From positions 1 through 64,000 of the forward strand of contig JAPETS010000042.1 of NCBI GenBank assembly GCA_026023565.1: DNA of 64,000 bases, given 5' to 3'. The position numbers were made by a program, and so were the translations under genes. The notes beneath the pieces were generated by a model, which did not search any database, had not been told where the DNA came from, and was given only the letters and a program-made list of their open reading frames with translations. Shown here in pieces: positions 1 through 64,000 of the stretch. The first letter of the stretch is position 1. Each line of letters opens with the position of its first letter. The DNA comes from Cirrosporium novae-zelandiae (Eukaryota).

Positions 1-1177
1 CACTATATTCATTCATTTGGTTACGGATGGTATTCCTATCTACGATTACATACACAGCGATAGTGAGGTTGAAGAGACCAACCTTAGTAAGTAAGGGAGG
101 CTGTGGTTTCTGTTAAGGATCTCGGAAAATGCCGTGCCAAGACTAGATAGTATAACTAGAATATTTTGGATAAATTTAATAAAGAACCATACACAAAATC
201 ACAGTTGCACGGAGGCGTGATTTTATTTATAATATTCCAGAATTGTGTATGTAAGAATCCAGGATTCTTTTCAGGTAAGGGAGCTGGTATCAACATTTTG
301 ATATACTTATTATGTCGATCATAACGTCCTCTGAGAGTCCTTATGGAAGGCGTGTCTAGCTTCATAAACGAATCCTAAAACTAAATCAGCAAATAATGCT
401 GATTCTTATCGTGTTTTGCTCCCCGCATGACGTACAGTGGTGCGACGTCCATAGACCGTTTCTTAGACAACTACACCTCATAGTGCCATATTCTATCTTA
501 ATGTGGTTTTTTGCAAGAGTTATCTTCATGTTCCGGGTTATTCCATGCCAAGAATAGCTGTATAAATAGTATAACTATTGTAAATAATATCCTAGGAGGT
601 AGCTTAGTCGTAGGCCGACTATAGAGAGGCCACATGCGTACCGCATGTGTACCTCAGGCATCCCGACTAGGGCTAGGGCTGACTTACTAACCGCTTAGTA
701 AGTCTGCACTACAAAAGGGGACACCTTGTACTTAGTAGTCCCCTAAGGAAATACAACTACTTGTATACGCACCCCTATTTCCCCGATCATTACTGGATTT
801 ATTTATAACAATAACTTTCATAGAATCAATTCTACACAAAATAACATTAACATGATCATGTATCAAAGAAAGTAGCCATCCAGTATGCTAATATCAAATT
901 CAAAATACTCAGACCATATAATGAAAGGGGATTGGTGCTATTGTTCGATTGTATTCATATTACCACTCATTGTTCCTGACATCGTTGTAAGTCGGCCATT
1001 CTTTTTAAATCAAGAATTATTCTCTGAAGCGGTGGGGATTTGTTTCACAAATAGAGAGCAGATCTGGACTAAAACACCTCGCTTCTAGATATATAATTGT
1101 TGTATTGTACAACTCGGACTGTAGATCATAGTAGTTCCGGTTTACGCTAGACGCGCTACTCAAGAATTTCTATATTC

Positions 1178-1900
1178 GTGGTTCTTTTTTCAGATTTCTC
1201 AGGAGCAAATCTATTCAATGTAATTATTATATTTCTGCTTGCATACCCTAGTACTTTTTTTATACGTAACTTTAGGATAGCCGTAGTGTCGATTAATCAA
1301 CTGCGGAACAAGTTGGCTGCTCCCGAAAGAGATATTATAATTATATTGCAGACTCTTTATGAAAAAATGAAAAATCTTGCGGTCCAGCGACAGAGACAAT
1401 CTACTCCGACTCAAATGGCTTGCTGGACGTTATATAGGAGGAGAGACTTAGCGGAATTGATTGAATATCTTACTGAACTTGTCTCTGCGCTTGTTGAACT
1501 TGTTCCTACAAAGCCTCAACAGCAGCTATGCAACGCTGAAATTGCAGAAATCAACAATAATAAAAGTCTGGTTGCTTTAAATACTATTCTACGTGAACCG
1601 GTTGGCGAGGATAACGCCCCTCTCGATAGCCTTCTTTTTGAAACTGTTACTTCAAAAATCGAAGAGCGGAGAGGCCCAGTGGCTATAGTTGAATAGAAGA
1701 GAAACAAAACTAATAGCGAATCTATTATGCACCAAGGAGATTATATCGCGAATGATTATCAAGGTCAAATACAGCCAAATGGAGGCAAGCACTTGTTAGC
1801 TGAAGACAATGAATTAGGGACAAACATATATTTCCATCAAGGCGATAGTTTTGGAAATACGAAATACCTTGTTGCTGGAAACTGCCTACGAGTTTGTTAA
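1178..1900 (+). pseudogene. HET-S-like HeLo-domain protein fragment with a C-terminal two-repeat prion-forming-like domain; premature TAG at 1694-1696
   Basis: LYEKMKNLAVQRQRQ..CWTLYRRRDLAELIEYLTELVSALVELVP..QQLCNAEIAEI..SLVALNTIL resembles the C-terminal half of HeLo domains. The same frame continues past the TAG: KRNKTNSESIMHQGDYIANDYQGQIQPNGGKHLLAEDNELGTNIYFHQGDSFGNTKYLVAGNCLRVC*. The HeLo N-terminus is not recognisable upstream. Confidence 0.7.
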
Positions 1901-2282
1901 GCCTCAGTACAATGAGGTTGGTACTAGCAATGGTATTTTCATTGGATAAAAAGTTTTTGGCTGGTCGATGTTCGGGAGGTAGCAAAAACACATGCTTTTT
2001 CCAGGTTATCCATTGCTCTTTTTCATCTAGGGGGTATGAAAAGTTGAGAGGCGTTCTATCCGGAGTCGATATCCAACCTGGGCCGATACTGGACTTGGGA
2101 ACAAATTCTTTCACTGTCAGAAGATCCCACGATCGGATAGTCCAACCGTCTAAGTCCGAAGCTAGAAATTCCTCATCTAGTGAATATGCCAATGCCATTA
2201 TCAGATCTGAAAAGCCTTTGTTAGCCGTAGGTACAAACGTACCTACATAAGATTCAACACGGACGTCAACCCGTTCTAGCCA
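1890..2282 (-). pseudogene. C-terminal WD40 fragment of a probable NACHT-WD (NWD-type) NLR
   Basis: The frame of ORF 1725..2198 extends upstream to KGFSDLIMALAYSLDEEFLASDLDGWTIRSWD (a degenerate GHS..V.AVAFSPDG..LASGS.D.TIRLWD repeat). It is followed by EQWITWKKHVFLLPPEHRP, which resembles the WIT...LWLPPEYRP cap of fungal NACHT-WD proteins. No NACHT domain is visible. Confidence 0.6.
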
Positions 2283-2447
2283 GAAGCAACAAACAATCCC
2301 ACACGCCTCTCAATACCACCTCGCAGCTCCCTAAACTCCCTCGCCGTCCCAAACCCCACAGCTCTTATATATATCTTATATGTCTCGGAAACCCGAAACT
2401 CCAAGCCTTTGGTGGGTATTCATGTATGGCGAGGAATGAAAGACAAC

Positions 2448-3476
2448 GAAGGGAATGGACCAGACCTTGATTGCCCAAGGTCTATTTGGTCTATATACAT
2501 ACGAACTTTTGTGGTGTTGAGGTTTGGGGGGATTTTGGAAGATGTTGGAGTTCGGAATTTTCGAATTTTGGGTTTAATCCAAAGCCGAAAAGGTATAATC
2601 TACCCCCGAATACCCACCCGTTGTGCCCCCCGATTACTCTACTGAAGCCTCCCTTAAGCACAGAGGCTCGCACTGAGTATTCTATTGAACATTTGACTAA
2701 ACTTTTAATTCTAGGTATCCAAAAACCCAAATTTGGCCTCGAATTCTCTACGTGTACGACTTTTTGTTACAATTGAGAAGCACTTGGGAATTGAGGCCAA
2801 TGAGTAGTAGAATGCCGCATGCCCAGCTAAAATAAAGCAGGTTATTCTAGCTTTCATGACATATGTCTAGCTAGCAAGCTGGTTAGGGGCACGTCGTTCT
2901 AGCTGGAGGCATATCATTTTAGTTGGAGGCCGCATGCCTAGCTAGCTAGAATAGGGCAAATTATTCTAGCTTTCATGACATATACCCAGCCAGCAAGCTA
3001 GTTAGGGGCATATTATTCTAGCTAGAGGCATATCATTTTAGTTGGAGGCCGCATGCCTAGCTAGTTAGAATCCTGTTATTCGAGCTGAAGGCTGCATGTT
3101 CAGCTAGAATATAGCAGGTTATTCTAATTTTTATGATATATACCTAGGTGGCTAGCTAGGGACATGTTATTCCAGCATGAGGCCGCATGCTTTGCTAGAA
3201 TGGAGCAGGTTATTCCAGTTTTTATGGCATATGCCTAGCTAGGGATATAATGTTTTAGCTGAAGGCCGTCTGCTCAGCTAGCTGGCTAAAATGCTGTTTG
3301 GTGCGGCAAGGGGAGGGGGGGGTGGAAGTTGCCGCCAAAGCTTCCGCTAAGACCTTGATTTGTCTATTATATAACTATTAACCGACCGATCAAACCTTTG
3401 TTACATCATGTAACGGACGTACTATAGACCGGTTAGACCAAAGCCCTCGGTCTGGTCTGTCTGGTCCATTCCCTTC
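2448..3476. mobile_element. Putative non-autonomous DNA transposon remnant bounded by a perfect 18-bp inverted repeat
   Basis: GAAGGGAATGGACCAGAC at 2448-2465 and its reverse complement at 3459-3476, with subterminal GACCAGACC motifs. Related sequence occurs at about 25081-25282. No target-site duplication is visible. Confidence 0.5.
2815..3290. repeat. Degenerate tandem repeat (about 119-bp period, decaying rightward), CTAG-rich
   Basis: Copies starting at 2842 and 2961 align over about 110 nt and differ only by C/T or G/A transitions. Confidence 0.85.
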
Positions 3477-4748
3477 CTTGATGACAGACAGGGCTTTTTT
3501 GGCGCTCGGAGCTCATCGTGGCTGTCCTGCTTAGAAGGATTCTGTTAGATAGTTTATCTAGCTACCTATACTATAATGGCTTCCATGGGGTTACAATGCT
3601 TTATGTAGTGACTTCGGTCCTACCCCTATCTCTCAACTGCGGTCAAAAAAAGGTACATTCCCCCTCCTCGTTTTTGACGGATTTGCTTATTGTTCTCTCC
3701 TTTCTTTTCATCCAGAGCTGGATTTCCTCGGACTCATTTTGAAGATGACGTGTAGGTCTAGACTAATTGTCTTTCAAATCTGAGTTCAGGCCTGGATCTG
3801 CTTTTTGCTTGTTGCGTGATTGTGGGTTGATTTCCTAGGTAAGCGGGCAGGTAGACAGGAGTAGTCTTAGATCGATGATGGAGGGGGGCCCAGCCTAACC
3901 TACCCTGACCTTACACGATTGTGCGTGTATACTTGTGTCAGGATAAATGGAGATCCTGAATGAGTTACTAGCCCAACCAACCAGCTTGCTAGCCACTAAG
4001 CTTCCCTCTCTCGAACATGTAATGGGTGCTTCTATACGTGGATCCATGAAACTCCCTCCTCTATTTACTTAACTGTACATGTGTGCATGTTAGATAAAGA
4101 AAGGCTTGATAGGGGATGGGGGTAGAACCTGGAGGGGGGTTCATCGTTTTGGATAATGACTTTGCTTAGCTTAGCCTTGCTTACCCCGCCTCGACTTCCC
4201 TGCGTTCCTGCGAGGGAAATTTCGGAAGGGATGGGATGGGTATTTTATTTCATTTGAATGGATGGATAAGTGGGATGGATACATAGAGAAACGCGCGCGG
4301 GGGAGGCTCTTTCTGCGGCAAGAACGAGGCAAACCAAACCAAGGCATAGCAGAGCAAGGCAATGCATGGGGTCGGAAAGGGTGGTAATGATGCCGTACGC
4401 CATATAAATGATAGGGGCATATCTTTCTCTCTTCCTTGCGTTTTCTTCGAGTATAGGTTCTGCAGCGCGCACAAAAAAATAAAATGCAATGCAACGTAAT
4501 GTACTGTACTATACAATCAATCAATCCGGCTCAAATATCTAGTTCATCTATGATTCATCCTCTCTGATCAATCAACCGCATTTTCGATTATTTTTTCCTC
4601 TTCTCCTCCATTTTCTGCATCTTTACCGTACGCACATTGGGTGATCGAGGGGATAGATAAATGGATGGATAGATAGACAAGTATGGAGGACGAAAACGGT
4701 ACACGAATCGTTTATGGCTGTAATTGCAAATGAAAACCAATCCTGATC

Positions 4749-5437
4749 CTATCCCTGTCTCTGTTTATGTTTTGGGTTTTTTTTGCTGTGGTGCGTGTAA
4801 AGAGGTGATTGTTAGTTTGGAATTTGATGCGATTATAGTAGTTTTTTCTTTCGTTTTGATAGAAAGAGAAATTGGGGGCGGGGGAGGGAGGGTGGAGAAT
4901 TGTGGGTAAGAACATACCAGATGATATACACGTATCCCTTTCTTCGTACGCTCTGTGGTGGAGATAGAACAGATTAGCATTAACTCTTTCGTTCTGCACG
5001 CCCCATCTATGCCTTCTCTTTCCCTTTCACCAGTTGTAGAACCCCGTCAACCCATCTACATCTATACCCATCCCCTCCCAAATCAACCAGCCAACCAAAA
5101 AAATCACAAAACACACAAATACACATACCTTACACCCATCACAAAGTTTCTTAACCGAACTCCGAACCTTCATCCCCCGTCTCTGTGTCGTCATTAACAC
5201 CTGTCTAGAAATAACACCATTTGCACCCCTCCATAGTAACGGTCTCGTAATAGATGTTCCAATTGTTCGCGACAATGCATGTGAGGACAACGAAGAGGAA
5301 GAAGAAGCGCTAGAACATGCTCTTCTCTGTAGGGACTGGAGGATTAGAGGTGCGAAGATGGATAAAGTGGATGAGAGGAGGGGGCGGGAGAGGCGGGGAG
5401 TAGCTCGCGCTACTGCTGCTGTGCGGAGGGAGAGCAT
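4749..5437 (-). CDS. RTC6: Mitochondrial ribosomal protein bL36m; exons 5129-5437, 4918-4952, 4749-4785
   Basis: The spliced product ends [38 protein letters not shown], the L36 signature, after an Arg/Ser-rich presequence. Introns are canonical GTATGT..CAG. Confidence 0.93.
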
Positions 5438-5974
5438 GGTGGGCGGTCGGAGGAGAGCGGATGCGCGGATATTCGGAAAGATAGGAGGGGATAGTGAGGC
5501 CTACTGATGATAATGGCCTGGCGGGGTGGGAGTAGAGTGGGGGGTTGTTGGTAGGTTATAAATAAATGCTTTGAACTTGAACTTGTTGCTCCGCCGATTG
5601 TCCGGAGGTTTGGTTTGGCTCTTCTCTTGGAGCTTCAACTTTTAGGTTCGTTCTTGGCAGTCTACACCCAAAATGGAAATCTCCGAAAAGAGGGTTGTGA
5701 GCCCTAGCTAAGATAACTCTTTAAAGAATTGCAGAAGCGCTTCCAGTTCATTCATTACTTTAGTTCACTTTTATTATAAATAAACTATATTTCTAGGAAA
5801 TTTAATTGTAGGTCATTAAGATAGATATCTCTGTCTTATTTCATCATTGGAACCCGAATCCACCTTGGATATATCCATCCGATCTACCTATAGGCTAACT
5901 GTTAAAAACGCCAACGCTCCAGAACCTCCAGTACGTAGGGCCAAAGTAAATTCCTGAGTATACAATCATCCCAT

Positions 5975-7917
5975 CTACTGTCTCAAGAACATCTTGTAAG
6001 TTGCAGAGTCCGTGCATTCCTGGTGTGGATATCCGAGTTCGTTGAGAAAGCCTTCCAATTCTTCCTTCTCGGACTCGGGACATTGGATCCCAGCAAGTAT
6101 CTTTCCGACATCCCCGCCATGGTTACGGTAGTGGAAGAGAGAAATGTTCTGGGATGGTCGGAGGGTGGTTAGAAACTTGAAGAGGGCACCTGGACGTTCG
6201 GGGAATTCGAACATGTAGAGCCTTTCGTCAGTGACCCCGCTACGACCTCCGACAAGATATCGAATGTGCGATTTTACGAGTTCGTCATCACTTAGATCGG
6301 TTGCGACTACACCATCTTCACTTAGACGACTGGTAAGATTGTTCAAGTCCTCGGTTCTCGTTGAAGGTTTGACAGAGATACCCATGAGAACATTTGCTGC
6401 TTCATCTTTGGCATATCTGTAACTGAATTCGGTGACTGGATGAGGAAGAACAGCCTCGACCAATTTCGCAAAAGCACCTGGCTGCTCAGGTATGGTAACA
6501 CTCAATAGTGCTTCCTTTTTTTCACCCAAAGCTGCTCGTTCTGCAACGAAACGTAACCTGTCAAAGTTCATGTTCGCACCAGAGGCAATGGCAACTAGTT
6601 GTCGATTTGTGTTTGATGAGGGATATTTTCCAACATATTTCTTCAGACCAGCTAGAGCTAAAGCACCAGCCGGTTCAACGATAGACCTAGTATCCTCAAA
6701 AACGTCCTTGATTGCTGCGCAGGTTTCGTCGGTAGTCACCTGGATGACTTCATCTACTACCTCGGTGCAAAGTCTAAAAGTTTCCACTCCCACGGTCCTT
6801 ACAGCTGCGCCGTCTGCAAACAAGCCGACTTCATTCAGAATCACTCGTTTTCCCTTTGCTAGGGACTGTACCATGGCATTGGCATCATATGTCTCTACAC
6901 CAATGATCTTGACATGAGGTGCAAGACGTTTGATATAGGTTCCTATTCCAGCTATTAAGCCACCCCCTCCAACGCAGCAGAACACCGCTTCCAGGTCCTG
7001 CAGATTGGTCTGTCGAAGAAGCTCCATAGCAATTGTACCTTGGCCAGCAATAACATAAGGGTCGTCAAACGGTTCGACGCTCGTGAGGTCGTGCACCTTT
7101 GCTAATCGATGGGCTTCTTCCTTGGCACCGTCAAAGTCATCTCCGTGTAGGACTACCGTACCACCCATGCGAGATACATTGAGATGTTTGATAGAAGGGG
7201 TTCCTTTTGGCATGACAATCGTAGCAGGAATCTTCAAGTGTCGAGCAGAGAAGGCCACACCTTGAGCATGGTTTCCAGCCGAACAAGCAATAACACCTTT
7301 CCACCGTTGTTCGGAAGTAAGGTGGGCCATTTTGTTATAAGCTCCTCGAAGCTTGAAGCTAAAGACAGGTTGCAAGTCCTCTCTCTTCAGTAAGACCTTG
7401 CATTCTAATCGGTTGCTCAGATTGATTGCATGAGTCAGAGGAGTTTCATTCACAACATCGTAGACGCGGGAGGTCAGGATCATGCGGGTGTACTGGTGGA
7501 CAATGAGTATTTTGACCTTCCGAACGGATTTCTGTATTTATAGCTCACGTCTGGATAGCCGCTTGGGAGAAGAAAATCTTCCGGAACCAGCGTACATGCT
7601 TGTGATTTTTCAGATGGAGGAGAAGGATATGCGGTTCCTTCGGTGAGGGAAAGACTATGCAGTTTGGGGGTTTGTGGTGTTGAGGCGCCATTGGATGAGA
7701 CAGCTTCCTCCATCGTCGCATAAGACCGTCGTCCACCTAATTGGTATGTTGAGGGGAGTTTATTTGGTGTGAATGAGTAATTCCTCGAAGAAATTGCGGA
7801 GGTCCGATTCACACAATTGGAGCAAAACGAGCAAACTCGTGGCGGATTGGAAAAGTATTTGAGATGTCTCAGACCGCCAGGCCCAAGAGATTGAGGAACT
7901 CTCATCATTGATCTCAT
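5975..7917 (-). CDS. ILV1: Threonine dehydratase (biosynthetic, mitochondrial); exons 7549-7917, 5975-7492
   Basis: [18 protein letters not shown] (PLP lysine), [22 protein letters not shown] and two C-terminal regulatory domains. The 56-nt intron joins [13 protein letters not shown]. Confidence 0.96.
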
Positions 7918-8436
7918 ACTATGACAAAATTATAGAATGAATTGGAAATAATTGAAGAAAAAGAAGAACAAAATGACTGGCCGTATTTTATTTTAAAAAA
8001 GTAAAAGCTATGACTCTTCTTATTCTTAAGCTATCTCTGATTAAATAGCTCGTCGCATGATTTTTTTGTTACTGTAAACTGCTGTCAAATGATCGACACA
8101 GGGATTATGGAAGAATATTGAAGCCAATTCTTTTCTGACATTGTGCCGCAATAATCCCTTAACCAATCAGGTGATGTTGTTTAGAGCTCATTCAAAGGGT
8201 CCAGCTTTAACTGATGATGTACTTTCGAAAGTATCAAGACGCATGTACAAGGACTTATTTACTTGGTAACCGTCAAGGACATTTGATAAAACAGATTGAC
8301 ACCAATTCCACTCCGTCTTTATTTTGCTTTCTAGTCCTGGCCTTCTCTTATCCTTATCAGGTCTATCAAGGCGAATTCGTCCCTCGTTGAAAGACGTCAC
8401 CAATCTACGCTTCCTATCCAACACAACAGTCTCGGA

Positions 8437-9066
8437 ATGTCGGACAACGGCGGAACAGTTCCTTCCTCATTTGATGAGTATGCCGATACGGTCTTACTTC
8501 CCATACTATAGAGACTGAATATATCAGGGACAAGGAGTTTTATGAGGAGAACCGATGGCAGAAGCTTAGACGTAAATTGACGCAAGAGCCATTGGTCCCA
8601 ATAGGTGTTATATTCTCTACACATCTATAACGACCTCTATTAATGATAATCTCTAGGCTGTTTAGCAACATGCTACGCTCTTTGGCGAGCTACTAGAGCC
8701 ATACGTGCCGGTGACCACGAGACTACAAATCGCATGTTCCGTGCCCGTATCTACGCCCAGGGATTCACATTAGTTGCTATTGTTGCTGGAAGTATGTATT
8801 ACAAGACTGAACGGGCTAAGAGAGGTGAATTCGAAAAAGCGTTGGCCGAGAAGAAAGCCCTGGAGAAGAGAGAGAGATGGATCAAAGAGTTGGAAGCCCG
8901 AGATTTAGAGGAGAAAGAAATGCAAGCCAAAAAAGAAGCTATTGCTAATGCTGCTAGAGAGGGAAAAATTGCCTCTGTAGCGAAGAGTATGATGGAGCGT
9001 AGTGAGCAGAGGGGTGAAGGGAGAATAGTCGAGGCAATTCGCGACCTCCTTCAAGGGCGCAGTTAG
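8437..9066 (+). CDS. RCF1: Respiratory supercomplex factor 1 (HIG1 domain); two introns in the 5' part
   Basis: Spliced product MSDNGGTVPSSFDEDKEFYEENRWQKLRRKLTQEPLVPIGCLATCYALW..NRMFRARIYAQGFTL matches the Rcf1/HIG1 motifs. Confidence 0.92.
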
Positions 9067-9519
9067 TCTGTACTGTTGGAAGGTTAGCGGATGGGGTGAT
9101 TGAGATATTTCGCAAAAGGCATGTTTCTCTTTTGTCAAAATTTAAAATCCTAGTCAGAATTGTACAGGTTCGAATATATGGACATTCCCGTTTAATAAAG
9201 CCGAGACGGAGGGATCATTTAGGTCGGGTTTAATGTTTTATCCAATATTACCATAAATGGCCAACTTCAAATGGTTGGGGCAAGTCCTCCATGCACTCGA
9301 TGGCGTCCAGATCTAGCATTCACAACGTTGAAATTATAAAAACTCTGACAGGAGTTCTTACAACTCAAATCTTAGAGCCCAATCCAGGGCTCTTGCATCA
9401 CTTGTCATGTGATCAATCTCACTAAGATTATGGGAGACCCTGTCTTCAAAGTGTAGTATTGTAGGCATCGTTCGGTGGAATAAATATTTGTTTGTGGGAC
9501 TAGAGGCGATACTACAATA

Positions 9520-10135
9520 TCATGATTTCTTGGAATCTGGCCATGTCGCATCAATATAGCTCTTCAGAGTCTTGAAGTCGGTTCTTCCAACCTGTTATGA
9601 AATCAGACTTAGTATATATATTTATTTTCAAATAGTCAAGTCTTTATTACCGAGATTAAATATCGAATGTGTGCCTATTTTGCAAGTTAGCTCGCGTTAT
9701 TCGGTCTACTGAACCGAGGCTTTTCTATACATCATTCCAAACTTACAGGGTCAATTACATGTCTATGTGCCTCGTACTCTTCCCGGACATATTGGCGCAT
9801 CTCCGTTTTATGGGATGGATCAGTGATCTCTGATAAGATAATACTTAGTTAGCATCATCAGAGCTTCCCCAAAGGGCTTTTTCTGACAGACGTACTATTA
9901 GTCGCGCGCAAAACATCGCGCCATAAGTCTATAGCCTGTTGCCGTAAAAGAAACTGCAGAGCATTCAATATCAATCAGTCATGGTTCATCAATTATTTAG
10001 AACCTTGGAAAGCCTCACATGCTCAAGGGTTGGTCCACTGTCTGGCTTTCTCTTATTCCAAACGCCTTTTGATGGCAAGACAGTGGCATATCCTCGTAAT
10101 TGAAACCCTCTCGAAGCAATTGATTTGATATTCAT
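9520..10135 (-). CDS. LYRM2: LYR-motif protein 2 (LYRM2-like, about 117 aa); exons 10019-10135, 9896-9953, 9747-9829, 9651-9674, 9520-9591
   Basis: Manual splicing gives MNIKSIASRGFQLRGYATV..PTLEH-FLLRQQAIDLWRDVLRATNKITDPSHKTEMRQYVREEYEAHRHVIDP-AHIRYLIS-VGRTDFKTLKSYIDATWPDSKKS*. All four introns are GT..AG with consistent phases. Confidence 0.85.
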
Positions 10136-10360
10136 CTGTAGAAAAGGATAGTCAGTGGTAAAAATCCGACCAACGTAATAAGATCTTGGTGTACAATGAC
10201 ATAATATTTTCAATCATGTGATCTTGTGACAGACCCGTGTTTTCTCCAACGCGCTCGCTTACACCAACATCAAGATTTAATTATCAACCAAGGAGACTCA
10301 GTCAATCCAACCGGTCCAGCCTCTGTTAAAACCTAGCAATCGACGCCTCGGTTCTAGAAA

Positions 10361-11092
10361 ATGAAACCTAGCAAATCAAGACTGGTGCACACCAGAAAAA
10401 GAAAGCGTGTCGAAAACAACCCAAACTTGGTTCCTATTGTTGAGCGCACAAATGCTTTGACGTTGGAGCAATTAAAGATTAATTATCTCCCCGACGGTTC
10501 TTCATGTTTGAAATACCGCCGTGACAATTCCAAAAAAACGTGGTTGATATCGCTTGAGACATCCAAATCTATTTCGGATAAAGATCTGGATGCTTGCCTC
10601 CAGATCATTGAATCTACGAGCGTAGACGCTTACAGGAGGTCTGAATTGGGTTGGCATCCCGCGGAAAAGAAAAAGGAGATGCAGTTGCCCGATATGCGCT
10701 ATCTCCTTGTGAGGGAGGCCAATAGTGAAGGGCATCAAAACAAGGCCAATCAGGATTCTATAGTGAATGGTTTTCTATCATTCATGGTTACCTACGAGGA
10801 TGGAAAGGAAGTCATCTACTGCTATGAAGTCCATTTATCCGAGGAACTGCGTGGTATTAAGCTAGGAAAGCATTTGATGATGATTATGGAGCAAGTTGGT
10901 ACCCAAATCAAACTCGAGAAGGCCATGTTAACCGTCTTTGTGAAAAATGAACAAGCTCGTAAATTCTACGAGAAGATTGGGTATGATGTGGATGAATATT
11001 CACCACAACCCAAGAAGCTCAGAGGCGGAGTGATCAAAGAACCATCATATGTTATTTTATCGAAGCCGCTAAAGGCCTCAAAAGGTCAATAA
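10361..11092 (+). CDS. NAT4: N-alpha-acetyltransferase 40 (histone H4/H2A NatD), GNAT fold
   Basis: YRRSELGWHPAEKKKEMQLPDMRYLLV, GFLSFMVTYEDG.EVIYCYEVHL, KAMLTVF..N..ARKFYEKIGY..DEYSP, YVILSK. Confidence 0.88.
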   Translation: MKPSKSRLVHTRKRKRVENNPNLVPIVERTNALTLEQLKINYLPDGSSCLKYRRDNSKKTWLISLETSKSISDKDLDACLQIIESTSVDAYRRSELGWHPAEKKKEMQLPDMRYLLVREANSEGHQNKANQDSIVNGFLSFMVTYEDGKEVIYCYEVHLSEELRGIKLGKHLMMIMEQVGTQIKLEKAMLTVFVKNEQARKFYEKIGYDVDEYSPQPKKLRGGVIKEPSYVILSKPLKASKGQ

Positions 11093-11378
11093 CGAGTTCA
11101 TAACCACCAACGATCTTGATACAACGTCTTGAACCTTAAGATTACGCCCTCGTTCCATTGAACAAGGGGGCTCCCAATGCTGAGAGAACTCGGATTGGAA
11201 GGCACGCCGTAACTTCTGTAGAAGTCAGGCGGAATGCAAACACGCGTCCCGGGACCATATTCCATCATGGCCGAAAATATATAAGCATAGCAATATCTCT
11301 TTTATGCACGCCTAACCCGAATCCCGGAGAAAAACGCCGAAGATGCCATGACCGAGGAACTCAACTCATACATCATCT

Positions 11379-12870
11379 TTATATTCGTTTAATATCCTTT
11401 CCCTTCATATCTGGCCGTTCTTTTTCCCATTCGTCTCTTAGAACGGCGTGAGTTGAATCGGCTACCAACACTGATAGTCCGAGACTCCAAACTAGCGTGA
11501 TCGCATAGAAAAAGTTGGCATTTCCTGACCCAGCATAAATCCATAGATAATAGAATGCAGGTCCGAGGAAGGTGGCATATAAAAGTGTGGATGTGGTGAA
11601 AAAGGTGTACCGCATTACTATTGGTAATTTCGTTAGTGTATCCGAGAAGTCTGTTATCTCGAGTGAACTTACATGGGAAGGTATGCCGGTACAAGGGGAG
11701 AAGAGACAAGTAAAGGGACAAGTCTGAGATACTTGGATACGGTTTGAAAATGGCAAAGGTTCCCAGCAGACTGGTTATTATAAATAATGGTTGTTTTCGG
11801 AGGCGGATAGAAAAGCCGCCTACGTATGCAGCCAGGTGCAGCCAAAAAACACCTAAAAAGAATTCTCGGAAAGAGTCAAACATTTCTATGAAGAAGTACC
11901 ACCACAATCCAAGGTTGGGGGTTAGATCGGGGAGTAGGAGGTGAACACCATATGTCGAGGACAAGAATTCCCAAGATGATCCTGTAGTAAAATATGATAG
12001 GTAGAGTAGGAACGTAAAGCTGCTCGCAAATATTGTGGAATGGGACGACAGAAAGCTCATTGAGCTGATTGGTGTCTTACTTTCCCTAGCATGTCGATCA
12101 TAGCAGAGAAGTAAGAGGGGGGGGAGGAGAAGAGTGGGGTAAAGGGATAGGTATGAGGCGAAGGCTAATGCCAGCATCGAGTGGAGACTTCTCCCATTGA
12201 CAGCATTTGCAATAGCGTAGAGGATGGCACAGTTTGTGAAAATGCTTGTAGGCCTGCCGAGGCAAGTTGCGATCGTAAAAGGGTCAAATAGATAGCTATA
12301 AGGAGAATCAGAATTATGCTTTCTTCCAGGAGTATCCTGTTGATACTCACGCAGCAGCAATATGTAAACTGTTTCCTCTAATAGCCTTTCTAGGAGACAC
12401 GAATAATCTCGAAGCCACGGATTCCCCACTTTCTGCGATTTGTATCACAGCATCGGCGCAAAGCAAATCTAACCCAATATATAATAACGATGTCGCAAGT
12501 GGAAATGACAGCGGGTTTGGAAGGAGACTGAAAAAAGGGAGTAGGAGTGGAGCCTGTAGAGGTTTAGTAAGAGGATGCCAGGTGGTAGAGAGGATCAGTA
12601 CCTGGTGAAAGACACCTCCGTCGTAAGGTGAAACATTGTGTGTATAGAGGAAGAGGCCTTCTTGCACTAAATTAAAGAGAAGGGTCAGTAACAGTATGTC
12701 CAGGCGGAGAGGGTCCTATTCAGCATACATCTCTTGAAGCTAGTCACAGGTGTGGAGATCTCGACTCGGCCAGCAAGAAGGTTGGGGAGACCTGGAAAAG
12801 CCAGAAGTAGTAGAAGTCGAAGACCTGCGGCGGCCCCAAACAGGAGGCCTTTTTGTCTGTCAATGGACAT
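11379..12870 (-). CDS. GAB1: GPI transamidase subunit PIG-U, multi-exon
   Basis: RVEISTPVTSFKR, QEGLFLY..NVSPYDGGVFHQ, YLFDPFTIA, DLTPNLGLWWYFFIEMFDSFR, FKPYPSISD and GSGNANFFYAITL are spread across the ORF fragments. Confidence 0.92.
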
Positions 12871-13202
12871 TGTATTCATCATTATCGACCATCGAATTGC
12901 ATCTTGACCATCGGTCAATTGCCTTGAGAGTTACAACTGACCCGCTCAAAAAGATGAGAAGCTGTGCGATGTTGCGGCTCGGTGGACGGAGGTTTGAAGA
13001 TTCCAAGATCCCCGGATAGTGAGCCGAGTGAGACGAGCCATACACAATACAGTACCAGTACCACCGTACAGTAAACCCATGAGAGCTCACGGACCATCCG
13101 AAACTTTCCAAAATTTTGGCGACAGCTTTGCCCACCAACCACTACCAGCTATCAACTACACATTCTGAATATATCAACTTCAATTTGATATCAAGAGCAA
13201 TC

Positions 13203-15240
13203 ATGCCAAAAATAAAGAAGAAGGGTTTGCATATATATTACATTGTCTATCAATTTCATACTAATCTTTCACAGGAACCTCTGGCCAGGCCGTAAATTTC
13301 ATCACCAGAACTCAAGCAGTGCGCAAACTACAAATTTCTTTACCAGATTTCAGACGATTATGTATATTCAAAGGTAAGGAATTCTCCCAGCTTAATTGTA
13401 CCTTTTACTGACTGTAAAAGGAATCTACCCCCGAGAACCAAGAAATAAGAAGAAAGCTTCTAAAGCTTCAACACCCTCTACAACTTTTTACTACACCAAA
13501 GATATCCAATATCTCCTTCATGAACCCCTCATACAAAAGTTTCGAGATCACAAAGCGCTACAGAAGAAGGTTTCTAGACTATTAGGTCGGGGCCAAGTTG
13601 CTGAGGCTGCGCGCATAGAGAAAATATTGAAGCCAAAGATTTCACTCGATCATATTGTAAAAGAACGGTATCCAACCTTTGTCGATGCTCTTAGGGATCT
13701 AGATGATGCGCTCAACATGCTATTTCTCTTTGCAAATCTGCCATCTTCAAAATATGTCCCTCCTAAGATCATTGAACTCTGCAAGCGACTTTGCCATGAG
13801 TTTGAACATTATGTTATCACAACGCATTCGCTAAAGAAGTCATTCTTATCGATAAAAGGAATCTACTATCAAGCTTCAATACAAGGCCAAGATATATTAT
13901 GGGTTGTACCCTATAAGTTTGTTCAAAGGGTTACCGGGGACGTCGACTTTAGGATTATGGCAACATTCGTCGAGTTCTATAGTACGTTATTGGGCTTTGT
14001 CAATTTCAGACTGTATACCACCATCGGGCTAGTATACCCTCCAAAATTTAGCCAGACCAGCGATGAAAGTGGTGCAGAACTTGGTGCATTTACGCTTGAA
14101 GGGCAGGCAATCACCCAACCAACGATTACATCTGATGCGCCTGAAACCAACCACTCCATAACCAATGGCTCGGAATCAGCTGAAAACCAAGCCGTCGTCG
14201 ACAAGACCGTAGCAAAATTAAAAGAGTCTGGAGAACCTGCCGAGCTCGAAAGCACACAGGACACATCCACACAAGAAACCGCAGAAGCCGACTTTGATAA
14301 ATTTGAAGTCACCGGACCGGGAGCAGATACCCTCCCAGAACCTTCGCTCACAAACTCCGAAGCCGGAACTCTCTTTGAACCCTTCACATTCTTCCTTTCC
14401 CGAGAAACTCCACGGCATTCAATAGAATTCCTCCTCCGATCATTTGGCTGCAAACGAGTTGGCTGGGACGAAGTCCTCGGCGCTGGCGCATTCACACATG
14501 ATGAAACAGACCCCAAAATCACCCACGAAATTGTGGACCGGCCACCACTCCCAGAATCCGCCACGGCAGACAGAGATGAGAACTCCACCGCCGTCCGTCC
14601 AGGAACAAGAATACCGGGTCGAACGTACGTCCAACCCCAATGGGTCTGGGATTGCGTCAACGCCGGAAAACTATTACGTAGCGATCTGTACGCACCAGGC
14701 GCCCAGCTCCCCCCTCATCTAAGCCCCTTTATCAAAGCCACAAAAGGCGCCTACGATCCCAGCATCCCACTCTCAGCGCAGGAACCAGAAAACGAGATCG
14801 AAGAAGCCGCAGCTAAAGCCTTGGAAGCCACCGGCGGCGATGACCCCAATTCCCCAGAAGACGATGCTCACCCATCCGACTCAGAAGCATCCGAAGACGA
14901 AGAATTCACCGGCTTCAACAGCGACGTCGACGTCGACGACAACGACGAAATCACAACCGCACAACTCGCCCACCAACGCGAACTCGAAGCCGAAGCTGCG
15001 GGGATCCCATTCTCAGATAACGATGCAAATAGTAAAAAAGCAGCTGAGATCAGGAAGAAGGCTGCGAGGAAGAAGAAGGCGGAGGAGGAGGAGCTGCAAC
15101 GGCAGAGAATGATGATGAGTAATAAGAAGAGGAGGCTAGTGGATCAGATGATGTATTCGAAGAGGAAGGGGGATAAGGAGGCAGAGAAGTTGAGGGGGAA
15201 GAGGAGGAGGATTGAGGGAGGGGGAGGGGGGAGAGATTAG
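13203..15240 (+). CDS. NOP7: Pescadillo homolog (PeBoW complex, BRCT domain); two short 5' introns
   Basis: [86 protein letters not shown]. Confidence 0.96.
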
Positions 15241-16844
15241 TGGGGGTTTGAAAGAAAAGAAAGGGGATTGAATTACTGATTTGACCTATTAGTTCAGGGA
15301 AGGTGGTGGTGGGGGTTTAATGATTCAAAAAACTCGTTCATGTATTTTTCCACGCACGTACGTATGTATAGGTTCAGCGTGTGAGGTAGTAGACAAAAAA
15401 TAACCTAACTACCTAGTAGCAGCAGTAGATAGAACCGATATATAAAAAAAACTGAAAAAAACTGAAAGGAGTAGTTTCTCAATACCATCTACAGTAACTA
15501 GCTAACCAACAGCCACAGCTACGGCTTCTGGTACATACCCAAGTAGACATTCACCAGTGAATCGAAATAGGAATAAGAAATATCCTCCCTTCCCTTACCT
15601 CTTGGCTTTTAAACCTTTATCTTTACCTCTATCTATCATCCCAAGAATCCCTAAACCCATCTCCTTCATACCCACCCCTCCACTCCACCCCCCTTCCGCT
15701 TCCAAAAAAAAAAAGATCCAATGAAATCCCCTCTCTACCTCCCTTTCAAACCACCCTTTCTCCCTTTCTATTACTTTTATTCATATAACCCAAAGCTAGT
15801 TCACTTGGATGACTAAGGGGGGGGGGGGGACTGACCCTACATTGATTACATTTCACTTTTATTTTTACTTCTAATTTCGTTTTAGATTAGATGGATTACT
15901 TGAATATAGGATGGATATAAGATATAAAGATATAAAATACTCTAACAACATCTTAATATACCTCCTTATACCCCCTCTATACCCGCTATCTTATATCGTT
16001 TCGTCTAAATGTCTTGAGTTTTTATTTTATTTTACTTTATCCTTAACCTATTTTATATTTCCAAAATCTAAAATCTAAAGCCAAGATTATACCAATCGGG
16101 TATTTTTCATGTAAATTATAAATTATAAATTATAATATAATTGATATCCATCTGCAAGGTTCGTATAGCTTATAGGTCATCTATCTATTTATTTATTTAA
16201 AAAAGTAGGACTAGAACTAGAATCTCTACTCACCTTAACCCCCCCGTTCCTATGAGACTTTTTTTGGAAACATTTGGAATAAATAGTATCTACACCTAGG
16301 TATCTCAACTAAACTAATCCCTATATATAAGTTCATATCTATTTACTTATACCCTCATTCCCATTCCTATCCCTTTATTCCCACTATCATCAAGGCTTTT
16401 TTAACTTGTAATTTTGTAACTTTGAACTTTAAACTTAAGGGGAGTGCTTCAGAAATGTAATATTTGAAGTGAGGATGGGGGTATTAATGTGGATGTGGAT
16501 GTAGATTTGGAAGGGGTAAGGTAGGGGGTAGGGTATGAGTAAGAGGAAAAGGAAAAGGAAATGGGGATTAGGAATTAGAGGCGGTGATGTGGATGTATTG
16601 TATAGATGTATAAATGTTAGGGGGGGGTGTAAGTAGAAAATATGAAGAGATATGAGGTATGAGATATTACTAGACTACTTTGTATCTTTATATCGAAATT
16701 AGAGAAGATAGATGGATGAATTAAAAAAGAATCGAAAGCTTGGCCTTGGGATCTTAGAATCTTAAGATCGTAGGGGTGCACGATATAGCATAACATAGTG
16801 AGGTACAGTGAATGAATGAGTAATATCTCATCTCATATCATATT

Positions 16845-17430
16845 CAAGGAAATGAAGTGGAAGTGAAGTAAGCATAGGGTTTCCAATCCATAACCAAATA
16901 ACCAGATTTGGTTACTATAGTTAAATTGAATTGGATCAGAAAAACTAAAAAGAATGGAAGACTGGTCAAAAGATTGAAGGTAAAGAGGTTTTATTCTCTT
17001 TATTCTCTCCATCTCTCTACCCTTTTAAGTAAAATAATCAAGGGAGATGAAGTGAAGTGAAGTGTGTCAGTGTAGAGTCCCCAGTCCGAAACCAAATAAC
17101 CGGTTTTGGTTACTGTAGTGGGATTAGGAAGAATAGAAGATTGGAAGGATAGAAGAATGGAAGACTGGTTGAAGGTAGAGGGGGTTTTTACTCGAGTACT
17201 CTCTCCCTTCTTCATTCTTTTAGGTCAAATAATTAAGTGAAATGAAGTGAAGTGAGATGTATCAGCGTAGAATCCTCAATACAAAGCCAAATAGCTGGTT
17301 TTGGTTTTGGTTAGTTGAGTTAGAAAGAATGGAAGTCTCCTGGGGTATTGATCGTTAGATCGGTTGAGAGTAGAGGGCATTTTATTTTCTCCCACCTTTT
17401 TCATCCTTTCTTCATTCCTTTCAAGTGAAA
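16845..17430. repeat. Three degenerate tandem copies of a ~190-200 bp non-coding unit
   Basis: The ordered motifs ATGAAGTG(G)AAGTGA..CCAAA(A)TA(A/G)C..TTTGGTT..AGAATGGAAG recur near 16850, 17047 and 17241. Confidence 0.7.
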
Positions 17431-18769
17431 GGGGGGGTTGGTATCTTTGATGAAGTTGAGTTATTATTGTACGTATGGACAGGTATATCCTAGATGATAA
17501 TGCGTGGAGGAGATCATCAATTAGGCTGATGGAAAATCGGGTTAGGACAATTATGTATCGGCTTGAAGAGTTTATCTAGGGTTCGGGTAATATGACATCT
17601 GGTTTCTGTGGTTGATAATAATGCTGGGAGTCGATGGTGTTGCCTCCCACCTGAGGAGGGATGAGCCGGGTGGGGTGAGTTGAGTTGCTCCTTTTCAAAT
17701 AGAATTGTTTTGTATTTATCTGGGCGTCAGAATGATGTGGTATGATGTGATGTGAGGGTTATTTGAATTTTATGGTATTTGGTGGTTGTGATTGACTTGA
17801 TTGATAATAGTGATGGGAGTTGGTGGTGTTGCTTACTCCTTGGATGAACGGATTAGGTCGGGTTGAGTCGCTCCTGTGAAGATGACTACTGTTTTTGTAT
17901 AATCATTTCCAAACCAAAATGGATAGGGCGGGGTGCGAAATGCTCGGTCCTGTATTCATAGATAGACATGGGATATTTGGTATTTGTTCGCGATAGGATG
18001 ACTAACCAATACAAGGAGGAAATCAGGGTATAGAGACATGATGTTTCACCTTTAGTTAATCAGCCCCCTCGGTTGAAAAAGAAAGCCCCGTAGTAATCAT
18101 TATATAATCACCCAGTAAATGGCGATTAGAAGGGTCATATGGGTGGGTGGTTTGTAAATCTTTCGATAAATGTGGGTCGAAATTTCCAAAATAACTTGAT
18201 CGGAGTACTCCCCCCCGTGTGTATTGTTTTTTCGAAGTCTTCCTCGAGTCTTGATCGATGAGCACTAGGACTGTATTTGGATGAATGGATGGATGTTGTG
18301 CTTGATGTATGTTGATGGTGGAACCAACCCCCCTGCCGGACCGTTGGCTGCAGTGACTAAGGAATATATCCATACTTGTAACGAATGCCCCACACGATTG
18401 GTGTATTTCCCCGCACCTTCGGGATAAGTGACGGTTGTCGGATGAGGCATGGCATTCTCCATCAACATCAATTCGCATCTCAATATGTATGAAGATATAA
18501 AGTTGAGAAGTTCCCTCCTGCATCCTTTAAAAGATTGCAAAAAGGTATCCTACAAATAGTCAAATTAGCCAGCGTGGAAAAGGGACGCATTTGAAATCAC
18601 TAAAAGGGTTTTCTTTTCTTTTCTTTTGGGTAGTCAGAATGTACCCATAAGCTAACTCTGTGGAACTCTTGATTGCCATTTATCCGTCACCCTTAATGCA
18701 TTGCAAAGGTCATTATCCATCGTTTGTCACTAGAAATCCGTTATAGACGCCTTACTCCATAGCACAGGA

Positions 18770-19468
18770 TCACACCTTGGTAGCCACCTTTTGACCCTTT
18801 GGCTTCCTGAGCATGGCACAGATCCTCGAGATATTCCCTTTATATTTCTCTCCACCCCAAACTTCCAAGTCCGTATCTATGTTTTCATAGACCTCCCATC
18901 CCACTTGCTCGTACAATGCCTTGCCCTGCGGTGTAGCATCGATCCAACAACCATGGCCGTTTTTGTCTGCCTGATCCGTACCCCAGGCTAGAAGTTTCTT
19001 TCCAACCCCTTTCCTCTGGTATTGCGGTAAAACGGCCAGCAAGGCCATCAGCCAGTATGGTTTTCCCTTCAGTGCCTCGATCCTCTTGTCGCCGATGATC
19101 CCGAAAAAGGAATCACACATCTCCTTATTCGCGTTAGGTCCAAAGTTCCTTGGCCAGCCAAACTGATCCTCGCCTTTGCCTGGAAAGAATGACCATCTGC
19201 CTACGCCTGCGACAGTTCCATCAGGGAGTACGGCATGTATGAAATGAGTGGTTGGATCTTCGGCCCATAGTCTGCACTGTTCTTTGACCTTGACTTCAAA
19301 GGCTTTCTTCTCTTCTGCGGGAGTCACTTTCTTGTTGAGACCCCACATCAACGCCATCAGATCGGACGATTCGCCAAATGCCTCATCTTCGATTTCACAG
19401 AAGCGACTAATTCCAGCTTCATCTGGGATTGGGACGACTTTGATGTCTAGTGCTTCGTGGGATCCCAT
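18770..19468 (-). CDS. GNAT-family N-acetyltransferase
   Basis: WLMALLAVLPQYQRKGVGKKLLAWG (acetyl-CoA motif A) and WIDATPQGKALYEQVGW (motif B). Likely start is MGSHEALD at 19468. Confidence 0.88.
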   Translation of the reverse strand: MGSHEALDIKVVPIPDEAGISRFCEIEDEAFGESSDLMALMWGLNKKVTPAEEKKAFEVKVKEQCRLWAEDPTTHFIHAVLPDGTVAGVGRWSFFPGKGEDQFGWPRNFGPNANKEMCDSFFGIIGDKRIEALKGKPYWLMALLAVLPQYQRKGVGKKLLAWGTDQADKNGHGCWIDATPQGKALYEQVGWEVYENIDTDLEVWGGEKYKGNISRICAMLRKPKGQKVATKV

Positions 19469-20174
19469 GGTTAGAAAATTTAATGAGGGTTCAGAGGGCG
19501 TAGGAGGAAATAATGGTGGAAGGTGACGACTTCTGATGATATTCAGCAGATCTTGATAGTTGGCAAGATGGGTGTACTGGAAACGGTAAACAAGAGGAGA
19601 TAAATATATCATTGTAGGACCATTAGGACGGCGACGATCAAAGCGAATTAGAATTCGGATCAGTCCTCTAGTGTGCTACCATGAGTACCAAGACGACGCT
19701 CGCACAATAAAACAACTCTATGTTTGTATCTTCATTGGCAGACCCGAGTGGATTGGTCGCTCAGGATAGCAGTTTTGAGAAAAACGTGCCGCATCGGATG
19801 GGGGGCAAAGGATGGTCTTTTTTTCTGTTGTGTCGCATAATAGGATTGTGTTGCGGTAATAAAGGTAGAATGGTAGAGATTCAGCCTTTCTATCCTATAA
19901 TCTTCTCTCCCACAGTCTTTCCATCTCGGATTCTCTTTTCCACCATCCATGCTGGCCCTAGACGACATTATTGATTTTTGACCTGACCTCAACTTATTTA
20001 ATTTGTTCAATGGTCACATTGCTGTAGACAAGACCTTTGGTACTCTTAGGTAAGAAGCTTTCAGTGTTACGTGAGTTAAAGACTAGTTATCTACCTAGAT
20101 AGCTAGGAAATACCTAGCAAGTAGTAGTTTAGTGCTATCAGGAATCGGGCTATACAAGGGGGGGGCTTAAGGCT

Positions 20175-20224
20175 GGGACCAAGAGGGACCAAGAGGGGCC
20201 AAGAGGGATCAAGAGGGACGAAGA
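20175..20224. repeat. Minisatellite, about 5 copies of the 10-mer GGGACCAAGA
   Basis: gggaccaaga gggaccaaga ggggccaaga gggatcaaga gggacgaaga. Confidence 0.85.
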
Positions 20225-20856
20225 CTCGTGGAAACAAAGCAACGAAGAAACTTAGATGGTACCAAGATTTTCCCAAGCCCGCTGCAAGGCCCTCCCGCCT
20301 TATTCCCCATTAAGGGGAGGTTAACCTACGCTTACCATCATATACTTTGGACTAGCATCTACCAACTATGATTATCAATTTTTTGCCCATTATTTCGTAC
20401 TTCTGGAATCATATATTCCGAATACGGCATTCAGTGAACATCATCATCGTATCCCCTGCGAACGTACCAGGTGTTACTGTATCATGCTGAACTGGGTTTA
20501 TGTAGACTAACTTGAACTAAAACAGAAATCACGTTGAAGCTCAATCTGGTGAAACACCCGCAACATGCATGGGCTCTCCCAAATAAGTATCCATCACCAT
20601 TCTATCCCCACCAAACATTTTCTCATCGTCATCATCATCATCGTTAACCTAACCAATCCAATTTCGTCATCTCATCAAAATCAGTTCTGTATCCATCTCC
20701 TCAATACGAAGGCTTCCGACAGGATGTTTAATAGGGCATTTAGTAAGTACCCATTAAGTAAGTACTTTGAGAGTTACCTAATAATAAACTTAGTAGGATG
20801 TCCAACAAGTCAGTCAGAAGGGCTCCTAATGAGGTCTTCAATAGGGCATTTCATCT

Positions 20857-22757
20857 TCATCTAATCCTATTTTTCCCATCAAAATCGCTCAGCTCATCCA
20901 TCAGAGGTGCGACAATATTGCTATAGACCTCTTTTTGGAAATCTTCGTTATCCAACTTCATATCTTTATCGTGAATTTTGAACGGGCAATCTATGCAACA
21001 TCGGATAACATCATTAAATCGATCACCAGTTTGCGCGAGTATTATCTCGTCATGCATAAGGCGGCGCACCGTTTGTAGTTCTGTAAGAGAAGGAATTTTT
21101 TCCACGATATCCTCTGACTCCTGTAAAGAGATGATCGATCTACCAAGGCCGAGCTCGACAAGGCTCACACCAAGGTTATATAAAATATGGCTCTTGATTA
21201 GTCTATAAGATTCGAGTTCAATCCCATTATTTAGCGAGGCTTTTCGACCTGACCCAATCCTTTTGGAAATGAACGGATTCTGGTAATCGACTTCACTGGC
21301 GCCTTGGCAAGCAAGAAATATATCGCAATTCTGAAGATCATTATGCAACCATTCGGTACCGTCCAGCTGCAGAATACTTGATGCAATTGTAAGCGCAAGA
21401 TAATATCGATCCCTTACACCCATAGACCCCTTGCTCAGGCGGGCTTGGCTTCGCCCCAGGGCTCCACTAAGAGTCAATAACCGATTCTGTGAAATTGAGC
21501 CTCGTAACAGAACTTTGGTTGATGAGTAGACTCTATATACCCGCTGGTCATCAGTGAGGACGCCCAAGCATTCTTTAATGTCATTTTTCGTCTGGTTAAG
21601 AGCTTGACACCAATTAGTTATCGGGACATCATTTGTAGGCATGGAAATCGACGAGCGTAGAGGAAGCAATGCCAACTTATATGTAGCGGAGAGAACGTCA
21701 GCGAATCTGACGGCCTTCTTTCTTGGAGTTACTTGGGGGGGTTCCTTCTCCTGTTGAGGCATTGACAGCTTTGTATTAGGTTTATGTGGAGGCTCAATGA
21801 GTTCTATCTCGATCCTTCGGGATTTCCAGGCACAGATAAGTGCAGCCGGCTGGGGCTCATTCCATAGAAGAATACAGAACCTAGTATCTCGCTCCCCCCT
21901 TTCTAATAACCCTGGCCCAGGTCGAGGTTCGAGGTGTAGATTTGCGACGTGCTGACCCTGGCACTTGCATTTCCACGATCGCTTGATACAGACATTATAT
22001 AGACTTTGTGCCTGATGTCGGATGTGGGCAAAATCAAGAATAGGCCTGGAAGTTGTGCTACGTCGTTTTTGGCGGATAGGCTCTAGGCGTAGGCAGCCTT
22101 CGGTAAGGTTGAAAATCATTCTATTTGAGGGGTTGATTTGTTGAAGGAGTTCGTCGTATTCGGTTTTAGAGAAGCTGAATTTCAATCGCTGATATCCACG
22201 GTCAATGATGCTCCGGCTGGAGTGTATGCCCTTGAAAGTGGTCTTATTAGTTCTTATACTATGAATGAAGGATGGGCCGAAAACAGAATCAGTTCAACTG
22301 AGTGACTTCTAAAAGGATTAACTCCTACGTTCGGTGCTCTACATACCTTTGTTTCGACAACGGATAATTTCAAGAATTTATCAATCAACGTCTTAAAGTC
22401 ATTCAGCTCTGACTCAAGGTTTCTTATGGCCCGGAGATACATGGTATAGGACTCCTCCAAACGTTGTTTTAGTCGAGAATCGTACTCTGGGTCACTACGC
22501 CAAAGATCACTTCCTGGACTGTTAAGAAGAGCTGCGACATCCTCTTCAGAAGCCGGAATGCCATCTAGGAGCATCTCGAGAGAGTTTCTAAAGAAGATCC
22601 CCTCGCATTCCAACTTTGAGGCGTATCTTTCGAGTCTGCGGCGATATTTCCTCCATTCTTTGATCTTCTCCACACCTGTTGCCCATCTGTCTATTGCACC
22701 AACAACCAAAGGAAATATCGCTAGTGCCAACCCCGCAATTTCGACGCCGCTTGCCAT
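20857..22757 (-). CDS. Uncharacterised fungal protein with a HeLo-like N-terminus and a degenerate kinase-C-lobe-like (DUF7580-like) C-terminus; exons 22347-22757, 20857-22230
   Basis: N-terminus MASGVEIAGLALAIFPLVV..WRKYRRRL..E...FRNSLEMLL. C-terminus RYYLALTIASSILQL..TEWL..DIFL, ILYNLGVSLVELGLG, GDRFNDVIRCCI, FQKEVYSNIVAPL. An in-phase GTATGT..AAG intron joins the two ORFs into about 594 aa. Confidence 0.8.
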
Positions 22758-23191
22758 CAGGAAAGAGAATATTGAATAACGGGAAAGGAATTTAAATAGA
22801 AGTTAAAGGTCATAACCAACTGCCTCTCGAGCATACTTGACAAAAATCAACAGGCTGAAGTTCAGCCTTTTTTCGATGTGGGATACGGCCGGTTGGAACC
22901 AGTAACCACAATTATTCTCAAGGCTGGCCCCCAGGTCTACATACATTTCTATTGAATTTATGGCTATATAACTGGAAGAGACGTCAGGGGATAGTGCAAG
23001 TTTAGCTCGGTGCAGTACTGACGAAATTCAAGTTTGTTATGCGGACGTCTGAGAGTTATTGTGAGCAAGTCTGCCGATTTTGTCATTATCATATATTTAA
23101 TGTAGAAGAAGTTGGTTCCACGAAAAGACATAGCAAACTTAAGGAGAGGCCAGTACTAGGCAAGCTATCCATCAAGGCCACAATATCCAAT

Positions 23192-25096
23192 ATGGTTGAA
23201 AATATTTCGCAGTCACTCATAGGTGTACTGAAAAATTTCAACGAGTTGATAGATCGGATACAAACAGATGAGATCAAGAACAAACTAAATCATAATAAGC
23301 TGTCAATTAATTTATGGAGCGATGAGTAGGGAAGGCTACGGATCTGGGCGGCAAATATAGGAGCCCATAAAACTGGTCAATCGTCCCTGGACTTTCCACT
23401 TCGGGAGGCCTCCAATGTCAAAGATCAGATCCTAAAATTACTCCATGGACTACTTACATTGCTTCAGGAAACAGCTGATCTCTTAAGTGAATCAGAGGCA
23501 TACACATCGTTAGAAGATGGGGAACTAAGTGAATTGGCAGAGGTTAATGAACAAATTGTCAACAGAATAGGTTCTTTATATCAGATATCCATGCTGGTCC
23601 GACGGCCTATTCGGCATGATAGGCTGATGAGCTCCATTAAATTTAGTATGAGACATTTCGAGTCTTCTGATATTAAGCATGTCCAGGATAAATTTCCTAC
23701 GGCCAATCCTTTTTTGACAGAGCGGTTGGGTAAAGCTATTACGAGAAGAAGGGGTTATCTCGAATATCAAAAACGCCATCACAGAAAGCTGGGTCAAGGG
23801 TTAGCCAGGGTACAAGAACTTGATCTTCCAAGCAAGGAAATAGCAGCAACCGAGTTGTCCCAAACCGTGGCCACAGCCTTTCAAGAGCATGAGCCACACA
23901 TCGACTTTGAAGAGAAGAGTTCTAATTCGGGTTGGTCGGAAACTTCCTATGCAACCTCATTGCAAGTTCAGGGTCAGCCTATTACTGTGCCACCACCCCC
24001 AAAAGAATCTGCGGATGGAAAACCATTTGAATGTCCATATTGCTTTTACTTGATTACTATCAGTGGGAAACAGGAATGGGCTCAACATATCTTTAAAGAT
24101 GTCCCGCCGTATTTATGTTATAAGTAATTTTTTATTAAAAAACGGGTTTATTTAATACCGACCCAAATATATTTAGTATATCCTGATTGCCCTACGCCGG
24201 ATAGAATGTACGGTAGTAGGCATGAATGGTTCAACCATCAGTTAAAAATACATCATTCAGAAAAGATTTCTACCGTATGTAGCCTATGCAATACAAACAT
24301 TGGCCAATCTCAGAATATGGAACGACATCTTGCAAGGCATCAGCAGGAGCTTGCACTTTTTTCACTCCCATGTACCTATGACGATGACGAGAACTTGAGC
24401 GAACCAGATCCTGAATCCAATTTGCTTTTAAGGGAAGCTTCGGGCGATGACTGTCGCGCCCCAAACAAAGAAGGAACAGAGGCACAGAATGCTGAGGACA
24501 GTGGCTCGACAGACCCAGCACTTCAAGAATCGTCTAAACGAGAACCCATCAGCAGTCAGTTCCAAAGTGAGGAGACTGTGTGCGTCCGAGCTCTCCGTGA
24601 CTATAGAGCCGATGATCAGACAAAACTTAGTTTTCGGCAGGGGGATGCCATTCGGGTTTTGACACGATGTGAGGATGGTTGGTGGGTTGGCGAAATCAAC
24701 GGGTTACGTGGATTTTTTCCAAGTGATTATTGCACTACAACGCCTGATATAACCTCTACCGTTTACCTGCTACCACCGCCTGACCCCATTGTAAAGATAA
24801 CCGACAAGCTTAATGATATGGGTCTCCCGGACGATAAGAAGGGGATCAAAGGAAGCACCAAAGATCAGGAAAGAGGTCCTTCCTCGGGTGCCACAGGGAA
24901 AGAAAATGCTAACCAGCTAGAATACATCTCAACGGATTATCGGCCAAAGCGTGATCGTAGGATATTTTGGACCTGTTGTGATTGTGGAGGGGCGACAAAT
25001 CCAATACAACAATCACAATGTCCAATGTGTGCTCATATATATTGCGCCTTCTGCTCCAATTTCAAAGCAACGTTGTCGACGGACCAGACTAAATAG
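23192..25096 (+). pseudogene. Disrupted C2H2 zinc-finger / SH3 / Cys-rich protein
   Basis: One reading frame runs from ATG 23192: WSDE*GRLRIWAANIGAHKTGQSSLD (TAG at 23327-23329), RLGKAITRRR..Y..RHHRKL, FECPYCF..EWAQHIFKD. A 57-nt stop-containing AT-rich insert (24119-24175) splits YLC|VYPDC. Then come CSLC..HLARH, an SH3 domain (ALRDY..LSFRQGD..GWWVG..GFFPSDY) and WTCCDCG..CPMCAH..CAFC. Confidence 0.75.
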
Positions 25097-25282
25097 ACGG
25101 TCTATGGTAGACGGTCTATAGACCTTAGACCGACCAGACCAAGTTTTTCGATAGGCCAGATCGACCAGACCGAGCTTTTTGATAGACCGACCAGACCTTG
25201 ATTATCCAAGGTCTATTTGGTCTATATAAATGCGGATTATAAGGTGGGGGGGGGGGGGGCATATTTTTGTAGTGTTGAGGTT
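25081..25282. repeat. Dispersed repeat fragment related to the ends of the 2448-3476 element
   Basis: GACCAGACCTTGATTaTCCAAGGTCTATTTGGTCTATATA (about 25189-25228) is nearly identical to 2458-2497. There are several GACCAGACC units, and both loci are followed by TTTGT(A/G)GTGTTGAGGTTT. Confidence 0.8.
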
Positions 25283-26179
25283 TATAATACAAGGCAATGC
25301 GTTGCAGATAAATGAATATTGAGATTTGGGATTGAGATTGAGATTGGGGTGGTGGGACTTTTTTTGTGGATGATGATCTGCTTTTTGGGGGGGCGGGAAG
25401 GTTATGTTGTATAGAATAGAACTTTCTATTAGGCGATGATAGTGCGATAGTGCGATGTTAGATATATATCTATGGAATTGTATGAATGGACGTATGTGTG
25501 GATTAGACTATATACACTTGGAGGGGGAGGGTGGGTACGATAAGATAAGATAAGATAAGCTAATAGTCTAATATAAACTAGAAGACAACTTAACTCAATA
25601 ACATAAATCATATCTGTAGACCTCGGAACTCAACAATCATTTCAAGAATCGCCCCGAGCGTGGAAGTCATCAAGAGCCAGTGACAAAGTGATGGGAAGGG
25701 GGATATCATTCAGGTTTCGTCACGATATAATGATGATGATGATAGGTGTGGGTTGTTCGGGAATTAACGTCTAGAAGCTACCAACAACCACTATCTAACT
25801 CCCAATCAATGTAAAGACAACTGTTCAGGCATGGCATGCCAAGCCCAACGGCTACTGTACGCACTTTGCTCAGCGCTGGCTTGGCGCGCGGGGTAATCTT
25901 TATAGATAATGAAGAACGCTGCCTGGAATATCGAAGCATCATCGTTCAACTTTTGCATCTACCTCACGGGGGGGATGCCCTCCTAAGCTATAATCATCAT
26001 TATATACGTCTCTCGAATACGAATCATCTATAATTCTATTCAGCTAGCTAGACAACTGCTTATATAGTGATCTTATCACACATTGCCTAAATTAGGTGCG
26101 CTACCTTTACACTAGCAGAGCAGCTAGCAACCACCATCTATCTAACCTCAAGTATAAAGACAACCAACCGACAAGTCTA

Positions 26180-26473
26180 ATGAATATGCGTCGACTCTCG
26201 GACGATAAGAAAGAGATTGAAGGAAAAAGCAGCACCAACGAACCGGAAAGAGGTCTTTCTTCAGATGTCACCCCTATACTCCCTTCAACGGTTTATCGGT
26301 TGACTGTTGCTGGTGATGGTGATGGTGATGGTAGAAAACCCAAAAAAAAAAACCCTTTTTGGAGTTGTTGTAATTGTGGAGAAAGAACGAGCATAATGGG
26401 GCAACAACATTGTCCAATGTGTAATCACTTGCGTTGCCCCTACTGCACCGAATACTATACGCAACCATGCTAA
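26180..26473 (+). CDS. Small Cys-rich (putative zinc-binding) protein; paralogous to the 3' end of the 23192-25096 gene
   Basis: DDKKEIEGKSSTNEPERGLSS versus DDKKGIKGSTKDQERGPSS; WSCCNCG..CPMCNHLRCPYC versus WTCCDCG..CPMCAHIYCAFC. DNA-level similarity is visible between about 26168-26272 and 24801-24894. Confidence 0.55.
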   Translation: MNMRRLSDDKKEIEGKSSTNEPERGLSSDVTPILPSTVYRLTVAGDGDGDGRKPKKKNPFWSCCNCGERTSIMGQQHCPMCNHLRCPYCTEYYTQPC

Positions 26474-28293
26474 GGCTACGATATCTAATGGAAATGAAAA
26501 TGATTTGGTTTATTATGGATTAAAGAGGGGATATATGAAATAATGAATGGATTATCATAATCATCATTACACAGCCTTAATTTCAACCCATCTTCAATTT
26601 ATTTTTTAAATAAAGAACGCGTACACGCACACACTGTTACAGCGCAGCCAGGTTATAGATATATCCCACATCCCACGTTCTGTCTTTTTGGTTTGGTTAG
26701 GTAAGAGTGAGTATTGTTGGCTTGTTTTCTAACACACATACACAATCCAAAAGGATTAATCGGAGCCTTAACCAAAGGCACTGCTCTATTAAATTACTCA
26801 CTGCCCCTTGATTTAATACACTTACTTGCTCGCTCCCCCAAGAGCTTATCTTAATCAACCCACCCACCCATCCACTCGTCTACCCACCTACCCAAAATTC
26901 TTTTTTCTTTTCTTTTTCTTTTTCTTTTTCTTTTTCACCATTAAATATTTTCAATACCTTCTAATTAATCAATCAATCAAATCTACCCATTAACTTAATG
27001 ATTAGTTTTCTTTTTTTTTTTCATAATTGACATAGGGCAAAAAAAAAATACCTAGGTACCTAAGTACAGTAGAGAGAGATACCCAGTAGGGAGAAAGGAG
27101 AAGGAAACGAGGTTTGGTGCATCCCATCCCATTTCCATCTCCTCTCTCTCTCCTAGTCTCTACAGTACATACATATAAAACTCAAAGTAACTTACCCACC
27201 CCTACCTGTTGTTTTTCGTTTTTTGTTTTTTGTACAGTTATCATATTTACTCTCTCTCTTATTCGTTATAACTTTTATTGCTTCGATGACGAAAATAAAT
27301 ATATATATGAATTAGGGAGGGTTGTTGAGGTGGATAGGGTAGGTGGATAGGTGGATAGATTAGGTGGACGGATGTATTAGACTGGTAGATATAGATATAT
27401 AGTGTATGTGTATATGTATATAAAGGAGCTCCCCCTCCCCTATTTTCTATAACCGATTATCCAGAATTTATTTTTCTCTCTCTCCATCTCCACCTTCCCC
27501 CCTTTCTCCCTCCCATCCTCTCTTCTAAATATACACATATACAGTATAGTATATATATCCCCCCCCCAACACACCAAACACACCAACACTTAAATACTCT
27601 ACAATCCCACAATCCCATTCAAAACAAAAAAAGGCAACAAAATCGAAATCAAATAACAAAATAGATATATCCCATATCATACCTTTTTTTTTTTTTTTTT
27701 TTTTTTTTAATTCAGCTGGGTTTGGTAGACGGGGAGTGGAGAGAGAGAGAAGGGAAGGGAAGAAGGGAAGAAGAGTAACAAGGGGTGGTGGTGGTGGATT
27801 GAGTTGGGGAGAGAGAGGGAGGGGTACTGGATACTAGATACTAGATAGACTATATTATTTGGGGGGTGCTGGGTATACAATAATGGATATCATAAAATAC
27901 TGGATGACTATAATATCATCATCATCAAAATTCAAAATTTTAAATGATTTTTTAAGGGAATTGGTGGTTTTGTATGGGGGGTCTCTTTAGTAGTGGGGTT
28001 ATAGTAAATGAGGTTAATTAGGTATAGATAAGTGGTTTCATTTCATGTTGCAAATATCTACATGTACACACACACACAGTAGTAGATATAGATATACTTT
28101 CGAAAGTATAGTTATGGTAGAGGTTAAGGGTAAGGGTGAATAAATGGATGACGTAGTTGGGGTAGTGGCGGGAGGCGGGAGGCGGGAAGGGGGGGGAGGT
28201 AAGATGTTAGATTGGTGGATCGGATAGATAGTGTTGATGGGTGGGTTGGGTGATTATATCTATCTGTATCTGTATAACATGATTATACCATAT

Positions 28294-28294
<1 letters not shown>

Positions 28295-28332
<38 letters not shown>
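28295..28332. repeat. (CA)n microsatellite within a low-complexity intergenic region (about 26.5-28.6 kb; also poly-T at 27684-27708)
   Basis: Direct reading of the sequence. Confidence 0.9.
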
Positions 28333-28335
<3 letters not shown>

Positions 28336-28680
28336 AAACATTTCAAATATTCATCTCCATTTCATCAATCAATCGGATGTTTTTATTTCATTTCATTACT
28401 TTCGTGCCTTCTTCCCCTTCCCTCTTCTCCTCCTCTCTTTCTTTTTTTTTTTTGCGGGGTAAGGGGAGGGGATTATAGACAATTAAGTACACACACGCAC
28501 CTTATGTTCTCTCTAGTATTACTCTCTGATGTTGTGGTGGTGGCGTACACAAAGCTAATACAAGAAAATTCGTCGAAAATTGTGAAAAAAAAAAGAAGCC
28601 TTCCATACCCATTGCTCACACACGCGCGCATGGTGGGGGTATTTTTTTCTTCTTCTTTCTTTCAAACTTCAACTTACAAC

Positions 28681-30386
28681 TTACAGGCGTCCCTTTTCGG
28701 TCATGTTGGTTAGGGGTACCTTTTGTTTCTTATTGTTTTCTTGATTCTGTAATTGAAGTTGTGGTACTTGGACTTGGATTTGTACTGTATCATCATCATC
28801 ATCAACATTGGTTGGTGGTTGAGTCTTCTCGGTCTCCTTTTCTCCATCCCATCTGGCCTCGATAATCCACATGCGACATCCGTCGGGGTGGCTGGCACCT
28901 AGGAATTTGTATCGGGGATCTGCTCGTTCGAACAGGGATTTCCATTCTGATACTGTTCGTTCTTGGGCGTTGAGGAGGGTTAACATTACCAGGTCCATGG
29001 TTCTATGGGGTGGTGAGAAAGGGGGTGTTGGTTAGTAGTACTTGATAACAAAGGGAGGGAGAGAGGGATCTGTGTCAAGCCACACATGCATTGCTTTTTT
29101 TTTGGTTGGTTGCCCACGTACCTGGTGATCTTTTCATCCCAGGCGGAGTCCGTGTTTGGTTCCGGCAGCACGCCATCGTTGATAACGATGCGGGCACCAG
29201 GTTTCAAAGCGGGAATCAAGGACCTTAAAATCTGCAGGCTGTATTTATCGGACCAGTTGTGGAGAATCCATCTGAAGAGGTATACATCAGCGCCATGGAC
29301 CGGCTGTTCGGCGAAGAAGTCGTGAGCCATAAATGTCACACGTGTAGAAAGGTCCGGTGGGATTTTTGAGGGGCCATCGACCACAGTTTTGGGTAGGTCT
29401 TGAACCACAAACTTGAGTTGGGGGTATTTTTTGGCGAGTGCGACGCTGACGAACCCATGGGAACCGCCCAGCTGGAATCATATTGTTTAGCAAACGGTGC
29501 AACTGAACAACGTTTGTGGGAAAAAAAAAGGAAAAAAAAACTTGGCAAACAGCTTACATCTACTACGGTTCCGTTTTTCAGCTTGTCCCATGGATAATTG
29601 TTTGCCAGATAATCTACCTCATATCCAACTCCACCGGTTAGAGAATTCATGGCACCACCGAACCGTTTGGCGCGCTTTGGATCTTTTCCTATTTCCATAA
29701 ACATGGGTTGTTTGCAGTTGAATGCAGCCGGGAAACCGGCTTCCGAAGGTTCCTGTGAGGCAGGGTGTTTCCTCATTGCATCGACCGTCTTTTGTGCAGC
29801 GGGCCACATGTCTTCAACGCAGAATCCCACCCAATCTTGCATTTTCCCGCTTTCTGCCAGCAACCGAGACTGGATCGTATGTGCGACATAACCGGGGCGA
29901 CTCTCCTTGAAAATATGATTTGTCATGGCATGGCGAATCAAGCGGCGGACGTTGACTTCATCCACACCAGTGGCGGAGGCAATCTCGGCGTATGAGGCTT
30001 CGGCATCGATTGGAAAACTGTTTGCGATTTTAAAGTTGTACATGGCGCGTAAACTTAGGCTATTATTGTGCTATCAGAGAGGTGGGTAAGCAGCTGCGCG
30101 AACACGCCTCATCACGAAAAAAAAAGCTGAGATGTCATACACTCCATGCCAACCATCGCATTTGCTCTGTGGGCCCAACAACCAGGTCGTGAAGCTCTGC
30201 TGTGGCGAGAATCAAATCGGAGCGAGCCTTTTGAATTTCAGGATCGTCTGTTACAATGGGGAAATCGGCTGGAGCATGGACATCAAAAGATGGACATGGT
30301 AAGTTGTGGGAAGTTATATATCGATTAAGTTTCTCGGTATTTGATGATATGACGGCTGCAAGCCTGGTGAGTCTCGATGATGCCAT
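28681..30386 (-). CDS. SAM-dependent O-methyltransferase (fungal Methyltransf_2/OmtA-like); exons 30141-30386, 29558-30070, 29122-29471, 28681-29002
   Basis: VVD|LGGSHG SAM motif, VQDLP, AHDFF..QPV.GADVYLFRWILHNWSD, LNAQERT..EW..LF..AD, plus an N-terminal dimerisation region. Intron phases are consistent. Confidence 0.92.
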
Positions 30387-32691
30387 GACCAAAGACTGGG
30401 GGTGGAGACAAGTTGACAGCAGAAAGCTTTCCTGGGTCGATCTGGTCCCGGGAGAATGGATTGTGGAGGTTGTTATTTAAAGAAGCCTGGGAGCGCCAAG
30501 GGAAGGGAGACGGTGATTCAGAGCGGCATATGTGAAGGTGTTCGGTGTATCATGTATGTAGAGATGTTGGAAAACATGGCAAGCAACATCACGGACGATG
30601 ATAAGAACGAAGGGCTATGGTGCTTGCTAGACTAGCTAGTGGCAGCTGTTGGTAGGTGAGTAGTGAGTAGTGAGTAGGCAGAGTAACATTTAGTGGTTAG
30701 TGGTTAGTGGTAGTGGTAGTGGCCGTCACTTGAAGCTTCATATGGTTCGCATGATTTTGGGTTAAGTGTCAAATTGGTGTGGATACATGGTCTCGTAATG
30801 CAGCATCCTGTTTCCCGATCATGATCCTAAGGGGAAACAAAAACAATACTGTTGTCGCCTTGGAGGAGAAGAGACCGAAAGAAGGGATAAAGGTCCGGGT
30901 TGGAAGTGTGCTATTATCATTGGCAATTGAAACGGACGAGTGTAACCCCTCAGACTTTTTGCGTAGCCAAGCCTCCACGGAGAAAGCATGATGATGATAA
31001 ACAGAGACAACCCCTCAAACCAGAGAGCTTTGACAACGACGGTTGGAGTTGGCTATCAAATCATATAAACAGATATCAACAGGAACCAGCCAAGTTGAAC
31101 ATTGTCTAAGATACGCTCGGATGGGGTGTTCGGGGAAGAAGCATAGACGACGGACAATTAAATTCATAATTCAAATGAATTCATCTAAATTACTATAATA
31201 GTGAACATGGATATCTTCTTGATCGATAGCCCCGAGATCGAGGATTAATTACCGATTAGTTGGATGACCCTTGCAGGAAGGTCACAGAACATTTTGAATT
31301 TACGTGATGTTGACACAAAAGCCTGTCCTGTCTTGTCTCTGGAAAGCAAAATCCTTCAATTATTCCCTTTTTTGGGGGGGGGGGGTTGTTAGAACTCAAT
31401 TACCTTAGCGAGTGTGGGAAACCTGGGTTTATCCTTTTAGTCTTCATTGACCGACAATGCTGAATAGTGTATGTGTATTGTAATAAATTACTCTATCATT
31501 ATACCGAGGTAATATTGTACCGGGTACAACACTCTTCCCTGCATATGCCACCTTTTTTCCCCGACATCATCTATGTAACTGGTAACTACCTAGGTACATT
31601 GTAATAGCCAGGGTCCTCATGCCAAATAGGCTACTGAAAAGACGGGTAGACGGAACTCGGGAAGGATGGCAATCTGCATGAAAGATAGGTACTCTACAAT
31701 AGGTATATATTTCACTCTCGATATTGATTTTTGTTAACCGTGGCTGGATAATCTTTTCGCCAGGATTTGCTTGCTTGTTGGTTCTTGGCTTTCAATCTTG
31801 TTGATGTTGCTGCGTCCCGCGAGTACACGCCACGCTACTGGTTATTATATACAGTGATCCCATGATGCGTATTGGGCAATTGATCATCTCGCATCATCTC
31901 CCTCAAATCCAGGGTTGAACTGAGGGTGGTGGACCTCTAAATTTTGCTTCCCGCACACCCATTTACTGAGCCCTTGTTCGTCTTGTTTGGATCCTGGGCT
32001 TTTACTCCTTTCGCTAATCTCATCCCTTCACTAAGCGCGCACAACCATAACTACCAAGTAGACACGGCGAGATGAGACGAGAAAACCCATGTTGAATCGC
32101 TATCCCCTTGACAAGTTCATTTTTGTTTCTTTATTTTCGTTGCAAAGGTCATCGTTTAGTGGACTTCTTTCGATCATTCGCTTACAAGTTATATGTGTCC
32201 CGGAGATTCACTTTATCCAACTTCCCCACCCCTCCCCCGCTGGCCGCCAGAGTAGTATATATATAGTTACAATTAAAAAGTTCCAAAAAAAACCTATATC
32301 ACCGTTAGTGTTGGCCCGAAATACACGTATTTGACGTATGAATTGTCCTCGGATGTTGTAATTATATACGCGTATGAATTAAAAAGTCGTATTCTTGGCA
32401 ATACACGGAACTTCGGAATGCCGGGAATGCCGCGATTATATAGCACGTGTGTGTAGCTATAGACCTACCTTTTTAAGGTATATAGAGTCAGAAATCATGA
32501 CCTAGGTCACATATATGAATGCCTAAGGCTTCTATAATTATATAATAAATATCTTAGTAATCTGATTGGTTGGATCATCAATGACTAATCAATGCCAAGA
32601 GTGCCCAGGTATATACGTATGTATGAATTATTCCTGATGTATTCATGTGAATACCGTAATTATACAATCTCCCAATACCGTATTTGGCCCA

Positions 32692-34101
32692 TCACCAATC
32701 ACCATCACCACTCCCAGAATCGCCTTCTTGTCGAGGCTTTTGACCATAAACAACATAAAATGGCATGAAACTATGCGTCTTCGTGTCCGTATATGCCTTC
32801 CGAACCTGCACAAGCCATACTTCCACCTCCTCTCTGCTCCAATGCAATCCTCTGGTCAAGGGGCCCAGGGCGATGGCCTGAATCCCCTCCAGGAGGATCG
32901 CCCGCCAAAACATACCCAAATTCTTGAGTACTCTGTTTTTAGGCCAGGTGCCAATAGGCACATTGAATATTCTTTCTGTCACGTTGGTGAATCCTGCATC
33001 ACGCATCTTTGTCGCCAGCGTTAAGGGGAAATTTAAGTCGACCCCTAGGTTGCCTAAGCCTTGTATAATGTTCCTCCAATATTCTTCCACCAGGTAATCG
33101 GCTGCCATGGTTCCGTCATGGCACTGTGGATAGTGGTGGAATTCCTGTACCTCTATCCATCCTCCTGGCTTGATATGACTATAGAAACACACGGGTAAGT
33201 AAATGCGACGGATATGAGGATAACTATACTACTAATATTTCGTACAAAGCCCAAGGATAAATAGATAGCCCTTGTTGGGACACGACTCTGGGATCAAAAT
33301 TGAATGAGAGGGACACACTCACTCAAACGCCCTCTCCAAAAGTCGTGGCCAGTTCTTGATCGCAGGGGCCATATGTCTAGCGTGGACAAAGTCATAATGA
33401 TTCAGAGGGTCAACCCAAGGGCTCTCGGTATCATCTACGAGGAATTTGACGTTTGGTGGGAGCCACTTAGGTTGTATCGGACTTAGGTCAATGCCGAGTA
33501 CAGACGCACTGGGATACGCATCGCCCACTACAGATTAATTAGATGGCGGTCAAAACTAGTCAAGGGAAACTATGAGGCAAGACCAACTCTCAATTGCCCA
33601 GATACCCGTTCCAGTTCCAATGTCGATGATATTGTGAGGGTCCTGGGGGATGGGTGCGAAGTGCAGTTTTCCTCCACATAAATTCATGATTAATCCGTGC
33701 TTCATATCCTCCCTGTCTTGTTCTGAATCGTCATTCGGAAAGACATAGGCGCCTTCCCTAAATTTGTGGTATCGCCGTCCATTTTCGAACGGATAGTTCA
33801 TAATAGTCGAGGCCAGCGATTGCGATCGAACGCTAGAAGTATCCGAATCATATGCCGGATCGCTGTCCCAGGCACGGTCTGATACGTCAATAGTTGTTTC
33901 TGCCTGAAGGACGGCATCTAAGGCTTCCTGATCGTCTTCTTCGATTTGTCCGTGTGGTTGCGACTGCGACTGCGACTGCGATGATTCTGCGTGTGATTGA
34001 AAAGGCTGAGTCTGGGGTGTTTGAGTTGCTGGCCCTGATTCATGTGGTATTTGCGATGCAAGCTCCTCCTCGGGAGGCGAATGAGGCCCTATTTCAGCCA
34101 T
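32692..34101 (-). CDS. Class I SAM methyltransferase (LaeA-like/TAM family), three exons
   Basis: ENGRRYHKFREGAYVFPND..EQDR.D..H, IDIGTGTGIWAIE, GIDLSPIQP.W.PPNV.F.VDD, IKPGGW.E.QE, PIGTWPK, VYGQKP. Confidence 0.92.
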
Positions 34102-35206
34102 CGGTGGGGCTTAGATGAAATGGAAGAGGTAACATGAGAAAGGCCCGAGAGGATGGACATTCAATAAACTTCTCGTGGCATATCGTCGGGGACCTTGGAC
34201 ATGTATAGCCAGGTTAAGCTAAAGATGCAGGATAAATGATGTCGTTCGGCATTGACCAGTAGAGGTCCGGGCCGGGGCAGAAGAGTATTAAAGGAGAGGG
34301 AGCGAAGATTTGTGGCATAATGAATGGATGGCGGCTTGGAGATGAAAGACTCGGAAGCATTATTGGCGTTCGGTTCAAGGAAGGCCCCAAAGACCCATTT
34401 CGGTGCTTACTTTGGCATTCTGACCCTATCTACTCTGACTGGTCAGCACTTTATCGTTAGATTCTTAGCCACATCGATAGAGAATGCAGCAAACTTGAAT
34501 GTCTAACCAATTAGTTGACTATCGTAACAACCATGGATCCGATCAAATCATATAATTCTGGTTGTTGGCAATTATGTAATTGTTGGAGGGCTGATCTTTC
34601 AGGTCCAGAGTTAATTGCCTATTTCCACTTGACAATGGCATTCACGTCCGTCAAAATCACCTCATCTACTGTAACCCAAGAAGCTATACAGGTACTAAGT
34701 TATCCAACTGATGTGTTGGCGATATATTCAATATTATATCCACTGATAATCATTGTCACAGTTGAAGGTTTTGGCGTTGGCGTTGGCGTTGGTGTGGGTG
34801 TAGGTGTGGGTGTGGGTGTGGGTGAAAATTTACTGATGTTTGCTACCAATGCGACTAAAGGTTCGGTAGTCAATTATCCCCAAGATCCCAAGATGCCTAA
34901 GATGCCCTAATTCTCTCCCCCCCATTTTCATCGGACTTTTAACTTCCGCTTCCTCCCGCAAATTCAATTTTAGTCATTTGCTAAGCGAGTCTAGACCAAC
35001 TTAATCGATTTGCCTCGACTGGATAGGGATCATCATCCCTGGACGCACATCAGAACTTTAGCTTCAAGTGGCAGCCGCACCTGAAAGTATGAAAATCTGA
35101 ATGAATATAGCCTTCGCACATCAGCAATGTATATCATACATGGCTCAATGCCAAATAAATAGTTGATAGTTCGGTCAAAGGTTCTTGATGTCCTACTATA
35201 ATATAA

Positions 35207-36862
35207 CTAAGAATCGTTTACGTTTTGACCTTTTGCTGGCGGAATCTGCTCGAGGAAGCCATCATTGTAGTTAACAGGACTCGGTTGAGGATCTAACGAT
35301 AGTACTAGCTCCGGGTGCTGTATCTGGATGTGTTCCTTCAAGTGATACCGACGGTGAAATTTCTTGATGTGCCGGCTACACTCCAATACAGGACAGACCA
35401 ATGAATCGCGTGGCGGAGGGGATGAAGTCGAAGAGACAAGGCGCTTAGATAAGGGGTTAGGCGTAGTATTCACTGGACTTTCGGGTTCCACCTGACCTGG
35501 AACGAAGTCAATTATATGAGTGTCGCCGTTCTCATGGAGTGTCCTAAGTAGCATGCTTTCTGCAAACAGGTTTGAACATCTCCGTGTTGCACGTTGGATG
35601 ATTGCTGGACTGAAACCAGATAAGGAGGCGATTCCTAAAACATCGCTCCAGTCCCGAAGACCCAGTTTAATTTCCCGTTTATGTTGAGTTCGGGGCTGGG
35701 GTTCAACACTCTTGGAATGAGTAGGGCTAGCTGATGGGTCACTGCTCTTTTCCATGGCTGAGTCGTTGTCTATTTTGACGTCTAAGTTGTGGCTACCCTG
35801 ACGATTTTTCCGACTTTTATAAGTCCGACCTCTCCGCTTGAAGCTCCGCGATTTAAACTGCCGGTCATCTTCACTGAAGTTGCTTCCGCTAGAAGAATCT
35901 TGTTCTTGTACGTCTAAATCTGCGTCTTGATTGTCAGGCCGCTCTCGTTGTCGTCCTCGATGAGCGAGGGTAATTTGCTTTGGTCCTCGAGGAGTTGCAT
36001 TAAGCTTGCGTCGACTTTGGACCCGTTTGCCGTAATCTGAACTAAGTTTGGGATGTTTCTTCAAGCGACTAGGAGTGAAAGGGCGTTTACTATGTGGAGA
36101 TTTTTTCGACATACTGCGATTATGGTTTTCGTTCTCCATATGATATTCACTGGAGCTATCACCGGGGGCCGTAGAATATGTCTGACGTGTTTCATGTAAC
36201 CCTCGAAGAACTCTATCAAGTTTATTTCCAATTAGGCGGATAGGTATGTCTAGCCTCCGCATTGCTTCTTCGTCATCAGCCATAAGTTGTAACCCCGAAT
36301 GAAAACTATTGCCATTCACCTCAACATTCCCAGTAGTAGGTATCGATTCATGATCCATCACATTCATGGAGTCTGTTCCTATACCGACGGGTATTTGCTG
36401 ATCCCTGTTAACCTCGTCGACGAATCTATCCTTGACGATGCGCAGTATTTCTCCAAGGATGCAATCTCTAAGTAGCCTTGAAGTATGAGTGGAACCATCT
36501 TCTGTACAAGAAGATTCCGTCTCCCGCGGCACTTCGTCTGGAGGCATGGGCCAGGCAGTCCAATCTCTCGGAGGTACGAATCCAGAGGTTTGTGCATTAG
36601 ATTCAGTCTCAGCAGGAGCCCTCCATCGGTGCTTAGAATCCCAAGGCAAAGACCGAGATAGATCTGCCCGGCTATAAAGACGAGAGCGAAGGGCATGTGC
36701 ATTGTAGAGATGAAGGCTTAAGTCTCTTGAGCGTTCGGTTTCTAATGAGGCGGCCAATTGTTTCTCTGGACCGGTGAGCCATCTCCAGGTTGAAGAAGGA
36801 CCTGTCCATTTATTGGGTCTTTGCTCAACATTAGAATCTTCACTTCCCTCGCTCATCTCCAT
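35207..36862 (-). CDS. Rrn9-domain protein (RNA polymerase I UAF-like) with a C-terminal C2H2-like finger
   Basis: RPNKWTGPSSTW..LT..E..LAASL....RDLSLHLYNAHAL, WTAWPM..DEVP, GLRDWSDVLGIA, RRCSNLFAESM, CPVLEC..H...H. Confidence 0.8.
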   Translation of the reverse strand: MEMSEGSEDSNVEQRPNKWTGPSSTWRWLTGPEKQLAASLETERSRDLSLHLYNAHALRSRLYSRADLSRSLPWDSKHRWRAPAETESNAQTSGFVPPRDWTAWPMPPDEVPRETESSCTEDGSTHTSRLLRDCILGEILRIVKDRFVDEVNRDQQIPVGIGTDSMNVMDHESIPTTGNVEVNGNSFHSGLQLMADDEEAMRRLDIPIRLIGNKLDRVLRGLHETRQTYSTAPGDSSSEYHMENENHNRSMSKKSPHSKRPFTPSRLKKHPKLSSDYGKRVQSRRKLNATPRGPKQITLAHRGRQRERPDNQDADLDVQEQDSSSGSNFSEDDRQFKSRSFKRRGRTYKSRKNRQGSHNLDVKIDNDSAMEKSSDPSASPTHSKSVEPQPRTQHKREIKLGLRDWSDVLGIASLSGFSPAIIQRATRRCSNLFAESMLLRTLHENGDTHIIDFVPGQVEPESPVNTTPNPLSKRLVSSTSSPPPRDSLVCPVLECSRHIKKFHRRYHLKEHIQIQHPELVLSLDPQPSPVNYNDGFLEQIPPAKGQNVNDS

Positions 36863-37485
36863 CTTGTAAATGCGGTTCGGAGGATAAATAGATTTTGTAA
36901 TCTCTCCCTTAGATATTTCAAGTATAGTTGTGCGTGCGTAGCTAATAGAATGATAGTTGAAACCTTATTGAAGAAGCAGGTTTGTATCAGCGACTTTTAG
37001 CCAAACTGAGGTGGTTTTAGGTGAATGTGCTGATTTGGAAGAAATCAAAGACCATCAGTAGTTTATGAATGTGATCAGGACTTTAGCCCATAATGACATT
37101 TCAACCCATCGCTATTCGATAATATGCATTACGCTCTTTTCCACCTATAGTTAAAGCTGCGGGCATTTACTAAAGCATAAGATATGATTTCATGAGCAAT
37201 AGTACAAGTTCCGAATCTTTTCAGTTTTGTGTTTTGAAATCGGGTTTTCAAATTGCAAACAATAATTTTTTTTTGTAAGAGTGAGATTAACGTTTGGCGG
37301 TGTACTGGTTACTCATACAATCATGGCTTAACGTCTGTTTGCTCTCACAACCAAATTTATAGAATGATTATTCATTTTAAATATCTATGAATTTTAATGA
37401 CTGGTTTTATTTCTGGCTATAGTTGAATTATTTTGATTTTCTATATGATACAATATCACTGACATACTAAAGGCTTGTCCTGACC

Positions 37486-39251
37486 TCAAGATCCTCCAAG
37501 TGGCCGATCCATCCCTCCTAAGGTTATGGTTTTTACCACAGTGTACTCTTCGACACCATATTTACTCCCCTCTCTGCCGAATCCGCTGTTCTTCACACCT
37601 CCAAATGGAGAGGCACAATCGCTAATCAGTCCGGTATTTACACCCACCATTCCCACGTCAAGGGCCTCGGCAACCCTATAAACTCTGGAAAGATCATTAC
37701 TGAAGAAGTAGCCTGCTAGACCCACGTCGGCCTGATTAGCCAATTCAACCACCTCATTTTCTGTCTCAAAGGAAAACAGGCCCGCCACAGGGCCGAAGGT
37801 CTCCTCACTGGCCATCTGCATATCCATTGACATTTGAGTTATGACGGTAGGTTGGAAGAAATTGTCGCCTAATTCGGGCATCTTCTGGCCTCCGATAAGA
37901 ACTTTCCCACCTTTCTTCTCAGCATCTCGAACATGAGATTCGACCTTCGAGATAGCGCGGCCATGAATAAGTGGTCCATGGGTGATTCCATCCTCATATC
38001 CGCCCCCAACTTTGAAGCTTTTGACTTTCTCCGCAAATTGGGCTGCAAAGGCGTCATAAATTCCTTTTTGAATATAAATTCGGTTGGCACAGACACAGGT
38101 TTGGCCAGAGGAACGGAACTTGCTAGCTATTGCACCGTTCACAGCGCTCTCCAAGTCAGCATCATCGAAGACAATGAAGGGGGCATTTCCTCCTAATTCG
38201 AACGAGAGCTTTTTCAGTGTATCCGCGGATTGCTTCATCAGAAGTTTCCCAACACCGGTGGATCCGGTAAACGACACTTTACGAATGGTCTCGCTTTTGG
38301 TCAATGTTTCGCCAACTTCGGCAGTATTATCCATGGCGGTAATAAAATTCACAACACCTTTTGGAATGCCTGCACGATGAGCAAGTTCGGCGATAGCAAG
38401 TGATGTAAACGGTGTTTCTCCAGGAGACTTGGCAACTATCGTACAACCTGCAGCTAATGCTGGCCCGACCTTGCGGGTTATCATGGCTGCGGGGAAGTTC
38501 CACCTGGACTGTTTAGCGTGTTAAAAGGATAATAGGGGCTGCTTAATTCTTACGGTGTGATTAACCCACAGACTCCAACTGGCTCCCTTCTAGTGAAGAC
38601 TCGGTTTCCGGGAAAGCTTGACTGGATATTCTCGCCATAAATGCGAGGAGCTTCCTCACTAAACCATTCAAAGAAGTTTGCGGCATATGCGACTTCTCCC
38701 CTTGCATCTGCAAAAGGCTTCCCATTTTCCCAAGTTATCAATCTTGCTATATCTTCAGCATTTTCGATCATTAAGTTGTACCATTTGCGCAGCATCCTAG
38801 ATCGCTCGCGACCCGTTGTTTTTCTAAAGGAAGGTAGTGCTGCAGCCGCAGCCTCGATGGCATTCTCCGTATCCGCTTTATTGAATTCAGGGCAAGTGCC
38901 TACTAGCTTCCCAGTGGAAGGGTCTAGTGAAGATATTAAGTATGAGGTAAAGCATAGGAATTGGATGGTATGTGGTACCAAAAACTTCGAAAGTCTTGCC
39001 CGACTTGGCCTTGACCCATTCTCCGTTAACATAGCATTCCTGCTTGAAAAGAGACGGGTCATTCAGCTAAAGCAGTAGTTAGCGCACTGGATCTGACGGG
39101 TAGGAACTGTGAGTTCACATACAGGAGGTACTGTTGAGTGAACCATTGTGTATGTTCTTGTAAGAATAGGTAGTGTAGAATGCTGGAAACGTGAGAAAAA
39201 GAAAGAAGATCTGAGAGGAGATTTCACGGAAGAGCGGAGAAGAGATTTCAT
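37486..39251 (-). CDS. UGA2: Succinate-semialdehyde dehydrogenase (ALDH family), multi-exon
   Basis: ITWENGKP, PVGVCGLITP|WNFPAAMITRKVGPALAAGCT, FTGSTGVG, ELGGNAPF, SKFRSSGQTCVC, EETFGP, PFGGVKNSGFGREGS. Confidence 0.93.
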
Positions 39252-39815
39252 TGTTGGAGAGAACGAGGGAGAAGAGGAAATAAAAGGAAGAGGAGAAGAG
39301 TGGGGAGAATTGGTTGATTAGTCAATTGAGGGCGAGTCCTTCATGGACTTTTGAACTTTTAGGTAGATCCTGGTACTTTTTGAAGAATTCAAGCCGAGGA
39401 TGAAGAAGATACTTGGAGTAGAATGGTGCTTTCTAGTCTAATGATCCTCCGTATTCGGTCCTGGGGCTGTCATGGCATTTTCCAGGGTAGATATTTTGTT
39501 CTACAAAAATTTACGACGAACCACTACAAACAATTGACAGAGCAATGATGACGCTCTTTAACGCAGGAAATGACCTAATTTGCGGGGCAGTCCGTCTCCG
39601 ATTACCTCGTTCGGGCAATATGGCCGCCGACCTTTGACACACATACACCTGTCAACCGATCCACAAACACCCAACCTTAGTACATCCTTAGAGGCTCGAG
39701 TGGACCGTGGCTCTCTAAGATACTTGAATAATTATAATATTTGACAATTCACCTCCCACCCCATAGTATTATGCTTCAGAAGCCTTCTCAGATCAAGTTT
39801 GTTCGTCCAGGCCAA

Positions 39816-42631
39816 ATGATCATCTTCGCAGGTCTCATCTCGGATCCTCCTTTAGGACACACGAGAGTCATTTCATCCTCACAACAAGAGGTACTCGAGC
39901 TTATTTACAGCCATCTACCTAAGTACCTCTGAAGATTCAACATTAGAGCTGAGCATTATCAGGTTAGATTTACAGTTCTCCTTCGCTCTAGCCGTTCATT
40001 TCCCGATCATGGCTGGGAGGTCGCCCTATGGCATAACCTCAATGCCCATCGAGATTGGACCGAATCTGTCTTGAAGTTGGAGACCTCTCCAATTCATCCC
40101 GTATGAACCACTTACTTTATTTCTGGCCTATTGTTTCTCTCATGCTATTATCAGTTTTTCCTAAATCCGAAAACTCGTGCGAACCTTTACCATCACCTAT
40201 TTGCCATAGACATTCCTGTTCCGCCAAGAGATGGGGCTCCCTACGCTTTCACCTTCAAATTCCGTACCACGTCGAGCGAGGACTGGTGCTGGGCAAATGA
40301 ACAATTTTCTACTACTGATGGTGAAATATACCTCCAACCAGAATCTATAGTCTCCCCATCCACACCAACGAATGCAAGAGAGAATCTAGATAGCTACATA
40401 CAAGATCTAAATAAATCGGTATTAGTTCAAAACGAACAGAGCCAATGTCCAGGGGCTAAGATATGGAGCATCACCGGAGATATCCAAGCTGCTGAAAATG
40501 GGAAATCCGGGACTGTGGCACTTACTCTAGGCCTACCGCGGCGTTTCACCCGATGGTTTTCGTTGGTCAGAATATGGAACCCCTGGTTGGCCCCAAGGCA
40601 TGGAAAAAGGGATTTTCTTCCCAGTGAAGATGCCGTTATGTGCTCTTTTCTGCGTTGGGACGGCTATCACCTACTCTTGCTGGCTATTAGTGGATTGGAT
40701 GATGTGCTGACCGTTTTCAAGCATGATGCCGATGGGAAGGTCATTGTTTCAGCACGCAATGACAATACCGAAGCTTCCAAGTTCCAGGTGGTTGCAGCCA
40801 TCGGGGAATCATTTGAATCAGCCAACGCTGCGGCGATGTACCATGCAAGAAAGCTAGCTATGGAGGTTAGGTCTATGCCGAATGACGTCGAGGTTGAAAT
40901 GAAATCTTTAATGGAAAAGGATATTGAGGCGAAATGGTTAGAAAATTGGTACGATGGTTTAACCTACTGTACATGGAATGCGCTAGGACAAAACTTGACC
41001 GAGGAAAAGATACACAATGCTTTGGACATATTGAAGGAAAACGGCATAGCGATAACAAATCTCATCATCGATGACAATTGGCAATCTTTGGACAACCAAG
41101 GACAGTCTCAATTTCAACGTGGGTGGACCAGATTTGAGGCAAACCCAGAGGGCTTCCCAAAAGGCCTCAAACATATGATACAAGAAATAAAAAGTAAGCA
41201 TCCAAAAATTGCACATATTGCTGTATGGCATGCCTTGCTAGGCTATTGGGGTGGCATATCACCTACCGGCGAAATTGCAAAACAGTACAAAACCAAAAAA
41301 GTTCGAAAGCAAGATATAGTGGCTGGTGGCGAGATGACAGCTGTTGATCCAGACGACATATCTCGTATGTATGATGATTTTTACCGGTTTCTCTCCGAAG
41401 CAGGTGTCGATTCCGTAAAGACGGATGCACAGTTCTTTCTTGACCTTTTGGATGATTCCGAGGACCGTCGAAGATTTATCACCGCCTATCAAGATGCATG
41501 GACAATCAACAGTCTACGATATTTTTCCACCAAGGCGATATCTTGCATGTCACAAACGCCTCAGATACTATTCCATACTCAACTTCCAACGAATAAACCT
41601 ACGCTTATGGTTCGAAACTCCGATGATTTCTTTCCAGATGTGCCTGAGTCCCACCCATGGCACGTTTTCTGCAACGCCCACAACTCACTGCTGACACAGC
41701 ACCTCAACATTCTTCCAGATTGGGACATGTTCCAAACATCACATCCATATTCATCATTCCATGCCGCTGCAAGATGTATTTCCGGGGGACCGATATATTT
41801 CACAGACGAGCCAGGAAAACACAACATCGATTTAATTAAGCAGATGACAGCTCAAACCCCGAGAGGCGACACCATAATTCTGAGACCGGGCTTGGTGGGT
41901 AAGACTATCGATGCCTACACTGGATACGATGAACAGCAGGTACTCAAAGTAGGAACATATACTGGAATGCAAAGTACCGGTTGTGGTATGATGGGTGTGT
42001 TTAATGTTGCTCGCCGTGCCATTTCTACTTTTATTAGATTGGAGGAGTTTCCCGGGGTTGAAAGTAGTGAGTACGTCATACATGAGTATACTACAAGGGA
42101 GGTTTCCAAACCTATGAAGAAAACCGACCGATTTGCATTGGTAGCTGTTGAAGTCGAAGTAAAGGGATGGGAGATATTGTCCGCACACCCAGTGCAGAAC
42201 TTTCAAAGGAGTGGATTAGACATAGAGTCAAAGATGGTTACTAAAGTTGCGAATCTTGGCCTACTTCACCAAATGACTGGGTCTACTGCTGTAGCTACAT
42301 CCGACATGTATGTGGAGGAATCTGGACGGTTGAGGATATGGATATCTCTGAAAGCTTTAGGCACACTAGGTTCGTACAAAGTGGGCTGGCGTATTGTCTG
42401 CAAGCTAACTCAGATATAGGGATATATATATCAACTCTTTCAAGTCTATCTGTCGAGGACGACATGCTGGTGACAATCCTCCAAGATGTTATCCCTCGCC
42501 ATACAATCAGAGCAAGAGCCGAGCAGGGGGTGCTGGAGATTGATGTGGAGAAGGCGTGGAAAGAGATGGGGCTGAACAGTGGTTGGAACAATGAAGTAGG
42601 CGTGGAACTATTTATCAAACTTCCAAGTTGA
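39816..42631 (+). CDS. GH36 raffinose synthase/seed-imbibition (Sip1)-like alpha-galactosidase, multi-exon
   Basis: YCTWNALGQ, IIDDNWQ, VWHALLGYWGG, VKTDAQ (nucleophile region), RNSDDFFP, PDWDMFQT, HAAARCISGGPIY.TD.PG. The start codon is uncertain (39771 or 39816). Confidence 0.9.
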
Positions 42632-42997
42632 AGCTGTTGGATTATCAAAATGTAATTGGGTTATTGAGTAACCTGCTATTGCGTATTGTATTGAGCACGG
42701 TGTAGTGCGTAACTCAACAGAAGTTATTTCGTTTTGCTATTCCGGGATCTATATGGAACTTAATGAAACGTGCTATCGATAGCATTAAAGTCAATGTATT
42801 TTTATTCTAGTATAAATATCATTTGGTTACATTTGAATTGTGAGTTCCGTGGTTCGGTGTTGAAAAGGCAGATCTTCGGCCCGGGGCGGCTAGGATGCCA
42901 AGAATTTTTCGGATTTCCGTCTCTAAATTTATAGAGCTCTCTAGACTTGGGTCTCGGTTAGGAACATAACAATCCATGAATTGTGTCTTAATTCAAT

Positions 42998-45062
42998 ATG
43001 GCGGCGGTTAGATCTTCACTATCGAGAGGAAAAGGTCCGCCGTTTGTTTGTGGCCGCTGTTTATTTCGTGGAATCAAGCCCTCAACTATTAATTGGCAGC
43101 AATCGCGTAGTATTGGGCTAAAATGGCTTGCGAAGCAGAAGGCTGCGGACGACGAGTGGGCAGCCAATGCAAAAGAAGTTGATGCTGGAAAGAAACAGAG
43201 TATGCTCTCCCTTTTTGAAGAAAGAGGCTACATTCATTCAGTTGTTGGGTGAGTCTGTCAAAGTTTCTGCCACTGAAGCTGGTCCATTCCATGCTAACTA
43301 GGACACTTTTTTTCTAGTGATCGCAAAGAACTCGATCACATATTGACCCACCGAAGAACAGGAGCCTATGTTGGAATTGACCCTTCAGCCCCCTCTCTGC
43401 ACGTTGGCCACCTTCTACCTTTCATGACCCTCGTTTGGTTATATGTTCATGGCTACAAATCGTTTACACTGGTATGCATAGCATAAAGTCTGTTCCTCTA
43501 TAATTATGGAAATCTGATTTTACCTAGCTTGGAGGAGCTACCGCAAAAGTTGGGGATCCAACTGGTCGGCTGCAATCTCGCGAGACTGTACATTCTAGCA
43601 TCCGTAAAGCCAATATGGCACAAATGCATTATCAACTAAAAAGCTTATGGGTTAAGGCAGAGCAGTATGCTACAAAATATGGCTATGAGAGGAAGGTACA
43701 TTGGCGACGGGGGCTCCCAAACAATGCAGAGTGGTGGAATAGTCAGACAATGCTTGAAGTATTGCAGATACTTGGGCCTGGGGTCAGGGTTGGCACAATG
43801 CTTGGAAAAGAAACGTGAGTAAGGTCCTGATGATTGTCTTGTATACAAGTCCCATACAATCTAAATCTAACACTTGGTAGAGTGCGGAACAAAATGGAGA
43901 AAGGTGATGGTATGTCATTCGCTGAGTTCTGTTATCCGATCCTCCAATCTTGGGACTGGTGGACCCTGTATCAGAAACTTGGAGTCCAAATACAGATTGG
44001 CGGAAAGGACCAATATGGGAACATCATGGCTGGTATCGATGCCCTTAAATATTTGAAGAAGGCACACCCAGATCCTGTCGTGAGGAAGGACACTGAGAGC
44101 GGTGGAACCCCGATTGGGTTCACCGTGCCGCTTCTCACGACTTCATCGGGAGAGAAGTTTGGTAAGAGTGCGGGGAACGCTATTTGGCTCGATAAGGATA
44201 TGACAAGTTCCTTTGAACTATACCAGGCAAGCCATTCACTTCTCAATACAAGACCCCTGACTAAATTCATTAGTTTTTCTTGCGATCTAGTGATGCAGAC
44301 GTGGAGCGCTATCTCAAGCTATTTACTCTCATCCCCACAGCAGATATCAACACGCTTATGGAAGAACATAACAAGGACCCATCCTTGCGGAGAGCACAAC
44401 ATAGATTAGCAGAGGACTGTGTTGAATTGATCCATGGAAAAGCCGAAGCCAATGCCGCAAAGAAGCAGCACCAAAGCCTGTTTGGTTCAAGAGAATCAGT
44501 TCCAGAAGCGACAGCCACTTCAACTCAAAACGAACCCTTAGAACCGGGCGCAGGTAGTAAACCGCGTCTATCGCAAATTCCACGAATCGATCCGACTGAA
44601 GTTGCTAGTGCAGCACTCAACAAATATGCACCACAGGTGAATGCTTTCAACCCACCATCTCCAACTGGCACTCTCCCCAAATGTCTGGTTTATAACCAAC
44701 CATTCTCGAAGATTCTATACTATGCAGGACTGGTTTCTTCTAAAAGTGAAGGACATCGGCTTACAACTAAACACGGGGCATATGTGGGTAGTAGAGCTGA
44801 TGGACGTGGTAATATGAGCGATAATCTTACTTTCACACCCATCAAAACTTGGGAGAAGGAGAAAACTGCAACGTTCATCATAGGCGAAGATCTTCTCATA
44901 TTGCGTGTTGGAAAGTGGAAAATCCGATGCATCAAAGTCATCAGCGACGAAGAATTCAAAGCACAAGGCCTTTCCTGTCCTGGGTGGGAAGAATATCTGC
45001 AAGATGAAGCTGATCTAGCCAAATTCGAAAGCTTGGATAAATCAAAGGCACCGGCTATTTAA
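42998..45062 (+). CDS. MSY1: Mitochondrial tyrosyl-tRNA synthetase, multi-exon
   Basis: [15 protein letters not shown] (HIGH motif), [52 protein letters not shown] (KMSKS-like), C-terminal LILRVGKW. Confidence 0.94.
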
Positions 45063-45409
45063 TGTACACAAAATTCATCACAAAATTCATGTTGTAGAAT
45101 AAATACATTTTCATCGTTTTTGACTATAAGATACGATAGAGCCAGTGCATGGTGGGGAAAGGGATAAGACAGCAGGGGTACACGGTTACGGTACTTGTGG
45201 TACTTGTAGCGAGCGCGAAGGCGTACTGTAATTAAACGCGTCCCCTGCACTTTATCACGTCTCCCGCATCAGGGGCGCGACTTCCATAATTCCCGATCGT
45301 ATCCTTAAAGAGTCCTTAAGCATTGATGTTATCATAATTCTATACTTTCGCCATCTGTTCATTGCCTTTAGTTTCGTTGCAATTGTCTGTTCCAAATTGA
45401 TTTCCCATC

Positions 45410-48400
45410 ATGGCGAAAAGAAGTAGCCAGACTCAGGAGTCTGCTACACCTCCGTCATTGAAAAAGTCGATATCAAGCTCTGTACCCTCGAAGAACCAGA
45501 AAAGCATTCTAGGCTTTTTCCAACGAACGCCAGTTCTTAATAAAACTCCAACTTCCCGTTCAAATGCAGATTCGACTCCTAAACAACAAAAGAGTGTTAA
45601 ACATTTGGACATGAAGCAAAGTCCCAGCCAAAGCTTGACCCCAGTACCAAGCAGTGACGGCCCAGATATTGAAGATGAAACCCTCGAGGACAATACACCA
45701 AAACCAGTTTCTCAGTCAAACGGTGATTTTAACCTACCCTCTCCTGGTACTCCAGCTCATGACGAGATGCCAGTTGTATTACCTTCCAGTAGTCCTTCCC
45801 GAATGGTATGTCCACTGTCCCCCCCCGAGCAAGATCAATCGCTTATAATAAATTCTGTAGGCAAGGCGAAAAGTAAACTATGCCGAGTCTGACGATGGCG
45901 AGGAAAGTGACGAAAACGCTTTTCTACCGACGAAAAGGAATAGTACACGCGGAAGAGCCGTAAAGCGGAGAAAAATGGTGGTTTCTGAATCGGAGGACGA
46001 TGATGATTTCAAGCCAGATAATAAAAATGAGATAGAAAATATGGATGATGGTTAGTTCTCATAATACTCCATTAAGTTATGGAACACTAATGTATACAGA
46101 GATGGATGATTTCATTGTGGCAGATGAGTCTGAAGATGATGTCCAAGTAAACAAAAAGCGAAAGCGACCTCAGAAGACGCAGTCTAGCAAAGCATCAGAT
46201 CCATTACCTCCACCATCAGATATTGATGAAGAGGATCAGGAGAATATTTCTACATCAACCGCTCACCAGTGGACCTATGACCCAGAAAACGTCCAACCAT
46301 TACAGCCTCGTTCGGTTAATTCCCAACCTAGGAAGTCCAACGCCACAGGAAAGAAGTTTAAGGAGAAGGCGCATCTCACTGAACCAGACCAACGATACTC
46401 TTGGTTGGCAAATGTGACGGATGCAGATCGCAACCCCCCAGGGCATCCAAACTATGATCCGAGAACGATATACATACCACCAATGGCATGGAACAAGTTT
46501 TCTCCCTTCGAGAAGCAGTATTGGGAAATTAAGCAGAAGTTCTGGGATACGATTGTCTTCTTCAAGAAGGGCAAATTCTATGAATTGTATGAGAATGATG
46601 CAACAATCGGCCACCAGCTTTTCGATCTCAAACTCACGGATCGAGTCAACATGAGGATGGTAGGGGTCCCCGAGGCTAGTTTGGACCAATGGGCCAATCA
46701 ATTTGTAGCCAAAGGTTACAAAATAGCGAGAGTCGATCAGAAAGAAACTGCCCTAGGCAAGGAGATGCGAGAAAGAAATGGAAAGAAGGCGGGTAAACCC
46801 GCAAAAGAAGACAAAATCATTCATCGTGAGCTTGCTTGTGTTCTTACTGCAGGGACACTCGTCGATGGTGGGATGCTCCAGGATGATATGTCAACGTATT
46901 GCGTGTCTATCAAAGAATCTACTGTTGATGAGTTGCCTGCTTTTGGACTATGTTTCACAGATACTGCTACCGGCCAATTTTTCATGACCGAATTTGTTGA
47001 TGACCAGGATCTCACAAAGTTCGAGACGTTTGTGGCACAGACACGACCACAGGAACTGTTGTTGGAAAAAGGTGCAATGTCTGTCAAGGCTCTAAGGATC
47101 CTACGAAATAATACAGGCCCAACTTGTATCTGGAATTTCCTGAAACCCGAAAAAGAGTTCTGGACTGCTGATGTCACTTCTCGGGAAATTGATGCCAGTA
47201 AGTATTTTGTTTCCGAGAATGACGACAATTTGGAGACCTGGCCCAAGGTCCTTCGTGAAGCTCGCGACAAGGAGCTAGTCATGTCTGCAACTGGAGCCTT
47301 GATCTGCTACCTCAGAACACTCAAGATCGATCAAGAACTAGTGACCTTGGGAAACTTTAGCTGGTATGATCCAATCAAGAAAGCAACAAGCCTTGTCTTG
47401 GATGGACAGACTTTAATCAACCTTGAAGTCTTTGCAAATTCCTTCGATGGTGGCTCGGACGGAACATTGTTTGCTTTGCTAAACAGATGCGTCACGCCCT
47501 TCGGGAAGAGAATGTTTAAGCAATGGGTCTGCCACCCCCTTGTTGAGTCAAGGAGGATCAACGCACGCCTTGATGCAGTGGACACCTTAAATGCGGATTT
47601 TACTGTCCGTGATCGCTTCACCTCCCAGTTGACCAAACTTCCAGATCTTGAGCGACTAATTTCTCGGGTCCATGCTGGAAGATGCAAGGCACAGGATTTC
47701 GTGCGTGTACTTGAAGGGTATGAACAAATCGACTATACCATGAGCCTGGTGGGCGACCTTGGTGATGGAGAAGGTGTGATCGGACAGTTGATTTCCGCCA
47801 TGCCAGATCTTTCGGAGAAGCTAAAGTACTGGAAGACTGCTTTCGACCACACCAAAGCCAAGGAAAATGGCATTCTTGTTCCTGAACCAGGAGTGGAGGA
47901 GGACTTTGATGAATCTCAGCGCCACATTGAGAAAATCCATGCTGCTCTCGACAGTCACCTTAAGAAAGTGCGCCGAGAGATTGGTACAAATGCCATTTTT
48001 TACAGAGATAACGGGAAAGAAATCTACCAGCTCGAAGTTCCAAACAAGTTGAAAGTCCCGAAGGGATTCGACCAAATGTCGGCAACCCAAAAAGTGAAAA
48101 GATACTACAATCCTGAACTCCGTGGCTTAGTTCGAGAACTCCAGGAAGCGCAGGAGACACATGCACAAATTGTCAAAGAAGTCGCCGGTCGTTTCTACGC
48201 AAAGTTTGATGAAGACTACACCATGTGGCTGGCTGCCGTCAAGATCATTGCTCGGCTTGATTGTTTGATTAGTCTGGCAAAGGCTTCTATGGCTCTTGGA
48301 GAACCTAGTTGCCGGCCAGTCTTTGTCGATGATGAACGTAGTGTCATTGAATTCGAAGATTTACGACATCCTTGCATGCTTCCGAATGTCGACGACTTTA

Positions 48401-49170
48401 TTCCCAATGACGTGAAGCTCGGAGGAGATGTACCTAATATCAACCTCCTTACTGGCGCCAATGCAGCTGGAAAATCTACAATTCTGCGGATGTCGTGTGT
48501 AGCAGTTATTATGGCTCAGATTGGCTGTTATATTCCTTGTCGGCCAGCACGTTTGACCCCGGTCGATCGAATAATGTCACGCCTTGGAGCAAATGACAAT
48601 ATTTTTGCAGCTCAAAGTACCTTCTTTGTTGAGCTCTCTGAGACCAAGAAAATACTCTCCGAGGCAACACCTCGCTCCTTGGTAATCCTGGACGAGCTTG
48701 GCCGAGGCACAAGCTCATACGACGGTGTTGCAGTGGCACAAGCAGTTCTGTACCATATTGCAACTCATATTGGATGTACCGGTTTCTTTGCGACTCATTA
48801 CCACTCTCTTGGTCCCGAATTTGCCGGTCATCCGGAGATTGCCCCCAAACGCATGCGCATTCACGTGGACAACGACAATCGGCAGATTACATTCCTCTAC
48901 AAGCTTGAAGATGGTGTGGCTGAAGGTTCATTTGGTATGCATTGTGCTGCCATGTGCGGCATACCATCAAAGGTCATTGACCGAGCAGAAGTGGCGGCAA
49001 AAGAGTGGGAACACACGAGTCGATTGAAGGAAAGTCTGGACAAGGCTAAGAGTGGTTCATATGTTCCTCTCGGTATACAGAGCGACATTTCAAGAATTCT
49101 TAAAGACAATGTCGAAGATATCGATGAAAGGGGTCTGGATGTTTTGGCAAGAGCTATTGAGGCGCTTTGA
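45410..49170 (+). CDS. MSH6: DNA mismatch repair protein Msh6; exons 45410-45805, 45861-46050, 46100-49170
   Basis: N-terminal PIP box QKSILGFF, YDPRTIYIP, FFKKGKFYELYE (F-x-E), Walker A TGANAAGKST, STFFVEL, ILDELGRGTS, FATHY. Confidence 0.97.
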
Positions 49171-49687
49171 AAAATGTGTTATTATTTGGCTCTCCCTTTC
49201 CTCTTCATTTCTTTTTCTCTTTCTCTTTGCTTGTATAATTAGCGGATAAATAAGTGTTTGCTTGGTTGATGGGATGGTGGGCTTTGATTTTTTTCCATAT
49301 TGCTAGAAATCGGATGAGAGGGAAAGATTAAGAAAAGTGTGCTTTTTTTTGTAATTCAATGTTAGTTGATTAATAGAAATGGAAGGATGATGGATATCAT
49401 CGTATCTGAATATTTATAAAATCTGTTGGGGAGGGGTTTTATCGCTTTGTCTCTGTCCTGGGGCTTGGGAGGATTGATGGGAGCTACGATTTTAGTAGTT
49501 CGATTGATATAACTTCTTATATGCCCATGAGAAATTCAATTGGGGATTTCGCGCTGGGACTTATTTTCATGTATAGTTAATAGTGGGATCAAGATGAGAG
49601 CGGCGGAGTTCCTCTGGAACTTGGTATTGTTAATTGCATTGTAGCAAAGCCATAAAAAACGCTATGCTATATAATCATCTCTCCTTT

Positions 49688-51133
49688 CTAATCCGCTTTC
49701 CCATCCCCATTGACCACCACCTTATCCTTCTCCGTCTCTGTCGCCGCTGGCACCGGCATCGGAACCGGCCCACCGGGGGAATCGGGAAACCTCTCCGTCA
49801 AAACCTCGACCCCGTCCTCCGTGACCAGCAACGTATGTTCGAACTGCGCCGTCCGCGACCCATCCGCCGTGGTGCTCGTCCAGTCATCCGGCCACGTCTT
49901 GTCGCGATGGGTGCCCAGACTGACCATGGGTTCAATCGTAAAACACATGCCGGGTTTCGCGGTGCCGACGGCTTTGTTCTTCGCGTAATGCGGCACGTTG
50001 GGCGTAGCGTGGAATAGCGTATTGATGCCGTGGCCGCAGTATGCTTTTATGACGCTGCAGCCCCGAGACTTAGCGAACTTTTCGATGACGCCGCCGGGCT
50101 CGCGGAAGAGCATTCCTGGTTTGACGATCTTGATTGATTTGGTGAGGGACTCCCGTGCGCATTCGATTACGCGTACGGTGTCTGGGTCGGCGAGGGCGGC
50201 GGGGCCGACATAGTAGGTTTCGTTTAGGTCGCCGTGGTAGCCGTTGTGGTAGACGGAGACGTCCAGGTTTATTAGGTCGCCGTCCTGTAGGGGCCGTTGG
50301 TCGGGGATTCCGTGGCAGATTACTTCGTTGATGGAGGTGCAGAAGGATTTTGGGAAGTGCACGTAGTTGAGGGGGGAGGGGTAGCACTGTTTTTTTGTAG
50401 GGGTAGGAGTTAGCGTTGCTTTCTGGGGGGAAGTGATGTATACCCTTTTGTGGGGGAGGAAAGGAGGAAGCTTACATCTCGTTCTATACATGCGTTGTGG
50501 CAGATCTCGTCGAGGTAATCTGTCGTCACGCCCGGTTTAACCTCCCTTGCAACGACATCCAAGACTTCTCTTCCTAGCCTGCACACCTTGCGCATGGCAT
50601 CTTGGCCCTTCTTGTCTAGCACCGTAATGTTATGTCGACCCAGCACTTTCTGCTCCGATCGTGGCATTCCATCTCGTGCGTAATCGGGAAGCTTTATCGA
50701 CTTTGGGACTTCTCGGCGCGGGGAGAGAGGGTAGACTGGCCGGAGGGATCCGGTGAATGGGTAGGTTGGGAAGGGGTTGTAGAGGCCGTTGTCTGGATCT
50801 GGTTTAGAGATGACTTTTGGTGGGGGAGGGGGAGGGGGAGGGGAGTTACTTTTTTTATGGACCGCTTTATGGGTGCTCTGCAAGTTATATACACACACAA
50901 ATAAGTTATATGATAACAAGGGAGTAAAGAATATGTGCACCTTGTATAGAAGCACGAGGTTAGCCTACCCAGCTCCGCTTAAAACAGTCTTGAGAGCAGA
51001 AGAAGCTTTCCTTTCCCATCTTTAAACACGTAGGGCATTGAAGCGTCCCGGCGTCTTCTGTGCAGTCCACGCCCTGGCATTTGCGCACTGGAGGGGCTTC
51101 CTGAGGAGGAGTGGGGGTTTCGACTTCGGTCAT
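49688..51133 (-). CDS. MAP1: Methionine aminopeptidase 1 with an N-terminal zinc finger, multi-exon
   Basis: Exon 1 (50969-51133) [83 protein letters not shown]. Confidence 0.95.
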
Positions 51134-51711
51134 TTTCGACGATGACGATGACGGCTTTGTAGCAGTTGTAGAACTCGATCGCGGTCAACTGAAGAATGAT
51201 TCTAATGATTTAAAAAGATTGTTTTGAATTTGCTGACAAGAAGATGAATGAATAGAGAGAGAATAGGCCCCCCAATTTATGAGAATTATCGAGGTAGCTT
51301 AGATGATCAACTCTAGGCTCAGATCAGAAAGCTGCAAGGATAATGGCAGTCGCGTTGTGAGGTATGTTTTGAATATTAATAACTAGGGTTTACTGAGATA
51401 GGCATAGACACATGACTTGAGGATTTGGTGATATGCAAGTGTGCGTGGTTTCTTTTTGAGATATGCGACCATGCGTGGTTTTTCCATTTTTCCATTACGC
51501 TAACTGTCTGGGTACATCAATTATCCTTTAAGCGCTGCGGCAAGCGTTTACTTATTTTAAACGACACTTCATCTTGATCGAGTGGTGATACTTATTATGC
51601 ATTCATGTCCTTGGAGAATCTCGCAGTTTTTTTCTTTCTTTTGCTTTTCGAGTAGGGCCATCTTATCCTATTTCCTTGACCTTGGATCAGCCAAGGTCGT
51701 ACCATCCCGCT

Positions 51712-52787
51712 CTATGACTTCACTGGGAAGCTCACACATTGTATCTCCTGGAAGCGGTACGCTTTGCAGCTGTGTGGGTTCTGTGCAGCGCCTATATACG
51801 CCATCGGGGCACCCAAGCCCATGGGGCGTATGGCCGAAATCCCATCACCCCCTTCAAGTCGAAGGCAGTGCGCACAGTCACCAAACATGCAAAAGGCCGT
51901 GGCAGTGAGCCTAACAGCGTCTTCGGTATCCCCAGTAATCCTCATGTGCTGCTCCTGGATCCCTCCAAACCAACCTGGGCCATTGGTAATGGGGCTACCG
52001 AATTGGTCTTGCAAGACCCAGCTACCCCCTTCTGGAACATACACTTTCATATCGGGGTCACAGTTCTCGGTTGATTTGCAGACCTAGACAAAAAATAACC
52101 AATCAGTATTGACCGTGCAGTAACAATCATTGATTTTTAGCATACCCTGAAGATCAGGTTTCCAATATCTCCACCCGATTGATATATACCTTCAGCATTG
52201 CGGTTGAGTTGCAGACCATTGATATCCGTCATGGTGTAGCAGTGACCATACTTTAAACCAAGATGACCGTTAAAACCGCAGACGTAGTCCTTGATGCAGC
52301 TTCCATGTGGCTCCGGAGCTTTGATGCATTCTCTAGATCCAGTCTTTGGATCAACTTTAAATATATCCCCATACTTACAACACTGTCCTTTCCTAGCCTT
52401 GCTATCAAAAGAGAAGGACATGCCACCTCTACAGCAGTCTCCCTGCATTGTGAAAATGCTATCAACAGACCAGAATGTATCCAGGGGGCAACAGTCTCTC
52501 CGGTTATTCTTTGGATTGATAACTGTTGGCCCGGCTAGTTAGAGAGTATTCGATTGGTGGCAAGTCGGGGTACTCTTACAAAGCTGTGCCTCGTTAACAC
52601 AGGTTTCGCATTTATAACCTCCACGCGGATTTGGTGTCAAGAAGAGTGTTGACTCCGTGTGGTCAGCCTCCGTGCATGCCTTCCAATATCTCTTTTCCTC
52701 CTCTGACATTTGAGAATCCGGATACGCTGCACCCCTTTGGGCCCAGATGAGACTAGCAAGAAAGGTGAAAGCGAAGAATGATTTCAT
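51712..52787 (-). CDS. Secreted cysteine-rich protein of unknown function; exons 52580-52787, 52146-52534, 51712-52083
   Basis: Signal peptide MKSFFAFTFLASLIWAQRGAA, three CC doublets (RDCCP, GDCCR, GQCCK), then LGLKYGHCY..FR|VC..C. Two in-phase introns (45 and 62 nt) join three ORF-track fragments. Confidence 0.75.
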
Positions 52788-54752
52788 GGTCGACTGAATG
52801 AAGATCCGAAGATACTGCAGAGAGTGCTATGGAGAGTGCTACGGAGAGTGCGATTTCTTAACAGCAAAGACTGTCTCTATTTATATTGTAATGGCGCAAC
52901 CACACCATTTTGCGGATCCAAGCAGGGGCTTCGGGTGTTGTGCACTCTTCGAAAATCCTAACTGGGAGGAAATTCCGATATAAAATGGGTGCATGTCCTC
53001 GCCAGCAGGGGAGGCATGTAAGTTTCTTATGCTTTTTGGTTTACTGGACAATAAATAAAATCGCAGTTTTATTGAGAAGTTCCTATATTGTTATTATATA
53101 TACCCTACCTTTCGACGTTCTATATTTTTATGAGCATACAGCAACACTCCATTATAATGTTTAACCATGACCTATTTTATATAGTTCAGAGCATATTACA
53201 GCACGATAGCATTGAGAGAGACAACACTTAAATGAGGTATAAGCCTCAGCTGGGCTTCTAGACACCTGCAATATCATGTACCTAGAGTTGAACTATGGGG
53301 TTGAAAAACGATTAATTGCAGCTTCGTGTTTAATGTATCGTGGTACTTGTGTACACTTGGTATATTGTAAAAAATTGCCGAGAAGGAGATTCGTTGAAAT
53401 ATTTATCCAGCGAGCTGATATCCCTATTCTCGCTGCAGCAGTAGCTATCCAGTAGCTAACCCATGAATATTGCGCAGCGGGACTATGGCTATGACAATAG
53501 CAGACGTGTTAGGCGTTGAAAACCACCCGTCAATTATTTCATTACCGATATGCATTCGACAATTTACTTCCATCGGAACCATCAGCGATTGAAATTTCGG
53601 CCCAGAAGTATTCGCATAGAAGTCGAATTAAATGACCGATGAAGAATTGCATTGGCTCGTTTGGGAAAAAGTTGTATCCGACTGGATGCATCAATTTTTA
53701 ACGAGAGCCAATTAAAGATGTACAGGTAGTTGTTGGAGGGTCGGGTCGTCAATAAGTAAAAAGCAAGCGGTTACTCTGCAGCGGCGGGCGCGGCGATAAT
53801 TAACTCCAAGCTTTGCTTCTTTTGACATCTTGTCTCGCACAAGCGTTCATAAGTTATTATTCATTTTATTATCCGCATGTCGCCTTCAGGTTATGGCGGA
53901 TAGTTGCCCATACAGCAGTTAATTGATATACTTATAGCTTATCAACAAACATTTTGCTAAGAGAGTAGGTATATCTATCTATCTATCTATCTATCTGATG
54001 AATGAATGAACTCTCATATCATACATCCATACATACCCCATATCCCATACCCCAAACCCCGTAAATAAAAACCCCGGAGCCCCCATCCGATAAACCACAT
54101 CTATACCCCCATCTAAATGTTTTAGTCTATCTCCTAATTCAAAGGAACTACTTGTTACGTCCCAAGAACTTTGTTTGTATAACTAACCCACCTACTGTAA
54201 GAGAAATGGACAGTCGATATGCCACCCCCCCCCCCCTTGGGCCCCTCTGGAGGGAATGATTGGGATGTGTGGTAATTTGGTATAAAGTATTTATTGTTGA
54301 AGATTTTTTGGGGGGCTTGGAGCTTGGAGTTTGGAGGGGAAGTGGGTAAGGTAGGTTAGGTAAGGTAGGTAAGGTAGGGTCTATATATACATGTTATTAG
54401 TTGGACCCCCCCCCTAGTGTGTGTGTTGGAGTTGAAGTTGAAGGAGTAGTAATAGTGATGGATTGGTAGGTAGGTGGTGGGTAGGTATGTAATATGCTCT
54501 TGGAGATATTTAGGGACTTGATGGATTGATTTTCTTTGCTGGGGATATGGAATGGAATAGAGATGGAATTGGAGATGAATATATGTCTTGACTTGACTTG
54601 ACTTGATTGTTTCTTACAGTATAGTAGGTCTTCAGGTTTTCATGGGGTTCGTTATTTATTATATCACATCACATGGTCTAGTCTGTCTAGTTTATATCAA
54701 CATGATGAATTTTTCTATCTTTGAAGTTAATAATAATAGATCACACACATAT

Positions 54753-56609
54753 TTATACATCCACATCCACATCCACCTCCACCTTCATAACCACAACATC
54801 AACACCCTCAAACCCAACACTCGCCGTAACCTTAACATCTCCCTTCCCCCCTCCAACCACTTCCCTCTGAACCAACAACCCATCAACATAAACCCCCCAC
54901 ACCCCCCCTTCCAACCCCCTAAACACCAAATCCATCGCCACCACTCTCTGATCCCAAGTCCTCATACTCAAAACCATAGCCCTCCTCCCCTGATCCCACA
55001 CCCCCCTCAAAAAATCAACCCCGCTCCCCAACCCCTCCGATCCATCAATCCACGGCTCCCCCGCAAGCTCCTCCCTCGTCCTCGGATGCTCCCACATAAC
55101 TTTTTGCCCATCCTTAACATTCAACCGCGCGTACCCGATCCCGGCGTTTCCGCTAAACGGATCCATGTGCGTCCACATGTCGATTTCGTCGCCCCCGTCG
55201 TTTCGGGGATAGTATAAGCCGCCGTTTTCCCATGAGGGATGCTGGTGCGTATCTGCGTGATGGAGTAGGGAATCTAGCTCCTGCTGCTTGCCGACCTCGG
55301 ATAGCCACTGCACAACGTAGCCTAGGATGGGCTTCTTGTAGAAGCGAGATTTGGTTTTGGGGTCTGAGCGGGATAGATCGCGGGCATGGGCGAGGGTTGA
55401 CGGGGAGGAGGGGTCGGCGTTTTCGTTGTCGATAAGTTTCTTGAGGTGGCTTGCCACGACGGGGGAATTTAGGATGGTTTCGTTGTTGTTGGAAATGGTG
55501 GTCAGGAAGCCAAGGGCTTGGCTCTCGTAGGCTGAATATACGGCGGATGAATTCCAAGAGTTCATGAAGGCGTTGGTCCTAAGCAAAAACATCTTATGTC
55601 AGATCTCTCTCCTACAAGGAGAACAAACTGGGGTTTGGGATGGGGTGATGAACCTACCATGCAGTAAATCCGATGTCCCCGGCCTGGGAAGTGCTCCCCT
55701 GCTTTACACGATACCAATCCGCGTGGAGACCAGTGGGATTCAACATGTGCTTGGCCTTGATAGCAGCCGAATACTTCTCAAGCACGGTATCAACGAAATT
55801 GGTTCCGTCCCGCACGTCATTATATCGCATAGCAATGATCTATAGGACCATCAATTAGCAAAGCTTCCATAAAATGACAGAAAAAAAAGATCCCCCCTTA
55901 CCGGAAACTGACTACAAACCACAAACACCATATTCGGCTCACAGCAAACCCCCACCCACCCATTCCTCTCCATCTCCGCTATAATCGCTCCCTGCAGACT
56001 TCGATTATCATACCTAAACGCCTCGGGGCCCATACCCCAAAAGATAGGATTCCAATTAAACACGATCGACCCCTCTTGCTCAAACTCCCCTTCGTCGAAT
56101 AACATCGCATACAAACTCGTCATCAGCAACAGATGGCCCGAATACATGATGTTTTCCCGACAGACCGGATCGGCCCACGGTTTGCGGAGCTCGGTGATGT
56201 CCGGGTCTACGAATTTTCCGGACTGGGAGGTGTTGTACCAGTAGCCCCAGACTTCTCGGCGGAGCATCTTGTGGATGAGCTGGCGGATTAGGAGTTTGAA
56301 CGTGGTTCGGAGAGCGGGCAGGCGGTGGTAGTGTGCCACCCCGCTTGCGTATACCATGGTGGCTAGTTGGTACCGGTACGCATCTAGGAACTCGTGCCCT
56401 GGGTCCTGGATCCCCATGTGTCGCCATTCTCCATCAATTTGGGTGGCGAGGTTGTGGAAGTGCCGGAGGTGGCCTGCCTGCTCGCGACTGAGCTTCGGGT
56501 AGGAATCTAAGGAGAATGGGAGTGTTTGGGGGATGTTCTTGTTGCTGTTGTTTGTTGGGCTGAGGCGCAATGACATAGCTGGCTGAGTTTCGGCCGTTGC
56601 TGCTGCCAT
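54753..56609 (-). CDS. Linalool dehydratase/isomerase (Ldi)-domain protein; exons 55902-56609, 55658-55839, 54753-55578
   Basis: AYRYQLA, WGYW, DPVCRENIMYSGHLLLM and GVCCEPNMVFVVC resemble the Ldi motifs ENIMYKGH and CEPDNYFVQC. Intron phases are consistent. Confidence 0.85.
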
Positions 56610-58526
56610 GTTTGATGGAAAAGCTTGAGGGAGGAATGAAATATGAGCTATTTGTTAACAATAGATCCACAGCTCTTATTTATATATTTATAAATATATA
56701 TGTATACATACCCAGAGCTATATGACGCTACTGTACATGTACCGTGGTACAGGTACAGCAAGCCCTGCATAATCCTCCCACAGTAAATCTGACCAACCCC
56801 ACATACTCCCATAAACTCCGAGCCCATCCCTATCCTAATTATCCTATCAACGAGCCAGCCCGGGTTCGGCCTAAATCCGACCGAGTTGATAATTGTAAGT
56901 GAAAAGTGAGAGAGTAAGACGAAAAAATAAGTTTTTGCCTAAACCCTTGGTTCTTCTTCATCTTCGGCCGACATAGGCCGATACACAACGATGCACACAA
57001 AAGGGGGATAGCATAATCTTGATAAGCCCGAACCCCGAACCGAGGAGGATTGGTTTGTTAGGGATTAGTTAATAAATAATTTGGGAAGGATTTTATTTTG
57101 ATGACGATGGGAATTGTGGGTGTTGTTTGTTTGCTAACTGAGCTTGGAAGTTCAAAGTAGAGGAGGGTAGGCCCTTTGCTGTAGATAGAAGGTGTAGGTG
57201 CACGGTCCACTAGGGTAAAGAGACCCAGCGGGACGTTTTAGTAGCCAGAATATGCATGTATGAATAAAGAAATATTATGGAAGAAGTTGGATTGGATTGA
57301 AAGGATAGCTGTTGTTAGAGGGCAAGCCAATATAATCTTACCTAACTAAGCCTAAATAAATAACAAATATACAACTCTTGAAATACACAAATAAAAGAAT
57401 CAAACGAACAGGAACAATAAAACAATAAAAGGGTAAAGATATCTTTTATTTCCTAAGTCTATCTGGGCGTACAGTTACCTATCTATATAAGTAGCTGTAC
57501 CCCATATCCAGGACTAGTACGCATGAGAAAAGAACTAACTCCGAGGTTCCGGAGTGCCGTCCCCTGTTCTCGCTTACCTAGAGCCTTCCGAATAGGGGTT
57601 AGCCCCCCATTCGGTGCCCTAGGCAGCCAAAAACAGGCAACTCTTGCACAATAGTTATTGAAAGTAGTGTGTGTATGGTTATGATTATGGATATGGATAT
57701 ATAGAATGCACTGGTGTTAACCTCCCCCAAATTTGTGGACTTATCTAATATCGGAGGCGCGGGGGGGGGGATCAACCGGCGTACTCCAATCGATCAGGCC
57801 CTTCAACAAAGCGCCTTCATCAGCTGTCGATAGGCAGGGATTAGTCAGCGGCTTTGACATTCGTCAGAGTTTCCAGGCGTACCTAGAGAATGATAAATAG
57901 GTATTGTTCTATCTAGGGATTATCTAGGGATTTTTGGAGTGGGGAAAGACAATTGTCACGGCTGTCGTGGTCGAGGACCCTGTCTCTCGGGAGTTGGCGT
58001 CTGGAATCTGAGCATAGTCTTCGTTACAGCAAAGTCAGGGCCGAAACACTGTGGCTCCGGTCGAAACCTTGGGAACCGAGGGCGGAATAGAGATGGGACG
58101 ATTGGTTGTGTTCTGAGGCTGAGGGTATATAGGCACATGTCTTCATTGCGCATTTAGACTCTACTTGAACAATCTATTTATCTTATGAGGAGCGCTCTTT
58201 GTCCTGTCTTGCGGATCATTAAGCTTCGAGAGACTCTTCATTACGACCTTCCTCTAAGTCAGACAGTCGCTCGCATCGAATTTAATAATGTGAATATTAC
58301 CGTAAACTTCTTGAATAGTCCTGCCCATCTCTAAGTTTAATACACTCTATATCCAACCCAGGCTGTCTCCAGCAGTCACTGGATGGTCTTGACATTCTCG
58401 CTCCTTTTTCGCACCGCATTTCCTTCATGCTATTGTTCCATGACTCTTTCCTTCCCCCTTCAATTCTCATCCTGCTCAAATACTTAAGCGAGCCGCCGTT
58501 CAACGCAGTCTGGAAGCACAAGGATA

Positions 58527-59574
58527 TTAGGTACTTATTTTCCGGACCTGCTCTTTTATATGCTTCCGATGGAAATCTGTAACAGGGTCCGGAATCTCGT
58601 CCATGATCCTCTGAATATCCTCCACAAGATAGGGCTGAGGGTTACACTCGCTATGATTAACTGCGCCTTTTTCAGACGACCGCCCAATGTCATGTATTAC
58701 AAGGTTTGTGAGCTTGGTATGGAGCTGTACTATACTGTCCTCGACATCGGCCGACTCTGGCAGTGGCCAAAGGCCTGCCCTTGTAAGACAGAATGTCATT
58801 GATCCGAGAATCATGGACTCACATCTATGGGGCCCCATGAAAGATGCATAGCGACACCATCGCGGGTTCTCATCTGCTACCAGAAGTTTATCGACGAGGT
58901 CTCGGAACACGTCCAAAAGAGCTTGAATCGTCTGCATACGAATTGCGGTGATACGTTCTGGAAACCTGTTAGTTTATTTTCCAAAGCCTGAATAGTCCCC
59001 TTATCTTACCGATCGTGTCAGGTGGCATTTGAAGACTCTGCAAAGGAGAGTCTGGTGCCAAGATAGATGCTGGAGCTTCCATCAACATGCGCCGAGCAGT
59101 GGCTTCAAAAAGTTCATTGTAACCTAGCTCCCAAGTGATCCACAGGAACTTTGGCATCAAGGTGTCCGCGTCCTGCACCATCTCATGAACCGATGCTACC
59201 CAGGGGTCGAGCCACGGTAGCAGGATTTGTGTGGCGTCATAGTAATGTGTAAGCACCGTGAGCTCGTATAGCTTATCGATAGAAAGCACCTTGGGGACTC
59301 GAGAGACCTGACAGTGGGCAATGTGGAGAAGAAGCGCGAGTGGGCCCGGCCTGTCTTCGGGAAGGTCGACAACCCAGTCATCAGGATTAGTGGCACCGCG
59401 GGGCTTCGACTCCGCGAAACCCCCGTACAGCATCCGATCAAAGACGGGCGAGACGCGTGCTAGGGCTCGAGAGCAGACAATGAAGACTTTTGACGTTGTC
59501 TCGTCTGCCGAACCACCAATTCTGAGCTTGACGTCACCGCGTCGATCGAACTCGATGACGTTGGATTCCGACAT
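58527..59574 (-). CDS. Fungal BTB/POZ-like domain protein; exons 59010-59574, 58527-58957
   Basis: FDRRGDVKLRIG..FIVCSRALARVSPVFDRMLYGGFAES..VDLPED.P.PL.LLLHIAH..LYEL.VL.HYYD; C-terminal CESMILGS..L..AGLWP. Confidence 0.85.
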
Positions 59575-61645
59575 GTTGGCAAAGCCTGACCACTGAGACG
59601 GCAAGTGCCCCTCAAGCCTTTGTGTGATATGAACGTGTGTGGTGATGGTAGTGTGGCGGTTTAGGGCTGTTGGATTTGCTCGTCGGTTGGATGGAGAGGT
59701 GTCGTTTTTCAGAAGTCCATCTAAAAGCCACAGGTTACGGTCAACTAAGCCATTTGACCTGTTTTTCTATCATGCTCTGCTGCATCAACATCTCTAGCTC
59801 TTCTATACATAGAGGATACCAAGACATCTGCCCCATAATACAATATCTCGTATAAATTCTGAGGAGAGCTGTGTGGTGGCTATGCCAGAACTGCTGTTGG
59901 ATAATCCAAGCGAGATAAAAACTCCTGTCTTGTGCGAAAGATTTGTAAAATTGAGATACAGGACGTGCCCTACAAACCGAAACAGATAACTTTGATGGCG
60001 CAGGAAAAAAGTTAGCTTGCACAGCCTCAAGTTCAGCCACATTCCCAAGATATTGATTCTCTGATCGAGCAAGATCGATTCTTGCTGGATTACTAGGCTA
60101 CAGACGATTGCACTCTGAGACGAGGGTCGATCTAGAAGTTACGTAATTCAGAATCCGGTTTCATAATAATCCGAGGCCATCACGTAGTTGCTTTTGCTTG
60201 ACCACTTCAGGATAACTCCGAAGCGAATCGAGCTACGAGAGAGTGAGCTTAGTTGGTGCCCGTGAGTCTATGTAGCGACTGGGATGATATATGGCTTTGA
60301 GAGAAGTGTTCGTACAATAGATGGACGGCCTAAGAATGCGGTCTGAACGTCATACTGAACCGGTTCGTTTACATATTTTTGAAATATTTCAGTATTTCTT
60401 TGGCTCATGATCTGCTGAAGAAGACCCTGAGCAGCTATTTCCAAACGAAATGTTAGTATTGTGTTATCCTAGACAATCGGCCAACGGTTATATATTATTA
60501 GCTGTGCGTAGTCTGCACCTTGTCGAAGTATAGGGTTGGAGGGTCTGCCTCATGCCAGCGTTGACTCCTAGCCGTTGAGCGCAGTAAGGATAAGTATAGT
60601 ACCGGAGGGCTTTTGCCTTACACATCCGCATGTCATTGGTAGTAGGAATCGCTTGGCGAAAGGCTGGAACATTACGCTTTTCTTGTTTCTGTTTGAGCTG
60701 TAGATTATGCCAAGAAGGGCGTACTCCTTGCAGAATCTGTTCGATTCATTGAAATCTAGCTATGAAAACGAGGTTGACAAAGTTAAGCATTATCATAAGC
60801 ATAATAATGCTGAAGATCAAGTTATCGATTCTCGAAATTATAAAAAATTTCTTAAACCTGCAATTAGTTTGATCATAATTCGGTTTTTTTAGTAAACTTC
60901 TTACCGGCCTTTATTCTGCCGGAGATCACTCTCCATTACCAGGACATCCCGAGATGCTTGTGGATTTGAAAGCCAAACAAAATCAACGTTCCCATGATAG
61001 AGTACCATAGAGTTTTCGTTCTTGGACTCCCCGTCAAAAACTTCTGTCTTATCTTTCCCTGGAGTGCTCTTTTTCCGTACATGGTAATAATAAAATCGTC
61101 TTTAAAATGTCATTATATCCTCTTAGATGGCATTTTTCAGGAAAAGGAGAGGGTCTTCATTAAGGAATCTGCAGTAGCTGGGATCGAATTAGCTACCTGC
61201 TAGTCTCGCTGTGTAAGGATGACTCACTTCTTCCATTTAGCTTTGGTTCTCTTGGTGGTAGAGGCAGTATGGGTCTTCTTTAAGAAGCAAGAGGATATGA
61301 AATCTGGGGGAGCTTCTGAGTGTGGGGATAGATATAGAGTAGACTGATCGTCTGGCCATTTAGCTTGAATTGGGGATCGGGAAGTATGGCGGGCGATGAA
61401 GATCCGAGAATGGTTCCTGGAGGGGTGGGTTCGGCGAGTCGAAGCCGGTGGTGAACTGTAATTTATAGGTAAATACATGTATCATCAAACGCCGCTATAC
61501 TGGTATGTTTCTTACTTTTCTTCTCTGTACATAGTCTACAAATAATCCCACTCCGCTCTTCAGCCAACTCTCTATTCTATATATATAAAGATACTTTGAT
61601 ATCTTCTTTGTATAAATTTCAGTTGTATGCACATATCATGTTACT

Positions 61646-63448
61646 ATGACTACAGAAAAACCCCAACACAAAGTTCTCGTCATTGGTGCGGGGCCCGTGG
61701 GAGCTCTTGCCGCTCTTTATGCAGCAAGCCGCGGGGATGAGGTTCATGTTTATGAGCTTCGTGGAGGTATGCTGAATACGTGTTTCCTTGTATAGTTTCG
61801 TAATGTACCGGTTTTTAGCTTAAGCTGTTACCGTTCCTCTATATCCGATGTATCTATACTAAAACTGATAATGGCGGAATAATGGTATATATCTGACGGA
61901 GTTGTTGGATCTTATTATTTGCTGTTTTATTCCTATATGATAACAATGTCTCCATATTATTTAAATAGTTCAAGTATCTGTCATACTCTTTCCACCGTCT
62001 CTACATACTCATGAATCACTTCCATCAGATCTCCGCGATCCCTCCACCACCCCTCTCAACTTCACCAAATCCATCAACCTCGCCCTCTCCGAACGTGGGA
62101 TCAACGCCATCAAGCATTCCGGAATCCCCGGTCTCCTCGAACGCGTGACTGAAGACACCATTCCCATGTACGGACGAATGATCCATGGCCGCAAACAGAA
62201 CGGCGAGCTGTATGAGGAATCCCAGACCTATGACGTCCACGGAAGAGTACGCTTTATAATCCGCCCCCACTTTCGAACTCCCACCCTAATCTAACGATCC
62301 ACAAGTTTCAACGAGCGGCAGACCGCGGAACCCTCAATAAACGTCTCCTCGATGCTCTAGAGGCCCGTCCAAACGTAACCTTGCACTTCAACCACAAGCT
62401 CACGGGTGCCGATTTCAAGCGCAAGCACGCCTGGTTCGAACAGCAAACCTCCGAGCCCAGCTCCTCCGCCCCAGACACAGACTCCCACCGCCCTACCGAA
62501 GTCGAAGTCTCCTTTGACTTCCTTATTGGCGCTGACGGCGCCCACTCCGCCGTACGATACCATCTAATGAAATACACGCGGATGAACTACTCCCAAGAAT
62601 ACATCGATACCCTATGGTGCGAATTCCACATCGCCGCAACACCCACAAACACCTTCGCAATCTCCCCACATCACCTACACATCTGGCCAGGTGCCTCATA
62701 CATGTTCATTGCGATCCCATCCGCAGATCTCACATTCACGTGCACGCTCTTCGCACCACCGGCCCTCTTCACATACCTGGAACAGTCGCCTTCTGAAGCA
62801 CTCTTAAGCTTCTTCCAGGAACAATTCCCTGGTGTTACTCCAGACTTGATCCCGACGGAAGATTTAATCGAGCAGTTTAACGTGAATCCACACTTACCAC
62901 TCATCAACATAAAATGCACCCCGTACCACCACGCCGCTAGCGCTGTCATCCTCGGCGATGCCGCACACGCCATGGTGCCCTTTTACGGGCAGGGCATGAA
63001 TGCCGGTCTCGAAGACGTACACGTGCTATTTTCCCACCTAGACAACCACGGCGTCTACCCCCCCTCCAATCCCTTCCCATCCACCTCTACACCCCTAACC
63101 ATCGCCCTCTCCTCCTACACAACCCACCGAGCCCCCGACGCCCACAGCATCAACAACCTGGCCCTCCAAAACTACATCGAAATGCGTGCCAGCGTCAAAT
63201 CCCCCTTCTACCTGCTGCGAAAACGCATCGAGGAGTTTTTGTCTGTGTATGTGCCCCGGCTGGGTTGGGCCACGCAGTACGCGAGGGTTAGTTTCAGTAA
63301 TATGAGGTATTCGGAGGTGGAGGCGAGGACGAGGTGGCAGGGGAGGGTTTTGGGTGGGGTTTTGGGTGGGGTTTTGGGGGGTGGGGTTGCTGCTCTTGGG
63401 GTGGCTGTTGTGGCCGTGGTTGAGATGAGGGGGTGGTTGAGGAGGTGA
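61646..63448 (+). CDS. BNA4: Kynurenine 3-monooxygenase; exons 61646-61766, 62029-62246, 62306-63448
   Basis: VIGAGPVG (FAD binding), [74 protein letters not shown]-terminal hydrophobic anchor. Confidence 0.95.
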
Positions 63449-64000
63449 TTTTTTTTCCCTTTATAAAGTGCTTTCTTGTCCGAGAGTAGACATAGGCAGC
63501 GACCGTTATTATGTATCATTTGCCCTCCACAATATGGGAATTATATTCTCCTTTGCTTTTGCTTTATGCTATTCTCGACCTGCTCCTTTCTTAATAAGGA
63601 ACTTTGCCACTTCCCAAGCGGTCTGATTTAAGCTGCCTTGGCAAAAGTGATCCACTCCATTGAAACTATTGTCAGTTTTGTAACCACTTTTCGATCGAAG
63701 CTTCTGATAACCTGGCTAGCTTAGATTGGCCGGACCTGGGCTTGGCAGGCAGGATGTATTGCTCTTCGCTCACACTGTAGCTAGAATTTCGCTCTTTATG
63801 CAAGCAGTCTGGTTTTCTCGGCGGAATTCTCAGATTGTATAGTCAACTGAAAACAACAGAGCTGGAAGGCCTACTACTTGATAGTGCCGTACTTATTGTT
63901 CTTCGACTGACTCGGTTGGCAAAGCATAATTTGCTTACCGTCGCGGCTCTTTGAGGTTCTTATTTTCCTTATATGTATTGATTGATGTTTGTGTTTTTTG

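What the first reader, a model, noticed from the sequence alone, without database searches (positions are those of the whole stretch)
1178..2282. Relic het-S/nwd2-like immune gene pair: HeLo-amyloid effector tail-to-tail with a NACHT-WD-type C-terminus
Seen: the opposite strand encodes one degenerate WD40 repeat plus a WITW...LLPPEHRP cap, converging on the amyloid-like region. Known: fungal amyloid-signalling systems are often two-gene clusters in which an NLR (e.g. NWD2) carries one N-terminal copy of the motif that templates the adjacent HeLo effector. Inference: this is a decayed NLR-amyloid cell-death module whose NACHT domain, N-terminal motif and most WD repeats were lost where the inverted-repeat element now lies.
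Basis: partly seen in the sequence, partly recalled or inferred. Interest (0 to 1): 0.75.

Follow-up and report, generated by a model that had tools for sequence, protein, structure and literature searches.

The report
Decayed fungal HeLo-amyloid and NLR gene pair
Two broken gene remnants lie end to end in this fungal genome, a HET-S-like cell-death protein with its amyloid tail and the last part of an NLR immune receptor, and together they look like the wreck of a well-known two-gene fungal cell-death switch rather than anything new or working.

Summary
On the + strand, 1316-1693 encodes the last third of a HeLo domain (Pfam PF14479, E 7.3e-10, profile 128-203 of 205; HET-s/HET-S structures, E 3.9e-5). 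An in-frame TAG follows. Then comes a tail with two 21-residue HET-s-related (HRAM-like) units, each N-x8-HQGD, with glycines 35 residues apart (36 in HET-s). On the - strand, 1863-2276 encodes one degenerate WD40 repeat plus a WITW..LLPPEHRP cap. Its cap-bearing relatives are NACHT-WD40 NLRs: 6 of 6 tested carry NPHP3_N and NACHT. One relative, P0011, begins with N-x8-HQGD directly before its NACHT, as NWD2 does with its r0 motif. Shuffled N-termini gave such a match in 4 of 2000 sets. Both remnants are dead. The first two thirds of HeLo are not detectable, a stop sits inside repeat 1, and no NACHT or further WD repeat exists anywhere in the 64 kb. The neighbouring inverted-repeat element (2444-3480) is a clean insertion with an 8-bp target duplication, 135 bp beyond the break, so it did not remove the NLR. 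Whether homologues are neighbours elsewhere could not be tested. Verdict: a relic member of the known HET-S/NWD2 kind, of low to moderate interest.

The parts
1316..1693 (+). Remnant of the C-terminal third of a HeLo domain (HET-s residues about 112-207 and the linker). The frame is open from 1151, but 1151-1315 shows no HeLo similarity.
   Evidence: Pfam PF14479 E 7.3e-10, profile 128-203 of 205. PDB 2wvo/2wvn/2wvq E 3.9e-5 to 8.4e-5.
1694..1696 (+). In-frame TAG stop. It falls at position 5 of amyloid repeat 1, a core hydrophobic position in HRAMs.
   Evidence: Translation. HRAM numbering from PMC4518210 passages. No plausible intron removes it (my reading: the only GT..AG pair nearby would be 38 nt long and out of frame).
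1682..1744 (+). HRAM-like repeat r1 (AIVE*KRNKTNSESIMHQGDY), containing N-x8-HQGD.
   Evidence: G at position 19, Q at 18, hydrophobic at 16, T at 10 (features).
1745..1786 (+). 14-residue loop between the two repeats.
   Evidence: Loops of 6-15 residues appear in the published HRAM table.
1787..1849 (+). HRAM-like repeat r2 (KHLLAEDNELGTNIYFHQGDS), containing N-x8-HQGD.
   Evidence: 7 of 21 positions are identical to the N-terminal motif of NLR P0011.
1850..1900 (+). C-terminal tail FGNTKYLVAGNCLRVC and the TAA stop.
   Evidence: It resembles the YGGKGFWD / YGSGVFF tails after r2 in the published table.
2106..2276 (-). One degenerate WD40 repeat (2106-2219), preceded by the end of another (2220-2276).
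   Evidence: HMMER scan: most of the 150 listed hits match P0001 residues 31-68. BLASTP to P0138 and P0011. The Pfam WD40 model itself does not hit.
1863..2105 (-). Linker and C-terminal cap of a NACHT-WD40 NLR. The core WITWKKHVFLLPPEHRP is at 1962-2012.
   Evidence: Cap alignments to P0138 (E 3.9e-8), P0111, P0086, P0028 and P0011. tblastn of P0086 residues 1014-1160 of 1162 maps to 2219-1863.
2444..3480 (.). Non-autonomous inverted-repeat element next to the relic, not part of the gene pair. It has 22-nt terminal inverted repeats, internal tandem repeats of about 90-119 bp, and flanking 8-bp direct repeats ATGAAAGA (2436-2443) and ATGACAGA (3481-3488).
   Evidence: Flanks read. A related end lies at 25189-25234.

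Best explanation
This is the wreck of a HET-S/NWD2-type amyloid-signalling pair.

How an intact pair works (established knowledge): the NLR senses a ligand and oligomerises. Its short N-terminal motif (r0) folds into a beta-solenoid amyloid. That amyloid templates the two matching repeats (r1, r2) at the C-terminus of the neighbouring HeLo protein, whose N-terminal helix then inserts into the membrane and kills the cell.

What survives here: on one strand, the last third of the HeLo domain and an r1-loop-r2 tail of a Q18/G19 (HRAM4-like) variant with the signature N-x8-HQGD. On the other strand, converging on it, the last WD40 repeat and C-terminal cap of a NACHT-WD40 NLR.

Neither remnant can work. 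The HeLo piece lacks the membrane-inserting N-terminal two thirds and a start codon, and it has a stop inside r1. The NLR piece lacks its motif, its NACHT and all but one repeat.

Shown: the identity of each fragment, their truncation, and their convergent juxtaposition. Inferred: that the two were a cognate functional pair, and that the loss was a deletion or rearrangement rather than the transposon insertion next door.
For: - HeLo identity: Pfam above cut-off and HET-s/HET-S structures.
- Position of the motif: the PDB alignment predicts r1's glycine near query residue 189; it is at 196.
- Spacing: the glycines of the two units are 35 residues apart, against 36 in HET-s.
- Published HRAM features met: G19, Q18, hydrophobic 16, T or L at 10, and the G[DN] bigram.
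- One catalogued HRAM protein ends its repeats ..IQGDY and ..IQGDS-YG, as this tail ends ..HQGDY and ..HQGDS-FG.
- The cap of the - strand piece aligns colinearly with the C-termini of long proteins. 6 of 6 tested have NPHP3_N and NACHT.
- P0011 was found through the WD/cap fragment alone. It has N-x8-HQGD at residues 14-26, immediately before its NACHT. P0077 has ..HQGN at 43-46.
- Shuffled N-termini of the 150 hits gave at least one such match in 4 of 2000 sets.
- Literature: 98 of 155 HRAM-bearing HeLo-type genes have an NLR gene next door (passages of PMC4518210). Orientation varies between species, and nwd2 is inactivated by a transposon in het-s strains (passages of PMC3321046).
- Truncation: no HeLo hit in 8 upstream + strand ORFs. 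194 of 195 tblastn HSPs from the 150 NLR/WD hits fall in 1782-2366(-); the other is one weak HSP between 18.5 and 19 kb on the + strand.
Against: - No close relative of the HeLo+tail or of the tail alone was found by word-based searches. The amyloid reading therefore rests on pattern, not on a scored match.
- Pfam's HET-s_218-289 model does not hit the tail.
- Several HRAM features are not met: position 8 is N, not hydrophobic, in both repeats; position 15 is I or Y, not R or K.
- HQGD and HQGN are absent from the 2015 HRAM catalogue (0 occurrences).
- The closest cap-bearing NLRs include ones with their own effector domains: HET in P0028, PNP_UDP in P0086 and P0109. The lost NLR therefore need not have been of the motif-only, NWD2-like kind.
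- Published pairs are described as divergent or co-directional in the passages I read. Convergent pairs were not mentioned there.
- Adjacency of homologues could not be tested. The one full-length relative recovered with context (L003) carries a HET domain and has no HeLo neighbour among the ORFs of 70 aa or more that I listed for 6-17 kb of the locus.
Confidence: 0.62

Rival explanations
1. Both fragments are real pseudogene pieces but were never partners. An NLR 3' end and a HeLo-amyloid 3' end were brought together by deletion or rearrangement in a fast-turnover region, and the lost NLR carried its own effector domain.
For: - Cap-bearing relatives include HET-NACHT-WD (P0028) and PNP_UDP-NACHT-WD (P0086, P0109) proteins.
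- Both genes are truncated, so at least one rearrangement happened.
- A mobile element sits alongside.
- 57 of the 155 catalogued HRAM HeLo-type genes have no adjacent NLR.
Against: - NLR genes are a small share of a fungal genome (my knowledge, not measured here), so chance adjacency to the one kind of gene known to pair with them is unlikely.
- Relatives of the fragment do include motif-only NLRs with the same N-x8-HQGD signature.
Confidence: 0.27
2. The HeLo-amyloid gene is still functional. Its first exons lie upstream, beyond recognisable similarity or beyond the window, and the TAG is spliced out or read through.
For: - The frame is open for 181 codons in a 39% G+C stretch.
- The two motif units differ at synonymous sites, which fits past selection on the protein.
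Against: - No HeLo similarity in 8 upstream + strand ORFs at E <= 10.
- The first ATG in the frame is at residue 73.
- The TAG lies inside r1, and no in-frame intron of plausible length spans it (my reading).
Confidence: 0.06
3. The tail's two HQGD units are a chance or low-complexity feature and not an amyloid signalling motif. Only the HeLo and NLR fragments are real.
For: - No scored match of the tail to any family or protein.
- Incomplete fit to the HRAM pattern.
Against: - A repeated 4-mer appears in only 263 of 20000 shuffles.
- The position after the HeLo domain and the spacing match HET-s.
- The same N-x8-HQGD occurs at the N-terminus of a NACHT-WD NLR.
Confidence: 0.05

Closest known systems
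HET-S / NWD2 of Podospora anserina (HeLo pore-former with an r1-r2 prion-forming domain, plus the adjacent NACHT-WD40 NLR with an r0 motif)
   Same: - HeLo domain followed by two 21-residue pseudo-repeats at the same distance from the domain and from each other.
- An adjacent NACHT-WD40-type NLR gene.
- Precedent for decay of one partner: nwd2 is inactivated by the REPA element in het-s strains.
   Different: - Here both genes are truncated and dead.
- The orientation is convergent with abutting 3' ends.
- The motif is of a Q18 type with H17 and N8, not the N3 / hydrophobic-18 canonical HET-s motif.
- The NLR's N-terminus is lost, so the r0 cannot be seen.
HRAM4-type HET-s-related amyloid motifs (Daskalov, Dyrka and Saupe 2015, PMC4518210)
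   Same: - G at position 19, Q at position 18, hydrophobic residue at 16, and a two-repeat architecture on a HeLo-type protein.
- A catalogued protein with ..IQGDY / ..IQGDS-YG endings.
   Different: - HQGD and HQGN are not present in the catalogue.
- N, not a hydrophobic residue, is at position 8, and there is no R or K at 15.
- The class assignment rests on the text description only. The logos are figures and were not seen.
Motif-only NACHT-WD40 NLRs P0011 and P0077 (unnamed database proteins found)
   Same: - The last WD40 repeat and the W-I/V-T..LWLP.EY[RQ] cap align with the window's fragment.
- The N-terminal HQG[DN] motif matches r1 and r2 of the window's tail.
   Different: - They are full length (1031 and 1247 aa) with NPHP3_N and NACHT.
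- Identity to the fragment is only about 31% over the aligned part.
- Their genomic neighbours are unknown.

Membership tests
HeLo domain (Pfam PF14479) | Significant match to the family profile | tested here: met
   E 7.3e-10, 39.4 bits against a cut-off of 23.2, but only profile positions 128-203 of 205. HET-s/HET-S structures at E 3.9e-5.
HeLo domain (Pfam PF14479) | N-terminal part including the membrane-inserting helix, needed for pore formation | tested here: not met
   No HeLo hit at E <= 10 in 8 upstream + strand ORFs, including 1151-1350. No start codon before residue 73 of the frame.
HET-s-related amyloid motif (HRAM) | Two about 21-residue pseudo-repeats at the C-terminus of a HeLo-type protein, separated by a short loop | tested here: met
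   r1 1682-1744, 14-residue loop, r2 1787-1849. Glycines are 35 residues apart, against 36 in HET-s.
HET-s-related amyloid motif (HRAM) | G at 19; hydrophobic residues at 5, 8, 10, 16, 18 (or Q18 in HRAM4); R or K at 15 | tested here: inconclusive
   Met in both repeats: G19, Q18, hydrophobic 16, T or L at 10. Not met: N at 8 in both, I or Y at 15, and a stop codon at position 5 of r1 (A in r2). No profile score could be computed, because the published motif set could not be used as input.
HET-s prion-forming domain (Pfam PF11558, HET-s_218-289) | Match to the canonical (HRAM1) profile | tested here: not met
   0 families for the 67-residue tail at E <= 10.
NACHT-WD40 NLR (NWD / HET-E type) | NACHT (NPHP3_N) nucleotide-binding domain | tested here: not met
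   Absent from the window. tblastn of 150 NLR/WD hits gave HSPs only in 1782-2366(-), plus one weak HSP between 18.5 and 19 kb. No Pfam hit in ORFs on either side of the inverted-repeat element.
NACHT-WD40 NLR (NWD / HET-E type) | WD40 repeat array followed by the C-terminal W[IV]T..LWLP.EYR cap | tested here: met
   One repeat and the cap remain. They align colinearly with the ends of P0011, P0028, P0086, P0111 and P0138. 6 of 6 cap-bearing full-length hits tested carry NACHT.
HET-S/NWD2-type two-gene amyloid signalling cluster | The NLR carries one N-terminal copy (r0) of the effector's motif | not testable with these tools
   The N-terminus of the window's NLR is lost. Indirect evidence only: relative P0011 starts with N-x8-HQGD (shuffle control 4 of 2000).
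HET-S/NWD2-type two-gene amyloid signalling cluster | Effector and NLR genes are immediate neighbours, here and in relatives | tested here: inconclusive
   Here the remnants abut. In relatives this could not be tested: no genome is held, no close homologues were found by word search, and the metagenome scan gave only a HET-NACHT-WD relative.

The most novel reading that the evidence does not exclude
N-x8-HQG[DN] (N8, H17, Q18, G19) is an uncatalogued HRAM subfamily, shared by HeLo effectors and motif-only NACHT-WD40 NLRs such as P0011 and P0077. On this reading the dead pair here is the null haplotype of a presence/absence polymorphic cell-death locus, like het-s/nwd2, so other strains of the species carry the working pair between the same flanking genes.
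Probability: 0.25. Interest if true: 0.45.

Novelty: new member of a known kind. Interest (0 to 1): 0.3.

Why it matters
NLR-amyloid cell-death modules are thought to evolve by rapid birth and death. A relic in which both partners are recognisable adds one example of joint decay, as argued for het-s/nwd2. It marks a locus, next to the mitochondrial L36 and threonine dehydratase genes, where related strains may still hold a working pair. It also points to an HQG[DN] motif variant shared with two full-length NLRs that is absent from the 2015 catalogue. It does not change the understanding of the system.

Tried and rejected
- Word-based homologue searches found nothing: P0001 against longer proteins, the HeLo+tail read through against 111-356 aa proteins, and the tail against longer proteins.
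- The protein atlas on the tail returned bacterial hypothetical and RHS-repeat clusters at 0.90-0.94 with low shared-feature counts. I treat these as composition look-alikes, not relatives.
I repeated it on N-terminal parts.
- No whole genome is held, so NLRs starting with the motif could not be sought in this genome.
- Sequencing runs: no RNA holder is listed. Only one DNA run, probably the source, holds the stretch.
- The metagenome scan with P0011 gave 23 loci. Only L003 covers most of the protein (residues 44-993, 42% identity). It is a HET-NACHT-WD gene broken into several frames, so it says nothing about HeLo adjacency.
- RIP as the cause of decay was rejected: TpA/ApT is 0.82-1.00 and (CpA+TpG)/(ApC+GpT) is 1.16-1.19 over 1151-2300, within the window's 5-95% range.
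- An intron at 1220-1275 (GTAATT..TTTAG) was considered as a way to join an upstream exon. It is 56 nt, and the frame it would join to has no start codon (my reading).
- No hit among the 150 carries a HeLo domain that could have served as a probe for the missing N-terminus.
- Earlier findings of this scan: nothing by place, sequence or words.
- A profile of the published HRAM repeats was not built, because sequences taken from a paper may not be typed into tools.

Full report
**Setting.** The window is fungal. From about 5 kb onward it carries ordinary eukaryotic housekeeping genes: threonine dehydratase, PIG-U, pescadillo, aldehyde dehydrogenase, tyrosyl-tRNA synthetase, a MutS homologue and others. 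G+C is 38-39% in the first 2 kb, against about 45% overall.

**The + strand remnant.**
- The frame 1151-1693 is open for 181 codons.
- Pfam finds HeLo (PF14479) at E 7.3e-10, 39.4 bits against a cut-off of 23.2. Only residues 69-141 match, and only to profile positions 128-203 of 205.
- Read through its stop by reference, the stretch matches the solved HeLo domains of HET-s/HET-S (2wvo, 2wvn, 2wvq; E 3.9e-5 to 8.4e-5). Query 56-154 aligns to chain residues 112-207. Window 1316 therefore corresponds to about HET-s residue 112.
- The roughly 110 residues that should precede it include the N-terminal helix that makes HET-S a pore-former (passage of PMC4518210). They are not detectable: 8 upstream + strand ORFs, including 1151-1350, gave no HeLo hit at E <= 10.
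- The first ATG in the frame is at residue 73.

**The tail.**
- After an in-frame TAG (1694-1696) the frame continues for 67 codons to TAA at 1898-1900.
- It holds MHQGD (1727-1741) and FHQGD (1832-1846).
- I numbered the units as in PMC4518210, which puts G at position 19 (passages). The units are r1 = AIVE*KRNKTNSESIMHQGDY (1682-1744) and r2 = KHLLAEDNELGTNIYFHQGDS (1787-1849). A 14-residue loop separates them, and a tail FGNTKY... follows.
- The glycines are 35 residues apart. In HET-s they are 36 apart (supplementary table 2 of that paper, part 1 of 5 read).
- The PDB alignment predicts r1's glycine near residue 189 of the frame. It is at 196.
- Features met in both units: G19, Q18 (which the paper gives as the mark of HRAM4), a hydrophobic residue at 16, T or L at 10, and the G[DN] bigram.
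- Features not met: N instead of a hydrophobic residue at 8, and no R or K at 15. In r1 the stop codon itself sits at position 5.
- One catalogued protein ends its repeats ..IVIQGDY and ..LIQGDS followed by YGSGVFF, close to ..IMHQGDY and ..FHQGDS followed by FGNTKY here.
- HQGD and HQGN do not occur in the two supplementary files of that paper (0 occurrences).
- Pfam's canonical HET-s_218-289 model does not hit.
- A repeated 4-mer arises in 263 of 20000 shuffles of the tail.
- The two units differ at synonymous sites (cac/cat, gga/ggc). They are therefore not a recent DNA duplication.

**The - strand remnant.**
- P0001 (1728-2309) has no Pfam hit and no word-sharing relative among longer proteins.
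- The full HMMER scan of 1.84 billion representatives gives 1332 matches at E <= 1e-3, 84 at <= 1e-10, and a best of 1.6e-23.
- Those scores are inflated. Most hits match residues 31-68, a single WD40 repeat, many times over in proteins of 1000-2000 residues.
- The informative part is the cap. Residues 71-140 searched alone against the 150 listed hits match P0138 (E 3.9e-8), P0111 (6.3e-6), P0086 (6.9e-5), P0028 and P0011 (3.5e-4 each), mostly near their C-termini.
- A loose pattern for W[IVL]..P.[YFH]R finds 17 of 150. One of these (P0075, at residue 137) looks like chance.
- BLASTP aligns the last repeat, the linker and the cap colinearly with P0138 (34% identity over 119 columns, E 3e-13 pairwise) and with P0011 (31% over 113, residues 873-985 of 1031).
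- I scanned the N-terminal parts of six full-length cap-bearing hits. 6 of 6 have NPHP3_N and NACHT. P0086 and P0109 also have PNP_UDP, P0028 has HET, and P0103, P0077 and P0011 have no domain before the NACHT.
- The fragment is therefore the 3' end of a NACHT-WD40 NLR and not of a generic WD40 protein.
- The repeat is badly worn: KGFSDLIMALAYSLDEEFLASDLDGWTIRSWD departs from the usual GHS..V.SVAFSPDG..LASGS.D.TI+LWD (the consensus is recalled).

**A link between the two remnants.** P0011 was found only through the WD/cap fragment. It starts MDLAVPYSRDITSNCFGDNARIHQGDNHY, and its NPHP3_N/NACHT region begins at about residue 70.
- N-x8-HQGD sits at residues 14-26.
- In HRAM numbering P0011 has I5, F10, R15, I16, Q18 and G19.
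- It shares N8, G11, N13, H17, Q18, G19 and D20 with the window's r2, which is 7 of 21 positions.
- P0077 has ..GHNSFLHQGNT before its NACHT.
- N-x8-HQG[DN] occurs once in the first 60 residues of the 150 hits and nowhere else in them. Shuffling those N-termini gave at least one match in 4 of 2000 sets.
- NWD2-like NLRs that carry this motif and this cap therefore exist. This is indirect support, since the window's own NLR has lost its N-terminus.

**Extent of the loss.**
- tblastn of all 150 hits against the whole window gives 195 HSPs. 194 lie in 1782-2366 on the - strand. One weak HSP lies between 18.5 and 19 kb on the + strand.
- No NACHT or WD hit appears in - strand ORFs at 2310-2766 or 3422-5046. 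No Walker A or WD signature fits an NLR elsewhere.
- The only other [FILMVYW][HQ]QG[DN] match in six frames is FHQGD at 41525, inside the raffinose-synthase-like ORF. I take it as chance.
- P0086 aligns to its second-last residue at window 1863, and the + strand frame stops at 1898-1900. The two coding remnants therefore abut or overlap by up to about 35 bp, tail to tail.

**The inverted-repeat element.**
- 2444-3480 has 22-nt terminal inverted repeats (95% complementary), a second subterminal pair (2479-2495 with 3423-3439), and internal tandem units of about 90-119 bp.
- Its flanks are ATGAAAGA (2436-2443) and ATGACAGA (3481-3488), an 8-bp target duplication matching at 7 of 8 (read).
- A 46-bp copy of its end lies at 25189-25234 (91% identity).
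- An element with its own target duplication is a simple insertion. It begins 135 bp beyond the end of the open frame, and nothing NLR-like lies on its far side. It therefore does not mark where the NACHT and repeats were lost. The break is near 2280-2310, and its cause is unknown.
- The dinucleotide indices give no RIP signature over 1151-2300.

**Comparison with the known system.**
- In Podospora, het-S and nwd2 are adjacent and divergently transcribed.
- In other species the pairs are adjacent but orientation varies.
- In het-s strains nwd2 is inactivated by the REPA transposon, and the authors argue that loss of one partner frees the other to decay (passages of PMC3321046).
- Of 155 HRAM-bearing HeLo-type genes, 98 have an NLR gene immediately next door, with a single motif at its N-terminus (passages of PMC4518210).
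- HRAMs on HeLo and HeLo-like proteins usually occur as doubles (passages of PMC9815663).
- The present locus fits this picture as a doubly decayed member.

**What remains open.**
- Adjacency of homologues was not testable. Word-based searches found no close relative of the HeLo+tail.
- Names and accessions of the hits could not be looked up.
- The metagenome scan with P0011 recovered only one near-full-length relative, L003. It has a HET N-terminus and broken frames, and no HeLo neighbour among the ORFs I listed.
- No RNA run is listed.
- The atlas search on the tail gave only bacterial composition look-alikes.
- The logos that define the HRAM classes are figures, and the supplements of PMC9815663 were not opened. 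The assignment 'HRAM4-like' therefore rests on the text alone.

**Verdict.** The core interpretation, a relic het-S/nwd2-like pair, is the best-supported reading at about 0.6. The main rival is that two real but unrelated remnants were juxtaposed, at about 0.27. The claim about the inverted-repeat element is not supported. This is a dead member of a well-described kind. The HQG[DN] motif variant and the possibility of an intact allele elsewhere give it modest residual interest.

Noticed in passing
window 2444-3480 and 25189-25234: A roughly 1.04-kb non-autonomous element with 22-nt terminal inverted repeats, internal tandem repeats of 90-119 bp and an 8-bp target duplication (7 of 8 matching). 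An 8-bp duplication would fit a hAT-type element (recalled). A 46-bp copy of its end (91% identity) lies at 25189-25234, amid GACCAGACC-rich repeats and next to a run of about 13 G.
   Followed up: partly
window 20860-22293 (-), with the ORF 22257-22802 (-) upstream: A 478-codon ORF with DUF7580 (E 4.6e-21). The 182-codon ORF just upstream has no Pfam match. I did not establish whether the two form one gene or have any link to cell-death proteins.
   Followed up: partly
window 54756-56654 (-): Two adjacent ORFs match linalool dehydratase/isomerase (PF18566). One covers profile positions 1-159 (E 8.8e-82) and the other 216-316 (E 3.8e-21). This is probably one gene with an intron, and I know this enzyme family mainly from bacteria (recalled).
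   Followed up: no
L003 9198-13096 (+) and 13650-16193 (-): A metagenome contig with a HET-NACHT-WD40 relative of P0011 (42% identity over residues 44-993). Its coding sequence is split over several frames between about 9.5 and 11.6 kb, by introns or decay. It ends in the same W-I-T..WLPSEYRP cap. An 847-codon ORF whose N-terminus looks HET-like by eye (not scanned against Pfam) converges on it.
   Followed up: no
window 1728-1900 (-): The - strand frame stays open for about 55 codons past the expected NLR C-terminus, running antisense through the amyloid-motif tail. The NLR remnant therefore has no stop near its natural end.
   Followed up: no

Follow-up and report, generated by a model that had tools for sequence, protein, structure and literature searches.

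Does an open reading frame that ends at a single TAG codon near the left edge of this window (the whole stretch of DNA analysed, 64,000 nucleotides) conceal the amyloid half of a HET-S-type cell-death gene, and what has become of that gene? The + strand is open in frame 2 from position 1151, with an earliest possible start at GTG 1178, up to TAG 1694-1696, beyond which the same frame is free of stops until TAA 1898-1900. Translation of 1178-1900, with X placed at the TAG, gives a read-through protein, P0001, with a tail that reads ...RRGPVAIVE-X-KRNKTNSESIMHQGDYIANDYQGQIQPNGGKHLLAEDNELGTNIYFHQGDSFGNTKYLVAGNCLRVC-stop and with two occurrences of HQGD, at residues 185-188 (nt 1730-1741) and 220-223 (nt 1835-1846), a spacing of 35 residues. 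A frame that stays open behind the TAG and holds two HQGD repeats 35 residues apart, as claimed in the original prediction, is thus seen directly in the translation; the chance of 67 stop-free codons, given the local base composition, is p ~0.009. An intron across the TAG was considered and rejected, because removal of the candidate GT..AG stretch at 1679-1716 (38 nt) would put the frame out of phase, and because homologs code through the region. Elsewhere in the window HQGD occurs only once, at 41525, where it lies off-frame inside a large raffinose-synthase-like ORF and is for that reason a chance match and no additional motif copy. The features of the locus are collected in Table 1.

Table 1. 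Coordinates of the features of the HeLo/amyloid locus and its upstream flank.
Feature	Position	Strand	Evidence or remark
Upstream flank, expected place of the first ~67 HeLo codons (hydrophobic helix, RWG motif)	1..1285		Nothing significant
Short remnant from mid-HeLo (VSINQLRNKLAAPERDIIII)	1286..1345	+	N-terminal profile of 8 close homologs, E 0.001
HeLo C-terminal third and linker, in frame, stop-free	1346..1693	+	Pfam PF14479, E 1.3e-9; tblastn with P0003
Pseudo-repeat r1, AIVE-stop-KRNKTNSESIMHQGDY, 21 positions, arch glycine G187 at position 19	1682..1744	+	Aligned with HET-s r1 (2kj3)
Premature TAG, position 5 of the motif in repeat 1	1694..1696	+	Aromatic (mostly W) in homologs
Inter-repeat linker (IANDYQGQIQPNGG), 14 residues, first half A-x-x-Y-x-G-Q conserved in the family	1745..1786	+	
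Pseudo-repeat r2 (KHLLAEDNELGTNIYFHQGDS) at 1787-1849, followed by FG	1787..1855	+	Aligned with HET-s r2
C-terminal tail (NTKYLVAGNCLRVC) and TAA	1856..1900	+	Longer than the tails of homologs and unlike them

We find that the frame upstream of the stop does belong to a HeLo-domain gene, as had been proposed: the Pfam HeLo model matches residues 61-132 of P0001 at 38.7 bits against a cut-off of 23.2, over profile positions 129-203 of 205, and the domain is detected in 21 of the 24 family members aligned in A1. The best intact relative, P0003, matches the N-terminal structures of HET-S/HET-s (2wvo, 2wvn and 2wvq) with E-values from 1e-28, for 2wvo, to 6e-26, and the family profile matches the HET-S HeLo structures at E 1.7e-58. 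The next match of that profile after the HeLo structures is the HET-s(218-289) amyloid (2kj3/2rnm/2lbu) at E 0.28 (conditional 1.7e-6), which is not significant alone; in the profile alignment with 2kj3, the two repeats of the family fall on r1 (226-246) and r2 (262-282) of HET-s in register, arch glycine over arch glycine. The HeLo match, the HET-S structure matches and the register with HET-s all bear out the original prediction that the gene is a HET-S-like executioner and that it hides an amyloid domain of two repeats. The whole architecture of Podospora anserina HET-S/HET-s (HeLo plus HRAM1; 2wvo, 2wvn, 2kj3, 2rnm) is common to the intact homologs of the window gene, whereas the window copy is without the N-terminal two thirds of HeLo and carries a stop inside r1.

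Homologs were used to ask what lies opposite and beyond the TAG. A HMMER scan of 1.84 billion representative proteins finds 111 relatives at E<=1e-3, one of which, P0002 (109 aa), is 100% identical to the window from ATG 1367 to the TAG. P0003 (303 aa, 45% identity) aligns over query residues 55-228, across the stop, and by tblastn its residues 127-300 match window positions 1340-1864 at 46% identity (E 3.6e-53), with W opposite the TAG. The intact homologs, 280-307 aa long, are uninterrupted at this position and carry W where the window has TAG; among the 19 homologs that, with the window, make up the 20 rows of our repeat table, which were picked for G at both arch columns, the stop column holds W in 9 and F in 6. 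Both tblastn and the alignments therefore have the intact homologs continuing through the position of the TAG and not ending there, in keeping with the claim that the stop hides a domain. The post-stop ORF piece 1697-1897 alone is found at E 2.2e-18 among 2022 six-frame ORF pieces, with the runner-up at E 2.2; the C-terminal domain profile was made from the C-terminal domains of homologs only, with the window row excluded. Judged by these sequence comparisons, the stretch behind the TAG is real coding homology. A word-based protein search with the read-through protein gave no match among 533 candidates, a word-based search with the A1 profile returned 5 proteins only, and a search of metagenome loci with P0003 as query gave 114 pattern matches, 0 of them confirmed. 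Several of the database relatives share internal starts, P0004 and P0009 near 'DEN..QL' and P0002, P0005 and P0012 at the Met that precedes 'LA..RQ', a pattern suggestive of an intron position that they share, or else of gene models repeatedly cut short, or of fragmentary contigs, within the family.

The repeats themselves were numbered after Daskalov et al. 2015 (PMC4518210, accessible part), with the arch glycine at position 19; HRAMs are described there as two pseudo-repeats of ~21 residues, at the C-terminal end of a HeLo-type protein, with an invariant arch glycine and a loop of 6-18 residues, a range that includes the 14-residue loop of the window. In the window, r1 reads A-I-V-E-stop-K-R-N-K-T-N-S-E-S-I-M-H-Q-G-D-Y and r2 reads K-H-L-L-A-E-D-N-E-L-G-T-N-I-Y-F-H-Q-G-D-S; the two are identical at position 8 (N) and at positions 17-20 (H, Q, G, D), so that Q-G-D occupies 18-20 in both. 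The arch glycines G187 and G222 are present, and both columns are at least 90% conserved in the 24 rows of A1. A profile built from 38 single repeats finds r2 with a domain E-value of 0.028. The spacing of the repeats, to which the original prediction had pointed, is kept in homologs, at 30-36 residues in all 19 and at 34 in 9 of them, compared with 35 in the window and 36 in HET-s. Charges pair between the repeats of the window as K/E at position 6, R/D at 7 and K/E at 9, and over the 20 rows opposite charges outnumber like charges by 8 to 0 at position 6, 8 to 0 at 7, 9 to 0 at 9 and 9 to 1 at 12, as expected from in-register stacking, for which such complementarity between repeats has been taken as an argument (PMC4518210, accessible part). 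The same source expects hydrophobic residues at positions 5, 8, 10, 16 and 18, with Q allowed at 16-18 in some classes; r1/r2 of the window have stop (W in homologs)/A at 5, N/N at 8, T/L at 10, M/F at 16 and Q/Q at 18, and are thus polar at 8 and 18. Compared with the HET-s motif, the window has Q for L/I at 18, N for I/V at 8, and no N at 3. Behind repeat 1 the loop opens with A-x-x-Y-x-G-Q (window 1745-1768; P0003-P0018, A1), a stretch that is better conserved than a flexible linker would be expected to be and that may form an extra structured element.

The fold of the tail was modelled with AlphaFold over 1664-1870, with X at the stop and a 25-row alignment (A2), at a mean pLDDT of 70.2, or middling confidence. 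The model contains four short strands per repeat, in a pattern that recurs at 35 residues. Foldseek with this model gives no significant E-value; the HET-s amyloid 2mus stands out at a TM of 0.62 (rmsd 2.8), against 0.13-0.16 in the other four rows. In a search independent of Foldseek, over 48,161 PDB representative chains, Z>=2 is reached by two chains only, 2kj3_A (HET-s amyloid; Z 5.0, rmsd 3.6 over 67 residues) and 6eka (HELLF amyloid; Z 3.8, rmsd 2.6 over 52 residues), which are both of the solved fungal HRAM solenoids. Structure prediction, which had been suggested for the C-terminal domain, thus yields a predicted fold that matches solely the HET-s and HELLF amyloids among these chains, although the HET-s structure is in the AlphaFold training data, so that fold match and sequence match are not wholly separate lines of evidence.

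The TAG is one of several lesions. When 34 full-length relatives are combined in a profile, the window ORF is matched at positions 120-287 of 290 only, and a close-family profile detects nothing upstream of 1286 of the N-terminal ~67 HeLo residues, among which is the helix that inserts into the membrane; an N-terminal profile of the 34 full-length homologs reaches a best E of 0.59 in the six frames of 1-1700, and Pfam finds no family in the six frames of 1-1300. The N-terminal profile of the 8 close homologs places nt 1286-1372 at its positions 68-96 of 130, and the tblastn alignment of P0008 contains a 42-residue gap. Since the 1286-1372 match directly abuts sequence that lies ~40 residues further on in homologs, we infer an in-frame loss of ~40 codons after '...APERDI'. 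At 1018-1053 (+ strand, frame 1), near the expected place of the decayed first exon, the peptide 'YSLKRWGFVSQI' resembles the HeLo L-x-RWG motif, at a non-significant -5.2 bits (E 6), and may be the last trace of that exon. With 1285 upstream bases in view, the missing 5' part could also lie beyond the left window edge, if a large insertion intervenes.

These findings revise the proposal that the gene was inactivated by one transition compatible with RIP. A single change is not the whole of the damage, since only HeLo positions 129-203 of 205 are found, with the ~67 N-terminal residues undetectable and ~40 codons deleted. What stands is that the TAG is one transition from a sense codon: with W at the stop column in homologs, it is one base off TGG, in a TpG context, and G-to-A in TpG (TGG to TAG) is the change that RIP would make. 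The RIP part of the claim is without support from composition. RIP leaves a raised TpA/ApT and a lowered (CpA+TpG)/(ApC+GpT), each read against its customary threshold. Over 1286-1900, the body of the gene, the two ratios are 0.87 and 1.33, which is no RIP signature; over 1-1150 they come to 1.05 and 0.99, borderline values similar to those of other intergenic, AT-rich kilobases in the window.

We conclude that the locus is very probably a decayed copy, a pseudogene, of a fungal HET-S-type gene, a reading that draws together what is described above on homology and lesions, on the alignment in register with HET-s and on the predicted fold. The locus would accordingly be taken as non-functional, while its intact relatives presumably signal as HET-S does. 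As drawn in the literature, intact members of the family would combine an N-terminal pore-forming HeLo domain with a C-terminal prion-forming domain, and a partner NLR with one further copy of the motif would template the two repeats into a two-rung beta-solenoid. HeLo would then refold and expose its hydrophobic N-terminal helix, and the resulting membrane damage would kill the cell; exposure of this helix and formation of a pore by it are described in the accessible part of PMC4344463. The window copy retains the last third of HeLo and a fully readable two-repeat amyloid domain, and has at least three lesions, namely the first ~67 codons lost or decayed, the ~40-codon in-frame deletion, and the TAG at the aromatic position 5. 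What speaks against a pseudogene is that the ~200 codons of 1286-1897 contain one stop and no frameshift, which is unusually clean for three lesions and would mean that decay set in recently or that the sequence is still under some constraint. Read-through of a single stop uncovers a domain missed by gene models, as the identical database protein ends at the TAG, and the locus is one more case in which a fungal cell-death system under amyloid control has decayed. Family, fold and signalling logic have all been published before, and the locus raises no new question; the intact relatives, P0003 for example, are better objects of study, and reasonable candidates for a comparison of Q-containing HRAM cores with HET-s/HELLF in folding and cross-seeding.

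Two other explanations of the stop were weighed against a decayed HET-S-type gene. That it is an assembly or sequencing error, with the C-terminal half intact in the organism, could be entertained because a single sample contains this DNA and the base is confirmed in no independent strain: among public sequencing runs, one DNA run only, and no RNA run, is listed as containing this stretch. A separately built contig of that sole run agrees with the window over 1000-2100, with 0 differences and a mean word depth of 361, which rules out an assembly slip; the run is probably the source sample itself, so that the agreement adds no independent biology. Were the stop absent, the gene would still have lost its N-terminal part and suffered the internal deletion, and we regard an error as extremely unlikely. 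A locus that is still useful would make either a HeLo fragment of 109 residues (identical to P0002), a protein translated through the stop, or a peptide from the tail alone that serves as prion template or decoy in the manner of non-toxic HET-s; the Podospora non-toxic allele does act as a prion trigger (PMC4344463, accessible part), and behind the stop the window retains 67 open codons, improbable by chance as computed above, along with the near-invariant G187 and G222 and the Q-G-D triplets. Yet the whole tail has no start codon, with ATG 1727 inside r1, repeat 1 is broken at a conserved core position and there is no partner motif within the window, which together leave a useful product very unlikely.

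Another alternative concerns the motif, which had been put forward as a possibly new amyloid-motif variant, and would make the amyloid domain a new class outside HRAM1-5 with the window as a broken example. PF11558 (HET-s_218-289), which marks canonical HRAM1, has no match in the window at E<=1 and, of 24 family members, matches a single one (E 0.061). At position 3, r1 has A/V and r2 has Y/L, against N, Q and H in HRAM1-3 (PMC4518210, accessible part), position 8 is polar (N/S) where the core of HET-s is hydrophobic, and the start of the linker is conserved. The family patterns are W-K-x-[NS]-K-x-G-[DE]-G-S-[KR]-I-x-Q-G-D for r1 and [ED]-[DE]-[SN]-x-F-G-K-N-V-x-F-x-Q-G-x-x-Y-G for r2. The PP motif N-x-G-x-Q-x-G-x-N, pseudo-palindromic around Q (PMC9815663), is absent from P0001 residues 168-240. 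Against a new class, the traits that define HRAMs are present (two repeats behind a HeLo domain, G19, a loop of 14 residues, complementary charges), PF11558 is matched by no more than about a quarter of HRAMs (PMC4518210, accessible part), and Q before the arch glycine is already in print: some HRAM classes have Q at 16-18, with Q at 18 named for HRAM4 (same source), and the accessible part of a 2020 preprint on HELLF describes a 'QG(QI)' sub-motif, with the G numbered 17, in a class called HRAM5. That class of Podospora HELLF (6eka) is HRAM5 in both a 2017 review and the preprint. With the family compared by text descriptions only, and with class names and position numbers that differ between papers, the likeness to the Q-G classes (HRAM4 and the HELLF class) lies in the Q right before the invariant G, found in both repeats of the window and of 11 of the 19 homologs. 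The HELLF class differs in having QxFG at the start of its repeats (2020 preprint, accessible part), a sub-motif that is not present in the window, which reads V-E-stop-K in r1 and L-L-A-E in r2, and in its effector, which is HeLo-like in the HELLF class and true HeLo in the family of the window. Membership in the HRAM superfamily is certain, and we judge the motif, in which Q stands ahead of the arch glycine, to be a member of that published family and not a new kind; a class outside HRAM1-5 is unlikely. Rather improbable, too, is a combined reading in which the family is an HRAM sub-class beyond HRAM1-5 whose hydrophobic core pair is replaced by a polar N/S(8)-Q(18) ladder, and the window tail has been kept as a template or decoy.

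An adjacent partner NLR gene, with a third motif copy (r0) at its N-terminus, was looked for within the window, with the DNA to the left of position 1 outside the view. The domain profile and the single-repeat profile find no third copy of the motif in six frames of the whole 64 kb, and no NACHT or NB-ARC domain occurs in 32 of the 42 ORFs of at least 140 aa; of the other ten, two were searched separately and eight overlap longer ORFs. In six frames, the flanks 1-1300 and 1900-5200 contain no family save a weak ribosomal L36 match, and the genes to the right are housekeeping genes (threonine dehydratase, PIG-U, pescadillo and others). In Podospora, by comparison, only 0.6 kb separates het-S from the NLR gene nwd2, which is divergently transcribed (PMC4344463, accessible part). 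The nwd2 pseudogene of het-s strains, described in the same source, is a precedent for decay of the parts of an amyloid pair after loss of partner function, with the difference that in that case the NLR was broken, by a transposon scar, whereas in the window it is the executioner that has been damaged, with no NLR in sight.

Several minor observations were made in the neighbourhood. Downstream, 2783-3281 is an array of degenerate tandem units, with a 119-nt pair at 87% identity and 88-nt and 50-nt families, bracketed by a 22-nt inverted repeat (2444-2465 / 3459-3480, 95% complementary, 993 nt between the arms); the whole resembles a small element of foldback or MITE type, a short way downstream of the relic. 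Both strands are open around the end of the gene, the minus strand over 1728-2309 (194 codons) and the plus strand over 1849-2250 (133 codons stop to stop), the minus frame overlapping the amyloid coding region; as a real gene the minus ORF was rejected, with no Pfam family and no homolog in a word-based search of 59 candidates. Further away, within 20860-22802 on the minus strand, one ORF carries Pfam DUF7580 (E 4.6e-21), and in the ORF upstream of and adjacent to it, 22745-22689 is weakly like the HeLo N-terminal helix (tblastn E 8.2, not significant); the DUF7580 locus may encode another membrane-targeting protein of cell-death type.
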